NCBI RefSeq assembly: GCF_006345805.1
Contig: NC_042997.1
Span: 105,586,001-105,650,000, forward strand
Length of the DNA: 64,000 nt
Source of the DNA: Octopus sinensis
Lineage: Eukaryota
Reading direction: 5' to 3'
The notes under the pieces are model-generated. The model saw only the letters and a list, made by a program, of their open reading frames with translations. It was not told the origin of the DNA and did no database searches. Position numbers and translations under genes: made by a program. This document shows positions 1-64,000 of this stretch, one piece after another; positions within the stretch are counted from its first letter, which is position 1; each line of letters starts with the position of its first letter.

Positions 1-1158
1 AGTTTGCACATGTGTAATAGGGAAATTAGAGAAACGCTGAGGGACGTTTATCCGTACGAATAGCTAAGATTCGAGAAGAAATGACAATGACCAACCCAAA
101 TGAACATAGGCATTATGAAGATCATATCTGTATATAATAGATATACAGTTTAACTGAAATATTCTATCGTTCATCTAACTCATATTTCAGTTCTGACATT
201 CCCGCAAGGAAATATATTGCGTGGCAACCATGGGCAATCATTTTCAGGAAGTAGAGCCCACATAAAGCATCATTCATCATTAAGCGAACCACACTACTAG
301 CAGAATACAAGGTAATTTTTCGTTCGCGTGGCATTCAGAATGTCCCACAGTCCGCAATTTTCCCATTATTCCTTTATGGCTAACGGCACAGAATTTTTAT
401 AATTTGAAACTTCAAATTATATTCTCCCAAATATGACTGATTTAACCATATCTGTTATGTATCTACTATCAAATATTATGCAAAAAACTAATAAATAAAT
501 AAAATGAATCAGATTATGTTACAGTAAATTATATATCTACCCACAATATATAGGTATGTGTATGGGTACATGGATAACGTGCGCGCGTGTGTGTATACCC
601 ATTTTCGATCTTTTGCCATCTTATTCTGTAAGTTATCAATTAGCAAAAATAATTTATAAAAATATAAGCAATATAGATATAGACTAAGAAAGGAGGTGTG
701 ATATTCCAGCGAGAAGAGTTATGTGTGTATATGATATCAATAATACTATCAACACGAACCAAGGAGGAATTGATCTCGATGGTATAAATTCTCTCAGCTG
801 CTACATAAAATATAGGTTACGTTCAATGAAAAACAAATGTTTTGTCAATTACGCTTCCAGCATTATAAAGAAACGTGTTGTTGTCTAAGAAATACGTATA
901 TAACTGTGACTACAAATATTACACGGCCTCTCAAGTAATGGGTAACGAAATTTACTGCGTTTTTGCTAAGTGTTGTGAAATGAGCACAACTTCACAGCTT
1001 TTACGTATGTGTTACTTTCATTTTAACGAAATATCACAATAGGATTTTGGTATCGTTTTCTCAAATAGTTGCAACAAAATCCGCACACAACGCCCATGAA
1101 TGAATGTTCGTACACTTAGGCAGACAAATACAGGCACACAGACACCGACATACATTAT

Positions 1159-1219
1159 GTGTATGTATGTATGTATGTATGTATGTATGTATGTATGTAT
1201 GTATGTATGTATGTATATA

Positions 1220-1266
<47 letters not shown>

Positions 1267-1640
1267 GCACACACACGCACAAACACAAACACGCATACAT
1301 ATATATATATACATATATATATTCATACATATGTATATACATACATAAATGTACGTACACACACACATATATATATATACGTATATGGGTTGAGTGTGTG
1401 CGTGTTTGTACATGTATATGCATGTATGTATATGTACGTATGCGTACATATATGTATGTATATACATATATATGAATATATGTATATATGTATATATATG
1501 CATATATATACATATATTTGTATATGTATATATATGTGTGTGTTTTTGCGTTTGTGCGTGTGTGTGCATGTGTGTATACGAGAATAAATACATACACACA
1601 CACACGCACACACACACGCACACACAAACACTCACATATG
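1159..1640. repeat. Compound microsatellite (TATG)n/(TA)n/(CA)n
   Basis: Read directly; explains the overlapping Y/I/C/V-rich ORFs. Confidence 0.95.
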
Positions 1641-3299
1641 GATATAGATAGCAACAGATTCATCTAAAATTGGTTATAACCATATATGCAAAGTTACCTT
1701 ACTATCTTAAATCTGTTTATTATGTTTACTACATGTTTTTCTTGTTTTTCTTTATTTCTCCTTCACACTGTTTCTCTATTTTAGTTGTCATACTCTACTC
1801 TCTCTGTTTTTTTCCCGCTCTGTTTGTATAATCACATTCATAACTCCCTCTAATTCTCTTTCTCTCTCTCTCATTTTTTTTTCTGTCTCTCTTTTCTCTC
1901 TCTATCTCTCGCTCGCTCGCTCTCTTTCCTTTGACTTGACATTAGTTCTAGGTGAGAACTAACACATTCACCATATGGGCTTATCACATTTTCTTTGTCA
2001 AAACTACTTGAAGAAGTTCTCTTATTTTTCTCCTGATCTTGATTTCGATTTCAAACATATAACCACCGTAGGCCAGAGTAACAGTTATCATTCGTTAATA
2101 AACACATTCCTTTAGTTATGTTGCACATACAAATTTGAAACATTTTATCAGCATTACCATCTGATTCACTGATTAACATCTGTGCTGCTTTCACTAATTG
2201 CATCAATAAATATCATTAATTAACTTTAAAAGCTACAAAGATTTTTACCTCATGTAAACATTAACACCATGATTTCTTCTCTTCACCCAGGGTTCACCAG
2301 AAGATCTCTTCACCGCTCTTCCATTTTAATTCTACATCTTATTCTTTGATATTCTTCTTCTGCTTCTTGCTCTTTTTCTAACTTTAAAATATATTATATG
2401 TAGTTTTAGTTTTATTTTCCTATTTTAATGATTTCAAATTCAAGTTTCTTTTTCAGTTTTCTTTTGTTTTCTCTGCATCCTCACGTTTTTTTCACTTCAT
2501 CTTTTTTTTTTTTTTAATTTTCTTCTCTTTCCTTGGTTTGATTTATTCATGTTGGATACTTGTTTCTATGTTTATTCTTTCTTTTTTTTCTTTGTTCCTG
2601 TTTTTCTCTCTTTCTTATTTTCTCTTCATTTTTTCTCTCTTTCTTTTCTCTGTTCATTCTTTTCTCTCCTCCTTCTTTTCTCTCTTGCTCCTGTTCTTTG
2701 ACGTTTATCCTGCTCTTCTTTTACTCTTTTCCCAATTTCATAAAACTTGGTCTCATGTATCCAAGTGATCGGCCATCACCTGAACTATGTACACGTAGTA
2801 TTTTAGGGTTAATGGATGTGAATTACAGTAACTTTTATATTCTTAATGTAAACCTCTGGTAATCTGAGCATGATATTTCGTAGTGACAACTATAATCTTT
2901 CCCAGTGTGTAAGCAGTTCATCTGGTTGATTGTAGAAAGTACTATAAACAAAGTTTTCTTACATGGTTTAGACCCAGCAAAGCATTTTTCTCATCTTCTT
3001 TCTTAATACTTCCGTTTTAAATTTCCATTCATCAACAGTCTTCTTTTCATCTCTAAATTATTTATATCTTTCGTTCTTCTTATGTTTCTTCTTACCGTTT
3101 CTTTTTACTTTTTCTGTCTCAACAAATTCGAATTACATCATCCACTTATTTTCCATTTACTCCGTAATTTTCTTCACCAACTAAATTCTTTTGACCAGTC
3201 ATCTAATTTTCGTTCTTTCTTTAATCTTCTCTCTTGGATGTTAACTTTTTATCTCCTTTTTCCTCTTCTCCATCTTCAATATCCCTTCTCATTATCTTC

Positions 3300-3481
<182 letters not shown>

Positions 3482-5083
3482 TAGTAGCGGTGATAAGAGT
3501 CAGTAAGAGCAAACGTATTGAAAAAGTTATGATAGAAGATTAATGACACGTTGAGACTAGATATTTTACAAGTATTTAGATATACTTAATATCTAACTTT
3601 CGTGAAAATTTGAAATGAATGAAATGCATATTTTGTAAGTTATGAGAAAAGAAACAAACAATCTTTCAAATTGCAACGGCCAAAAGTTAAGGGTCATTTA
3701 GAAATTTAATGAACGACTAACGAAGTTATTTGTTGTTTAGAAGTTTGTTAATAGGCTAACAGTTATTTCTTATGATCTTACATTATTGGAACATTCAACT
3801 GTCAACATGGCGGCTTGTGAAAGACGACTGTTGTCCTGTGATGAAAAAGAAAGGAAGGTGTGCCTTCACCAAGAAGGCAAGTCAAATTCTGTGACAGCAA
3901 CTACTGTAGGAAGGTCTAGAAGTGTTATGCAACGAATTGTAGCTCGATAGATGCTAAACCCCAAACCGGTAAATCTCGTAAAACTTCACCAAAGCAGGAT
4001 CGTATTATGGTTAGAATATCACTGAGGGATAGGTTTAAGAGTGCTGATGCGATAAGCCACGAGTTTAGCTCCACTTCCGATGTCAGCGTATCGCGCAAAT
4101 CAGTTTTTGGGAGATTAAGAGGTTCTGGGTTGCTTGCTTGGGCACTGGCAAAGAAACCTCTGATCAAGAAGAATCAAAGAGCCCGCCTTCGTTTCGCTTG
4201 CGAACACGTCGTTCGGACAGAAGAACAGTCGTCGCAGATTCATTCTAGTGGTGAATCAAAATTTAATGTGATTGGTTCCGATGGCGGATGTAGGCCGAAA
4301 GGTTATCTCGTGCATGTGTGAAGAAGACAGTGAAATAAGGAGGAGACAGTGTAATGATATGGGGAGTGATCTCTGCTGCTCATCCTGGTCCTCTTATTCG
4401 TCTACAAAGGACTGTCAATGCTGAAATCTACAAGCAGATTCTTAGACAGCATGCCCTTCAACATCTCCGATCCTCATCAGTTCAACCTCCTATCTTTTTG
4501 CAGAACAACGATCCTTTTCCCACTATAGAGAGACAGTCAAAGATTTTTTGAGTGATGAAGGGGTTGATCTCATGGACTGGCCACCTCTAAGTCCCGATCT
4601 CAACCCTATAGAAAACGTTTGGAAGGTTATTGGAGATGGAGCGCGAAGGAGAAAGCCAAAGAACCAAGATGAACTCTGGGAATTATTGAAAAACGAATGG
4701 AAGAATATTGCTCCATCATTTTGCAAGACATTAATTCAGTCCTGTGGCAACAGATCACATGAGATTATTGATAGTAAAGGGATGTTCACAAAATATTAGT
4801 AGAAAGGGTTTCTTTTTTGTTCTTGTTCCATTTTTCATTGTTCCATTTTTCATTGTTTTCTAAGTGACCCTTAAGTATTGGCCGTTGCAGGTTTGAAGAA
4901 TATTTGTTTATTTCTTCATAACTTACGAAATATTAATTCCATTCACTTGAAATTTTCACGAAAGATGGATATTAGATATACTAAATATGTGTAAAATATC
5001 TAGTCTCAACGTTTTGTTAAACTTCTATAATAAATATTTCAATACACTTTTTCTTACTGACTCTTATATTATGGCCGCTACTG
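3482..5083 (+). mobile_element. Tc1-family DNA transposon, full length, decayed, long (~230 bp) TIRs
   Basis: Left arm (t)agtagcgg..taagagtcagtaag..ttaagggtcatttagaaa matches the reverse complement of about 4857-5083 ending ccgctactg, followed by TA at 5084-5085; internal transposase remnants. Confidence 0.92.
3807..4799 (+). pseudogene. Tc1 DD34E-type transposase pseudogene
   Basis: Fragments GKSRKTSPKQDR, ESKFN, MIWGVIS, DWPPLSPDLNPIENVW, GMFTKY across frames, with stops and frameshifts. Confidence 0.92.
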
Positions 5084-6914
5084 TACACGTGGATAACTGA
5101 ATTTTTCATGAACCGAATAGACGGTCGATCAGTTTAAAATCCACATTTCAAACGATTTCACCTCACACCAATTCGTAAACATTAGAAGTAAAGTTGAGAA
5201 CATGTTTCATTGAACATACCCAACAAATTGTGACTTCTGTCTTCAGATGAAAAGCTTTTCATATTACTATAGTATAGGGTATAGAAGCTACAATCTCTGT
5301 TAAATGAATGAGTTCATCATTTAATGTATATTTTCATGCATTTTACTCCTTCTTCTTTGCTAGCACATCTGAGAACAGGTGCGAATGTTACACAGTCTAT
5401 TAACATTTCTATATTTTTAAATACTCGGTTTCTGTGTAAATAAAAATAAACACCCGTAATTTTTTTCTCTTAAGCAGCTTGTTCAGGTTTCTTTCAACTA
5501 TTGCAATACTCTTAAATTTAAGTTGTGAATGATACGCCATTCTGAAAAGCAGAAAACAGTGCAGACTAAGTGAAACAAATTAAAAGAAAAAAAATGAAAC
5601 TAAATACCAGAGTTAGTTTGCCTGGTCTTTACAGTATATATTATCATAACACAAATAGCTTGGCCAGTATAGCATCAGGATTCGAACATGCTAATTAGTA
5701 CACAATACAACGGATAATTGTTTATTTACCCTTCTCTAATGAAATAAGTACTGCCAGTCAATTGTTACACTTTTTCGAGAATAGATATATCATTGGATCA
5801 ATGAATAAAGCAGTAGGTTTCATGAATATGCTAAAATTATGGAATTGTGACACCTATATATATTTTCCAAGTGTACTAATGTTAATCATATATAATTATC
5901 AGAATTGTGGCACCAGATTGTGAGTTGTGTTCTCAAGTGTCACTTGAGTAAAAGTAAAAAGTGGCAAAGTGCTATTCTGCCGTCAGTTATTAGTCTGCAT
6001 GATATATTTAAAAGTTTTATATACATTATATATCGTATTTTACTTTTATAGCTTTAACAGCTAAACCAAATTCAAACTACAACTTTCATACAAATCTAAG
6101 TTACAAACCCTGTTTGTCCCTAACTTTACCTCTTATATTACGCTGCTGGCCGCTGTCTTGAATTTAACATGAAGGAAGTCTTGTTATACATAAATATTTC
6201 TAAATCGAAATTGAATAAAATGACTTAATAGCCTATTAACGGGCGCCAGTTTTAATTCTATCCTAGGCTGATACAGCTTAGCATATTTGCAAATTACTAT
6301 TAGTTTCACATAACATTTTAATTCTTAACATTCGCACAGAGACCATCAAATGAGAATAAAATTGTCAAGACATTCAACTATGCACGTTATCTAGAGCACA
6401 ATTATAGCTTTCTAATAGGAATTCTTAATAAGTGTATTCGCTAGAAAAGGCTTTTAATAGATACTGTTAATCAAGTACTGTGCAGTTATCATGTCACACA
6501 CAGTTCATGCTAATAGCTAATTAGTCAACTTACCAAGATATATGATACGTTCGCTTCTTTGATGAGTAACAATGATTACTTGATTCAGTTCCTCATTTTT
6601 GCTGTCCACCAACAAATCGTTGCTTTTCTATTTGTTCCAGTCGAGATTTATTAGTACGAAAGGAATATAATTAATAGAAGCTAATTATATACATAAGGAT
6701 ATGGGATGCAATCGTGGAATGGATAAAATTATAGCTTTCTGTATCATAGTATCTGGGATTGTGTGCTTTGGTTAAGATGCTTGTATTTAGGTAGTGGAAT
6801 AAAATTTATTTAACTTTGTTTATCAGCCACCAAATTGGGTGTTGAGGCTGCTTCATTGGAGCAACAAAATTCGGTAACGAAGAAACTGGATAATTTCCAA
6901 AGGAGGATGATTTA

Positions 6915-7004
<90 letters not shown>
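6915..7004. repeat. (TAG)n microsatellite
   Basis: Perfect trinucleotide run. Confidence 0.97.
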
Positions 7005-7086
7005 ATGAAGAAAATGATGATAGAGAAAAACAGCAATAATCACAAGACCTAGTATAACTTGGTATTAATTAACTTATCGGACAACT

Positions 7087-7322
7087 CTGCGACGATTTCA
7101 TCTCAATCGAAGGAGAGGGGCTTTCTCCGTCCGGGTTGCGGATCCGTGGAATAAGCTGCCGGACGAGATAGTGAAGATGCCGACGACCGCTCGGTTCAAA
7201 GTCTCTCTTGACCAGAAATGCCCTGAACACTTTGCATGAACACCCTCCCTGTGCATAACTCCATGTCCCCCTATATGGCCTTGCTTTTTGCTTTTTGCGC
7301 CAAAAAAATAACTTAACTTAAC
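7087..7322 (+). mobile_element. CR1-clade LINE 3' end
   Basis: Translates RRRGAFSVRVADPWNKLPDEIVKMPTTARFKVSLD (CR1 ORF2 C-terminus, stop at 7237-7239), then 3' UTR ending in an (aactt)n tail. Confidence 0.8.
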
Positions 7323-7745
7323 TCCTACAGATTTAAAACGAAGGGCAATTATTTTTGGAAGGTTTGATTACCACATGTAGCACTTCAAATGATTGCTTAG
7401 ATGTACCCGGTGTGTTCAATGCTTTTTTGTAAGATTTTATTTGACATATATCCATATTTATCCATTAAAAATTATACCAACAGTACCTTAAAAACTGTGA
7501 TACCTTTATAACAATAATTAGGTTATGATCATCTCGAACTCAATATAATTTCTATATTTCTATTGTTTTAAGTTTCGTTGAGTTTGAGTAGTTCGTTATG
7601 TGATAGAGTTGGGGGTCTCAAGATTATAATCATACCACCACTGTGTACACCATGAAGACGTAGATACTTCAAGAAGAAATAATGGACAAATCTTGTAGTA
7701 GATACAGCTATAAATAACTAAATTGAATATGATGGGTTAAAAATT

Positions 7746-7922
7746 AAGGCGGCGAGCTGGTAGGATCCTTTTTACATTCTGATTTCAAATTCCACTGAGG
7801 TCGACTTTGCCTTTCATACTTTCGGGGTCGATGAAATGAGTACCAGTTGAACACTGGAGTCGATGTAATCGACTTGTCCACTCCCCCGAAATTGCTGGCC
7901 TTGTGCCAGAATTTGAAACCAA
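7746..7922 (+). mobile_element. tRNA-derived SINE (short cephalopod-type family)
   Basis: aaggcggcgagctgg head, ttcaaattcc B-box-like motif, gtcgactttgcctttc core; homologous copies at 11.3, 12.5, 32.1, 40.2 and 61 kb. Confidence 0.85.
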
Positions 7923-9231
7923 GATATTGGGTTAAAACCCCTTGAATAAATAAATAAAAATATCAAGGACCACTAGTGGAACTCGAAAGCGCCCCTCTCC
8001 TCATGAAGCCTTGGACCTTTTTTTCCCATCCCAAGACTTTTTAATCATACATTTTACAATATTTATAGCTGTATCCACTTCGAGTTTCACTCTTTGAATA
8101 ATTTATGATATCATTATCAGTTTTCTGGCATATCTCGTTATAGCTCAATATCATGCATAACTAAAGAGGGAAGACTGAACAAATTTCTCAATTTGTTGCA
8201 TAGGATTACCAAATAATCCTCATATCATATCTTACTATTTTGGCGAAAATTCATACACATTACAGACGATTAGACTGACGCTTCTAACAAGTCATTTTTT
8301 AGCATCTGATTGTTTTCGTCAGGGGACATAAGGGGCTTCTTTGCAAATTTACATTCTGCTTTAGAAAAGTACAATAAATTCTCGACTGCTCCTAGTATGT
8401 ACTTCACGTCATTTCTGCGTACAGTAAGATTGGTTGCCTAGGACCGGGAGGTGGTAAGTATTGTAGTAGAAAAATCAATAGCTTTTGTTTGACGTAAGAA
8501 TATGTTATGCAAAATATAGCCTATTTGACAGTGGTTTCCATACGTGTTCACTACCCAGGACACATTGTATTAAAATGGATTGTCTTAAAAACCACCAGGT
8601 TTCTGAAATGTATGTTCAATCATTAAGCTTTTGTTAATTAATGAATAGTAACCTCATTTTCTTATTCATCTCTCAGTTGAAAGATATATGTAATTAAATA
8701 AAACGCAGTATTGAAAAAATTACTTCTTTAATGAGACGGTTAATGTTGATATGTTGATACTATTGTTTGGATTTTAGGCGCAATAATAGTTAGTTTTAAG
8801 CAGACAATATGATTCACATTCATCCTGTTTCTTCATTTGGATTTTATTTAAAACCGCTGTTAAATAAACTTGTTCACAAAAATATGAAGATGGGTTTAAA
8901 AATCGCGTTGATTGCCTGGAATTATATGGGCAAATAGAAAAAAAAATATTTGTCATTTATATATTTATGTATTTATGTATTATAAAGAGAATAACATGCG
9001 ATGATACATTTATCATAAGCACTGCATTCAAATATCCGTGTTCTGATGTGAACCTTTAAATTAATGCCAGTCAAAAAATTAGTTTACGTTTAAATGTTTT
9101 CATTTACATTGATGCTTCTCGTGGTAAATTTCTGATTGGTCATGCGCATAACGAAATACGCAACGTACAGTTGGACTATCTTGTATTTAAGAGGTCTGCA
9201 CACGTCTACATTCTCGCTTTCTTTCGTAAAT

Positions 9232-11315
9232 ATCCGTGAATCAAATGGGTATCCAGCATTAGTTATAGAGCAAGATGTGGTTTACGTTGTTCACCACCAT
9301 TAAGTCTGGTTTACTGTGCTCAAGATCTGATGCGTTTTGTTTGGGCAATCCTAATGCATTTTGCGAGTCTCCGACTCGGTTACTATTTTCGGTTTTCTGG
9401 TCGCGCTTTGTCATACCACTCTCTAGCCTCCTCCTTCCACACAGTTTACAATACAGATCTTTTGCTACCATATCACGTCACCACCGCTTATACTGGTTTT
9501 GGGCATGTCTTGGACATTTGATTTATAATACGGGCAATAGTTTCATCAAATTCATTACATATTCGACACAACGGAGACACTCGCTCATTTCAAAGAGTAC
9601 CTCTCTAATCTGTGGCCAAAGCTTGGCCTTGCTCTGCAAGTATAATGCACTCAGACTCGTTTTAAATTATTATTATTAATTTTAAATTATTATTATTTTC
9701 TTTAACCAATCCCTCCCATGTTCTCTAGTATATTCAGTTGTGGGCACATGAAATTGTGTGTATAATGACTTGCATAATACTTCTTCGTCTCCTTGTAGTT
9801 ATTGTTTTCCCTCCATTTCCTTGCTTTCAACATGCCTTCTTTTCTTATAAGGTTTTCTCTAGTAAGGTTTTTTCCCTTTCGATTAGATGTCTTAGCTAGT
9901 TCCTGTGTTGAATACGCTCTAAATCTTCCACGCTTATCAGTCCCTGTCCTCCATTTTCTTTCTTCATATATAAACGATCATTGCCTACACGTAGATCATA
10001 GGCTCCACGAACGATTATGAGCTTCCTTTTCTTCCTGTTCTACATTATACTTTCAGCATTCAACTTTGAATCTGAGATCCTTCTCTATCATCGCAGATAC
10101 TTTTTCTTTGCTTTTTCTTTTATATACTCATGCTTAATTTCACCCGCCACTAGTATTTACATCTTGATTTAGGTTCAATTGTCCTCATCATTTCAACACT
10201 TCGCATTCTTATATCTTCTGTCGTGAAAAACTGTCCCTTCTCATCATCACCACAGCACAATTTCAAAGTTCAAACGCCGTCTTGTTCTCACTTGAAAAAA
10301 ATCTGCACAGAATGGATTGGACTTATTCTTCCTTACGTTTTTATGAACAACTTGAAATCATCTTTAAATTCCAGGTGATTGAGCTTTTCTTCACCTCTTT
10401 CCCCAACTTTGTATTCCATAATATTTCACTCAATGGAATCATACCTACTACAATGGTCAATGGGATGCACTGACTCCTGGAAGATTATTCTCCTAATCAT
10501 TACTTTAAATACCTGACACTATGCTGGCCACTCATTCTCGAGAATTTCATACCGTGCCATATCATTCTTCTCATATTGTCTGCTACTCCATACATTTCCT
10601 TAGTTTTTGTCATCCATGAGTGTGGTATCATATTGTATGCTTTACGATAATCAATCCATGCTATACTCAAGCACCTGTACTTCCATTTACAGTTTTTTAT
10701 TATTATATTGTCAATTAATACCTGATCTTTCTTTCCTCAGCCCCTTTTCGGTACTTTTTCTGGTTAGTTGGTAGCAATCCACTTCTTTTTAAGTTTCCAT
10801 ATGCTTCCCCGGTCAAAATATCTGTCAGTAGTCGCCACAAGATTTTGGTCGAAATTTGGATGCATGTAACCCTTTTCAAGCTCCTTCACACATTTATTTT
10901 TTTATGTGCTCTTTTCAAGCCTAGCCAGGTTTATGGGCTCAGTTTCCCGGTTCCTGTGGCGTATGCCCCCCCCCCGCCCAGCTGGACGGGACCCAGTCCA
11001 TTGTAGCGTTACTCAAGAAACAGGAAGAGAGTGTGAGAGAAAGTTGGGGCGAAAGAGTACAACAGGAGTGGCCATCCACCCCCCTCGTGGAGCTTTAGGT
11101 ATTTTCGCTCAATAAACACGCACAACGCCCGGTCTGAGAATCGAAACCGTGAGTCCGCTGCCCTAACAACTGGACTATCGCGCCTCCACCTCCTTCACAC
11201 ACAATCATATCTTTCTCTTCGTCATCCACCTGAGAAATAAACCTTGCTGCAAGCATCTCTCCAGCAGTTCTGCTATCTCAACTTTTTCATCCAATATCCT
11301 TGGACACCGTCCGAC
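9232..11315 (-). mobile_element. R4/Dong-like non-LTR retrotransposon remnant (RT, CCHC knuckle, restriction-like endonuclease)
   Basis: Minus-strand fragments WMTKRK, AWIDYRKAYNMIPHSW, NHLEFKDDFKLF, DRLYMKKENGGQGLISVED, SPLCRICNEFDETIA, HSKPDLMVV, YPFDSRI in the expected order; many stops; interrupted by a SINE at 10915-11189. Confidence 0.85.
10915..11189 (-). mobile_element. tRNA-derived SINE (Nin/Deu-domain-like type) nested in the RLE LINE
   Basis: ctggacgggac..ccagtccat and aatcgaaacc..ctaac..cgcctccac; homologous to 13093, 33215 and 58500 copies. Confidence 0.8.
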
Positions 11316-11520
11316 TGTGGGCTTCGGCAGAATAGTTAGCACACCGGTCAAAATACTTAACTGCGATTCTTCCGGCTTTACGATCAGAGTTCTAATTCCG
11401 CCGAGGTCGAACTTGTACTATCCTGTCATGGTTGATAAAAGAAGCACCAACTGAGCACTGCTGCTGATAAAATCAATTCCCCCACCCCTCAAAACTAATG
11501 GCCTTATGTCAAAACGAGAA
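11316..11520 (+). mobile_element. tRNA-derived SINE, diverged
   Basis: gttagcacaccggtcaaaatac..gttctaattccgccgaggtcg matches the 7746 family. Confidence 0.7.
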
Positions 11521-11529
11521 ATTCATATT

Positions 11530-11669
11530 CTTATTCTTCGTCTTCGTCTTCGTCCTCTTCTTCTTCTTCTTCTTCTTCTTCTTCTTCTTCTTCTTCTTCT
11601 TCTTCTTCTTCTTCTTCTTCTTCTTCTCTCCTCCTCCTCCTCTTCCTCTTTATCATCATCATCATCATC

Positions 11670-11705
<36 letters not shown>

Positions 11706-11706
11706 T
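11530..11706. repeat. (CTT)n/(CAT)n/(GTA)n microsatellite
   Basis: Read directly. Confidence 0.95.
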
Positions 11707-12524
11707 TTATAGCAAGTATTTCGTCTGTAATATGAAATAATTCAGTAATTCAATAATAAAAGCACAATTTATATTAAATTTCTGTTTATATAATGCTAAT
11801 TATAGATGAAGTCATTAAAATCATTGTTAATTTCTTCTAAATCACCGCGGAACTCATGATTAATAAAACCTCTGTTTATTAGTAAGTCTAATTTTTCAAA
11901 TTACAGTTACAATGTACATACCAGTCGTATTACATAGTTCATTGTCGTCGACTGAATGGCAGAGCGTTCATTATTTGGTGGCGAGAGAGGGGGGAAGGGG
12001 GAAGGAAGGTGTGTGCGAGAGGGAACTGCAAGTGAAGGACAGGGGTGAGATTAGCCTAGTGATGTAGAAGAACATTAGCAAACAGTGGCATTTAGAAATT
12101 TAATCTGTATTAGAAAAAGAATTCATAAACTGATTGTGTATAATTGAGTTAGCTACGAAGAAACTTCAAAAGAAGTCGAACATGAATTTTTAGCTAACCA
12201 AGCCAAACTATATATACACACAAGAAGTGCTATTAGCTGGCATCAGGTATGTGAAGATAACTCTCAAACTTTTCGACTAGACACAATTGTCACTAAAGAA
12301 ACTACAAATGTACAGCTGATTACGATCACATCTAGAGTCACTTCACATTACCCATGTTATAAATATTACTCAATACAGAAAGAATCGATAAGGTGATGAC
12401 CAAAATTTTTCGCAATAGTTGTTGTAACATATTTATGGTCCAAATTTAAATCCTGCCGAGGTTCACATTGTCATTTTATTCTTCCGTGATTTATTTAAAC
12501 GATTGTTATTCCTGGCTAAAAGTT

Positions 12525-12748
12525 TTTATCTTTTTATTGCCCAGAAGGGGCTAAATATAGAGGGAACAAACAAGAACATACAAAGGGATTAAGTCGTAAC
12601 TGGTACGTAACTGGTACTTAATTTAATGACCCCGAAATGATGAAAGGCAAAGTCGACCTCGCCGAAATCTGAACTCAACGTATCGGCAGACGAAATACCC
12701 TAAGCATTTCGCCCGGCGTGCTAACGTTTCTATCAGCTCGCCACCTTC
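12525..12748 (-). mobile_element. tRNA-derived SINE
   Basis: gaccccgaaatgatgaaaggcaaagtcgacctcgccg..gcatttcgcccggcgtgctaacg..ctcgccacctt. Confidence 0.85.
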
Positions 12749-13092
12749 AAAAGTTTCTACCCATGCCTCTTTCATAAGAAATCAATGTTTGATGAAAATA
12801 TTAACGCCACAAAATCTATAATAGCATTAACAATGTTTTAATTTGAATAAAATGTATATTCGTAAGGAGGGATGAAATGGTTAGAGAGTTTAATTTCAAG
12901 CTAATTCTCTCTTTTACTGTAACTTACATCTCAACTACCCAACAACTTCTGCTATATATGTATGTCGTAACCTATCTAGTATCAACAAGATGAGCTTTTG
13001 GAAGTCATGCTACCTGCAAGAAATAGCAACGATATCTTCCACAGATCACACTTTATGGTAAATCGAGAAAAAATAAATGCGCATTTTTAAAG

Positions 13093-13325
13093 TCTAGCCA
13101 GGCTCATGGGCCCGGTATACCGATTTCAATGGCGTATGTATTCCCCAGCTGGATGGGACACCAGTCCATTGCAGCGTTACTCATTTTTGCCAGCTGGGTG
13201 GACTGGAGCAACGTGAAATGAAGTGTTTTGCTCAAGAAGACAACGCATCGTCCGGTCCAGGAATCGAAATCACAATCTTACAATCATGATGCTGACACCC
13301 TAACCACTAAGCCACGTGCCTCCAC
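13093..13325 (-). mobile_element. tRNA-derived SINE (Nin/Deu-domain-like type)
   Basis: Full head (ctaaccactaagccacgtgcctccac on plus) and conserved central domain. Confidence 0.8.
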
Positions 13326-14394
13326 CGAGTTGAATTGTATAGCACTAGATATGTCTGAAAAGTAAGATACAATAGGTGGGGCTCACAACTTAAACACATC
13401 TGATCGTAAAATTTTAAATAGATAAATGACTAGTGAAAAGAAAAAGTGAACCAATTCAACGTCAGATTGTTGTGTCTACGTACTATACCATCTATAAATG
13501 AAGTATATTAATCTAGAAACGAAAACCAGAACACGTCATTACTCCAGGTCTAAAAGCCATACTAGATCGGAGAATGTAACAGAAAGCATATCCGTTGGAC
13601 CTTCCTTAGTATTCTTTAAAAAAAAGTGACGTGTTCATCTAGAAATTTAAGTTTCTTATTCTATTAAAGTACATAATTTTGTTTCAATGTTCAGAGAGTA
13701 ACTCGAAGCCTGTAAAACAGCCGTTTTTCATGAGCAGCCCCAGCGCAGTGTCAATGGAGAATACGTATATCAAACGCTAGACTATAAATGAACGCTATGA
13801 AACCTTACAGTTCCCCTAAAGAAACACCAAGAATGCTCTAAAAAGGTTTCTATAGTCTGCGTTACTGAAATATGAGTAAGAGAAGCGCTGGTGTTGCAGC
13901 TCTATTTAGAACCCTTCAGTCACTGTTATATATATACAACATATGAACACGACAAACTGGATGCCAAACATCATTGAAAGCTAAGGGTAAGCACGTATGA
14001 GTCATTGCGACTACAGAAAAACAAATTAACTGAATCAATTAGCTTTTAAATATAACTTCTAATTGGGCAAATGAATGTTAGTTTTTAGCTTGAACGTCAA
14101 AAGCGTTGATTGATGTCTTATCGTACAGCGGACGTGATTCTTTGTGTGTAGGAAATATATATTAATCCGTCAGAACATTAACACAAATTTTATTTTCCTT
14201 GTTGATATGTAGATTTCGTTGCTAATCTTGTTATTAATGATGTTGCTGCTGTTGTTTCTGGTGTATTCATTAGTTTCTCTCTTTGTAATACAGAAAAATA
14301 TTTTTGTAATTAAATGCAATTAAATCTAACAGAAATTCGGGGCAAGAATATGGCTGTAAATTAAAATAACAAATATAAACGCTCCTACGCATGT

Positions 14395-14424
14395 CCATAT
14401 ATATATATATAGACATACATACGT

Positions 14425-14511
<87 letters not shown>

Positions 14512-14515
14512 ATAT

Positions 14516-14564
<49 letters not shown>

Positions 14565-14575
14565 CATATACATAC
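14395..14575. repeat. (CA)n/(TA)n microsatellite
   Basis: Read directly. Confidence 0.95.
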
Positions 14576-14903
14576 ATTGTGAAGTAATTATGTCAAACAA
14601 TGTACTAAATTAAGTACTAATTTAGAACGCATCAGTAACAAATGTATCCAATACTGAAGGAGACATTTAGGTTAATTAAAACACTAGCTCGTTTAAAAGG
14701 TTTCGTATTATATATAGCAGTTGCGTTTGTCTTAGCGACTGTGATCGGATGAGCGAGTTTCGTTGGTGCCATAATGTGTAAAGTTGGCCATGCTTTACTT
14801 TTCATCGAATGTTTCATAAATGAATATTATGACCACAATAATGTTCGGCCGATATACTGTATGGCTTTAATTATTCTTCGAAGAAGTAAATATACTACAA
14901 ACA

Positions 14904-15318
14904 GGCGTGACTGTATGGTAAGGAGCTCGTTTCCCAACCACATGATTCCGGGTCCAGTCCCACTGTGTGGCACCTTTGGCAAGTATCTTCTACAATAGCC
15001 TGGAGCCGACCAAAGCATTGTGAGTGGATTTGATAGTTTACTGAAAGCAGTCCGTCGTATATATATAAGTATATATACATATACGTGTGTGTTTGTGTGT
15101 GCGTGTGTGTTTGTGTCTGTGTTAGTCCCACCGCCACTGTTTGACAACCGGTGTTGATGTGCTTATGTCCCTGTAACTTATCGGTTCGGGAAAAGGGTTC
15201 GATAGAATAAGTACCAGGCTTTAAAAAATAGTACTTGAGTCGATACATTCGACTATAAATTCTCCAAGACGGTGCCACATCATGGCCGCAGTCTAATGTC
15301 TGAAATGAGTAAAGTATA
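14904..15318 (+). mobile_element. Long tRNA-derived SINE with internal (TA)/(TG) tract
   Basis: ggcgtgactgtatggtaag head, gggtccagtccc B box, gatagaataagtaccaggc, catggccgcagtc..tgaaatgagtaaag tail; related copies at 30.9, 42.1 and 50.8 kb. Confidence 0.85.
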
Positions 15319-15932
15319 AATGATACCTAGAAATACGATTGATGGGAATAAACGAAATCTCACGATGCGGGACTGAATTGTCGTGTAGAATAGAAGAGAT
15401 CTGGATTGGGTCTTTATATGAATATAGAAGTATGAATGCGTGTGATACACATGCATTTTAAATACTTATGATTCAGCACTAAATTCATTTTTATGTTTTT
15501 TTATTTGTATGCATGAATTTCATGGAGAGAGTTATCATTTCATCACAGTTATTTCAAATATGGACGCACGTATTACACACTTACATCGCGCGCACGCACA
15601 CACCTATTTAACGTGTTAGCATTATGAGAAATTACGACAACGGAGAAAACTTATTGTGACCAGCATCCCCTAAACATCCTAGGTACTCGTAGGTTATAAA
15701 TCAACTGAATAAAAAACTTGCCATATGTACCTACAACTGCAGATCATTGACAATCTTTGATCCATCTTACTGAAGCGTAAGTTAGTTTAGATGAAATTTA
15801 AAGTGCTAGCATTTTGAGAAATACGTCGACAGAAAGAACTAAATATGAGATGGATGAAAATATCATGAAACTATGAAAGGCAGGGAGTATGAAAGTGAGA
15901 TGTGGTATAGTTTTCATCGTAACTAAAGAATG

Positions 15933-17448
15933 CACTGAACTGCAAAAGTAACGCGAGACGTGTGTGACTGTGAAATGTGTTTTAATTTCATTACGTCAGA
16001 TAAATTTTAATAAATCTGACAAAGACAATTTCTTGGATGCACTTTGACCACAGTCTATGGGTCGTTGTCATGTGTTGTGGTAGTGGGTGGATCCAGCACA
16101 TCGAGATTATAGGGCGTGACATGTTCAATACCGTGTATGCCCTCCCTGGGTGCTCAAAACGGCCATGCACCGTCGGTATGTGGAGTGCATGAGGTGGTTC
16201 ATAAAAGCCATTGGCACCTGTGCCCACACCCTGAGGGAAGCTGCCTCTAATTCCACACGAGTTGTTGGCCTTGGAACCATCTGGTTCAGCCGTCTCTAGA
16301 TGTCATCCCACAAGTGTTCAATTGGATTCAAATCCGGGCTGAGAGCCGGCCACGGGATTGTTCTGATGTTGTACTGACGCAGGAAGTCCATGGTGACCCT
16401 GGCCGTGTGGGACGGCGTATTGACCTGCTGGAACATATGGCTATAACGACGAGTGAAAAAGGCACGATGTGAGGTCTTAGGATCTGGTCAACATTGCACT
16501 GCACTGCGACGCCTTTCCCTCAGCCTGCACCAGCATTTTGGAACACTTGGGGCCCAATTCTCAGATTCAGACCTATAGCACCGCAAACCATGATGCTTTG
16601 GCCACCCAAGCGTCTCCCTCCATGATACATGCGTCTATCTTGCGTTCACCCCTCGTACCTAACACCATCATTCTGCCATCCGAGATGGAAACGCAGTACC
16701 GGCTCTCGACAGAAAAGACTATTGACTTCCATTGTTGATGCCGCCAATGTGGTTACTGTGTAGCACACTGTCGTCATGCTTGACGGTGGCGGGCGGTGAG
16801 GACAGCAGCAACGCAGGTTGTTGGTGGTCAGTTGACGTCACACAATGTCGTCACTGATGGATCGCCGTACAGTGTTAATGGTCTCACGAGCTGTCACGCT
16901 ACTTACTCTGAAGCGACCACGGAGGTGTTGCAGGTGGATGAAGCGATCCTACCTGGGCGTGGTCACCCGGGGGTGCCCTCTGTGGGCACAGTCTGTAGTA
17001 CTGTTGGTGTGTATCGCCGTTGCAGGCGATAGATGGTGCTGACATGGACATTATAAGCTTTCGAAGCAATCATGGTACTCTGCCCTGCTTGTAATCGGCC
17101 GATTGCTTGTGCCCTCTGCGTTGCTAACAATTGGGTTATACCTGATGCGTTCAAATAACGAATGCCAGGATCGCAGTTCAAGTTGATTTTTATACCCATA
17201 ACATCCACAAGATGCACGTGCATTTCGATTTTCATGACAATTGTTTGCAACTGCAACCCACGTCATTCAACCCAGCAGCGTTTTAGCGTCTTGTTTCAGG
17301 GTAAGTTGAAAGGTTACCTGCAATTTGGTTCTCAGTCATAAACCAGCATGTCTTGGAATATTCACACTTTCATCCTCGACATAAATTTTCAGAATTTACC
17401 ATATAGAAATGACATTTGGAATAATCGTGTTTCTTTTGCGGTTCAGTG
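15933..17448 (-). mobile_element. Tc1-family transposon, full length, decayed, ~24-bp TIRs
   Basis: cactgaactgcaaaagtaacgcga at 15933 versus tcgtgtttcttttgcggttcagtg ending 17448, then TA (left TA reads TG). Confidence 0.9.
16125..17139 (-). pseudogene. Tc1 transposase pseudogene
   Basis: QRAQAIGRLQAG (HTH), QQVNTPSHTAR, WPALSPDLNPIEHLWD, GGHTRY-stop; start codon reads ATA; stops and frameshifts. Confidence 0.9.
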
Positions 17449-17489
17449 TAGGTATCCTGCAACATGTATTCATCATACATCGGATTGGT

Positions 17490-18990
17490 AATTGATTGTC
17501 TTTAAGGAACTGCCATGCTCAAGATCATAAAAATCTATGCTTCCACACCTAACAACATGGACAATGAAGTGAAAGGATTTTTTTCAAGTCGTGAAGAGCT
17601 AGCTCACAAACCTACATGCGCCTTTCTGACGTGAGATTTCTAACGAAAAAGGTTGGAAAGCGTGACAAATGGAGAAATATATGGGAAACTTCAGATTGGA
17701 AGAGAAAATGAAAAGGGAGAAAGTTTATTCAACATAACACTGGCGGTGCCCCAGCATAGGCACAGCCTTAGAGCAGCACCAATCATTACTGACAGTGATC
17801 ATCACTTGCAACCGGCAATGACCGTCATTAATCAGATTAGAAGAAAGAATTCATCGCACATCTCGATGACGAACCACTGCATCAAGTTCTTCGATCTGAC
17901 ACAGTTTCAAGATCTCTGAAAGTAAACATGGAATAACCTGCAGAATTGATGAAAATTATTGCTCGCTGATCTAGAAAATGAACAGCTACGCGAGGAAAAT
18001 AAAAACTGTAAAGAAACGGGAGCCTTACAGAAGGATAAAAGAAAGATAATTTTAAACAAAACGGAAGGCTAGGCAAAGGGACACGGAAGATCACCTTGAG
18101 CAGTTCATTCTCTGCAAGGAATTACGACAACATCTGGTAAGAGACTTCAAGAACTGTTGTTTGAAGAGTATGATCTGTCTCTTTGCATCACCTTGAATAG
18201 GGAAACGCCTTCTTCAGCATCGAAATCAATGCTGTGTTGAAGTCTCTGGAGAAGCGAGGAATCGAGGCACAATACATCAAACTGTGGGAAACGAACTGAG
18301 GATGTACTACCGTTGTACCTCTTTTTTACAATCCATAATAGTTTGATGGAGAAGTGGAAAGAACAAGATCATACAATATCTCTGAAGCTTTACAAGTCAT
18401 GCCTTGAAATAGAGGTATTGATTGGAAAGTGTCATTAACATAAACAGAGAGGTACCGATGCACCTCCAGTTCGCAGATAACATCGTATTTATCGTAGAAA
18501 CTTTAAACGCGCTGCAGAACATACTTACAAAGTTGATCACAAAGGGTTCATCAGTAAAATCAACTGAATGAAAACAAATTAGATACGGTCCGAAGGCGTA
18601 GAACAAGTTTGAATACTAGTGGAAATCGATGAATTTGAGGATATGAAAGAATACATTTTCTTGGGATGAAAAGTAAATAAATTCCGCGGCATCGATACTG
18701 AAATCTCGCGCTCATTGAGAGCAGGATGAAGACATTTTTCTCGATTAAAGATTTGCTCAAAGAAGAGCTGGACAAAACTCAGTTTGCCAAACTCTTTAAC
18801 AAGACTAGCCTACGAGCGCTCTTCTATGCAAGTAAGATATGAACTACTACTACGAAGAAAGAATAACATCTAGCAACGATACAGAAAGCCATGGAAACAT
18901 CCATGCTAGGATATCGCTGCAGGAGCATGTCCGAAACAACGTAATTGGAGAAGCGCTCTGTGGCTAACGATATGTAAGGACACTTGATAT
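17490..18990 (+). mobile_element. RTE-clade LINE remnant (endonuclease and RT fragments)
   Basis: KIIKIYAST, GRENEKGE, SDHH, HLQFADNIVF, EYIFLG, QKAMETSMLG; large internal deletions and a SINE tail fragment at about 17750. Confidence 0.8.
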
Positions 18991-19035
18991 TCTGTTTATT
19001 AGGGTAATAGAGTGATAAACCCGTTACAGTAATGT

Positions 19036-19149
19036 AGACAGACAGACAGACAGACAGACAGGCAGGCAGGCAGACAGACAGGCAGACTGGCAGACAGGCA
19101 GACAGGCAGACAGGCAGACAGACAGACAGATAGATAGATAGATAGGTAA

Positions 19150-19218
<69 letters not shown>

Positions 19219-19267
19219 CACCGTGGCGTGAAACTTGAATCCCGAAACAAAATCAGCTTTAATAAAA

Positions 19268-19300
<33 letters not shown>
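19036..19300. repeat. (CAGA)/(CAGG)/(TAGA)/(TA) microsatellites
   Basis: Read directly. Confidence 0.93.
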
Positions 19301-19301
<1 letters not shown>

Positions 19302-22300
19302 TCTCCATGTACTGAGCACTCACTCCTTTCTCATTCGCCCAACATATATATGCGTATGTCTGTGTGCGCGGGTGCGGTGCGAGTTCATGCACGTGCGTGT
19401 GTATATATTATGGTGTTTGATTGGCAAACTAATTTCAATACATAATTATACTAAAGCGTTTATAATTTATTCAAACCATCGTATACCAACTTTCGTTGCT
19501 AATGGTTCCTAGTTAAGTGGTTTATGATATTTGGCACTAAGTATCCCTGATCATCCAATACATTGATATAATAAGCTGTGGCTGTCAATAGCTTGATCAA
19601 CGCCAAACATGCCCTGTATATCTTTGTCAGGAGAAGCCAGTATATTTCATTCACTGCACCACTGAAATTCATGTTGTTCTTAGTATTTGCTACACTGTTG
19701 TTATTTGTCTCTCTCGTATCATAGTGTTTCTCATCGTCCTTACTGATGTAGTAGATGTCAAATCGTCTTCACCAGAGTGATAGCCCTTGCTCACAGCCAT
19801 CCATCAAACACCATAAAGTCTTTGTCTTTGGACATGGCCGACAACACGTTGTAGCAGAGCTAGCGTAACTTTTACAAATCTCGTCTCGTTTCAGCCACCG
19901 TGTTTTGTTTTTTGGGTCATATTTATGGCCGCCGTCAACAACTGCTGGCGTCCTTTCCAATCTGTCCAGCTTGTCGACCTTTCAGTCGTCTACACATGTG
20001 CAACCGCCAAAGCAACAGCAGCAACAATGACACTAACAATATCATGACCAGCAGGAACGACAACAACAATAAAAATGACAAGAATAATAGCAAAAGTAAC
20101 ATCTGCAACAGAAACAAGATCAACCCTAAGAACATCAATAAGGCTAATTGCAGTAATAATACCGACTAAACATGCACAAAATATTAACAGAAAACAACAA
20201 TGAAAAACATTACATCAACATTGAAAAAAATAACAAAATAAAATGGAATGATTTTAGATAAAAAGAGAAACAACTGGAAGGACAAAGAAAGTAACTAGAG
20301 TAAAAAAAAGCAAAAAAACAAAAAGCGTTAAAACTATAAAGAGTAAACGATGGTCATCATCATCATCAGCGAAGATGACAATAACAAATTTCAGAAATTT
20401 ACAGATACAAAAACACATATGACAGTGACACCGACGACAATAGAAAGGGTGCAGAACACGAAAAAATATCAAGATACATGTAAGCATGTGTGTGTGTGTG
20501 TGCGAGCATGTGCGTGCGGGCGGGCGAGCGTGTGTGTGTGTGTGCGTGCAAGTGGGCGAGCGGATGTGTGTGTATTGATCACAGAGTGACAGGAGAAACA
20601 GAAAAATACTGAGGAAGAAATATACTGTGAAAAGGAAGGAGATATACAAAGACAGATAAGAGAAAAAGAGGAAAATCGTAAAACTTTGATATATTATCTG
20701 CCAAGCAAATGAGACAAATCTGTGGCAAGTGGGATAGGGGGTATCAAACAGCCCATCCGCCGTCTTTCGTAATGCAATTTTCGCTAGAAAAATTTTGCTA
20801 ACTGGCTTTCCTGTGGCACAAATCCTAACTAGTACATTTAAAGCCAATATTTGTATTTCGTAAAATCTCTCTTCAGAAAACCTTATTCTGTTTGAAATTC
20901 TAAGTCGTAAATTTTCTGAAAATAACACTGACAATAGAATGACAAATTTGTTTTTCCGCTGTGCCATTTTCTTTTCATGATATTTTTCTTTTGTTATTTT
21001 GAAGATCTACTCCAACATCTCTCTAGAACTGAAATAGTATTTTAATGATCTCTTCCACCTTGGATATGTAGTCGTTGTTTCGTTCAATACATTCACTGAC
21101 TGATCACACCTAAGATCGAATATGTAATAATTTTGACCAATCCGTCTTTTTTCACATATATAGTAACTATGAATACATTATCGAACGTGCGTCCCTTCTT
21201 TTTAAACTTGTTTGAATGAAATTTGACTCTCTCCTTTATGTTATTATTTTTCACTGAATTTGATGAGTTAGATCAAATACAGCAGTTGTGATCAGAGTTA
21301 GACAACAACGTGGACAATAAAACATAAAATTAAATTTTTAATGACTTCTTTTAAAAAATCAGTCTAGCGATGAATCAGTAGCAATTTTTTCCAAATAAAA
21401 TGGACATCTTTATAAGCGATGGGTACATGCTGTCGTGAGCAGCTGTTTTCTGAATAAGGAATCTAAATCAGTTTGGATTCCCGGCTACTTATTACAGAGT
21501 ATTTGTCTCCAGTCATCTAAGATAGATACATTGCAATTGGAAGCAAAGATTGTTGTCCCAGATGGTGTGGTTGCTATTTGCATCTACGCTTTATTGCTTC
21601 AACCAAATATTCTGAGCTGCTTTTCTTGTCATATACCTTCCACATATATTTCAACTCTGTAACGATTTCAATGTACGAAACACGCTGTAGATTTGATTGA
21701 ATGTTCTTAGTTTAAATCTAGATAGATTCAATGCGGTAAAAAAAAAAGAAAAAAACGGTTGCATCTTATTTATTTCTTTACCTGGCTTCATAACTCTATA
21801 ATCTATTATTTGCTCGCTTTTATATGAATTATATACCTGCATTTTTTGTTTTCTTTAATCAACCCCCTTCCTATAAAATGCTGTTATCTTTTCTTTTTAT
21901 ATTTTATTTACGATTCTAAGTGAGCTGTTTTTGACTCGGTGAATCATCATCACCTTTATCGTTCTCGTCAGCCTCATGCCATTTCATCCACTTATTTTTC
22001 TACCTTTTTATTTTCTGATTTCTCATTCTCTTCTTTCATTTTTTTTTTTTACTTCTTTGTTTTCTTCATCGGAGTTTATTCCGTCACAATCACCATTTTC
22101 TTCTTTTTTATTTTTCAGGTTTTCTTTTTTCACACTGTAATTCCATGCTAGTCATTGTCTTAATTTTTCTCATCACCACATCACTCTCATCATCACACTT
22201 TTTGCTTTTGTATTTTTCCTCGCTCTCCTCCCACTTTTCGCACCAACTTTTACGTTGGCCATTTTGTTGTCCGTTTGTATATCTATTATATTCCTTAATA

Positions 22301-23719
22301 ATATTCCCCTATCGAGCAACTAACACACGTTCGCAACATATCTTTCACACGTTATTTCTCTCTCTCTTTCTTTGGCTACTTATATTTTCGTCTGTCTTTT
22401 TCTACTATTATCTTTGCCTATGAATCTGTCTACTTATTTTCTTATCTATCTATCTGCTTCTTCATTTATCTCCCTGTTCTTCAGTCTGCTTGCCTGTCAG
22501 TGTGTATATCTAGTTTATATCTTGTTTTCGTATATAAAGACATAATTAGTTTTATCTCTGTCTTTCCTTTCTATAGCTTTTACCACTGCTCTTTCTCTCC
22601 CTCTTTCTCTTTCCCTCCCTCTCTTTCTCTCCCTCTGTCTCTGTCTCTTTCTCTCTCTCGTTCTCGCATTCCCTTTTTCCGCCTCTCCGTTTGAATCCTA
22701 ATTGCAGCTAATTTCTAAAGTGATGGACCATTTAGATAGTTCTCTTCATCAGCATCTTGTTATCAATTATCTGAGATTAGATAATTAGAGTTACGTGATA
22801 ATTCATACGGTGAGTTGAAGTGGAAGGGGACGCATGAATATCATAGAGCATAAGTGATACCAAACCTTCTCCTTTCTCATGGTGATGCATGAGTACGCGG
22901 CATCATAAGAGTTAAATGTTACTTAAATTGACATGAGTTATTTCAAGCGCCACTACCACTAGCACGATTGTACAGACTGTTATGAGAATAGCCTGGTGCG
23001 TGTCTCTGCACATATATGTTTGAATTAAGGGAGATTTTCATTGAACTTGCATGTTATTATGTGCCTCAATAGAGTCATTTTTGACCTGCTCAGATATGGA
23101 ATCCATTCAGCTGCACCACAATCAGTTTTATTCTTTCTCATTATGTCTGTCTATTCTTGGTAAACTATGCTGATGACTAGAAATTCTACATTGAATTCTG
23201 GAAGAAACCATTTCCTTAACTCGTGACTCTGGTATGTTCGCATATAAAAACATACTGATTTGCTCATTTATAAATCTCTATATTTGTTCCGAGGTAAAAA
23301 CTGATAGTTTCTGCTTATGGCTATTGTGATAGAAAACATTATGAACTAGGTTTGAGAATGGCAGTTACTGTTCTTGCTCACTTATTTCTAGTGAACTAGT
23401 GCATACGAATAGTGTACCCCCTTATTGATTGTGTGCCTTAATCTGGACAAAATTAAACGCTTTCTTTTTGTTGTTGTTGCTCCTACTGTTGTTTTATTAT
23501 TACTCAGCCCCACCTTATCTCTGATCGAGCCGGTTTATGATCAAGAGCATGTTAGCCGTGGAAAATTCATTTCTTTTCGGGCAATGTAAATCCCGGAAAT
23601 TATTCAATGGGACTTTTATTTAAGCAGTAGGATGTAGTTGAAGGAAATTTGCCTGTTATTTGTAGTTGGTCGAGCGTCAATGTTGAGGCTCAGTTGTCAG
23701 TTTATGAAAGGTATAGTGT

Positions 23720-24300
23720 TATATTATGATTTATTTATTAATGTTCAGCGCTGCTGAACTACTTTTTTGGTAGATGACAGTTTTGAACATCTACTAATTG
23801 GAACTGTGTTCAGCCGAGTGTACACAGATAACAAACAAGCTGTTCTCCTTCCAGGTCCAAGTTGACACCGTTTTGGTTTCATTGTATATGTTGTATGCGT
23901 CTTGTGATGAGTTAACACTATATTATTTTGAGGGCGAGTTGTCGTTATGATTTGCTGAGAAGGATTTGGTCAGATACGGAACTGCTGTCATTGTCATATA
24001 CTACGGTTGTAGTTTCTATGCTTTGGTCAAATGTTGTTTCTCTGAGTGCTCTAAAGATGTTTATGCATTATTTAGCATTGTTTCCTGTCATTTATAAGTA
24101 TTGTGAATGTAGCAGTTTGGATATGATTCGACACTAAGCGAGCAGACTAATGATCAAATATATTCCAGGTTTGAACATCTTGTCTTCTTATCTTCACGGG
24201 AATACCTGATTTGTTTTTCATTTCTTTAAGTGTGGTACACAGCAGTCTGAGTAAGATGTGGTTGTTATTAGCTAACGATCACATTAAGACTTCATCCGTT
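23720..24300 (-). mobile_element. Possible highly decayed PLE GIY-YIG endonuclease region
   Basis: Weak multi-frame resemblance (HNTY.MTGNNAK, KRCQL, LNTVPISRC) to the PLE C-terminus; needs a profile search. Confidence 0.35.
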
Positions 24301-25060
24301 GGATCATGTCAGATACTAACCATATATTCGAAGTCGACCAAAGAGTTTTCAACTTTTGTGAAGTACATGTAAAACCTTAAAACTCAACCCCACGAGTTCG
24401 CATTCATGAAACTTATACTGTGAAAACATTTTAAAATACGTTTCTATTGATAACTTAATGCAGATACATCGGCACTAACAATAAATGAATAAATAAAACA
24501 AAAGTGATTATTACTATTGCTCAGACAGTCTGGTGTCTTTGAATTGTTAGGGGAAATAGAATCACTTGACGGAGATAAAATGTACTGAGAGACATTGATT
24601 CTGAGATGGATGAAGGAGAGTAATTGGCAGCTAAATATAACAAAAACTTAAAAGAACGACCAGAAGAATAATGGGAGAAGTGAATCTTGAAAGCGTTTTG
24701 TAGAGAAATGTTAAGACACTCGAAAGTGATTAAAATGAGGCCGAATGATAAGTGAATCAAAGTAAAACAAGCGAAGGAGAAAGAAGAAAAAAGATACGTC
24801 AACACAAGTAGAAGAGAAGAAAATTGAGAAAGGTGAGAAAGAAATTATGATGGCCGTTGTTAGTCATCAATACAAAGTTCATATTGATGTCATATTTATC
24901 AACTTCAGACATACCATTACCACTGTCAGTTTGGTTAGAAACTGTGTGATATCTTTCCATAACACAGAACCAGCCATGCTATGATTCAATTACCTTAAGC
25001 CAACAATAATCCATCTTTTCTAGATCACTCTCTCACAGTCTCTTTCTTTTGTTCCTCTCC

Positions 25061-25094
<34 letters not shown>

Positions 25095-25287
25095 GACACA
25101 CACAAACACATAAACACACACACAAACAAACAAATCTGTCTTCCTATAACTTTCTCACAAGTTCAAGTTGCTAATTCATGTTCTCAAAATGCCTATCATT
25201 TTCTATCAAACTCTAAACTAATACACACATATGCACACACACTTACACACACACACACACGCACACACACACATACAAATATATATG

Positions 25288-25321
<34 letters not shown>

Positions 25322-26543
25322 AAGAGAGAGATTACACCTACCCACCGACACACATACACGCACACACTCACACACATATATGCGGTTGAGTGCATGCACG
25401 TGTGTGGTCCAAACGCACACATGTGCACACGTATGCGTATGTTTTCTCTTCTAATAGTTTACTTTGGTCGACTGCGTAGTCGGTGTCAATGTTATAAAGA
25501 ATCGACATTAAATAATTTAAAAGAAAACATAAAGTTTGGTCTTGCTGTTTTCTTCATATTTTAAGCAAGCCAATCAGTCAACGATTTAATTTTTTATCAA
25601 AGTATTGCACATTTTTATCGTCGCATATAACTTGATAGGCACGACATGACTTATATCCTCGTTATTTTCTCAAGAGCCCAGGTTTTAGCAGTAATTTGAT
25701 TCAGTAGGTTTGGTACATGTAATAATATCGGTAAACATGCAAATGTAGTCCTGATACCGGACTTGCAAACTTCTCATCAACTATCTATAGATATCTTCCT
25801 TTTTCTGAATATTTTAATCATATTTTAACGCCAAATATGTAGACGACTTCTACAACAGAACAGGTCATATATTTTGTTCTCACAAACAGGATCGTCGTGT
25901 CGCAATTTCTTTGTTTATTTATATTCTAGATCCATCGGTTTCAATATGATTCTCTTTAAGTGTTGTAATTTTATTTTCCTTCTCACTCTGTTCCCGAGAG
26001 CTACAGCAATGGTGTCAAGCAACCTAGAAAAATATACGTATACAATATTATCACACAAATGAGAATGCCTTGGCTATTGTCCAACGCTTTGACTTAGTAT
26101 AGTCGACAATATTTTACAGCTGAAGTTTTTCATATTTTGTCGTGCGAGTTCTTGATGAGGCTATTTTTTTGTCACTAGATTACATGTAGATAGCATTCAA
26201 GTAAACTTGTCGGTACTCCAAGTCAGACATTTTGTGACACTTGTTCCTACTAGAAAACAGTAGTTTATTTCCACCATATTCATCATATATCCCCCTTACT
26301 ATAAATTAGATTTTTTATATCTATGCATTAATACCTTATCACTTTATTTCTGTTTGAAACACATGAATTTTCTCGGTCATACACGCACACCCGCGCGCAC
26401 GCACACTCATGCAGACATAAATTCACAGCCACATAACATTCATAGTGAATCAATAACATAGTTCTTATATATATCATACTCTCAATTTTTGTCAACTTGC
26501 ACCGCAGGGTCGAGATAGTGTTAGTTGAAGGCTACCAAACCTG

Positions 26544-26592
<49 letters not shown>

Positions 26593-26989
26593 ACTTCAGC
26601 TTTATATATATAGATAGGTTCAGCTTTAAGATCTACTGCTTCATCTATTGCATACGCTTATGTTATTGTGATCCAGAGACCATAGTTTTCACAGCAGTTA
26701 AAATTATCCTAAATTCTTAGCTCCGTTTCTTCGATTCTTCGTAGTATCGCTTATAATCTAGACAACATTTCACACCCATATCAGTCTTTCTAAAACTGAG
26801 CATAGATGTGTTTAGAATTGATGTAGAAAATCTCTATCTAAATCATTATAAACCTTTATTTATCCATTTATAAACGCCATGATAAGACTTTAAATGAAAA
26901 TGATAAGGAAAATAATCTAAGATTCACCACTGCAACTGTTTTTACAGCCCTGAAGTAGATATATATTTAAATATATACATACAACAACA

Positions 26990-26992
26990 TGG

Positions 26993-27061
<69 letters not shown>

Positions 27062-27120
27062 GTGTGTGTGTGTGTGAGTGAGTGTGTGTCTGTATGTATG
27101 TATATATATATTATGTGTGA

Positions 27121-27157
<37 letters not shown>

Positions 27158-27393
27158 CATACATATACAGATATGTGTTTGTGTGTGTGTATACAAAGAG
27201 TGAGAGAGAGTGAAAGAGAGAGCGACGTACGTATATATGTATAACACGTGGTCTTTCTGTATAAGGTTTCTGGCTACCATTTCAAACGCCATTTTACAAG
27301 TTGGAAATTTGGGGTAAAATAAACAAAGCAGTTCTGTAACCACTAATCCTTACAACAGTGAAAACATTATTACTACTGCCACTATGATTATTA

Positions 27394-27465
<72 letters not shown>

Positions 27466-27510
27466 ATTATTATATTATTATTATTATCTGTTTTGTTATT
27501 AGTATTAGCA
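26990..27510. repeat. (TA)/(TG)/(GA) and (ATT)n microsatellites
   Basis: Read directly. Confidence 0.9.
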
Positions 27511-27998
27511 TCAGTATTAGTAATGCGGTGGTTCTCATACTTTGTAAAATAAATATTTTATCTTCTATGTTATTTAATCTGGAATTCTAATAAAAGTCCG
27601 TGTTGGACGATTCTACAAGACCTTGGAGAAGTTTCGACAGCTTGTTACATCAAGTTGGACTACTCAAGCATAATAACAATAAAATAACTAAATATAGATA
27701 TACATTTATGAGAATAAAGAACATAAGGTTTTATGATGTAAGACTCATGCTTTTTGAATTAGCTTAGATCATGTCATTTGTTTTTCTTTGTTTGCCTCTT
27801 TTCTCTCATATCAAATATGAATATATATTTTAATGCTTGATTTATATACGTTGATAATCATCTATACATGGATGTGTATCTATGCATATATATATATGCA
27901 TACATAGATGGCTGTGTGTTTGTTTGTACCTGTGTAAACATATACACTCATCTATACACAAACACACATACACGTATATATAAATATATATTCATATA

Positions 27999-28899
27999 TG
28001 AGGTGATATCAAAAAGTTCCTGGATTCAAAATGTTAAATTAAAAAAATTACTTATTTACCTAAGTTTTAACATCATCCCCTTTGAAATAGTCACCTTGCG
28101 CAGCAAGAAACTGCTTCCGACATTCCTGACACTTTTGTAATTCGGCCTCGAAGTCATTTTCCGTAAGCAAGTCAAGACCTTCTGCGATTTCCTCTTGATC
28201 TTGACAACGGTGTTAAAACGGGGACCTTTGCGCTGCATTTTCATCTTGGGGAAGATGTGGAACTCTGCAGGTGATAAATCTGGCGAACAGGGCGGCTGCA
28301 GAGGCGATACCATGTTTCTTTTGGCGAGAGATTCACGAGTGAAGAGAGCTCAGCGAAGAATCCAGTTCTTCCGGTACCACAGATCCGGTCCCTTTTGCCA
28401 AATGTTCTCCCTCAAATGCTTCAAAACGTCATAGTAGGACTCTCGATTGACGGTCTGGCCCTGAGGGACGAATTTTTGATGCACAGTATCACATTTACGA
28501 GGATGACATTTTTGATGCACAGTATTACATTTCCAGAGCTGACGCTCATGACAGGTCTTACAGATCGCTCATCGTCTTCCAGGGACGTTCTTCTGCTTTT
28601 AAAGTGCACGTGCCACTCGAAACTTTGCCTCGTCGCCGTAATCTTGCCGAAGCATGCTAAATATCTCTGTAGCAGACTTCCTAAGTTTAAAGCAAAAATT
28701 CACATGACAAAATTTCAGACTACAGATTACAGGTAATCACAAAAAACACAAATTTCACAACTTGCGAAATCAACACAGCGATATCACACGGCACACTGCC
28801 TCATGAAGGTCACTGCTAGCTCTGGGTGCGCACGAAACCGTGTGCTGCCATCTGTTGGCTCGCTACAGAACTAGTCCGGCAACTTTTTGACACTACCTG
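27999..28899 (-). mobile_element. Mariner-family element, internally deleted
   Basis: TIRs aggtgatatcaaaaagttcctgga / tccggcaactttttgacactacct; fragments RTSLEDDERSVRP and PPCSPDLSPAEFHIFPKMK..KGPRF. Confidence 0.88.
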
Positions 28900-29849
28900 T
28901 TCATTATTTTATATTATTATTCATTATAAAATATCTTTGCAAACTTGAATTAATTGAATTTATTTATGTATTTTTGTTTAACATTCCCTACGCATATTTG
29001 TTCCACATCTTCCCATATTTCGAAACTGGATTTCATTCCTTTAATTGTGATCGCTTTTTTGCTATGTTTATGTGTCTTTGATATTTCTTTGACTCCATCG
29101 TACCTTTATGTCTATCTGAGTTCACAGTTTATTTCACATTTTCCAATCCCTTCCACTACCGAATGAACTGTATTTCTGTTCATGCATGATACAACTCTAC
29201 AGCGCTTTAACTAAACTTTTATCTCTCATTTTAATTTTCTCTTGTCTTTTGCTGTTCTCTTCTCATCTAATTTGTCTCTGCCTCTTTTATGTCCGTTGCC
29301 TTTTTTTTAACCTTCATTGTATTTCTCTTTCTTCCATGTCAACAACTTCTTTTGCTTTATAGTAAGTTTATATATTCATTTTTTAATTTATCTTTTACAT
29401 GATTTTCGAGGAGCTTATTCAGCCTCGATTTAATTTTCAATTTTAATGCTTATGTTTTACAACATATCTTTCATAAATTCTTGATTTCTAAGAGACTGCA
29501 TTCCCTCGCTGCATCTATTATATATATATTTCAAGTACTTAAGCGAGTTATGTTGTTCAGTTGTAGATACAATTTCGACTCACTTTTACTGATTATAGTT
29601 TTCTTTACAGGAAATCGTTTCCATCCAGCAAATTCATGTTACCCCGCAAGTTAATAGAGCCATGTACACGCAACTCCAAATGTTTATACGTTCGGCATCT
29701 AATACATGTTATGTACATTTATAAACTGTATTATTGCTTAAATCATGTACGAATGTCTCCCGATCCGCTACGTGAAACTCTGAGTAGCAGAATTTATTTT
29801 ACATGTGGTATTTTGAGACTGGCTAGGCTTCAAAAGGGCGACGTTTATC

Positions 29850-29919
<70 letters not shown>

Positions 29920-30062
29920 CCATATGTGAGTTACAAATACTGTTGTCTATGGAGACTTATTTTTGTAGTAAAAGAAATAGTAGTCTTTTGACTGCTATTT
30001 CTAATATTTTCGGTATGTGGTTTAAGCAACTTGTTGCAAAAAAACCCTTATCATTATTATTA

Positions 30063-30150
<88 letters not shown>
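29850..30150. repeat. (TA)n and (ATT)n microsatellites
   Basis: Read directly. Confidence 0.93.
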
Positions 30151-30734
30151 AATAAAATAGAACATATGCATATATATAAACATATATGTACGTACCTACC
30201 TCTACATGTACATATACACACATATATGTGTACAGGACACCAAAAAGACGTCGAACACATAGAGAGACGAAACACATAGACACAAACCAAGGAACAAGAC
30301 AAGCAAAAAAAAAAAAGAGAGATACAGGACAATAAGCACAACGAAAAATCCCCTTCTTCAGTCGCTAAGGTTTCATCTACTAAACGTTTCGAAGGATAAA
30401 AGCGAGACGTATACTTCGAAGAAAACTTCCTTCCCGCGAAAAGCAAATCAATTAAAATTCTGAGATCTTTTCGCAGAGGGGTAAAAAAAAGGCAAGACGG
30501 TAACGACAGTACAAACATATAAACAGTAAAAAATATATATATAAACAGTGGAAAAATAAATATATAACAGTGAGAGACAGGACAAGGAGAACAAGATAAG
30601 AAGGGCTGTTAACGCCAGACGAAAAAAGTATTGCAAACGCTGGATTATCGTGGACGACGAGAGAGAGAAAATGTGTCGACCAGTAGCCTTAGAAGGCGGG
30701 CGAGTACCCATATATATGTGTATATATATACATT

Positions 30735-30779
<45 letters not shown>

Positions 30780-30914
30780 TAAAAATAAACATCATTAAAA
30801 ATTTTGAAGACACACGTGCACGCGCACGCTCACACACAGGCTCACACCCACACACGTATGAATATATATACATTTGCTTACATAGATAGACACGTAAATA
30901 TAAAATAAATGTGA

Positions 30915-31398
30915 AAGTGTGACTGTGTAGTAAGGAGCTTGCATCCCAACTACATGGTTTCGGGTTCAGTCCCATTGCGTGGCACCTTAGACAAATGTAT
31001 TCTACAATAGCCTCTGGTCGACCAAAGCCCTTCTGAGTGGATTTGTTCGGTTAAAAGGAGCATCTTGAAACGGACGTACGGCATCGCCTCTTGATATCCT
31101 GTTGCTTTGCATCAGCATGGCCACAGCTCTGAGCTGAAACTAGAGAAAAAAAATATATATATATATACATATGTGTGTGTGTTTGTGTGTATCTGTGTGC
31201 CTGTGCTTGTCCTCCCAACTATCGCTTTACAACCGATGTTAGTGTGTTTACGTTCTCGTAACTTAGCGGTTCTGCAAAAGTGACCGATAGAATAAGTACC
31301 AGGCTTACAAAGAATGAGTCGTGGGGTCGATTCATTTGACTAAAGATTGTGCTCCTGCATGGCTGCAGTGACTGAAATAAGTAAAAGAGTAAAAGAGT
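30915..31398 (+). mobile_element. Long tRNA-derived SINE interrupted by another SINE tail
   Basis: gggttcagtccc B box; extra catggccacagctctgagctgaaactag segment at about 31050-31145. Confidence 0.8.
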
Positions 31399-32010
31399 AC
31401 CGATCTAAGTGACCACTGTATTCATTAAATATTGTATATTACTACAAACATATACGGGTATATATTATTGCTAATGAGCCCGAATTTTGAATACCATCAA
31501 GGAATTCAATATAATAGGTTAGTTTTTATGTTTTTCACTAAGATTCTGACTGCCTGAGAAAATTACTTATGCAGAAACGTTTCAAAATCCAGATACGTAT
31601 TGTGAATTAAAAGATCTAAAAGAAACAATTCTGTTCAATGTAGGCGACATATTTTTAAGGAACTTCTAAAATACGACTAAACAAATATATTATAAAGGAC
31701 GAGATTCAACTCTGTATTGTTGGAAACATTGTAAACATGATGAAGCGTTGTAAGGTTGTTGAAAACTATATACTTAGATCTTTACCCTGCTATTCTCGTT
31801 AATGTTCGTGTGTGTATGTGTGCGGGCGTGTGTGCGCCTATGTGCCTGTATGTGTGTTTTTATGTATGAATGTGTACATGGGTGTATGTGTGCTATGTTA
31901 TATACGAATATAAATTATAACTCGACAAAAATTACCAAAGTTTTTTGGAAAGTTTTCATGATTTAAGTTTCATTTTTGTTTAGATTAAATGCTAAAGAAA
32001 GCATTCGTGT

Positions 32011-32041
32011 TGTAATAATAATAATGGTAATAATAATAATG

Positions 32042-32085
<44 letters not shown>

Positions 32086-32278
32086 GGTACTTATTTTATC
32101 GACTCCGAAATGGTGAAAGGGAAAGCTGACTTTGGCGGAATTTGAACTCTGGACGTAGCTGCAGACGAAATACCTGTAAGCACTTCGCCCGGCATGCTAA
32201 CGATTCTGCCAGCTCACCGCCTTAATAATGATTATAATAATAATAATAATAATAATGATAATATAATAATAATAATAA

Positions 32279-32319
<41 letters not shown>

Positions 32320-32524
32320 GGTACTTATTTTATCGACTCCGAAATGGTGAAAGGGAAAGCTGACTTTGGCGGAATTTGAACTCTGGACGTAGCTGCAGAC
32401 GAAATACCTGTAAGCACTTCGCCCGGCATGCTAACGATTCTGCCAGCTCACCGCCTTAATAATGATTATAATAATAATAATAATAATAATGATAATAATA
32501 ATAATAATAATAATGATAATAATG

Positions 32525-32599
<75 letters not shown>

Positions 32600-32630
32600 T
32601 AGTGATGACGATGATGATGATAATTTGCAA
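32011..32630 (-). repeat. (AAT)n tract containing two identical SINE copies (234-bp tandem duplication)
   Basis: actggtacttattttatcgactccg..accgccttaat starts at 32083 and 32317 with no visible difference. Confidence 0.92.
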
Positions 32631-33214
32631 TTACTTGTGGATGTATGTCGTAGTGAAATTGCTATAAAATAGGAGGGATGAACACATACATGCGCGCGCA
32701 CGCAAAATATAATAACACAAAAGCGCAATACAATATATTATGATTGATTAAAAATCATAAAACAAACATATATATATATATTTCAGTTTGAAACCACAGG
32801 CAAAAAGATCAGAAAGTGCCACCTACGTAGTATCAGGCAACGTATCTGACACGTAATTCAATCACCACCGACTCTCTCAATGCGGTACACATCTGTACAG
32901 ACTAGTAGTAGCCCTTTGCCGGTTGATGGGGAGTCCTAAAACAATAAGGTAATCCAGAACATTTACCCACTTCATGATCTGGACGCCCGTATATTCCATA
33001 CTCGACTGCACGTTGCAGGTTATCTGCATGCAAAATACATGCGCATATTGTGTCCCACAAGTCGAAGACCAACGGTCAACGTTACTATTAACACATCTAA
33101 CCGAAAATCTCGTATTTGGTTTCTGTCTCTGAGCAACTGTGTACACCAATAGTTTTGCCTCTCTTCTAGCTTCGTAGTAAGATTTGAGAATTTGGCAAAT
33201 GCACTAATAGGCTC

Positions 33215-33521
33215 CTGTTGTTTGTTCCTTCTCGATCCACGCCTGGCTCATTAGGGCCGGTTTCCCGGTTTCTTTGGCGTATAGGTTCCCCACCTGGACG
33301 GGACGCCAGTCCGTCGCAGGTGAGCTGCAAGATGCAGGAGGAAAGAGTGAGAGAAAGTTGTAGCGAAAGAGTCAGCAGAAGTTCGCCATTAACTTCTGTC
33401 GGAGCCGTGTGAAGCTTAGGTGTTTTTACTCATAAACACACATCGTCCGGTCTGAGATTCGAACCCGCAATCTCTCGACCGCAAGTCCGCTGCTCTAACC
33501 ACTAGGCCATGTACCTCCACA
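33215..33521 (-). mobile_element. Full-length tRNA-derived SINE with 13-bp target site duplication
   Basis: cactaataggctc at 33202-33214 and 33522-33534; gattcgaacccg B box. Confidence 0.9.
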
Positions 33522-33719
33522 CACTAATAGGCTCTTACATACACACAAACGCGCACACACACATGCGCGCACTCACACACACATATACACGCACAAAATA
33601 GAAGCACGCAGGGCACGCGACGCATTTCTAGTCCTTAGAATTTCATGCTATTCAATTCTTAAAGGCAACAGCTCTTCTCACGACTTTAACAGGACGAGAC
33701 GAGTGCAGACTCATCACGT

Positions 33720-34135
33720 TGTGATGTAGTGAGTGACAATGACGACAACGACGATGACGATGATGATGATGGATACGACTACTATGATTAGGAATAAATA
33801 TTTTTTTAAAAGTACAAAAATGCGATGAAAGAAATGCATGCAGAAGAACAAAGATGTGCGGCGAAGAAGAAGAAGAAGAAGAAGAAGAAGAAGAAGAAGA
33901 AGAAGAACAACAACAACAACAACAACAACAAGAAGAAGAAAGAAGAAGAAGAAGAAGAAGAAGAAGAAGAAGAAGAAGAAGAAGAAGAACAAGAACAAGA
34001 ACAAGAAGAAGAAGAAGAAGAAGAAGAAGAAGAAGAAGAAAGAAGAAGAAGAAGAAGAAGAAGAAGAAGAAGAAGAAGAAGAATTCCAACAACAATAAAA
34101 ACATCTGTAAGCAACAACGTAGTAGTAGTAAAAGG
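33720..34135. repeat. (GAT)/(GAA)/(CAA) microsatellite block
   Basis: Read directly; source of the poly-E/K/R ORFs. Confidence 0.95.
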
Positions 34136-34744
34136 AAGTAACTGAAATGAAGAGAATTCTTCACGACATTTATTTTAGGTAACATCAGTAGAGGAAAAAA
34201 GTGTTGATTTGAAATATCACAGAAGTTGGTCCGGTGATAAAGTTCAAATATGTTTGAATTCCACCCCAAACTGTTTATACTGTTTTGATTTGGTGAATAT
34301 ATAAGTATCAAATGGTTAGAGATAATAGAAATAAACATAACAGTTTATCAGTCTAAATCAGATTACAATAAGCATCTAAGGATAGTAACCGCTGACCGCT
34401 TTAAACAAAGACGGCCATTTTATATGTCAATACCCAGCCAGTATGAAGCTTCGCTGACTGTTCCTTGACGCCAGCGAACTAAGGGAAACATTTAAAGATG
34501 TCTTCAATTACACAGACAAAATCGGGTTTTAATGAATCTGCTGATATCGTTTGATAATTTTTTGTTCATCGTACTATGTACATCATTCTCGTAATAAACA
34601 GACAAAGGAACATTTACAAGCAGGCACACACGTTCGGGCTCACAAGACTAACACATATACCCAGGCCAACACACAAATTTCTATACAATAGCATTCATGT
34701 ATAGTCATACATACATATATACATACACACAAACACACATGTTC

Positions 34745-34970
34745 TTTTATTCTTTTATTCTATAAACCTTTTAATTGCTTCAATCATTAGACTGTAACCA
34801 AGCTGAAACATCGCCTTAAAGAGTTTTAGTCGAAGACCCCAGGACATATTCTTTGTAAACCTTGTACTTATTCAATCGTTTTCTTTTGCCGAACCACTAA
34901 TGTTACGGAAACGTAAACGCACCAACATCGGTTGTCAAGTCTGGTGGTGGGGAACAAAACAGACACAGAC
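34745..34970 (-). mobile_element. SINE 3' half
   Basis: ttttgccgaacc..gttacgg..gtaaacgcaccaacatcggttgtcaag is the reverse complement of the long-SINE body. Confidence 0.75.
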
Positions 34971-34973
34971 ACA

Positions 34974-35011
<38 letters not shown>

Positions 35012-35967
35012 CACAAACACAAAACACAACACACAACACACACACACACACACCCCACACACACACATATATATATAATATATATTCATATATATCTAAA
35101 TTTATATATTATATACTTTTAAATATATATTTTTTTAATGGATGAATGTGAGTTCGTCCCTTAAATGGAGTCATTTCCAGCGATTTCTAACGTTGCTTTA
35201 CATACTTTACTCTTGAATTTAGTAATGTAAATTCATAAATGTATGAAAACTTATATAGAAGTAATCAGTATAGGATTTAACTTATTAAACACAGCTCAAC
35301 AAATTCAATCATGTTTATGTAATGGAGGATGTTAGATGTTAAAATGTATTATAGCTTTTATTATTTATGCTGCTATACAATTTGTTTCAGACAAAAAAAC
35401 TAAGATATTCATAATAGAAAATCGGAATAGACAAATGTGTACTCCTCATCGGTAGCTGGGATAGAAGCTAAAAAGGACATTAGAAGTACATAGATTTTCC
35501 CTTAGTACTCATATTGTACTAATGTGTTCATTCATGGAGTCATGCCTATGTTAAACAAGACTCTTGTTTAAAATTTGACTTCCGATTTTCTATTACGAAT
35601 AACTGAGCCTTTTTTGTATGAAACAAATTGTATAGAAACATAAATAATAAAGACTATAACCCGTTTTAATATATAATCTCCTCCATTACATAAATATGAA
35701 TGAATTTATAAAACTGTGTTTAATAAGTTAAATCATATACTGATTATATATATACATATACACACATACACACACACACGCATATATATATATATATATA
35801 TATATATGACGGTCTTACAGTCTCCGTCTACCAAATTCACTCGCAAGAAGCCATCTAGTTCAGAAGCAAGCTTCTTACTACACACCTATGACTGTGCTTG
35901 CTTCTGTACGTATGTGTGTATGAGTGTGTGCATGTGTGTGTGCATATATATATGTATATACATACAT

Positions 35968-36042
<75 letters not shown>

Positions 36043-36043
36043 A

Positions 36044-36076
<33 letters not shown>

Positions 36077-36521
36077 GAGAGTGTGTATAACTGGTGCATA
36101 AGAAGACTCGTTAGCGCGTCTTACGGCGTTTAGATTCTGCCGAGTTAGACTTTGCTATATATCTTTTCACCGTTGATAAACTAAGTACCTGTTGAGCAAA
36201 GTAATCGATTAACCCTTCCCCCTCTAGATTGCCTCTCATACGTGCACACACACGAACAAACACAAACACACACATTTATAGATACAGATACAGTGATCTC
36301 TCACGTTAAAAAAGTAACGCGCTCATAAAATCTCGCTACGACGTTAAAATTCCGCAATGCGAAATCGTTTTCCCTATTGATATTTCTTATATCTAACGAA
36401 GTGGGATGAGTTCCGATACATTATTTTGAGAACTACACCAAAAAGAAAAGAAAAAGCTGAGCGGTTATTATTGAAGACGTGGCAGTCCTATACAAGGACG
36501 ATGTTATACAGACTCACAATT

Positions 36522-36554
<33 letters not shown>

Positions 36555-37256
36555 CATATATACACACACACACATATATTAGTGTGTATAGTATGTATAT
36601 ATATATATATGTGTGTATGTATGCATGTTCGTATCTGTTTGAAGTTCCTGTCATGTATCTAAGACTCCAAACCTATATTTCTTCCTATTATATATAGGAG
36701 GAAATATATATTTTCCTCTGCCTTTCTTTGTCATTGGTATATAAAAGGCTTGCTTCAAGTGATGAATTTGGGTGACATCAGCTGATTGTCATTCTCCGTC
36801 CCACTCGACTTTTATATCCATTCATTTCTAATCACTATACAAATAAATAATATGCGATGTTATGTGTGTGTGTGTGTTTCCGCTTTTAAACAAGAATATT
36901 CGAGAGGGATATATTCTCGGAGATTGATTCGCGAGGTGACTTGTAATAGATATTAAATTCATACGTTATATATCTGAGCTACGTTCATAAGATTTTTATA
37001 ATTCACATCAAAACATGTGTTGTACCATTTCTTCGCGGTGCATTTCTTTTAAGCAGTTAACATAAATATTACAATATGATGTAAAGACTCTTGTGCGTTA
37101 TGATGTTTGATGAAAATTTTTAAATTAATTTAATCTTTCTTTTTGTTTCGAAATAAAGAAAACTAAAACTCGGCGGTAAATCTTAGCGATTCTGAAATTA
37201 AAGCGTAATAAGAGAATTAATTTCACATAAAGAAATTATATATTTACGGATATAAT

Positions 37257-37322
<66 letters not shown>

Positions 37323-37389
37323 GAATTTATCTGTGAAATCAGGTCAACAAAAAGAGTACTCCATCTGGCTAGAGTAAAATATTGTTTTT

Positions 37390-37539
37390 TATGATCATCT
37401 CACATATATAAAAGACGCTACTAATAGTTTCACGTACATGGGATCCACGTATGTTATTTAGCACGCCTGAAGAACGTACGTTGGGGCCTTTGTATTTGAA
37501 ACTATTAATAGCGTGGTTTATATATGTGAGGTGATCATA
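37390..37539. repeat. 42-bp imperfect inverted repeat, 66-bp spacer (MITE-like)
   Basis: Arms 37390-37431 and 37498-37539 with 4 mismatches. Confidence 0.8.
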
Positions 37540-37565
37540 GCAAACTATATATATATATATATATA

Positions 37566-38205
37566 CAAGGTTATCGAAAAGCAATATTTTAATAAGGAAA
37601 AGCAATAGAAAACTCCAGATAAGTCACAAGTATTTACTCACAATCAACTTCTATTTCCTATCTTACAAGTGTTCAATGTGGCCACCACCTGCACCACAGG
37701 CAACAACAATGCGATAAGAGAACTCTTCCCAGAAGCGTATCAGCATTTCTCGAGCCACAAAATTGGCACCTTATGATTTGAGCTTTTTTAAATAAAAAAA
37801 AGTGCACCGGCGATGGATTGGTCGAAAAGGAGTCCACGCCTTGCTCTTTGTGGTTGGTCTGTGAGATCCTCAGACCTCACCGTGTATGATTTTTTTGTAG
37901 TGGGGAAATGTAAAAGATCATGTTTATGTTCCACCGTTACTCACTAACCTTGATGACGTTAAACATCGAATAATAACAGCGATCAACGCAGTAGATCATG
38001 ATATGTTTATACGCGTCTGGGAGGAATTCTCTTATCGCATTGATGTTTGCCCCTGCTGAAAGTGGTGATCATATTGAACACTTGTAAGACAGGATAAAAG
38101 AGTTGATCGTGAGTAGACACTTGTGATTTAGCTGGAGTTTTCTGTTGCTTTTCCTTATTAAAATATTGCGCAATGAAATCGGTTCATTCGTTTTGAATAA
38201 TCCTG
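37566..38205 (+). mobile_element. Non-autonomous Tc1/mariner (rosa/DD41D-like) derivative with ~190-bp TIRs
   Basis: TA on both sides; internal RWIGR..SDLT.YDFF..G.VKDHVYVPP..RVWEEFSYRIDVC..GDHIEHL; left arm is an inverted copy of the right arm. Confidence 0.85.
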
Positions 38206-40213
38206 TATATATATATATATATATATATGGCCTTGTGGCCAGGATGTTGCACTCACTGCGATACCTGACGTGTGGTACAACGTGGACCTGTCCAGGCAAC
38301 TTGAAGGACAAAGTGAGCTAATGAACAGCACATGCGTTTGACCAGTATAAATAAATCAGTTGTGCAGGTTGTTTGGCAGAAGCTGAACGCTCGTACGTTG
38401 TCTTCGACGGGAAAGTCGTAGTAAAAGTCTAAAGTCCGGGTTAGATGCAAAGTTAGGGTATTTCCCTGAATACAGAGCTATGAACACAGTCGGGTTCCAT
38501 GCGAAAGCCGGAATTCCTCAGGTGTAGAACATCCAAAACATCTCGAAAATTGAGATGGCAAAACATTCTTTGTCGGGATTTCAATTCTTTTAATAATCAT
38601 ACTTTACACACACACACACACACACACTCTCTCTCTCTAACACACACACACACAAGCACATATATATGCATATGTGTGTGCGTGTGTGTGTGTGTATGTG
38701 TGCCCGCTTGTGTGTGTGTGTGTGTATTTTTAATTTATGCATATGAGAATAGATAATCATTTTTATAATATAATATTGCAGAGAGGATTTACTTGGCGCT
38801 TAGAATTCTTTGACTTGTCACTGCTGACAGGCATATTAAAGGTTCGTCATGACTGATCTGTTCTGTTTCTGGTGGATCTGTGCCAGTAACCAGATCGTAG
38901 ATGTTCGCACGATATAATATAGTAAACAACTACAGTAAAATAATACAAAAGTGAAACTAATAGTAACAGTATATCTGTAGCTTAAATGCCTCTTCCATAG
39001 TGTAATTGCTTCAATTGCAATGCGCCACCACAGATCAAATCTCCTGCCAAGGAACTCAAGTACTTTGACCTTTTCTTTATGTTTTCATTGGATGTTTCGT
39101 GTGTCTTTATTACTAAACACAATTGCATAATATATGGAAATATTATTTTACATGAAACTGTTAAATACACTCTAGTGTCTAAAAGATATTAGAAACGGAA
39201 AATCAAAATGAAATGACAATACATATAATATACTATTGGGAGTTAAAGTCAATATACAGAAGGATTCATTATGTGTAATGTAAGATTATTCATAGACATG
39301 CTGGCACCATGTTACGATTGTCGTGTTGGTGACTCGAATCTGCGATCCAGTTTCGAACTACGTAGATTGTTAAACAAAGTTGGTATAATATGTAAGATAT
39401 AAAAGCATTTCCAAATTCCTGAAGCGTTTATGTAAAAGTCCCTGTTTTTATCATTAAATTGATGAGAGACAAACCTGTACTTTGGATACGATACTGGATT
39501 AATACTAACATCACACAAGGAAGTTCTATAACAGATAACATGAAATTTGACACAAAATTAGAAACTGCTTAAATAGAGAAATTTGAATTCACTATGCAGT
39601 GAATTTATTTAACCTCTCATATTCTTCTTAGTCCACTAAGTTGTACCTTAAGTTGTACCTTAACACAAGGTATGGCTTTTCTTTATGCTACTCAGACACA
39701 TCAAAGATTTAAAAGCCCTGGAGAAAGCCAAAACAGCACGACCTAGTTGTTTATATTTATGTCAAATCTACACGTTTCTCATATCATGCTTATCGAATCT
39801 GTCCTTCATCGCTTTACATCAGTAATAATGAATCTACAGTATTCAGCAACATCGCAAGATAAAAAAAATATAGAAATATTTATCCGAAACTAAAACACAC
39901 GGAAAGAAGTAAATGACTTCCAGGAGTTTGCTTTTAAGGGTTGGCCATCAGTACTTTGCGCAATGATAAACTCTCATAAACATACAGATACCACACACAG
40001 AAGATGCATATACAGCCGAATTACTTTGAGGCGAAAACTTTCTTATAACAATTACTATTTGATAACATTAACCAGAGAGTATGGAATTCTCTAATTTTGA
40101 TGAAAATATCCGATTGATGAGATTTTACGTGATTGTAATAAGCGGCTTCCGCTGATCTCAAAACTGGGCTCAACACGTTTACTATATTCTCTGTGATTGT
40201 AAAGAACATATTG

Positions 40214-40578
40214 ATTTCAAATTTTGCCACAAGGCCAGCAATTTCGGGGAGGAGGTTAGTCGATTACATCGACCTTAGTGCTTGACTGGTACTTATTTTA
40301 TTGATCCCGAAAGGAGGAAAGGCAAAGTTGACCTCAGAGGAATTTGAAATCAGATCGTGAAGACAGAAAAAATACCGCTGAGCATTTCGTCCGGCGTGCT
40401 AACAGTTCTACCAGCTCGCCGCCTTAATACAGGTACTACTTATTTTTGCCAGCTGAGTGGACTAAAACAACGTGAAATAAAGTGTCTTGCTCAAGGACAC
40501 AATAGCGTTGCCGGGAATTGAATTCACGATCTTACGATCGTGAGCCGAATACCCTAACTATCAAGCCAAGCGCATTCA
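40214..40578 (-). mobile_element. Two abutting tRNA-derived SINEs
   Basis: 40214-40426 matches the 7746 family; 40428-40578 matches the head of the 13093 family. Confidence 0.82.
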
Positions 40579-42125
40579 CAGATTTTTACAGAACATATTG
40601 AATAGAGTAAATGACAAACACTTTGTGAGTATTAAGAAGCTCCATATCGCGTCAACGCAAAGAAACGACAAAACTAGTATACAAATGAGACATTAAATCT
40701 GTCACGGCTTATACCATTTATTCACACTCACATTCGCACAAACCACAGCAAACTACACATAACAGAAACTGAAGCATTTTGTATCATCTTACGATGCACA
40801 CAAGACGCACTCACGGTCATACACAGAACCAGAGTCAGAAATCTATTACCCTCCCCACGCACCATGACATGTTTAACACGATAAAACAGAACAAACTAAA
40901 ACAACGTAGTTGTAGGCTGTTTGTTCCAAAAATTACTAAAAGGTATATAAGCGTTAACAACAAAGGAACACCAGCTCCAACACTTACATCGATTTCTGGT
41001 TTCGCGCCTTTGCTCTTGCTGGTAGCACACACACAAACATACGCACGCACACAAAATACTTGACACAACAGTAGGAGAAAAGCTTATTCGCACTGTAAAA
41101 TTTTAATACGTGTTATAAACGACCACAAGTGAAACCGACAAAGTATATTCCTCTATATGATGGAGGCACTACTTACCTGAAAACGCAGATCTGTAGTAGT
41201 AGTAGTAAGTTGCTTTGTTGACTTGCTTATTGGGTATAGGCACATACAATAGGGACTGACTGGGTGAATTCTCCTTCTAAATAAATAAGTCGATGGAAGA
41301 ACGACAGTGACCATGAACGTTGCAGGCCTTATTACATCGATGATTTTGATGTAGTGATATTCCGATTTTACAGTGTGCGAAGTTAAACAACGTTGGCTGC
41401 ACTATTGGAAGAAGTATTTTACCTGAAACTAGAGAGCTGTTAAGAAGGAAGATATGTAAGCATAAAGAGTGAAGGTGTCTACTCTGTATTTTAAATAAAT
41501 TTTAGAGTTATTATCACATCGTAAGTTGACGCTCTGTGAAAGAAAATTTCAACTAATTTTGTTTGGTAGGGGTAGGGATATGAATTTTTGTATACGCTCT
41601 TTTTGCACTTATCGATGGGAAATCTCGATTACGAAGTTTGCGATAATAGTAAAATTGACGTAGATAAGAAAATATGTTATCCCTGGTGAAAGCTGCCAAT
41701 ACAAGACATGATGACGTAATGCCTTTGTATTTTGTTTTCTTTCAAACATTACTTGAATATTACGTCCCATATAGACATCTTATAATTCACTGAGATACAA
41801 CGGATGTGAATCCAATGAATGCATTTCTTGTTATCGAATAATGATTATATTTAGGTATTCTTCATCTCTATACATGATGTAAATTGCTGTTTTGGCATGC
41901 GCAATTTTAGAATGTCTGTAGAAGAGAATTCCAGCAAGTCTGCCAGCCTATAACGTGCATAAACTCATAGAAGCACATCGTATATGTACACACTATACGT
42001 AAACCTACTGATAAACAACAGGGAAATAGTATCTAACGGCTGTCTATTGCTATTATTTCATTAAAATTAGCCACAAGGAATTTGTTGATGTATTTGCATT
42101 TGGTATTTCAGATCAGTTAATAAAA

Positions 42126-42560
42126 GTGAGGATTTGTGAAAAGAAACTTGCTTCCCAACCACATGGCCCCGGGTTCAGTCCCACTGCGTGGAATCTTGGG
42201 CAGGTATCTCTAATTTAGTCCCGCGCCTGCCGAATTGTTGTGAGTGGATTTAGCAAGCGGAGGTTGAAAGAAGCCTGTCGTATACATATGTATGCGGTGT
42301 GTGTGTTTGCATGTGTGTGATTGAGTATGTGCATGCGTGTGTGTGTCCGTGCATCATTGCGTACGTGCTTGTCCCTCACACGATCACTTGACAACCGGAC
42401 TACGTTTTGTATGTCCCTGTAACCTAGCGGTTCGGCAAAACAGACCGATAGAATAAGTACCAGGCTTTAAAAAAATGCAGGGATCTATTCATTCGACTGA
42501 AAACCCTTCAAGGTGATCTCCCAGCATCCCCGCAGTCCAATGACTGAAACAAGTAAAAGA
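42126..42560 (+). mobile_element. Long tRNA-derived SINE
   Basis: gggttcagtcccactgcgtgg B box; gactgaaacaagtaaaaga tail. Confidence 0.85.
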
Positions 42561-42619
42561 TACACACACACACATGACCCACGGACACACACATACGCAA
42601 TTATACACTTACAAACACA

Positions 42620-42672
<53 letters not shown>

Positions 42673-42679
42673 GTTTATG

Positions 42680-42900
42680 AATTTGTGTTGCAAGATTCTT
42701 GGTGTGAAGTCGGGTGTTGAAACAGATATTGTTGTATTTCGGGATGGTTACTGGGTTTTTTGTTTGTTTGTTTTTTTTTGCCAAATAAACATACACACTA
42801 TATATTCGTTCTCTACTCGTTTATTACTGTTCTTATTCTAACTCATGTCCATTGCCCGGAAATTTTCGTCACACATCTGTGACTTCCTCGGCGACACTAA
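42680..42900 (-). mobile_element. Short PLE-derived repeat ending in a decayed minimal hammerhead (42853-42896)
   Basis: Minus: tgtcg-CCGAGGA-a-gtcaca(gatg)tgtgac-GAAA-atttc-cgggca; body homologous to 43545-43760. Confidence 0.6.
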
Positions 42901-43506
42901 AAGATAAATGAGAAATATAAAAATAAAATAGGGACGTAAAAAAAACGTATGAATGGCACAGATACAAACAACAATAGAAGCTATCCCATATATTTACACA
43001 AACACACATACGGCAACTTCACTGAGGGCCACAACAATATTAACAACATGACTAACAACAATGGCAACAACAGCAATAACAAACACGATGGCAGCAGCAG
43101 GGAGCGAACACCAACACAGTCATTTACAAGAACGGTACAAAATGACGGACTCAAGGGCAGCAGCAGCGACAACAGGGTAGGAGACGGGGCTAAGGAGAAG
43201 GTCATAGTCCTACTAAGAAAAATGATACACACGAACAAGCACGTGTACACACAAACGTACAAACACAGACACACAAGCGCATATAAAGATGCACATCATA
43301 GGGGAACAGAATGGAATAAGCAGATCAAGAGCGCACACGAAGACAGAAAGTGTCGCTGAGAAGGTCACAGATGTATAACGAAAGATTTCCGGACAATAGA
43401 CCAAAGTTAGAATGAGAACGATGTAATAAATGAATGAAGAACGAATATATATATATTATATATATATATATCTATATATATATATATATATATAATATAT
43501 ATATAT

Positions 43507-43541
<35 letters not shown>

Positions 43542-43544
43542 AAT

Positions 43545-43760
43545 ATTTGTTGTGCAAGAATTTTATGTGAAGTCGTGTGTTGAAGCAGATATTGTTATAT
43601 TTCAGAATGGTCATATTGCCAGTTTAGCCAATAAAAACACACGCACTATATATTTGGTGTTATTTTGCTTCAGTGTTATTTATTTTTTACATTAATCTTA
43701 ATCTTATTTCTGCCAGAGTTCTTTCGTCACACTCCTGTGACCGCATCAGTGGTCCTTTGT
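43545..43760 (-). mobile_element. Short PLE-derived repeat ending in a near-intact minimal hammerhead (43711-43753)
   Basis: Minus: acca-CTGATGC-g-gtcaca(ggag)tgtgac-GAAA-gaac-TC-tggc; A9 is changed to C. Confidence 0.68.
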
Positions 43761-44074
43761 TTTCTTCTTTCTTATTTGTGTCTCTCCTTACTAACCGTCA
43801 GCCATTTTGTATTTCTATTGTATGTTTTCATTTGCGCATGCTTATATATCTATGTGCGTCTATGTTTATTTAGTGTGTGTATGTGGGGAAATGCCTGTAA
43901 TATTTGTATCTTCTGTTTATATACGTTCATGTAATTTGTATTTTGTTTTTGTTGTTGTTGTTTTTGTTTATTCTTATTTTGTTCATGTATTTACATCCAC
44001 TTATTATTATCATTACATATGCTTGTATGTATGTATAACAACAATACTAGTAATAATAATATTAAATCGAATCG

Positions 44075-44108
<34 letters not shown>

Positions 44109-44114
<6 letters not shown>

Positions 44115-44282
44115 AGGCAACTGGCCTCTCCTATAGCCTCGGTCCGACCAAAGCCTTGTGGGTGGATTTGAGGGACGGAAACTGAAAGAAGCCCGTCGTA
44201 TATATATATATATATATATATATTATAAGGTTTCGAGATGATGTACAGGTATTGTATATTAGAAGAAATGAGGTATTCAGAA
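44109..44282. repeat. Inverted duplicate of the array flanks (48172-48231 joined to 50793-50892)
   Basis: About 4 mismatches in 150 non-microsatellite bp; shared SINE variants ggcaactggcctctcc and ttgagggacgg. Confidence 0.9.
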
Positions 44283-44288
44283 TGAGGT

Positions 44289-44399
44289 AACTAGAATGGA
44301 GCGCTAGCACACATTTGTTTATTTATCTGTGTATTTATTATGTTTTCAGGATCGTCTATCGTCATATGTTGTGGTGTGTGCTAGCGCTCCATTCTAGTT
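44289..44399. repeat. Perfect 25-bp inverted repeat with 61-bp spacer
   Basis: aactagaatggagcgctagcacaca (44289-44313) / tgtgtgctagcgctccattctagtt (44375-44399). Confidence 0.92.
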
Positions 44400-44450
44400 T
44401 TTAACAATGTATACACATACGCATGCACACACATTCACAAACACACACAC

Positions 44451-44496
<46 letters not shown>

Positions 44497-44835
44497 ATAT
44501 ATATATAGATATACTTATTATATATCTATATATATTATATATATATGTTATACATATATATATTTATATTATTCATACATACATATATATAAACAAATAC
44601 GTGACAAAAGTTAAAATGTTAGCATATGTGTGTATACACGTACTTTCTAATATAATACAGATTGCAGGGAAAAGAATAATTATGAGATTATAAGTACTGT
44701 AAGGTTCCGAATATTTATCGTCTACCAAAATTTACAAGATTGTGGGAAAGGACTTTCACTCATACTTGAATGATGAGTGATATATTTTGGCGTATGAAAT
44801 GGTTAAAATAAGACAGATTTACAAATGCTTAAAAG

Positions 44836-44908
<73 letters not shown>

Positions 44909-45014
44909 GCATAACACATTCAGGAGGCAATACATTAAACACATGCACATGTATGCACAGGCACACATATACACACATATGTCTATGTACGTATGTATGC
45001 TAATACCTACCCGC

Positions 45015-45112
<98 letters not shown>

Positions 45113-45314
45113 GTGTAGATACATAATATACGTATGTGTGAAATAAATAAATAACTATACATATAAATAAATTAGATAGGTGTATATTATATATATGTAT
45201 GCATATTTGTAATACTCATGTATGTATATATACGTGTATATGTGTTTATATATGTGTGTCTATGGAGATAATAATAATAATCATACAGATAATCAGATGA
45301 TGGTATATATATAT

Positions 45315-45350
<36 letters not shown>

Positions 45351-46328
45351 ATATATATATATATAATATAAACATATATATATGCCTACTTACATATACA
45401 TATATATTTATATATGTATGTAAATATATATGTACATATATATACATACATATGTATGTATTTATACACATACATGCGCTCATACGCATGTATGTATGTG
45501 TTCCTGTGTCTATGTACGTACGTAGGTATGTATACTCAACGAAGAAGGAAGTGATTACACAGAATTGTCTAGGAAATGAAAAAGGGAAAACTGAAGGGTG
45601 ATAAAGTTCAAGAGTAATGACCAAAACAGATGCTTTCTGAGTGGTAAGAGAAAGACGGCAATACAGAAGGACGTATCACTTGGTTGCTTATGAAAATAAC
45701 AGAACGCAATATTAAAGCAGTTGATATATGAATGTATTATCTGGAAATCCCAAGATGAAACGAAACAGAATAAAACATTTACATAACTTATTCAGATTCT
45801 AGTATTGAATCGCTTGTTGCTTTCTGTATGCTTTATTTCTTTTCATATTTACATTACTTTTCTTTTTCTCTTTCAATTTCTCCTCTAACATTTTAGCCCT
45901 AAAGAGCGGTGATGGAATGTTACACTGGACGAATGCCGGAAAAAAAATGTCTTGCGATATGAAGTTGTGTCCTCTTATTTCACAAGTTCAATTCACACTG
46001 GGTATGATAAAAAAAAATTAATGGATAGATAGACATAGACACATATATACAGAGCGATAACTACAGAAATTCATAAACATATGTATATACGAATATATTT
46101 ACGTAGAGTATAAAATATACACGGAGCCGATCTTATGTTAATGTCTGTCTGTCTCTCTTTACTGGTGACACACCCAAGACATTTTAGCACATTTCATCAG
46201 CAAAATACGAACATTACGATTATTACGCAAATCTGAGCTTCTCGAAACAGCAGTTGAGTTCATGAATTGCACATGCTCTTCTTAGTATTCTGTATGTTTG
46301 TATGGTCCATGTAATATATGTATATGTA

Positions 46329-46381
<53 letters not shown>

Positions 46382-48237
46382 ATGTGTGTCTTTGTGTGTC
46401 TGTGTGTGTGTGTACGTTTTTATGTTTCTGAATATATGTAGATATATGTGTTTATATATGTCTGTCTACCTATATACATATTCATACACACACACACTCA
46501 TATATGTTTGTATATATATATATATATAAAACAAGCCTAATTATGCGTATCTGCATCACTACTTCCATATCAGATCCCCTTGGATTTACTTCTAGCCACT
46601 CTTTATGTCGTGAACCCAGTTCTGGATGAACATTTCGGAGTTGAACTTCAAATTCATTTGAGTATTACTATGTGTTTTCTATACAGAGCATATGTAGCTC
46701 TATACACAGCATATATACCTCTCATCTTATCCCTGTCCATATGTGTGTGATACAATTAATACTAAACTCCTTGTTCCTTTGTGTTTGCACCACTGATAAG
46801 TTCATACTTTAGATCGTAAAATGCAGCGGACGCCCGAATTTGTATTGAAAACCCTTGAGGCTTATTTTGTTTTTCTTTTATTTCTGGTCTATATAATTAA
46901 TAGTAAAATAGATATTGGATCGTAATATAGACAACACTCTTTCAATGCTATTAGCATTGAGTCTATGTCAGAAATGTATGCTAGTTGCAAAAATTATTGT
47001 AATTTCTTTATATTATATTTCTATACGTCGTTTTTGTATCCATATTTGTTTACATATTTAATATTTGTCTCTGCTTGAAACAAATATATCTAATACGTTA
47101 TTATTCTCGTATGATTTCTGAAGATTTCCCGCAGAGCGCTTTTGTACGGTATATAGAAGATACGTATCATTGTTAGATGATTATTATTTTCCCCTTTCAA
47201 ATTAATGCCGACTACTTATACGAAACCATATTGAGTGAAACGAATCACAAATTTCCTATGATACCCGCTACTTCTTTTCCTGATCGTCTTAAACATTGAG
47301 TGTAAAGTTATTATCCCACATGGGATTGAGAATAAGAGATTTTTTGGAACTGCCATACATGGAGTGTATGAAGAGAAAAGGCATGCTGTTAACTGTAGAC
47401 ATTAAAGGATATTATATTTATAGACTCCCATCCAAACAAACGAGGCTTTAGAGTTTATATGTTGATCTTCTCTAAGGATTTATCAAGGTTCCTCACTAAC
47501 TGTTCGTATTCAATTCCTTGTTGAACCATATCATAACTAGACATACCATACTATAACTCTCACATATTTGTGATAATGGCTACCACTAACAGTCTTAAAA
47601 GATATTTGCTGCCAGGTAAGTTCACGCTTGGTCTACCTTATGATAGCAATGACCTTCATGGACCACAAATAATCATTAGCGATATTTTCGTTTGAAATTT
47701 ATTCACCTGATCTGCATTAACAAAAAAAATTAATCCATGTTTAATTATTTTCTCTTATGCTTGCTGCAGGTAACTCTGGTTTTGTTGATTCTGGACAAAG
47801 TCAATTGATTTTATGTTAATATGTACACAACCGTTTTTACTCTGGTACATACTTTGCTATATTTCTTCATCAATAGAGTAAGAGAAAATAACACAATGGC
47901 GTTCTTGTTAAATTTAGAAGAGAAATTTAGAAATTTAGAAAAGAAAATATATACTTCAAAACATCTAGATTTCTTTTGAACTCTCGGAACAAGAAAGGTA
48001 TTCAATCTGGAAAGGAAACAAGTATAGATATTACAATCAGAATCAGATTTCTAGCCATTGTATTGAAGACTCCACTAGAGTGGACGAAAGCGCTAATGTA
48101 TGATACATGATTGATAAAAACATGTAACATACTAATAAATATCTATATCTAAATATAATACCATCTAGATTTCTGAATACCTCGTTTCTTCTAATATACA
48201 ATACCTGTACATCATCTCGAAACCTTATAATATATAT

Positions 48238-48290
<53 letters not shown>

Positions 48291-48450
48291 GCGTATTTTT
48301 GCCATTTCAATATGGCTACCCCTAAGGGTGGATGCTACTGTAGTTTTAGCCCCAGGAGGACACACTCCTCCAGCTGGCCATATACACACTATCTGTGTCC
48401 TGTCAGTATTTGCAAAGGGAAGTCATCCTTCCCGTCTTCAACTTATGATA

Positions 48451-48495
48451 CACACGGACTCGAGTTTCGAGGTATTGACCTCTCGTCAGCGTGTG
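48451..48495 (-). ncRNA. Type I hammerhead ribozyme, copy 1 (intact core)
   Basis: cacacg-CUGACGA-GAGGU(CAAU)ACCUC-GAAA-CUCGAG-UC/cgugug; predicted cut between 48457 and 48456. Confidence 0.92.
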
Positions 48496-48801
48496 ACAAT
48501 CATAGTTGTCGCCGAGAATGTAGTTTCCTTCACAAATACTTATACTTTTTCCAGCGCCCACTGTCGCTGATATTGAAAAAGTGAAATCAAACATTGATAA
48601 ATATCAAAGTGAGTTATAACAGTAGCGGTAACACATCGGGCGTATTTTTGCCATTTCAATATGGCTAACCCCTAAGGGTGGATGCTACTGTAGTTTTTAG
48701 CCCCAGGAGGACACACTCCTCCAGCTGGCCATATACACACTATCTGTGTCCTGTCAGTATTTGCAAAGGGAAGTCATCCTTCCCGTCTTCAACTTATGAT
48801 A

Positions 48802-48846
48802 CACACGGACTCGAGTTTCGAGGTATTGACCTCTCGTCAGCGTGTG
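48802..48846 (-). ncRNA. Type I hammerhead ribozyme, copy 2 (intact core)
   Basis: Identical 45-nt motif. Confidence 0.92.
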
Positions 48847-49151
48847 ACAATCATAGTTGTCGCCGAGAATAGATTTCCTTCACAAATACTTATACTTTTT
48901 CCAGCGTCCACTGTCGCTGATATTGAAAAAGTGAAATCAAACAATGATAAATATCAAAGTGAGTTATATACAGTAGCGGTAACACATCGTGGCGTATTTT
49001 TGCCATTTCACAATATGGCTAACCCTAGGGGGATGCTACTGTAGTTTTTAGCCCCAGGAGGACACACTCCTCCAGCTGGCCATATACACACTATCTGTGT
49101 CCTGTTAGTATTTGCAAAGGGAAGTCATCCTTCCCGTCTTAACTTATGATA

Positions 49152-49195
49152 CACACGGACTCGAGTTCGAGGTATTGACCTCTCGTCAGCGTGTG
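49152..49195 (-). ncRNA. Type I hammerhead, copy 3 (GAAA reads GAA)
   Basis: Plus reads gagttcgagg instead of gagtttcgagg; 1-nt homopolymer loss may be a sequencing error. Confidence 0.75.
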
Positions 49196-49502
49196 ACAAT
49201 CATAGTTGTCGCCGAGAATTAGATTTCCTTCACAAATACTTATACTTTTTCCAGCGCCACTGTCGCTGATATTGAAAAAGTGAAATCAAACAATGATAAA
49301 TATCAAAGTGAGGTTATATACAGTAGCGGTAACACATCGTGGCGTATTTTTGCCATTTCAATATGGCTAACCCCTAAGGGTGGATGCTACTGTAGTTTTT
49401 AGCCCCAGGAGGACACACTCCTCCAGCTGGCCATATACACACTATCTGTGTCCTGTCAGTATTTGCAAGGGAAGTCATCCTTCCCGTCTTCAACTTATGA
49501 TA

Positions 49503-49547
49503 CACACGGACTCGAGTTTCGAGGTATTGACCTCTCGTCAGCGTGTG
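49503..49547 (-). ncRNA. Type I hammerhead ribozyme, copy 4 (intact core)
   Basis: Identical 45-nt motif. Confidence 0.92.
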
Positions 49548-49858
49548 ACAATCATAGTTGTCGCCGAGAATTAGATTTCCTTCACAAATACTTATACTTT
49601 TTCCAGCGCCCACTGTCGTCACTGATATTGAAAAAGTGAAATCAAACAATGATAAATATCAAAGTGAGTTATATACAGTAGCGGTAACACATCGTGGCGT
49701 ATTTTTGCCATTTCAATATGGCTAACCGCTAAGGGTGGATGCTACTGTAGTTTTTAGCCCCAGGAGGACACACTCCTCCAGCTGGCCATATACACACTAT
49801 CTGTGACCTGTTAGTATTTGCAAAGGGAAGTCATCCTTCCCGTCTTCAACTTATGATA

Positions 49859-49903
49859 CACACGGACTCGAGTTTCGAGGTATTGACCTCTCGTCAGCGT
49901 GTG
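49859..49903 (-). ncRNA. Type I hammerhead ribozyme, copy 5 (intact core)
   Basis: Identical 45-nt motif. Confidence 0.92.
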
Positions 49904-50211
49904 ACAATCATAGTTGTCGCCGAGAATTAGATTTCCTTCACAAATACTTATACTTTTTCCAGCGCCCACTGTCGCTGATATTGAAAAAGTGAAATCAAAC
50001 AATGATAAATATCAAAGTGAGTTATATACAGTAGCGGTAACACATCGTGGCGTATTTTTGCCATTTCAATATGGCTAACCCCTAAGGGTGGATGCTACTG
50101 TAGTTTTTAGCCCCAGGAGGACACACTCCTCCAGCTGGCCATATACACACTATCTGTGTCCTGTCAGTATTTGCAAAGGGAAGTCATCCTTCCCGTCTTC
50201 AACTTATGATA

Positions 50212-50256
50212 CACACGGACTCGAGTTTCGAGGTATTGACCTCTCGTCAGCGTGTG
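50212..50256 (-). ncRNA. Type I hammerhead ribozyme, copy 6 (intact core)
   Basis: Identical 45-nt motif; cut between 50218 and 50217. Confidence 0.92.
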
Positions 50257-50564
50257 ACAATCATAGTTGTCGCCGAGAATTAGATTTCCTTCACAAATAC
50301 TTATACTTTTTCCAGCGCCCACTGTCGCTGATATTGAAAAAGTGAAATCAAACAATGATAAATATCAAAGTGAGTTATATACAGTAGCGGTAACACATCG
50401 CGGCGTATTTTTGCCATTTCAATATGGCTAACCCCTAAGGGTGGATGCTACTGTAGTTTTTAGCCCCAGGAGGACACACTCCTCCAGCTGGCCATATACA
50501 CACTATCTGTGTCCTGTTAGTATTTGCAAAGGGAAGTCATCCTTCCCGTCTTCAACTTATGATA

Positions 50565-50609
50565 CACACGGACTCGAGTTTCGAGGTATTGACCTCTCGT
50601 CAGCGTGTG
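50565..50609 (-). ncRNA. Type I hammerhead ribozyme, copy 7 (intact core)
   Basis: Identical 45-nt motif; cut between 50571 and 50570. Confidence 0.92.
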
Positions 50610-50792
50610 ACAATCATAGTTGTCGCCGAGAATTAGATTTCCTTCACAAATACTTATACTTTTTCCAGCGCCCACTGTCGCTGATATTGAAAAAGTGAAA
50701 TCAAACAATGATAAATATCAAAGTGAGTTATATACAGTAGCGGTAACACATCGTGGCGTATTTTTGCCATTTCAATATGGCTAACCCCTAAT

Positions 50793-50960
50793 ATATATAT
50801 ATACGACGGGCTTCTTTCAGTTTCCGTCCCTCAAATCCACTCACAAGGCTTTGGTCGAACCGAGGCTATAGGAGAGGCCAGTTGCCCAAGGTACCACACA
50901 GTCAGACTGAACCCAGAACCAAGAGGTTGGTAAGCAAACTACTTACCACACAGCCACGGG
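50793..50960 (-). mobile_element. 5' half of the long tRNA-derived SINE
   Basis: Minus: cccgtggctgtgtggtaagtag..gggttcagtc..gaaagaagcccgtcgtatata. Confidence 0.85.
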
Positions 50961-51057
50961 AAATATAGTTTCGGTTTACAAAAAAATCGAGTAATGATAG
51001 GCATTCAGGAAAGAATTAAATTCATAATACGAGCTCCCACTGTAATTCATATAGATA

Positions 51058-51440
51058 ATGTGCTCGAGACCTTTTGTGGTATTCGAAATAGTTTGCAGCA
51101 AATGTAGAGTATCCTACATTGTGACCATCACCAAGAATCTTCATGTGCGAATCCAGGAACACATGTGCAAACATGCAACCAGAAAAAAGCCAGACCCAAG
51201 ATTTCAAGTAATCCATCAAGGCCTCTCAGTGCAACAGAAACGATCTCGGAGTCATGGAAGAACTCTTTATCAACAAACTGAGACCAGCTAAAACTAACAG
51301 AGAAGAGTTACATAAAGCATACTGGTTACTATATGTCTCATCTCCACTTGTTCTAGTCTTATCCAACAAGTCTCTGTCCGACGAACGGGAACGTGAAACT
51401 CAGAGTAACAGGTTTTGTTGAATTTCTGCTGCTTTTAAAT

Positions 51441-51445
<5 letters not shown>
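51058..51445 (+). mobile_element. Penelope-like element 3' end: GIY-YIG endonuclease remnant plus decayed hammerhead (51374-51411)
   Basis: VVFEIVCSKCRVSYIVTITKNLHVRIQEH, then frameshifted LGVMEELFINKLRP..NREE; downstream ctgt-CCGACGA-acg(ggaa)cgt-GAAA-ctcagag-TA-acag. Confidence 0.85.
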
Positions 51446-51474
<29 letters not shown>

Positions 51475-51477
<3 letters not shown>

Positions 51478-51936
51478 TATTCCCTCGCCATATCACTGTT
51501 CACCTTTCGCGCACTCAATACATCGCGGATTTTCCTGGCTAATATATGTATATTTATATCGTGGACACTTCAGTACACCGCGGGTTTCTGCGAAGCATTT
51601 TCACGCCTGGAAAATTGATAAATGAATGACTAAAATTACAGTACTGCGCTATAACACTTTAAGTAAAACACTTTATATTATAACATTTTAAGTAAAATAT
51701 ATTAAAAGATAGTACTTAGTGTACCGTAGATGAGTAAACAGAGACTCGCACATACTGTATGGAAAACGAAACTCAGGAAGCGAATGTGTGGTGCTGTTTT
51801 GCATTTATAATAAAATAAATATATACAAATTATAAAAATAATAAAACATTTATACAGTACGGTTTCTACTTCGTGGGTTTTCACCTGTTGCGGGAGGTCT
51901 TGGAACGAAACACCCGCGATAGTCGAGGGTTTACCG
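51475..51936. mobile_element. Tigger/pogo-like MITE
   Basis: TA-cagtattccctcgccatatc ... cgcgatagtcgagggtttaccg; imperfect TIRs; sits in (TA)n. Confidence 0.75.
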
Positions 51937-51943
51937 TGTATAT

Positions 51944-51976
<33 letters not shown>

Positions 51977-52720
51977 TAAAGAAGCCGTTTGGATAAGGCC
52001 GGAACACTCAGAGATCATATATAAATTAAATTGCAAATAGCAACAAATTATATATATATATATATATATATACACAGGTGTGTAATGTATGTATATTTAT
52101 ATATTAAATATATATCAATACCTATTATGTCCTCATTGGCCTCGTAGCACCACTGGAACTTTATAACAAACATCTTTAGAGTTTCATTAAATTCACGTGT
52201 TTTCCCTTCGTTTCCTTCTTTCTCGTGACAACCTCATTCTCCAGTTTTCTTTTTAGTTCTCTTAGCTATTCCCCCCTATCTCCCCACATTATTTTATCTT
52301 CTTCCTCTTTCTCTCATATCACTTCACACTTTCTCCCTTGTTAACTGCTAGTGTTAAACCAATGATATAAGCCCAAACATGTAAACAGAATTGAATTCTG
52401 GAAAGCACATTCAATCTTGCTATGTTTAGATTTTCACGCCAGTTTGTTTAGGAATATAGATAAAACCATTTTCAAATATAATCAACGTGCTAAATAGATG
52501 CCCATACTGGTCTTGAAGTCGACTTAATATTAATGGTAAACAAACTGCGAGTTATGGTGTAGAGTAGGCAAGTTAACTATCAGAACATCTGCCTGTTAGA
52601 GGTATCAGATCTGTTACTAGAAGTTAACTGATGTTTTTATAAGTAACTCAGCTTAATTTATAAATATACATTCATGCTTTCAGACTTAAATAACACGCAC
52701 AGACACACACTAACACTACT

Positions 52721-52754
<34 letters not shown>

Positions 52755-52928
52755 ACACACTCACTCATACACACATAGACACAACATTCACGTACATACC
52801 CGTATAGATACCCATATATATTTATATTTTTATGTCTGTAAGCACGCCGCCTCTGTGTGTGTGCGTGTGTGTGTATGTATACATGTACGAATATATAGAT
52901 ATAGATATATGTACGTACATATATATAC

Positions 52929-53009
<81 letters not shown>

Positions 53010-53071
53010 TGAGAGAGAGAGAGAGAGTGAAAGAAAGAGAGAGAGAGAAAAAGTGAGAGAGAGAGAGAGAG

Positions 53072-53200
53072 AATTACGTTCCCCGAATTTCAAGTCTTCC
53101 TACTCTACCTATGTTCAGTGAATACCACAGAAGAAGCAAGGATAAACAAAGAAAATCTTTTTATACAAAAGTACAAACCTAGGCTTAACAAACTTTAACA
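53072..53200 (+). mobile_element. PLE GIY-YIG extreme C-terminal fragment
   Basis: FQVFLLYLCSVNTTEEARINKENLFIQKYKPRLNKL-stop resembles the R..KE..FI.K.KP.LN PLE ending. Confidence 0.55.
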
Positions 53201-54280
53201 GACTACATACATAAATAATCATTCACACACAAAACTCATTCTGCTACTTAACATGAGCAGCCTACACAACTAATAACCTAAACTTTAGCCACTGGACTAC
53301 ATACAAACAACTCCTGTCCACTCTCCCACCAGACAGATTGAATTTGGAGTGCGTTGACTGTAACTAAACATGTCACTCATTCATGTCGGCCATCTTTTTA
53401 GGCGCAAAAAATACTGTCACGTGACACTAACGCACGGACGTAGCGAAGAACTATAAAAGGTTCTAAACTTAATCACGTGTTCATACTCTTGAGAGAAATC
53501 ATTCAGAACTTTGACTGTTTGGACATGTTGAGTCGACCGTGTCAGCCTTTACTTACGATGCCAAACATTGTCACTTGATACTAATACACGGACGTAGCGG
53601 GGAACCTACTAAAATTTCTAAGACCAGTCATGTGACTATTCTCTTCCAATCAAATCCTATTCGAAATATATACTAATTAGAGCCATTTTTTCTGTGTCTT
53701 CTGTTCCCCGCTTAAATTTTTGTTAATTATAGTTCCTTATAAGTGTATTATTTCTGTTTCTGATATTATTGGGCTCAGATGATATACTTTTGGATTATTT
53801 GTCCTCTAAATTTTATCCAAGAGTTCAATTGTTTGGATTCCATTGAAAATAGAATGTATAAAACTGGAAAATATTCCTATCTTAGTTTTTAGTTTATTAG
53901 CAACTTTTAGTTTTATTAGAAACAGATGAGAAGTAAAGTGCTGGGAAGTTATATCGATAATGTCATTATTTTCGTCGGATCTGCTTTGTTTATTTTTCGT
54001 GGTAATGAATTTTAAACGCCCTGTTTTTGGACCACTATCTTTAGTTCAAAGAGAGCACTTACAATTTTAAACTTAATTTGAATGATACGGCTTTCATTTG
54101 TATTATTATTAACGTAGTTATTTGTATCTGTCTTGGTTTGAGAAATACATGTTCAATCGGTAGTTATATGTATCTTGAAGAACAGGGATATATTTCAAGG
54201 TTGATGATCAACGTAAATTTGCGACGTTAACAAGAATGCTTAATGGAAAACATGTATGAACATTTCGTTTTGGGATTTGG

Positions 54281-54524
54281 TTTGCAAGATTCTTTATATG
54301 AATTCGTGTGTTGAAGCATATTCTGTTGTGTCTGGAGAGAGTCATTCTCTTTTAGTGCCTTATTATTTAACACACTCATTGGTAAAGACCATTGAAAAGG
54401 TTGCAAGACGCAACGAAAATTTTAGAAAATAAAAATAAGAAATAAGTGGAAATTTTACCGGTGAGTGTGTTAAATAATAAGGCACTAAAGAGAATGACTC
54501 TCCCCAGACACAACAGAATGTATG
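54281..54524. repeat. PLE-derived fold-back: ~70-bp inverted arms around a decayed hammerhead-like spacer
   Basis: Arms 54317-54386 and 54454-54524; spacer TTGAAAA-g-gttgc(aagac)gcaac-GAAA; head homologous to the 42680 and 43545 repeats. Confidence 0.7.
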
Positions 54525-55855
54525 AACATATTCAGGTTAAGCAAGTTTGCTCAATGTTACGAGAACATACCTCGGTAACAATTATGTTGTTTAAGATGTC
54601 AAAAATGTCGAAGGTTAATAAATTCTGTGCAAACATTTCCTTAGACATTCGAAAGAAACTAGTAATGTTATTATCTTGAATAGGCCTGTGTTCTTGCAGT
54701 GATGTTTGTGTATGCAGTTGTGATACATTTGAGACTATAGTTATATTGTAATGGTTATGACATGTTTTAGTTCAAACGCTAAGTCCGTGTAAAATCCCAA
54801 CCATTTTAACTCGAACTATGCAACATTATAATTATTTGGTATCTTATTGTCTTGGGGAATAATATCAGTTCTATTACATCCTGTCTGTTGGTTTGTCAGT
54901 ATTATAAAAATTCTAGAATTATTGGCATTTTCTAAATTTCTGGAAGTAGCATTTTCTAAGACCGGTCAAGACTCCTATGAGTACAAAAGAGTTTTCCGTT
55001 AAAGTTATGGCGAGTATTTATAGAGCAGCTTTACAACGCACCTCTGTCATTGAGATGATTTGTCTGAGTCACTTTGATTCATACTGATGCCATGGTGTTA
55101 GTGTTTCATGAAATACTCCACGAAAAATCATTATAGATGTTATGAACATGTATAAAGCTAGTAATGTTGGCAGCCGCTCTGTCGCAAATGTTGCTATAGT
55201 TACAACATTGTAACTATAGTTACAATATAACTATAGTCCGTCCTATGTTGGATGTGTATATCTAAGCAGAGATATATCATCTGTCAACTCTTCCCCGGAA
55301 GTATTCGCCATATGAAGAAACGTCTCTTAAATTAATTGTTCATCACATTACCTTATGTGCCTACTGTATATCAGTTTTTGCTGTTAACTCCAAGACAAGA
55401 TTTCAGCCATTGGAAGTCTAAGCTAAATTCTTGCGAGAACGCACCTACTAAGGATATATATATATATATATATACGGTAGTGATATATAATTTGCTAATC
55501 AAGAAGTGCATGCAGAAAGCTTTATTGAGAATCCAAACGGCAATGCTAAATAGTAATTGCTACCTTGTTATATTGCTTAGTGAAAACTCAAATACCCCAC
55601 CAATATCCTTTTCCTAGAGACGTATAGAGTGTGTATAGAGTGTGTCATTTATTGGGTATTATATAGTACTTTTTAAATAGCGTTTTAGTCTAATTTAATA
55701 AGAGTAGAACTCATAAGACTTATCGATGGTTTTGTGAAATCAACTTTCAATATATAATGCTAGTGTAGAAAATGGCGGCTGAAACGGAAAATTATTTAAT
55801 ATTCTAAGTTTAATCGGGAACTGTGAGATTTCCTGATTGCTTGTAGCTCGTGTTC

Positions 55856-55923
55856 TTAGGCAAAGTCGAGCCTGCATAGTACTTAGATGGGAAGCCGATT
55901 GGGAAACCAAAGTTGCTGCCAGC
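55856..55923 (+). pseudogene. 5S rRNA-like 3' half fragment
   Basis: tagtacttagatggg resembles the 5S box C (AGTACTTGGATGGG), followed by gattgggaaacc..gttgctg; 5' half not recognisable. Confidence 0.45.
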
Positions 55924-55942
55924 GAAATCATTAGGAATAGGT

Positions 55943-56110
55943 GAAGGTGGGGCTATGTAGTTGAGGAATTTGCTTCCATACCATGTAATCTTGGCTTCAG
56001 TCCCACTGCACGTCTCCTTACGCAAGTGCCTTTACTATAGCCTCGAGTCAAAGCCAACTAAAAATTTATGGGGTGATTAGGTAGAGAAAAACTGTAAAAA
56101 GTCTGTCGTG
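55943..56110 (+). mobile_element. Diverged long SINE 5' half
   Basis: ggcttcagtcccactgc..gcaagtgcctttactatagcctcg. Confidence 0.7.
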
Positions 56111-56373
56111 TGTATATATGTGTTTATATGCGTATACAAACTTGTATACGCACACACACACACATATATATGAGATGTTTTGGTATCCAGAAGTCCCAAA
56201 ACTTAGGTAAGTCTATGTAAGTGCTACGGACGGACCGCTGTTAAGCTCTCGGTTCCATAATAGCATGAGTTAGGAGTCTAAGGCAGGTCGTGTGTGAGCG
56301 TGTATATGTTAAATAAAATCAGATAAGTCCAAGGCAATTTGATATTCCTAGGACATTTATAAATACAAAGGCA

Positions 56374-56421
56374 GCCTTACAGCTGTTTCAAAGAAATAAA
56401 TGTTATCCCATTATCAGAGAC
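56374..56421 (-). other. Decayed PLE-type minimal hammerhead
   Basis: Minus: gtct-CTGATAA-(eroded stem II)-GAAA-cagctg-TA-aggc; palindromic ACAGCTGT stem III; G8 changed to A. Confidence 0.6.
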
Positions 56422-56549
56422 GAGTTAAAAGAGCTTCAATAGAAGGAATTAGTAGAGTTCATTTTTTTTAGAAGACGTTATTCTGGAGAGGGAGAGATAT
56501 AAAAGAAATTAGATATAATGCTTTTAAGCTAATATGTAGCTTTTAAGCA

Positions 56550-56858
56550 ACTAACTCCGAATGGAAAGATTTGCAAACAGATCTCTAATTGCTTCCTCCA
56601 GAGTCATGTCCAAAGGACGATCGAATTTTTCGTTAAAAAAGTCATGTAAAAAAATCGCCGTAATCAATCGCAACAATGAAAACATAGGAATCCAAAATGT
56701 CAGGGTTGCAGGTCCGGATTCGGCCCGGAATGTTTTTAATTTACTCACGGAGTCAACCTGATTCCAAAATGGCATTATATGTTGGCTACGGCCTCTAGGA
56801 GTAAAGTTTAAAAAGTGTGACACACTGACACACTGACATTCACATTTACATATTAGAT
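56550..56858 (+). mobile_element. Possible non-autonomous Helitron-like element
   Basis: Ends (cacactga)x2-cattcacatttacatattagat; similar ends at about 26610 and 57385. Recognition from memory only. Confidence 0.3.
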
Positions 56859-56903
56859 ATGCGTGTGTGTTTGTGCGTGCATCTATATGTATACATGTAC
56901 ATC

Positions 56904-57026
<123 letters not shown>

Positions 57027-57185
57027 GTACATATATATGTATGTATATATTAAAAGAAAGCAAAAATAAAGCAAAACTGATAGTGTTCAGTAGTTTGTTC
57101 AGTAAGCTGGCCACAGGAATTTCTGTCCAGGAAAGTTGTACATCATATCCCACATACCCACTCTCTCTTTCTGTCTATCTCTCTC

Positions 57186-57251
<66 letters not shown>

Positions 57252-58061
57252 CCACCGCCCTTACCGTCTGTATGCCTACTATTACCGTCACCCCACCACG
57301 AGGAAGTGTCAATGAATACTGAGAGAGGTGGCGTCAAAGTGTGTCACGCTAACACACAAATTAGTTTTCGCATTTATTATACCAGATATATCATTTCGAT
57401 ATACACAGGATTTAAATTCGTATTATTTTTAGTTTCATACCATGAAAGCACGATAATCTGTTAATCTTCGTAAACATTACATACGGTGCGCTATGCATGT
57501 TTGTCAAATTATGGTATTTTCACGCCATGAAACTAACAGTACATCAACTTTAAATTCTGCGTATCTTAAATGATATTAAACTCTTAATAGCTGAAGAATG
57601 GAGTACTTTTTTTACTGATTCCACTAATAACAGACTAGTAAATCATATATGTATGTGTGTGTGTTCGTATTTTTGTGCTTCTTTGTGTGTCTTTGTGTTT
57701 GAGTATGTGTGCTTGTGCGTGTGTGTGTGTGTGTGTATGTATGTGCCTTTGTGCTTGTAATTGTCCACACCGCCGATTGAGAACCGGTTTTGGTTTGTTT
57801 ACGTTTCCGCAATCTAGCAGTTCACCTAAAGGAAGGGTAGATAGTGTACCAGGCCCTAAAAAATTTGGGGGGTATTTGTTCTACTATGTATGTATGTATG
57901 TATGTATGTATGTATGTATGTATGTATGTGATGAGTTAAAAAAACATATACAAACAAACGGACAACAGAAACAGAAGGTCACCAAACCCTCATCAATTAT
58001 CGGCCAAAGACTCAACGCAATTTCGCACGCGCGCACACAGACACACAGACACACAGACACA

Positions 58062-58203
<142 letters not shown>

Positions 58204-58339
58204 TACATACATGCACGTGTGAATGTATGTATGTATTTTTTTTATTTGTTTCAGTCATTTGACTGCGACCATGCTGGAGCACCGCCTTTAGTCGAACATG
58301 TATGTATGTATATATGTACGTATATATGTATGTATGTAT

Positions 58340-58760
58340 TCTCATCTGCCAGTATGATATACAGGATGATCTTTGGTGTCGCATTTGTAACCGAGAGTGT
58401 GGGTTAGCCAGTGGACTCACACGACATTGTATGTGCCAATGTCTAGGTGGAAGTGCTGTTACTGTAGGATGGTGCGGAATGACTTGTAAGTCCCTTGGTA
58501 AGGAAAAGGTAAAGTTACCTTCTCGAGCCATGGCGACTCATAAGGGCTGGTTTTCCAATTTCGTGGCGTATTAATTCCCCACTTGGACAGGACGCCAATC
58601 CATTCGTCAAATTACTAATTTTGGCTTTCTGAGTGGAGTGGAGCAACGTGAAATGAAGAGTTTTGCTCAAGAACACAACACGTCGCCCGGTCCATAAATC
58701 GAAACCACAGTCTTACGATCAAGAATCCAACACCCTGGCCGCTAAGCCACGCGTTTCTAC
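58340..58760. mobile_element. LINE C-terminal Zn-finger scrap (+) next to a Nin/Deu-like SINE (-)
   Basis: LWCRICNRECGLASGLTRH (C-x2-C..GL..H) at about 58370-58430; SINE at about 58500-58760. Confidence 0.6.
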
Positions 58761-58899
58761 TGTACTTCCCTTGCAGGGCTTAGGAGCCATATTAGACGTC
58801 ACCAGCGATGAAAAGACCAAACGTTAGAGGTTTCTTAGAGGAAATATACTTACTTAGTCACGAATGAATTTTACCATGTGTGTATCTATGTTTGCAAGT

Positions 58900-59047
58900 A
58901 TTACATATGTATATAAGTGTTAGTGAATGTGTGTGTGAGCCTTTCTATGAGAGAAAATGCAGTACACACATATACTAACACATAGACTCACATATACATG
59001 CAGTTCTTTAGAAAACATGTATATATGTATATATATATGTATATATG

Positions 59048-59100
<53 letters not shown>

Positions 59101-59285
59101 ATATATATATATATAATTACATATATATATGTACATATATATATGCACACACATATATACATATATATTTACATATATATACATATATATATTTACATAT
59201 ATACATAAATGTATGCATATATATAATATATATATATACACATATACGTTTAGCATATATATATATATATACACATATATGTTTA

Positions 59286-59323
<38 letters not shown>

Positions 59324-59444
59324 CACACACACAAATACATGTATATATAAATGTATATACAACATACACAAATGCATGTATGTATGCATATATATCAATC
59401 TCTCTCTCTATATATATATGTGTCTGTGTGTGTATGTGTGCGTG

Positions 59445-59475
<31 letters not shown>

Positions 59476-60139
59476 TAAGAGAGTAATAGCGAAAGCGGGG
59501 TAAAAGAGAAGGTGACAGAGAACAGAGAGGGAAAATATCTACATTCATATTTTAATACTCAACACCCACCTACACACGGATAATTTCCTTCCATCCTTCT
59601 ATAATAAAATACAATTGATATGATATGATAGAATATACAGAGAATCAACTGCATTAAAACCTTTACCATCTTTTGGACGTATCATAAGTGAGATTGTTTT
59701 TTCAATAAAACCCATTGCAATGACTTTTACAGACATTTTCCCTTATTGCATTGGGAATACAAGAGACATTTTCTAATCATGGTGTCGCCATGTGCTTTTC
59801 CCATTCGGCCAATGAAAGCCCCGCTATGCTAAATTAAGCAACGTAACCCTATAGACGTAAGTTGCTGTAGAGGGCACAGATGAAAGGTGTATGTTATTGT
59901 GTGAATGTGTGTGCGTGTTTTGGTTATGTGGCTACGTAAATATTTCTATATGTGATATATATGATATATATGTGATATATATATGTATTTATGTATGTAT
60001 GTATGTATCTATGTATTTATGTATGTATTTATGTATGTATAAATATATATATATATACATGTATATATATGAAGATATATATATGTATATACATTCACAC
60101 GTAGATATATGTATATGCATATTTACATGCATACATACG

Positions 60140-60181
<42 letters not shown>

Positions 60182-60271
60182 GTATATATATATGCGTGTG
60201 TGTGCGTGTATATATATATGTATATACATAGGTATATATATACATATATACGTGTATGTGCGTATGTATGT

Positions 60272-60313
<42 letters not shown>

Positions 60314-60500
60314 TATATACGTGTATGTGTGTATATATATATATATACATATATATGTATATATATATGTGTGTGTGTGTATATATATATATGTGCGTGT
60401 GTGAATATATATATATATATGTATAAACATGTATGTGTGTATGTGTGCGTGGTTGTGTGTGTATGCAATTATACATATGTAAATATACGAGTCTAATTGT
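58900..60500. repeat. Extended degenerate (TA)/(TG)/(CA) microsatellite fields
   Basis: Read directly. Confidence 0.9.
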
Positions 60501-61057
60501 ATTTTTATATATCCCTCATAAAGTGTATGTTTTTTGTTTTTACTTCCTTTTGTTTTGTCTTCTTCCATTTTGTTTTAAACTTTTTTCCTGTATACGGATA
60601 TTTACAGATGTGCGTGCGTGTGTATCTACACTTGTGTTTGTGCGTACACACACGCGTGTGTGAGCGTGTGTGTGCGTGCTATTGAATGCAAGATAGTGTA
60701 TGCTTCATATGTGTATATGTGAAATGTAATGAAGTGGAAGGGTTGCGGTTAAACGGAATAAGTAAATGTTTGTAGAAGAGAGGGTGAAGGACAAGTGAAA
60801 GAGAGATTTTTCAGCTTGTCTATACAAAGAACGGATTGGTAGGAGCGCAAGCTAAAAGAACACATACACACAGAGAGAATAAAAATAAAAATGAAGACAC
60901 TTAAAAAACTCTCACTAAAACAGTAAAACAAATTCAAGAACAACAACAAACGTTACGATAACGATGACGATAACGAGAAAAAGTGAAACATTTCAAAAGC
61001 GAAATAAAGGGAGCGTTTTTGTGTGAATTCTACTAGCAAAAACACGAATGAGAAACA

Positions 61058-61628
61058 TATTCCCTTCTACTCTAGGCACAAAGCCCGAAATTTTGGGGGT
61101 GGGAACTAGTCAATTAGATCGACCCTAGTACGCAACTGGTACTTAATTTATCGAGCACGAAAGGAAGAAAGGCAAAGTCAATCTCGGCAGAATTTGAACT
61201 CAGAACGTAAAAACAGAAGAAATACCTATTTTTTTACTACCCACAAGGGGCTAAACACAGAGAGGACAAACAAGGACAGACAAACGGATTAAGTCGATTA
61301 TATTGACCCCAGTGCGTAACTGGTACTTATTTAATCGACCCCGAAAGGATGGAAGGCAAAGTCGACCTCGACGGAATTTGAACTCAGAACGTAGAGGCAA
61401 ACGAAATACCTATTCCTTTACTACCCACAAGGGGCTAAACATAGAGAGGACAAACAAGGACAGACAAAGGAATTAAGTCGATTATATCGACTCCGATGCG
61501 TAACTGGTACTTATTTAATTGACCCCGAAAGGATGAAAGGCGGAATTTGAACTCAGAACGTAACGGCAGATGAAATACCGCGAAGCATTTCACCCGGCGC
61601 GCTAACGTTTCTGCTAGCTCGCCGCCTT
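61058..61628 (-). mobile_element. Three head-to-tail SINE units joined at the same internal site
   Basis: Units 61058-61226, 61227-61410, 61411-61628; both junctions read gaaatacc|tatt. Confidence 0.88.
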
Positions 61629-62089
61629 ATGAAAATCACGTTGTGGAATATATGTCTATTTTATTGCTGTTATATGCAACAGTTTGTATGTTCTGTATAG
61701 GTGCGGTAAAAGTATTCCTACGTTCGTGATTATTGTTGTGTATATACGTGAGAGTATTATGTGTGTATGAAAAGATGGACGGACGGACGGACGGATGGAG
61801 GGTTTGACAAGAAGTACGGAAGGGTGTAGGTGCGTATATTTATGTATGGATAGATCTAAATGACCAGTAGAATGTTTTTGCTTTTCGTATATACACAATA
61901 TATTTTGTTGTTTCAGAAGGTACATTTATTAACACTACTATGTAGTTAAATTCATTATATTACTTGCATCGAGTTAATTATATATTTAACCTTACGTTAA
62001 ATATATGACATGCAGTGACTAGAAATATCATATATAGAGGTGTTCATAAGCACTTACACCTATACCTGTCAGTTTTTACACGTCTACGC

Positions 62090-62137
62090 GCACACAGACA
62101 ATAGACAGACAGACAGACAGATAGATAGATTGATAGG

Positions 62138-62176
<39 letters not shown>

Positions 62177-62257
62177 GTAGGTAGGTAGGTAGGTAGGTAG
62201 GTAGGTAGGTAGGTAGGTAGGTAGCTGGGTGGGCGGGTGGTTGGGTAGGTAGGTAGG

Positions 62258-62308
<51 letters not shown>

Positions 62309-62325
62309 ACAGACAGACAGACAGG

Positions 62326-62406
<81 letters not shown>

Positions 62407-62410
62407 GTTT
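62090..62410. repeat. (CAGA)/(TAGA)/(TAGG) microsatellite
   Basis: Read directly. Confidence 0.95.
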
Positions 62411-62585
62411 ATGTATGCATAAATATCATTGGTTTCAAATGTTTGCACAAGGCCAGTAATTTCATGGGGTGAGTAAATCGACTAGTACTTATTTTATCCC
62501 TATTTTCTATCAAACACACCCATATACAAGTATATACATATGTATAGATAGAGAGAGAGATAGATAGAGAGATAGATAGAGAGAT

Positions 62586-62643
<58 letters not shown>

Positions 62644-62707
62644 CAGAAGGCAATGGACAATCAGTAACTGAAAAAGCAACATAAGGAGGACAAGTTTTGA
62701 CAAATAT

Positions 62708-64000
62708 TGTATTACATTATTTACATTTGACGGATATTTGTCCTCTTCTTGTTTCTTGTTAACACAACGTTTCAGCTGATATCTCCTCCAGCCTTCATCA
62801 TGAGTCTTGGGGACATTTCGAACCTGGATTCTCATTCCTAAGGTACTTTTTCTCTTAAGGTGAATGTTGAGGGGTATAGTGGTGGAAGTCACGCCAGAAG
62901 CCAAAAGGCTTAGGCAAATGGTCTGCGAAAAAGAAATGTCGAGAGAAATCTGACCCGTTACCTTATAGGTTGTCACTGACATACTCCGCGAACCTGTCAG
63001 TTTCATGGTGACCGCTTCGCTCGATATAAGATTACTGGGGTAACATTCTAGCGTATATAGTCTATTAGAGATACTATGAAAGAATAGGTAGAAATAGAAA
63101 GTATAGTGTTTGATTCCACCGATGGTGGCGGTATTAAGAAAGGGTAGATATGGCAGTGTGACGAGAGCAAGGAATGTCTAGGAGGAAACGCAATATGAAG
63201 AAGGAGGATCAATGTAAAAACGGGCTGCGGAGGTTGCAGGGACACTTAAAGGAGGAATTGGTGGAATAAGGAAGAAATGGGAGATCGCCGAGTCATATTT
63301 TCGCTGACCGAAAAAGTGGAGGGTAATACCTTTCAGGGACGGGTTGGTAGGGTTGTAAGTAACGGGAAAGGAAATGTTGTGGATTGGATTCCGTACTTGG
63401 GGTGTGAGGAATGATATGTGATCAATAACATAGACCCAGGATAGAGTGTTTGATAACGGAGAGTGGGTAACCACGTCAAATGAAGAGATGGGTCATATGT
63501 AGAACCTGCCTCTCAAATTCGTGGTTATTGATGCAGAAGTGGCATACACGGAGGAATTTGAAATAGAAGATGGAGCGCTTGTAAGTGGGCAGCGAGGAAG
63601 AAACATTAAGGGAGGATTGGGAACCAGTAGGTTAGTAAAAGACAGGGGTGGAGAGGCTGGGTGAAGTGTAGTCGTCAGAGACAGTGATGTCGATGAAATG
63701 AAGTGCAATATCGGAGATGGTAACGTAAACCTAGAGTGCACAGCGAAAAGAGCTGACGGACAAAATGAAAGTTCTTAGATCCTTACGGGAGAAAGAAGTG
63801 GTATCATATCAGTCGCTGGTATGTTGGCCGAGTATAGTGACCCGTTCGTAAATCTTATCTGCGAGGGAAAAATCAATTAAGGGTGAATGCAAACTCGAGT
63901 AGACGAAAGTAATGAAGTACTGGGACAAAAAGTGATACTGAAGGACAACGGTGTATAGAGAATTTGCAGTCTTGATGAGAATGAGACAGCTGGGATTAGA
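62708..64000 (-). mobile_element. Penelope-like retroelement (RT C-terminus, GIY-YIG, 3' hammerhead remnant), decayed, runs off the window
   Basis: TISDIALHFIDITVS..LSTPVFY*PT..S..LNVSS..KRSI..FLRV..RGYP; IPCSR; SYIERSG...DRFAEY..SRHF; motif gactc-ATGATGA-a-ggctg..cagct-GAAA-cg-TT-gtgtt at 62761-62806. Confidence 0.88.

What the first reader, a model, noticed from the sequence alone, without database searches (positions are those of the whole stretch)
48288..50791. Hammerhead-ribozyme tandem array: candidate cephalopod retrozyme / circular RNA system
Seen: 7.1 near-identical ~353-bp units. On the minus strand each reads cacacg-CUGACGA-GAGGU(CAAU)ACCUC-GAAA-C(UCGA)G-UC/cgugug. All invariant core positions are present (C3 U4 G5 A6 G8 A9 G12 A13 A14, A15.1-U16.1, G10.1-C11.1, GUC triplet), stems I and II pair perfectly, and 6 of 7 copies are intact. 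No ORF is conserved across units. Known: tandem monomers of a few hundred bp with one type I hammerhead each define newt satellite 2, Schistosoma Sm-alpha, cricket pDo500 and the metazoan non-LTR retrozymes, whose transcripts self-cleave and circularise. Inference: read-through transcription yields 353-nt monomers (e.g. 50570 to 50218) that may be ligated into circles and retro-inserted by a helper RT. I cannot tell whether this family is already described.
Basis: partly seen in the sequence, partly recalled or inferred. Interest (0 to 1): 0.95.

Follow-up and report, generated by a model that had tools for sequence, protein, structure and literature searches.

The report
Hammerhead-ribozyme retrozyme array in (TA)n
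This 2.5-kb repeat is one insertion of a young, genome-wide family of tiny non-coding mobile elements; each 353-base unit carries a hammerhead self-cutting RNA motif, so it is a new example of the known animal "retrozymes", and its insertion scars match those left by Penelope-like retrotransposons.

Summary
Window 48288-50791 holds 7.1 tandem units of 353 bp. On the minus strand there are six intact type I hammerhead motifs and a seventh that lacks one A of GAAA.

Rfam Hammerhead_1 matches at 32.2 bits (E 2e-5), just under its curated cut-off of 34 bits.

The array is not a local satellite. The genome holds 783 copies of this hammerhead, spread over all large contigs and about 1% diverged.

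In 31 complete insertions:
- the hammerhead-sense 3' end is fixed, at unit position ~172-175 or ~217-220;
- the 5' end is truncated at variable positions;
- 25 insertions have (TA)n directly at both ends;
- 16 are head-to-head inverted pairs, and in each pair only one arm carries the extra ~45-nt "tail".

These are the published hallmarks of Penelope-like element (PLE) integration. Intact (TA)n-flanked PLEs of Neptune-type domain layout (reverse transcriptase (RT) plus GIY-YIG endonuclease) are present in the same genome.

So the retrozyme reading is supported and extended. Self-cleavage, transcription and circles remain untested, because only contigs of public runs were available.

This is a new member of a known kind. 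Earlier notes of this scan describe other retrozyme families in the same genome, with the same PLE reading.

The parts
48288..50791 (-). Single-armed retrozyme insertion: 7.1 tandem units of 353 bp. The 5' end is truncated at unit position 133 (window 50791). The 3' end is at unit position ~172 (window 48288, ...AUACGCCAC).
   Evidence: TRF; unit mapping; no inverted partner
50565..50609 (-). Type I hammerhead motif, intact; cleavage predicted between 50571 and 50570
   Evidence: Rfam RF00163 32.2 bits, E 2e-5; pattern match
50212..50256 (-). Type I hammerhead motif, intact
49859..49903 (-). Type I hammerhead motif, intact
49503..49547 (-). Type I hammerhead motif, intact
49152..49195 (-). Hammerhead copy lacking one A of the GAAA run (G12-A15.1). 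It is either inactive or a homopolymer assembly error.
   Evidence: sequence; unit alignment, position 343 gap in unit 49508-49158
48802..48846 (-). Type I hammerhead motif, intact
48451..48495 (-). Type I hammerhead motif, intact
48226..48287 (.). (TA)32 microsatellite abutting the element's 3' end; this is the target site
   Evidence: TRF; flank listing
50792..50800 (.). Short (TA)n remnant abutting the truncated 5' end; other half of the target microsatellite
   Evidence: sequence; flank listing
50801..50957 (-). Neighbouring 157-bp SINE-like repeat whose 3' end meets the same (TA)n; not part of the retrozyme
   Evidence: own-genome search, at least 5002 candidates
48063..48225 (.). Neighbouring ~163-bp dispersed repeat on the other side of the (TA)n; not part of the retrozyme
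   Evidence: own-genome search, at least 1905 candidates

Best explanation
The array is one recent insertion of a non-autonomous retroelement of the animal non-LTR retrozyme class.

Proposed cycle:
1. The minus strand (hammerhead-sense) is transcribed.
2. The type I hammerhead in each unit cuts the multimer into 353-nt monomers. It could act as a single motif or as a double hammerhead through the palindromic stem III.
3. Monomers, or occasionally dimers, are ligated into highly self-paired circles.
4. A Penelope-like element (PLE) supplies a reverse transcriptase (RT) and a GIY-YIG endonuclease. The endonuclease nicks a (TA)n microsatellite. The RT copies the RNA from a fixed entry site (unit position ~172-175) round and round, producing a tandem cDNA that stops at a variable 5' point.
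5. In about half of the events the second DNA end also primes, from a site ~45 nt further 3' (position ~217-220). This gives a head-to-head inverted arm with a one-sided 'tail'.

Shown here:
- the motif and the dispersed young family;
- the polarity of truncation and the two classes of 3' end;
- the (TA)n target and the inverted arms;
- the presence of intact (TA)n-flanked PLEs in the same genome.

Inferred, not shown: transcription, cleavage, circularity of the template, and which PLE is the helper.
For: Motif:
- Six full-model matches to RF00163, E 2e-5.
- 6 pattern matches against 0 in shuffles.
- The core is invariant, and variation sits at N7, loop 2 and wobble-compatible stem positions, across this family, an old 84-89% copy and three sister loci (one only 68% alike over unit positions 185-346, the other two alignable only across the hammerhead).

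RNA shape: the monomer folds at -116.6 kcal/mol, z = -6.4.

Family:
- 783 copies within 2 mismatches (393 forward, 390 reverse; control 0).
- At least 1467 candidate places for the unit.
- Pairwise distance 0.95% within arrays and 0.96% between loci.

Insertion scars in 31 complete insertions (raw data):
- 25 have (TA)n at both ends and 5 at one end, while (TA)>=4 covers only 4.1% of the window.
- 14 of 15 single arms end at ~172-174.
- All 16 two-armed insertions have one arm ending at ~174-178. The other ends at 216-224 in 14; in the last two a short piece reaches only position 210 or 191 within the tail region.
- 5' ends are variable.
- Arms join with 0-10 nt of overlap.

Template: substitution variants are array-specific and shared by all units, and by both arms where informative.

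Literature (PMC8557442): PLE insertions are partial tandems with an adjacent inverted 5'-truncated copy, a 30-40 bp tail at one end only, and a microsatellite bias, (TA)n for Hydra and Naiad. The CX2-5CxxC linker is linked to that bias in Neptune.

Helper candidates:
- PLEs with 775-883 aa open frames carry RVT_1 plus a C-terminal GIY-YIG, a CX4CxxC linker and CCHH.
- They are flanked by (TA)n.
- The three of them that came up as one search hits share a 31.4-bit GIY-YIG match with many other loci, eight of which have a 781-aa open frame.
Against: - No RNA evidence. No holder run is on record as RNA, only contigs were served, and the small 'RNA?' run that holds the unit could equally be low-coverage DNA of a multi-copy repeat.
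- The Rfam score is below the curated cut-off (32.2 against 34).
- In nearest-neighbour folding, the hammerhead fold of the 71-nt context (-18.3 kcal/mol) is less stable than an alternative rod (-24.2).
- There is no compensatory covariation: 0 double changes in 13 pairs across 5 sequences.
- Within the young family the hammerhead is no less variable than the rest of the unit (0.0073 against 0.0084 differences per site). Selection on the motif is therefore seen only in the comparison with sister families.
- None of the 17 PLE loci sampled shares nucleotide similarity with the unit, so the helper is named by scars, not by homology.
- A circular template is not distinguishable here from an uncleaved linear multimer.
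Confidence: 0.78

Rival explanations
1. The same retroelement, but the template is an uncleaved linear read-through multimer from a donor array. The hammerhead would then be a passenger or relic that plays no part in mobilisation.
For: Circles were not observed. The hammerhead is not the predicted minimum-energy fold. Naiad PLEs proliferate without hammerheads (PMC8557442). Position 53 alternates A,G,A,G,A,G,G along the window array, which a copied heterogeneous array could also give.
Against: Arrays are otherwise internally homogeneous for their private variants, as expected from a one-unit template. The hammerhead core is fully conserved in sister loci: one is only 68% alike over 160 nt and two align only across the hammerhead. 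Related animal retrozymes were shown experimentally to cleave and circularise (PMC7229834).
Confidence: 0.12
2. The arrays are 5'-truncated copies (pseudo-LTR pieces) of a longer autonomous Penelope-like element, not an independent 353-nt element.
For: PLE terminal repeats carry hammerheads, and most PLE copies are 5'-truncated (PMC8557442; 10.64898/2026.07.22.740005). An old copy of the unit lies head-to-head next to a PLE 5' end in L046.
Against: Up to 7 consecutive 353-bp units occur with no coding sequence between them. None of the ~33 loci examined continues into an RT ORF. 17 PLE loci show no similarity to the unit. In L046 a (TA)10 run separates the two elements, so they look like separate hits on one microsatellite.
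Confidence: 0.05
3. An ordinary satellite or minisatellite spread and expanded at the DNA level (unequal crossover, eccDNA reinsertion, rolling-circle DNA copying), with a fortuitous or fossil hammerhead.
For: It has tandem structure, and local expansion by unequal exchange cannot be excluded for long arrays. The dimer-period variant at position 53 is what unequal exchange of dimers gives.
Against: There are hundreds of dispersed short insertions (many only 1.2-2 units) with the same two 3' termini, a strand-specific truncation polarity, (TA)n targets and heterotypic inverted arms. Unequal crossover does not disperse copies or create defined termini.
Confidence: 0.03
4. A SINE-like element mobilised by a LINE (L1/Tx1/RTE/CR1 type) and not by a PLE.
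For: LINEs are abundant in this genome according to earlier notes of the scan (unchecked). Twin priming by L1 can also give inversions.
Against: There is no poly(A) or LINE-type 3' tail. The target is (TA)n. Tandem multimers and a one-sided ~45-nt tail are PLE marks, not LINE marks (PMC8557442).
Confidence: 0.02

Closest known systems
Metazoan non-LTR retrozymes (Cervera & de la Pena 2020, PMC7229834): coral, mussel and axolotl tandem repeats with type I hammerheads
   Same: Tandem units of 150-450 bp, one type I hammerhead per unit, GC below 45-50% (here 42.8%), no ORF, no LTR/PBS/PPT, dispersed multi-copy, strongly self-paired monomer RNA. Stem III of 2 bp plus a tetraloop is 'similar to invertebrate HHRs' in that paper.
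   Different: The sequence is unrelated to the described families as far as I could test. No cephalopod is mentioned in that paper or its supplement. Here the integration marks (fixed 3' entry sites, (TA)n target, heterotypic inverted arms) are readable, whereas that paper only notes TSDs 'larger than 4 bp when present'. Expression as circRNA was shown there and not here.
Penelope-like elements, C-terminal EN+ clades (Neptune, Hydra, Penelope/Poseidon; Craig et al. 2021, PMC8557442)
   Same: Insertion architecture: partial tandems, an adjacent inverted 5'-truncated copy, a tail at one end only, microsatellite (TA)n bias, and a hammerhead near the 3' end.
   Different: The unit encodes nothing and is ten times shorter. 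The tail is ~45 nt rather than 30-40 bp. No nucleotide similarity was found to the PLEs sampled in this genome. The hammerhead-like motif of the sampled Neptune-type PLE has U3/A8 instead of C3/G8.
Vertebrate non-LTR retrozymes as PLE derivatives (Li, Clavereau & Pollet 2026, bioRxiv 10.64898/2026.07.22.740005)
   Same: The same hypothesis: non-autonomous elements that use PLE machinery and co-occur with PLEs.
   Different: Their evidence is co-distribution and sequence similarity to Xenopus pLTRs. Here the evidence is integration scars, with no detectable sequence similarity. Invertebrates were explicitly left open in that work.
Newt satellite 2, Schistosoma Sm-alpha, cave-cricket pDo500
   Same: A few-hundred-bp tandem monomers with a type I hammerhead and a short stem III, which can act through a double-hammerhead dimer (established knowledge). 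Here ACUCGAGU is self-complementary, with a duplex energy of -12.1 kcal/mol.
   Different: A different host phylum and sequence. These classical cases were described as satellites or SINE-like repeats before the retrozyme concept.
Plant LTR retrozymes (PMC4918200)
   Same: Non-autonomous, hammerhead-delimited, circRNA intermediates.
   Different: The plant elements have type III hammerheads in LTRs, PBS/PPT, 4-bp TSDs and Gypsy helpers. None of these applies here.

Membership tests
Hammerhead ribozyme, type I (Rfam RF00163) | Conserved core: C3 U4 G5 A6 N7 G8 A9, G12 A13 A14, A15.1-U16.1, cleavage triplet NUH | tested here: met
   Sequence; 6 pattern matches against 0 in shuffles; core invariant across 5 related sequences
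Hammerhead ribozyme, type I (Rfam RF00163) | Three helices around the core with the open end in stem I | tested here: met
   Full-model alignment 1-45. Stem I 6 bp, then an internal loop and further pairing; stem II 5 bp; stem III 2 bp plus tetraloop. 95.4% of cells paired
Hammerhead ribozyme, type I (Rfam RF00163) | Score at or above Rfam's curated gathering threshold (34 bits) | tested here: not met
   32.2 bits, E 2e-5; no hit at the gathering threshold. The shortfall is 1.8 bits and comes from stem II and loop letters, not from the core
Hammerhead ribozyme, type I (Rfam RF00163) | Compensatory covariation in the helices | tested here: inconclusive
   0 double changes, 3 one-sided wobble-compatible changes; only 5 distinct, closely related sequences
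Hammerhead ribozyme, type I (Rfam RF00163) | Site-specific self-cleavage | not testable with these tools
   Needs in vitro transcription. The predicted hammerhead fold is 5.9 kcal/mol above the MFE of the 71-nt context
Metazoan non-LTR retrozymes | Short tandem repeats (150-450 bp), each with one type I hammerhead, from dimers to multimers | tested here: met
   Period 353, 7.1 copies; other loci have 1.2 to more than 6 units
Metazoan non-LTR retrozymes | Dispersed multi-copy family, i.e. mobile and not a single satellite block | tested here: met
   783 hammerhead copies on all large contigs; at least 1467 candidate places
Metazoan non-LTR retrozymes | Non-coding, low GC, no LTR/PBS/PPT | tested here: met
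   Longest ORF 98 aa, none conserved; GC 42.8%; the unit is the whole element and there are no terminal repeats beyond the tandem
Metazoan non-LTR retrozymes | Highly self-paired monomer RNA | tested here: met
   -116.6 kcal/mol, z = -6.4, 0 of 100 shuffles as stable
Metazoan non-LTR retrozymes | Expressed as linear and circular unit-length RNA | tested here: inconclusive
   No holder run is on record as RNA. Contigs of a small 'RNA?' run cover parts of the unit but not the unique flank, which low-coverage DNA would also give
PLE-mobilised non-autonomous element | PLE-type integration marks: microsatellite target, partial tandem, inverted 5'-truncated arm, one-sided tail | tested here: met
   25/31 with (TA)n at both ends. 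All 16 two-armed insertions have one arm ending at ~174-178; the other ends at 216-224 in 14, and in 2 a short piece reaches 210 or 191. 14/15 single arms end at ~172-174. Compared with the description in PMC8557442
PLE-mobilised non-autonomous element | Sequence homology of the unit to a PLE terminal region (pLTR), as in Xenopus | tested here: not met
   No significant blastn match to 17 PLE loci. Only a small sample of more than 5000 GIY-YIG candidates was examined
PLE-mobilised non-autonomous element | Potentially active helper PLE in the same genome | tested here: met
   Open frames of 775-883 aa with RVT_1 plus GIY-YIG, a CX4CxxC linker and CCHH, (TA)n flanks, and many loci with the same 31.4-bit GIY-YIG match, eight of them with a 781-aa open frame

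The most novel reading that the evidence does not exclude
The family would be a natural read-out of how Penelope-like reverse transcriptases integrate. Both DNA ends of a staggered break in (TA)n would prime on the same small circular RNA, monomeric or sometimes dimeric, at two fixed entry sites ~45 nt apart. That would explain the long-unexplained one-sided 'tail' and the inverted arms of PLE insertions. It would also give the first scar-based demonstration of a retrozyme-PLE partnership in an invertebrate where no sequence similarity to the helper remains.
Probability: 0.3. Interest if true: 0.6.

Novelty: new member of a known kind. Interest (0 to 1): 0.45.

Why it matters
Retrozymes are the only known genome-encoded route to ribozyme-made circular RNAs in animals. 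How they are copied back into DNA has been a proposal, not an observation.

This family is young (about 1% divergence), short, and present in hundreds of independent insertions. Its termini can therefore be read base by base.

What the termini show:
- Truncation polarity identifies the hammerhead-sense RNA as the template.
- The (TA)n target, the two fixed 3' entry sites and the strictly heterotypic inverted arms reproduce the peculiar architecture of Penelope-like element insertions.

This gives cephalopod genomics a named repeat class. In the small sample looked at here, other short repeats also sat at TA microsatellites. It also gives PLE biology a compact 353-nt substrate for testing integration models.

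It does not change the concept. The class and the PLE hypothesis are already published.

Tried and rejected
1. Rfam at the gathering threshold over the whole window: no hit. The motif appears only with the E-value threshold.

2. Search for the helper by homology. blastn of the unit against 12 GIY-YIG loci and five 10-kb PLE loci found nothing. The one exception is an unrelated old retrozyme fragment beside a PLE in L046. A 14/16-nt resemblance between the reverse complement of the retrozyme 3' end and a PLE 3' region was judged likely chance.

3. Rfam on the PLE loci gave only spurious microRNA-like hits on TA/TG microsatellites and no hammerhead.

4. Selection test within the family: the hammerhead and the rest of the unit are equally variable. 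The family is too young for this test.

5. Covariation: none.

6. Expression: two run searches found no holder on record as RNA.

7. Empty-site or polymorphism test by laying contigs of three DNA runs and one 'RNA?' run on 47400-51600 (4201 letters, within the operators' limit). The unique flanks are present in the DNA runs of three coded organisms. However, all contigs break at the flanking repeats, so neither the filled nor an empty site is bridged. Depth figures cannot separate RNA from low-coverage DNA.

The 11 last loci on contig 1 served as the position-ordered sample.

9. tRNA-like origin of the flanking repeats: ARAGORN found nothing.

10. A candidate hammerhead in PLE locus L034 (minus strand, ~830-867) was rejected: it has G at position 17 and U-U at 10.1/11.1.
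Full report
**Observation**

Tandem Repeats Finder reports a single array at window 48288-50791 with period 353, 7.1 copies and 97% matches.

On the minus strand each unit contains:
- stem I CACACG / CGUGUG;
- the core CUGACGA;
- stem II GAGGU-CAAU-ACCUC;
- GAAA;
- a 2-bp stem III closed by UCGA;
- the GUC cleavage triplet.

A degenerate hammerhead pattern matches six times in the 64-kb window and never in 100 dinucleotide-preserving shuffles.

The seventh copy (about 49152-49195) lacks one A of the GAAA run. Many differences between units of this array are single-base indels in homopolymers, so some may be assembly errors.

Rfam's Hammerhead_1 model aligns end to end with all six intact copies at 32.2 bits, E 2e-5. 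That is 1.8 bits below the curated gathering score, so the default search reports nothing.

No ORF longer than 98 aa exists, and none is kept between units. GC is 42-44%.

**RNA properties (predicted only)**

The 353-nt monomer, taken from cleavage site to cleavage site, folds into a long self-paired structure of -116.6 kcal/mol, 6.4 sd better than shuffles.

Stem I continues beyond its six pairs, through a small internal loop, into further pairing.

Two caveats apply:
- In nearest-neighbour energy terms, the hammerhead fold of the 71-nt context (-18.3 kcal/mol) is less stable than an alternative rod (-24.2).
- Stem III is short. The stretch ACUCGAGU is a perfect palindrome with a self-duplex energy of -12.1 kcal/mol, so the double-hammerhead mode known from newt and Schistosoma repeats is available. 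That comparison is established knowledge, not tested here.

**A dispersed, young family**

The window lies on contig 1 of a 2.72-Gb assembly of 13,516 contigs. The species is coded.

- The exact 33-nt hammerhead, allowing 2 mismatches, occurs 783 times (393 forward, 390 reverse). The reversed-pattern control gives 0. Copies lie on all large contigs.
- The unit has at least 1467 candidate places.
- About half of all canonical type I pattern matches in the genome (1574 against 52 in the control) belong to this family.
- In 51 full units from 21 loci, the mean pairwise distance is 0.95% within an array arm and 0.96% between loci. This is a recent burst.

**Insertion anatomy**

I mapped the unit onto 20 score-selected loci, the window, and 11 loci taken in positional order from contig 1. 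I then tallied the 31 insertions that are complete within the fetched DNA.

1. In hammerhead-sense orientation the 3' end is fixed. It lies at unit position ~172-175 (...ACGUCAC or ...CACGAU) or at ~216-224 (...UCAUUGU). The 5' end is truncated anywhere in the unit.
2. 25 of 31 insertions have (TA)n directly at both ends and 5 at one end. (TA)4-or-longer covers only 4.1% of the window.
3. 15 insertions are single arrays. 14 of them, including the window's, end at ~172-174.
4. 16 insertions are head-to-head pairs whose truncated 5' ends meet in the middle with 0-10 nt of overlap.
5. In all 16 pairs one arm ends at ~174-178. In 14 the other ends at 216-224; in the remaining two a short piece reaches only position 210 or 191 of the tail region.

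An extra ~45 nt "tail" is thus present at one end only. If arms chose their ends independently, 16 of 16 heterotypic pairs would have a probability of at most 0.5^16.

Substitution variants are array-specific and shared by all units of an array, and by both arms where informative (L019, L026). The window's array has two private variants (positions 74 and 168) in every unit.

**What this means**

A fixed 3' end with variable 5' truncation is the signature of target-primed reverse transcription. Its polarity shows that the hammerhead-sense RNA is the template.

Arrays run seamlessly through the cleavage site, and their ends do not coincide with it. The template was therefore either a circle copied round and round or an uncleaved multimer. 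The internal homogeneity of arrays favours a one-unit template.

The remaining marks match the description of Penelope-like element (PLE) insertions in Craig et al. 2021 (PMC8557442):
- partial tandems;
- an adjacent inverted 5'-truncated copy;
- a one-sided tail;
- a microsatellite target.

That paper also records (TA)n as the preferred target of the Hydra and Naiad clades, and links the CX2-5CxxC linker to microsatellite bias in Neptune.

**Candidate helpers**

The genome has more than 5000 GIY-YIG candidates. Five 10-kb loci contain open frames of 762-883 aa.

- Pfam, run on three of these frames (775-883 aa), finds RVT_1 followed by a C-terminal GIY-YIG in each.
- The one translated in full also has a CX4CxxC linker and an internal CCHH. 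This is a Neptune-type layout by the criteria of PMC8557442.
- These elements end in ...ACAAA followed by (TA)n.
- Many loci share the same 31.4-bit GIY-YIG match, eight of them with a 781-aa open frame.
- Two of these loci (L043, L038) carry, 65-100 nt from the 3' end, a hammerhead-like motif with U3/A8 in place of C3/G8 and a palindromic ACAUGU stem III.

No nucleotide similarity to the retrozyme was found in 17 PLE loci. The helper is thus indicated by scars and co-occurrence, not by homology.

**Conservation of the ribozyme**

Three sister loci have ~359-bp spacing between hammerheads. Two of them have (TA)n nearby, and all three contain inverted copies. One is only 68% alike over 160 nt; the other two align only across the hammerhead.

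They keep every core nucleotide. Differences lie at N7, loop 2, the interior of stem III, and two wobble-compatible stem I positions. An old 84-89% copy behaves likewise. There are no compensatory double changes. Within the young family the motif is as variable as the rest of the unit.

Constraint on the hammerhead is therefore suggested by the between-family comparison only.

**RNA evidence**

Two run searches found 20 and 13 holders, none on record as RNA.

I laid contigs of three DNA-type runs and one small "RNA?" run on 47400-51600.
- The unique flanks are present, with 0-3 differences, in runs of three coded organisms.
- The family is abundant in all of them.
- Every contig breaks at the flanking repeats, so neither the array nor an empty site is bridged.
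- The small run covers parts of the unit at depths of 120-197 and none of the unique flank. Low-coverage DNA of a 783-copy repeat would give the same picture.

Expression, cleavage and circularity are therefore untested.

**Comparison with the known**

The element meets all DNA-level criteria of the metazoan non-LTR retrozymes of Cervera and de la Pena 2020 (PMC7229834). Those authors demonstrated cleavage and circRNAs in a coral, a mussel and the axolotl, and proposed a non-LTR helper such as PLEs. Li et al. 2026 (bioRxiv 10.64898/2026.07.22.740005) argue from co-distribution and pLTR similarity in vertebrates that retrozymes are PLE derivatives. They leave invertebrates open.

I found no paper in the searchable library that links hammerheads or retrozymes with octopus or cephalopods. 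Subscription literature, Dfam and Repbase could not be searched.

Earlier notes of this scan (AI notes, unchecked) report other retrozyme families (about 360 and 483-495 bp) in the same genome, with the same PLE reading. They also report Hydra-clade PLEs. My PLE reading was reached, before I consulted them.

**Verdict**

This is a real feature and a correct first reading. It is a new member of a known kind. What it adds is the clarity of the integration scars.

Interest is moderate (0.45). A specialist would expect such elements in a mollusc. The strict two-terminus and heterotypic-arm rule, and the possible dimer-period template, are useful handles on PLE integration. In the window's array, position 53 reads A,G,A,G,A,G,G along successive units.

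Noticed in passing
window 50801-50957: 157-bp SINE-like repeat (at least 5002 candidate places in the genome) whose 3' end abuts (TA)n. Elsewhere it also occurs as close inverted pairs next to TA runs, so it may use the same integration route as the retrozyme. ARAGORN sees no tRNA in it.
   Followed up: partly
window 48063-48225: ~163-bp dispersed repeat (at least 1905 candidate places) on the other side of the same (TA)n. It is also found as inverted pairs elsewhere. Three different short repeats have therefore landed in one microsatellite.
   Followed up: partly
window 48288-50791, unit position 53: One variant alternates A,G,A,G,A,G,G along successive units, while all other private variants are uniform. 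This two-unit period could reflect a dimeric (706-nt) template or unequal exchange of dimers.
   Followed up: partly
L043 3753-6092 (ORF) and 6663-6699; also L038 2362-2398: A Neptune-type Penelope-like element family (RT, CX4CxxC linker, GIY-YIG with CCHH; upstream ORF of ~300 aa) flanked by (TA)n. It carries a hammerhead-like motif with the paired core change U3/A8 and a palindromic ACAUGU stem III. Rfam does not detect the motif.
   Followed up: partly
L059 1060-1801, L060 1038-1292, L061 1028-1389: Sister retrozyme loci with about 359 bp between hammerheads. The core and stem II base are the same, but stem III is the loop-less palindrome ACCGGU. All three contain inverted copies; (TA)n runs lie nearby in two (L059, L060).
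   Followed up: partly
L034 2621-2678 (+) and L044 1498-1544 (-): Two further hammerhead motifs of other families. The L034 one has the same ACUCGAGU stem III as the 353-bp family but a 39-nt stem II. The L044 one has stem III ACAGCUGU.
   Followed up: no
L046 7948-8272: An old (84-89% identical) fragment of the 353-bp unit, ending at position 220. It lies head-to-head with the 5' end of a Penelope-like element, with (TA)10 plus 12 nt between them. Most likely these are two separate hits on one microsatellite, but a hybrid integration cannot be excluded.
   Followed up: partly
window 48220-48371; L043-L047 TA/TG microsatellites: Permissive Rfam searches give microRNA-like and pestivirus-UTR-like hits on TA/TG microsatellites, all far below gathering scores. 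These are low-complexity artefacts.
   Followed up: yes
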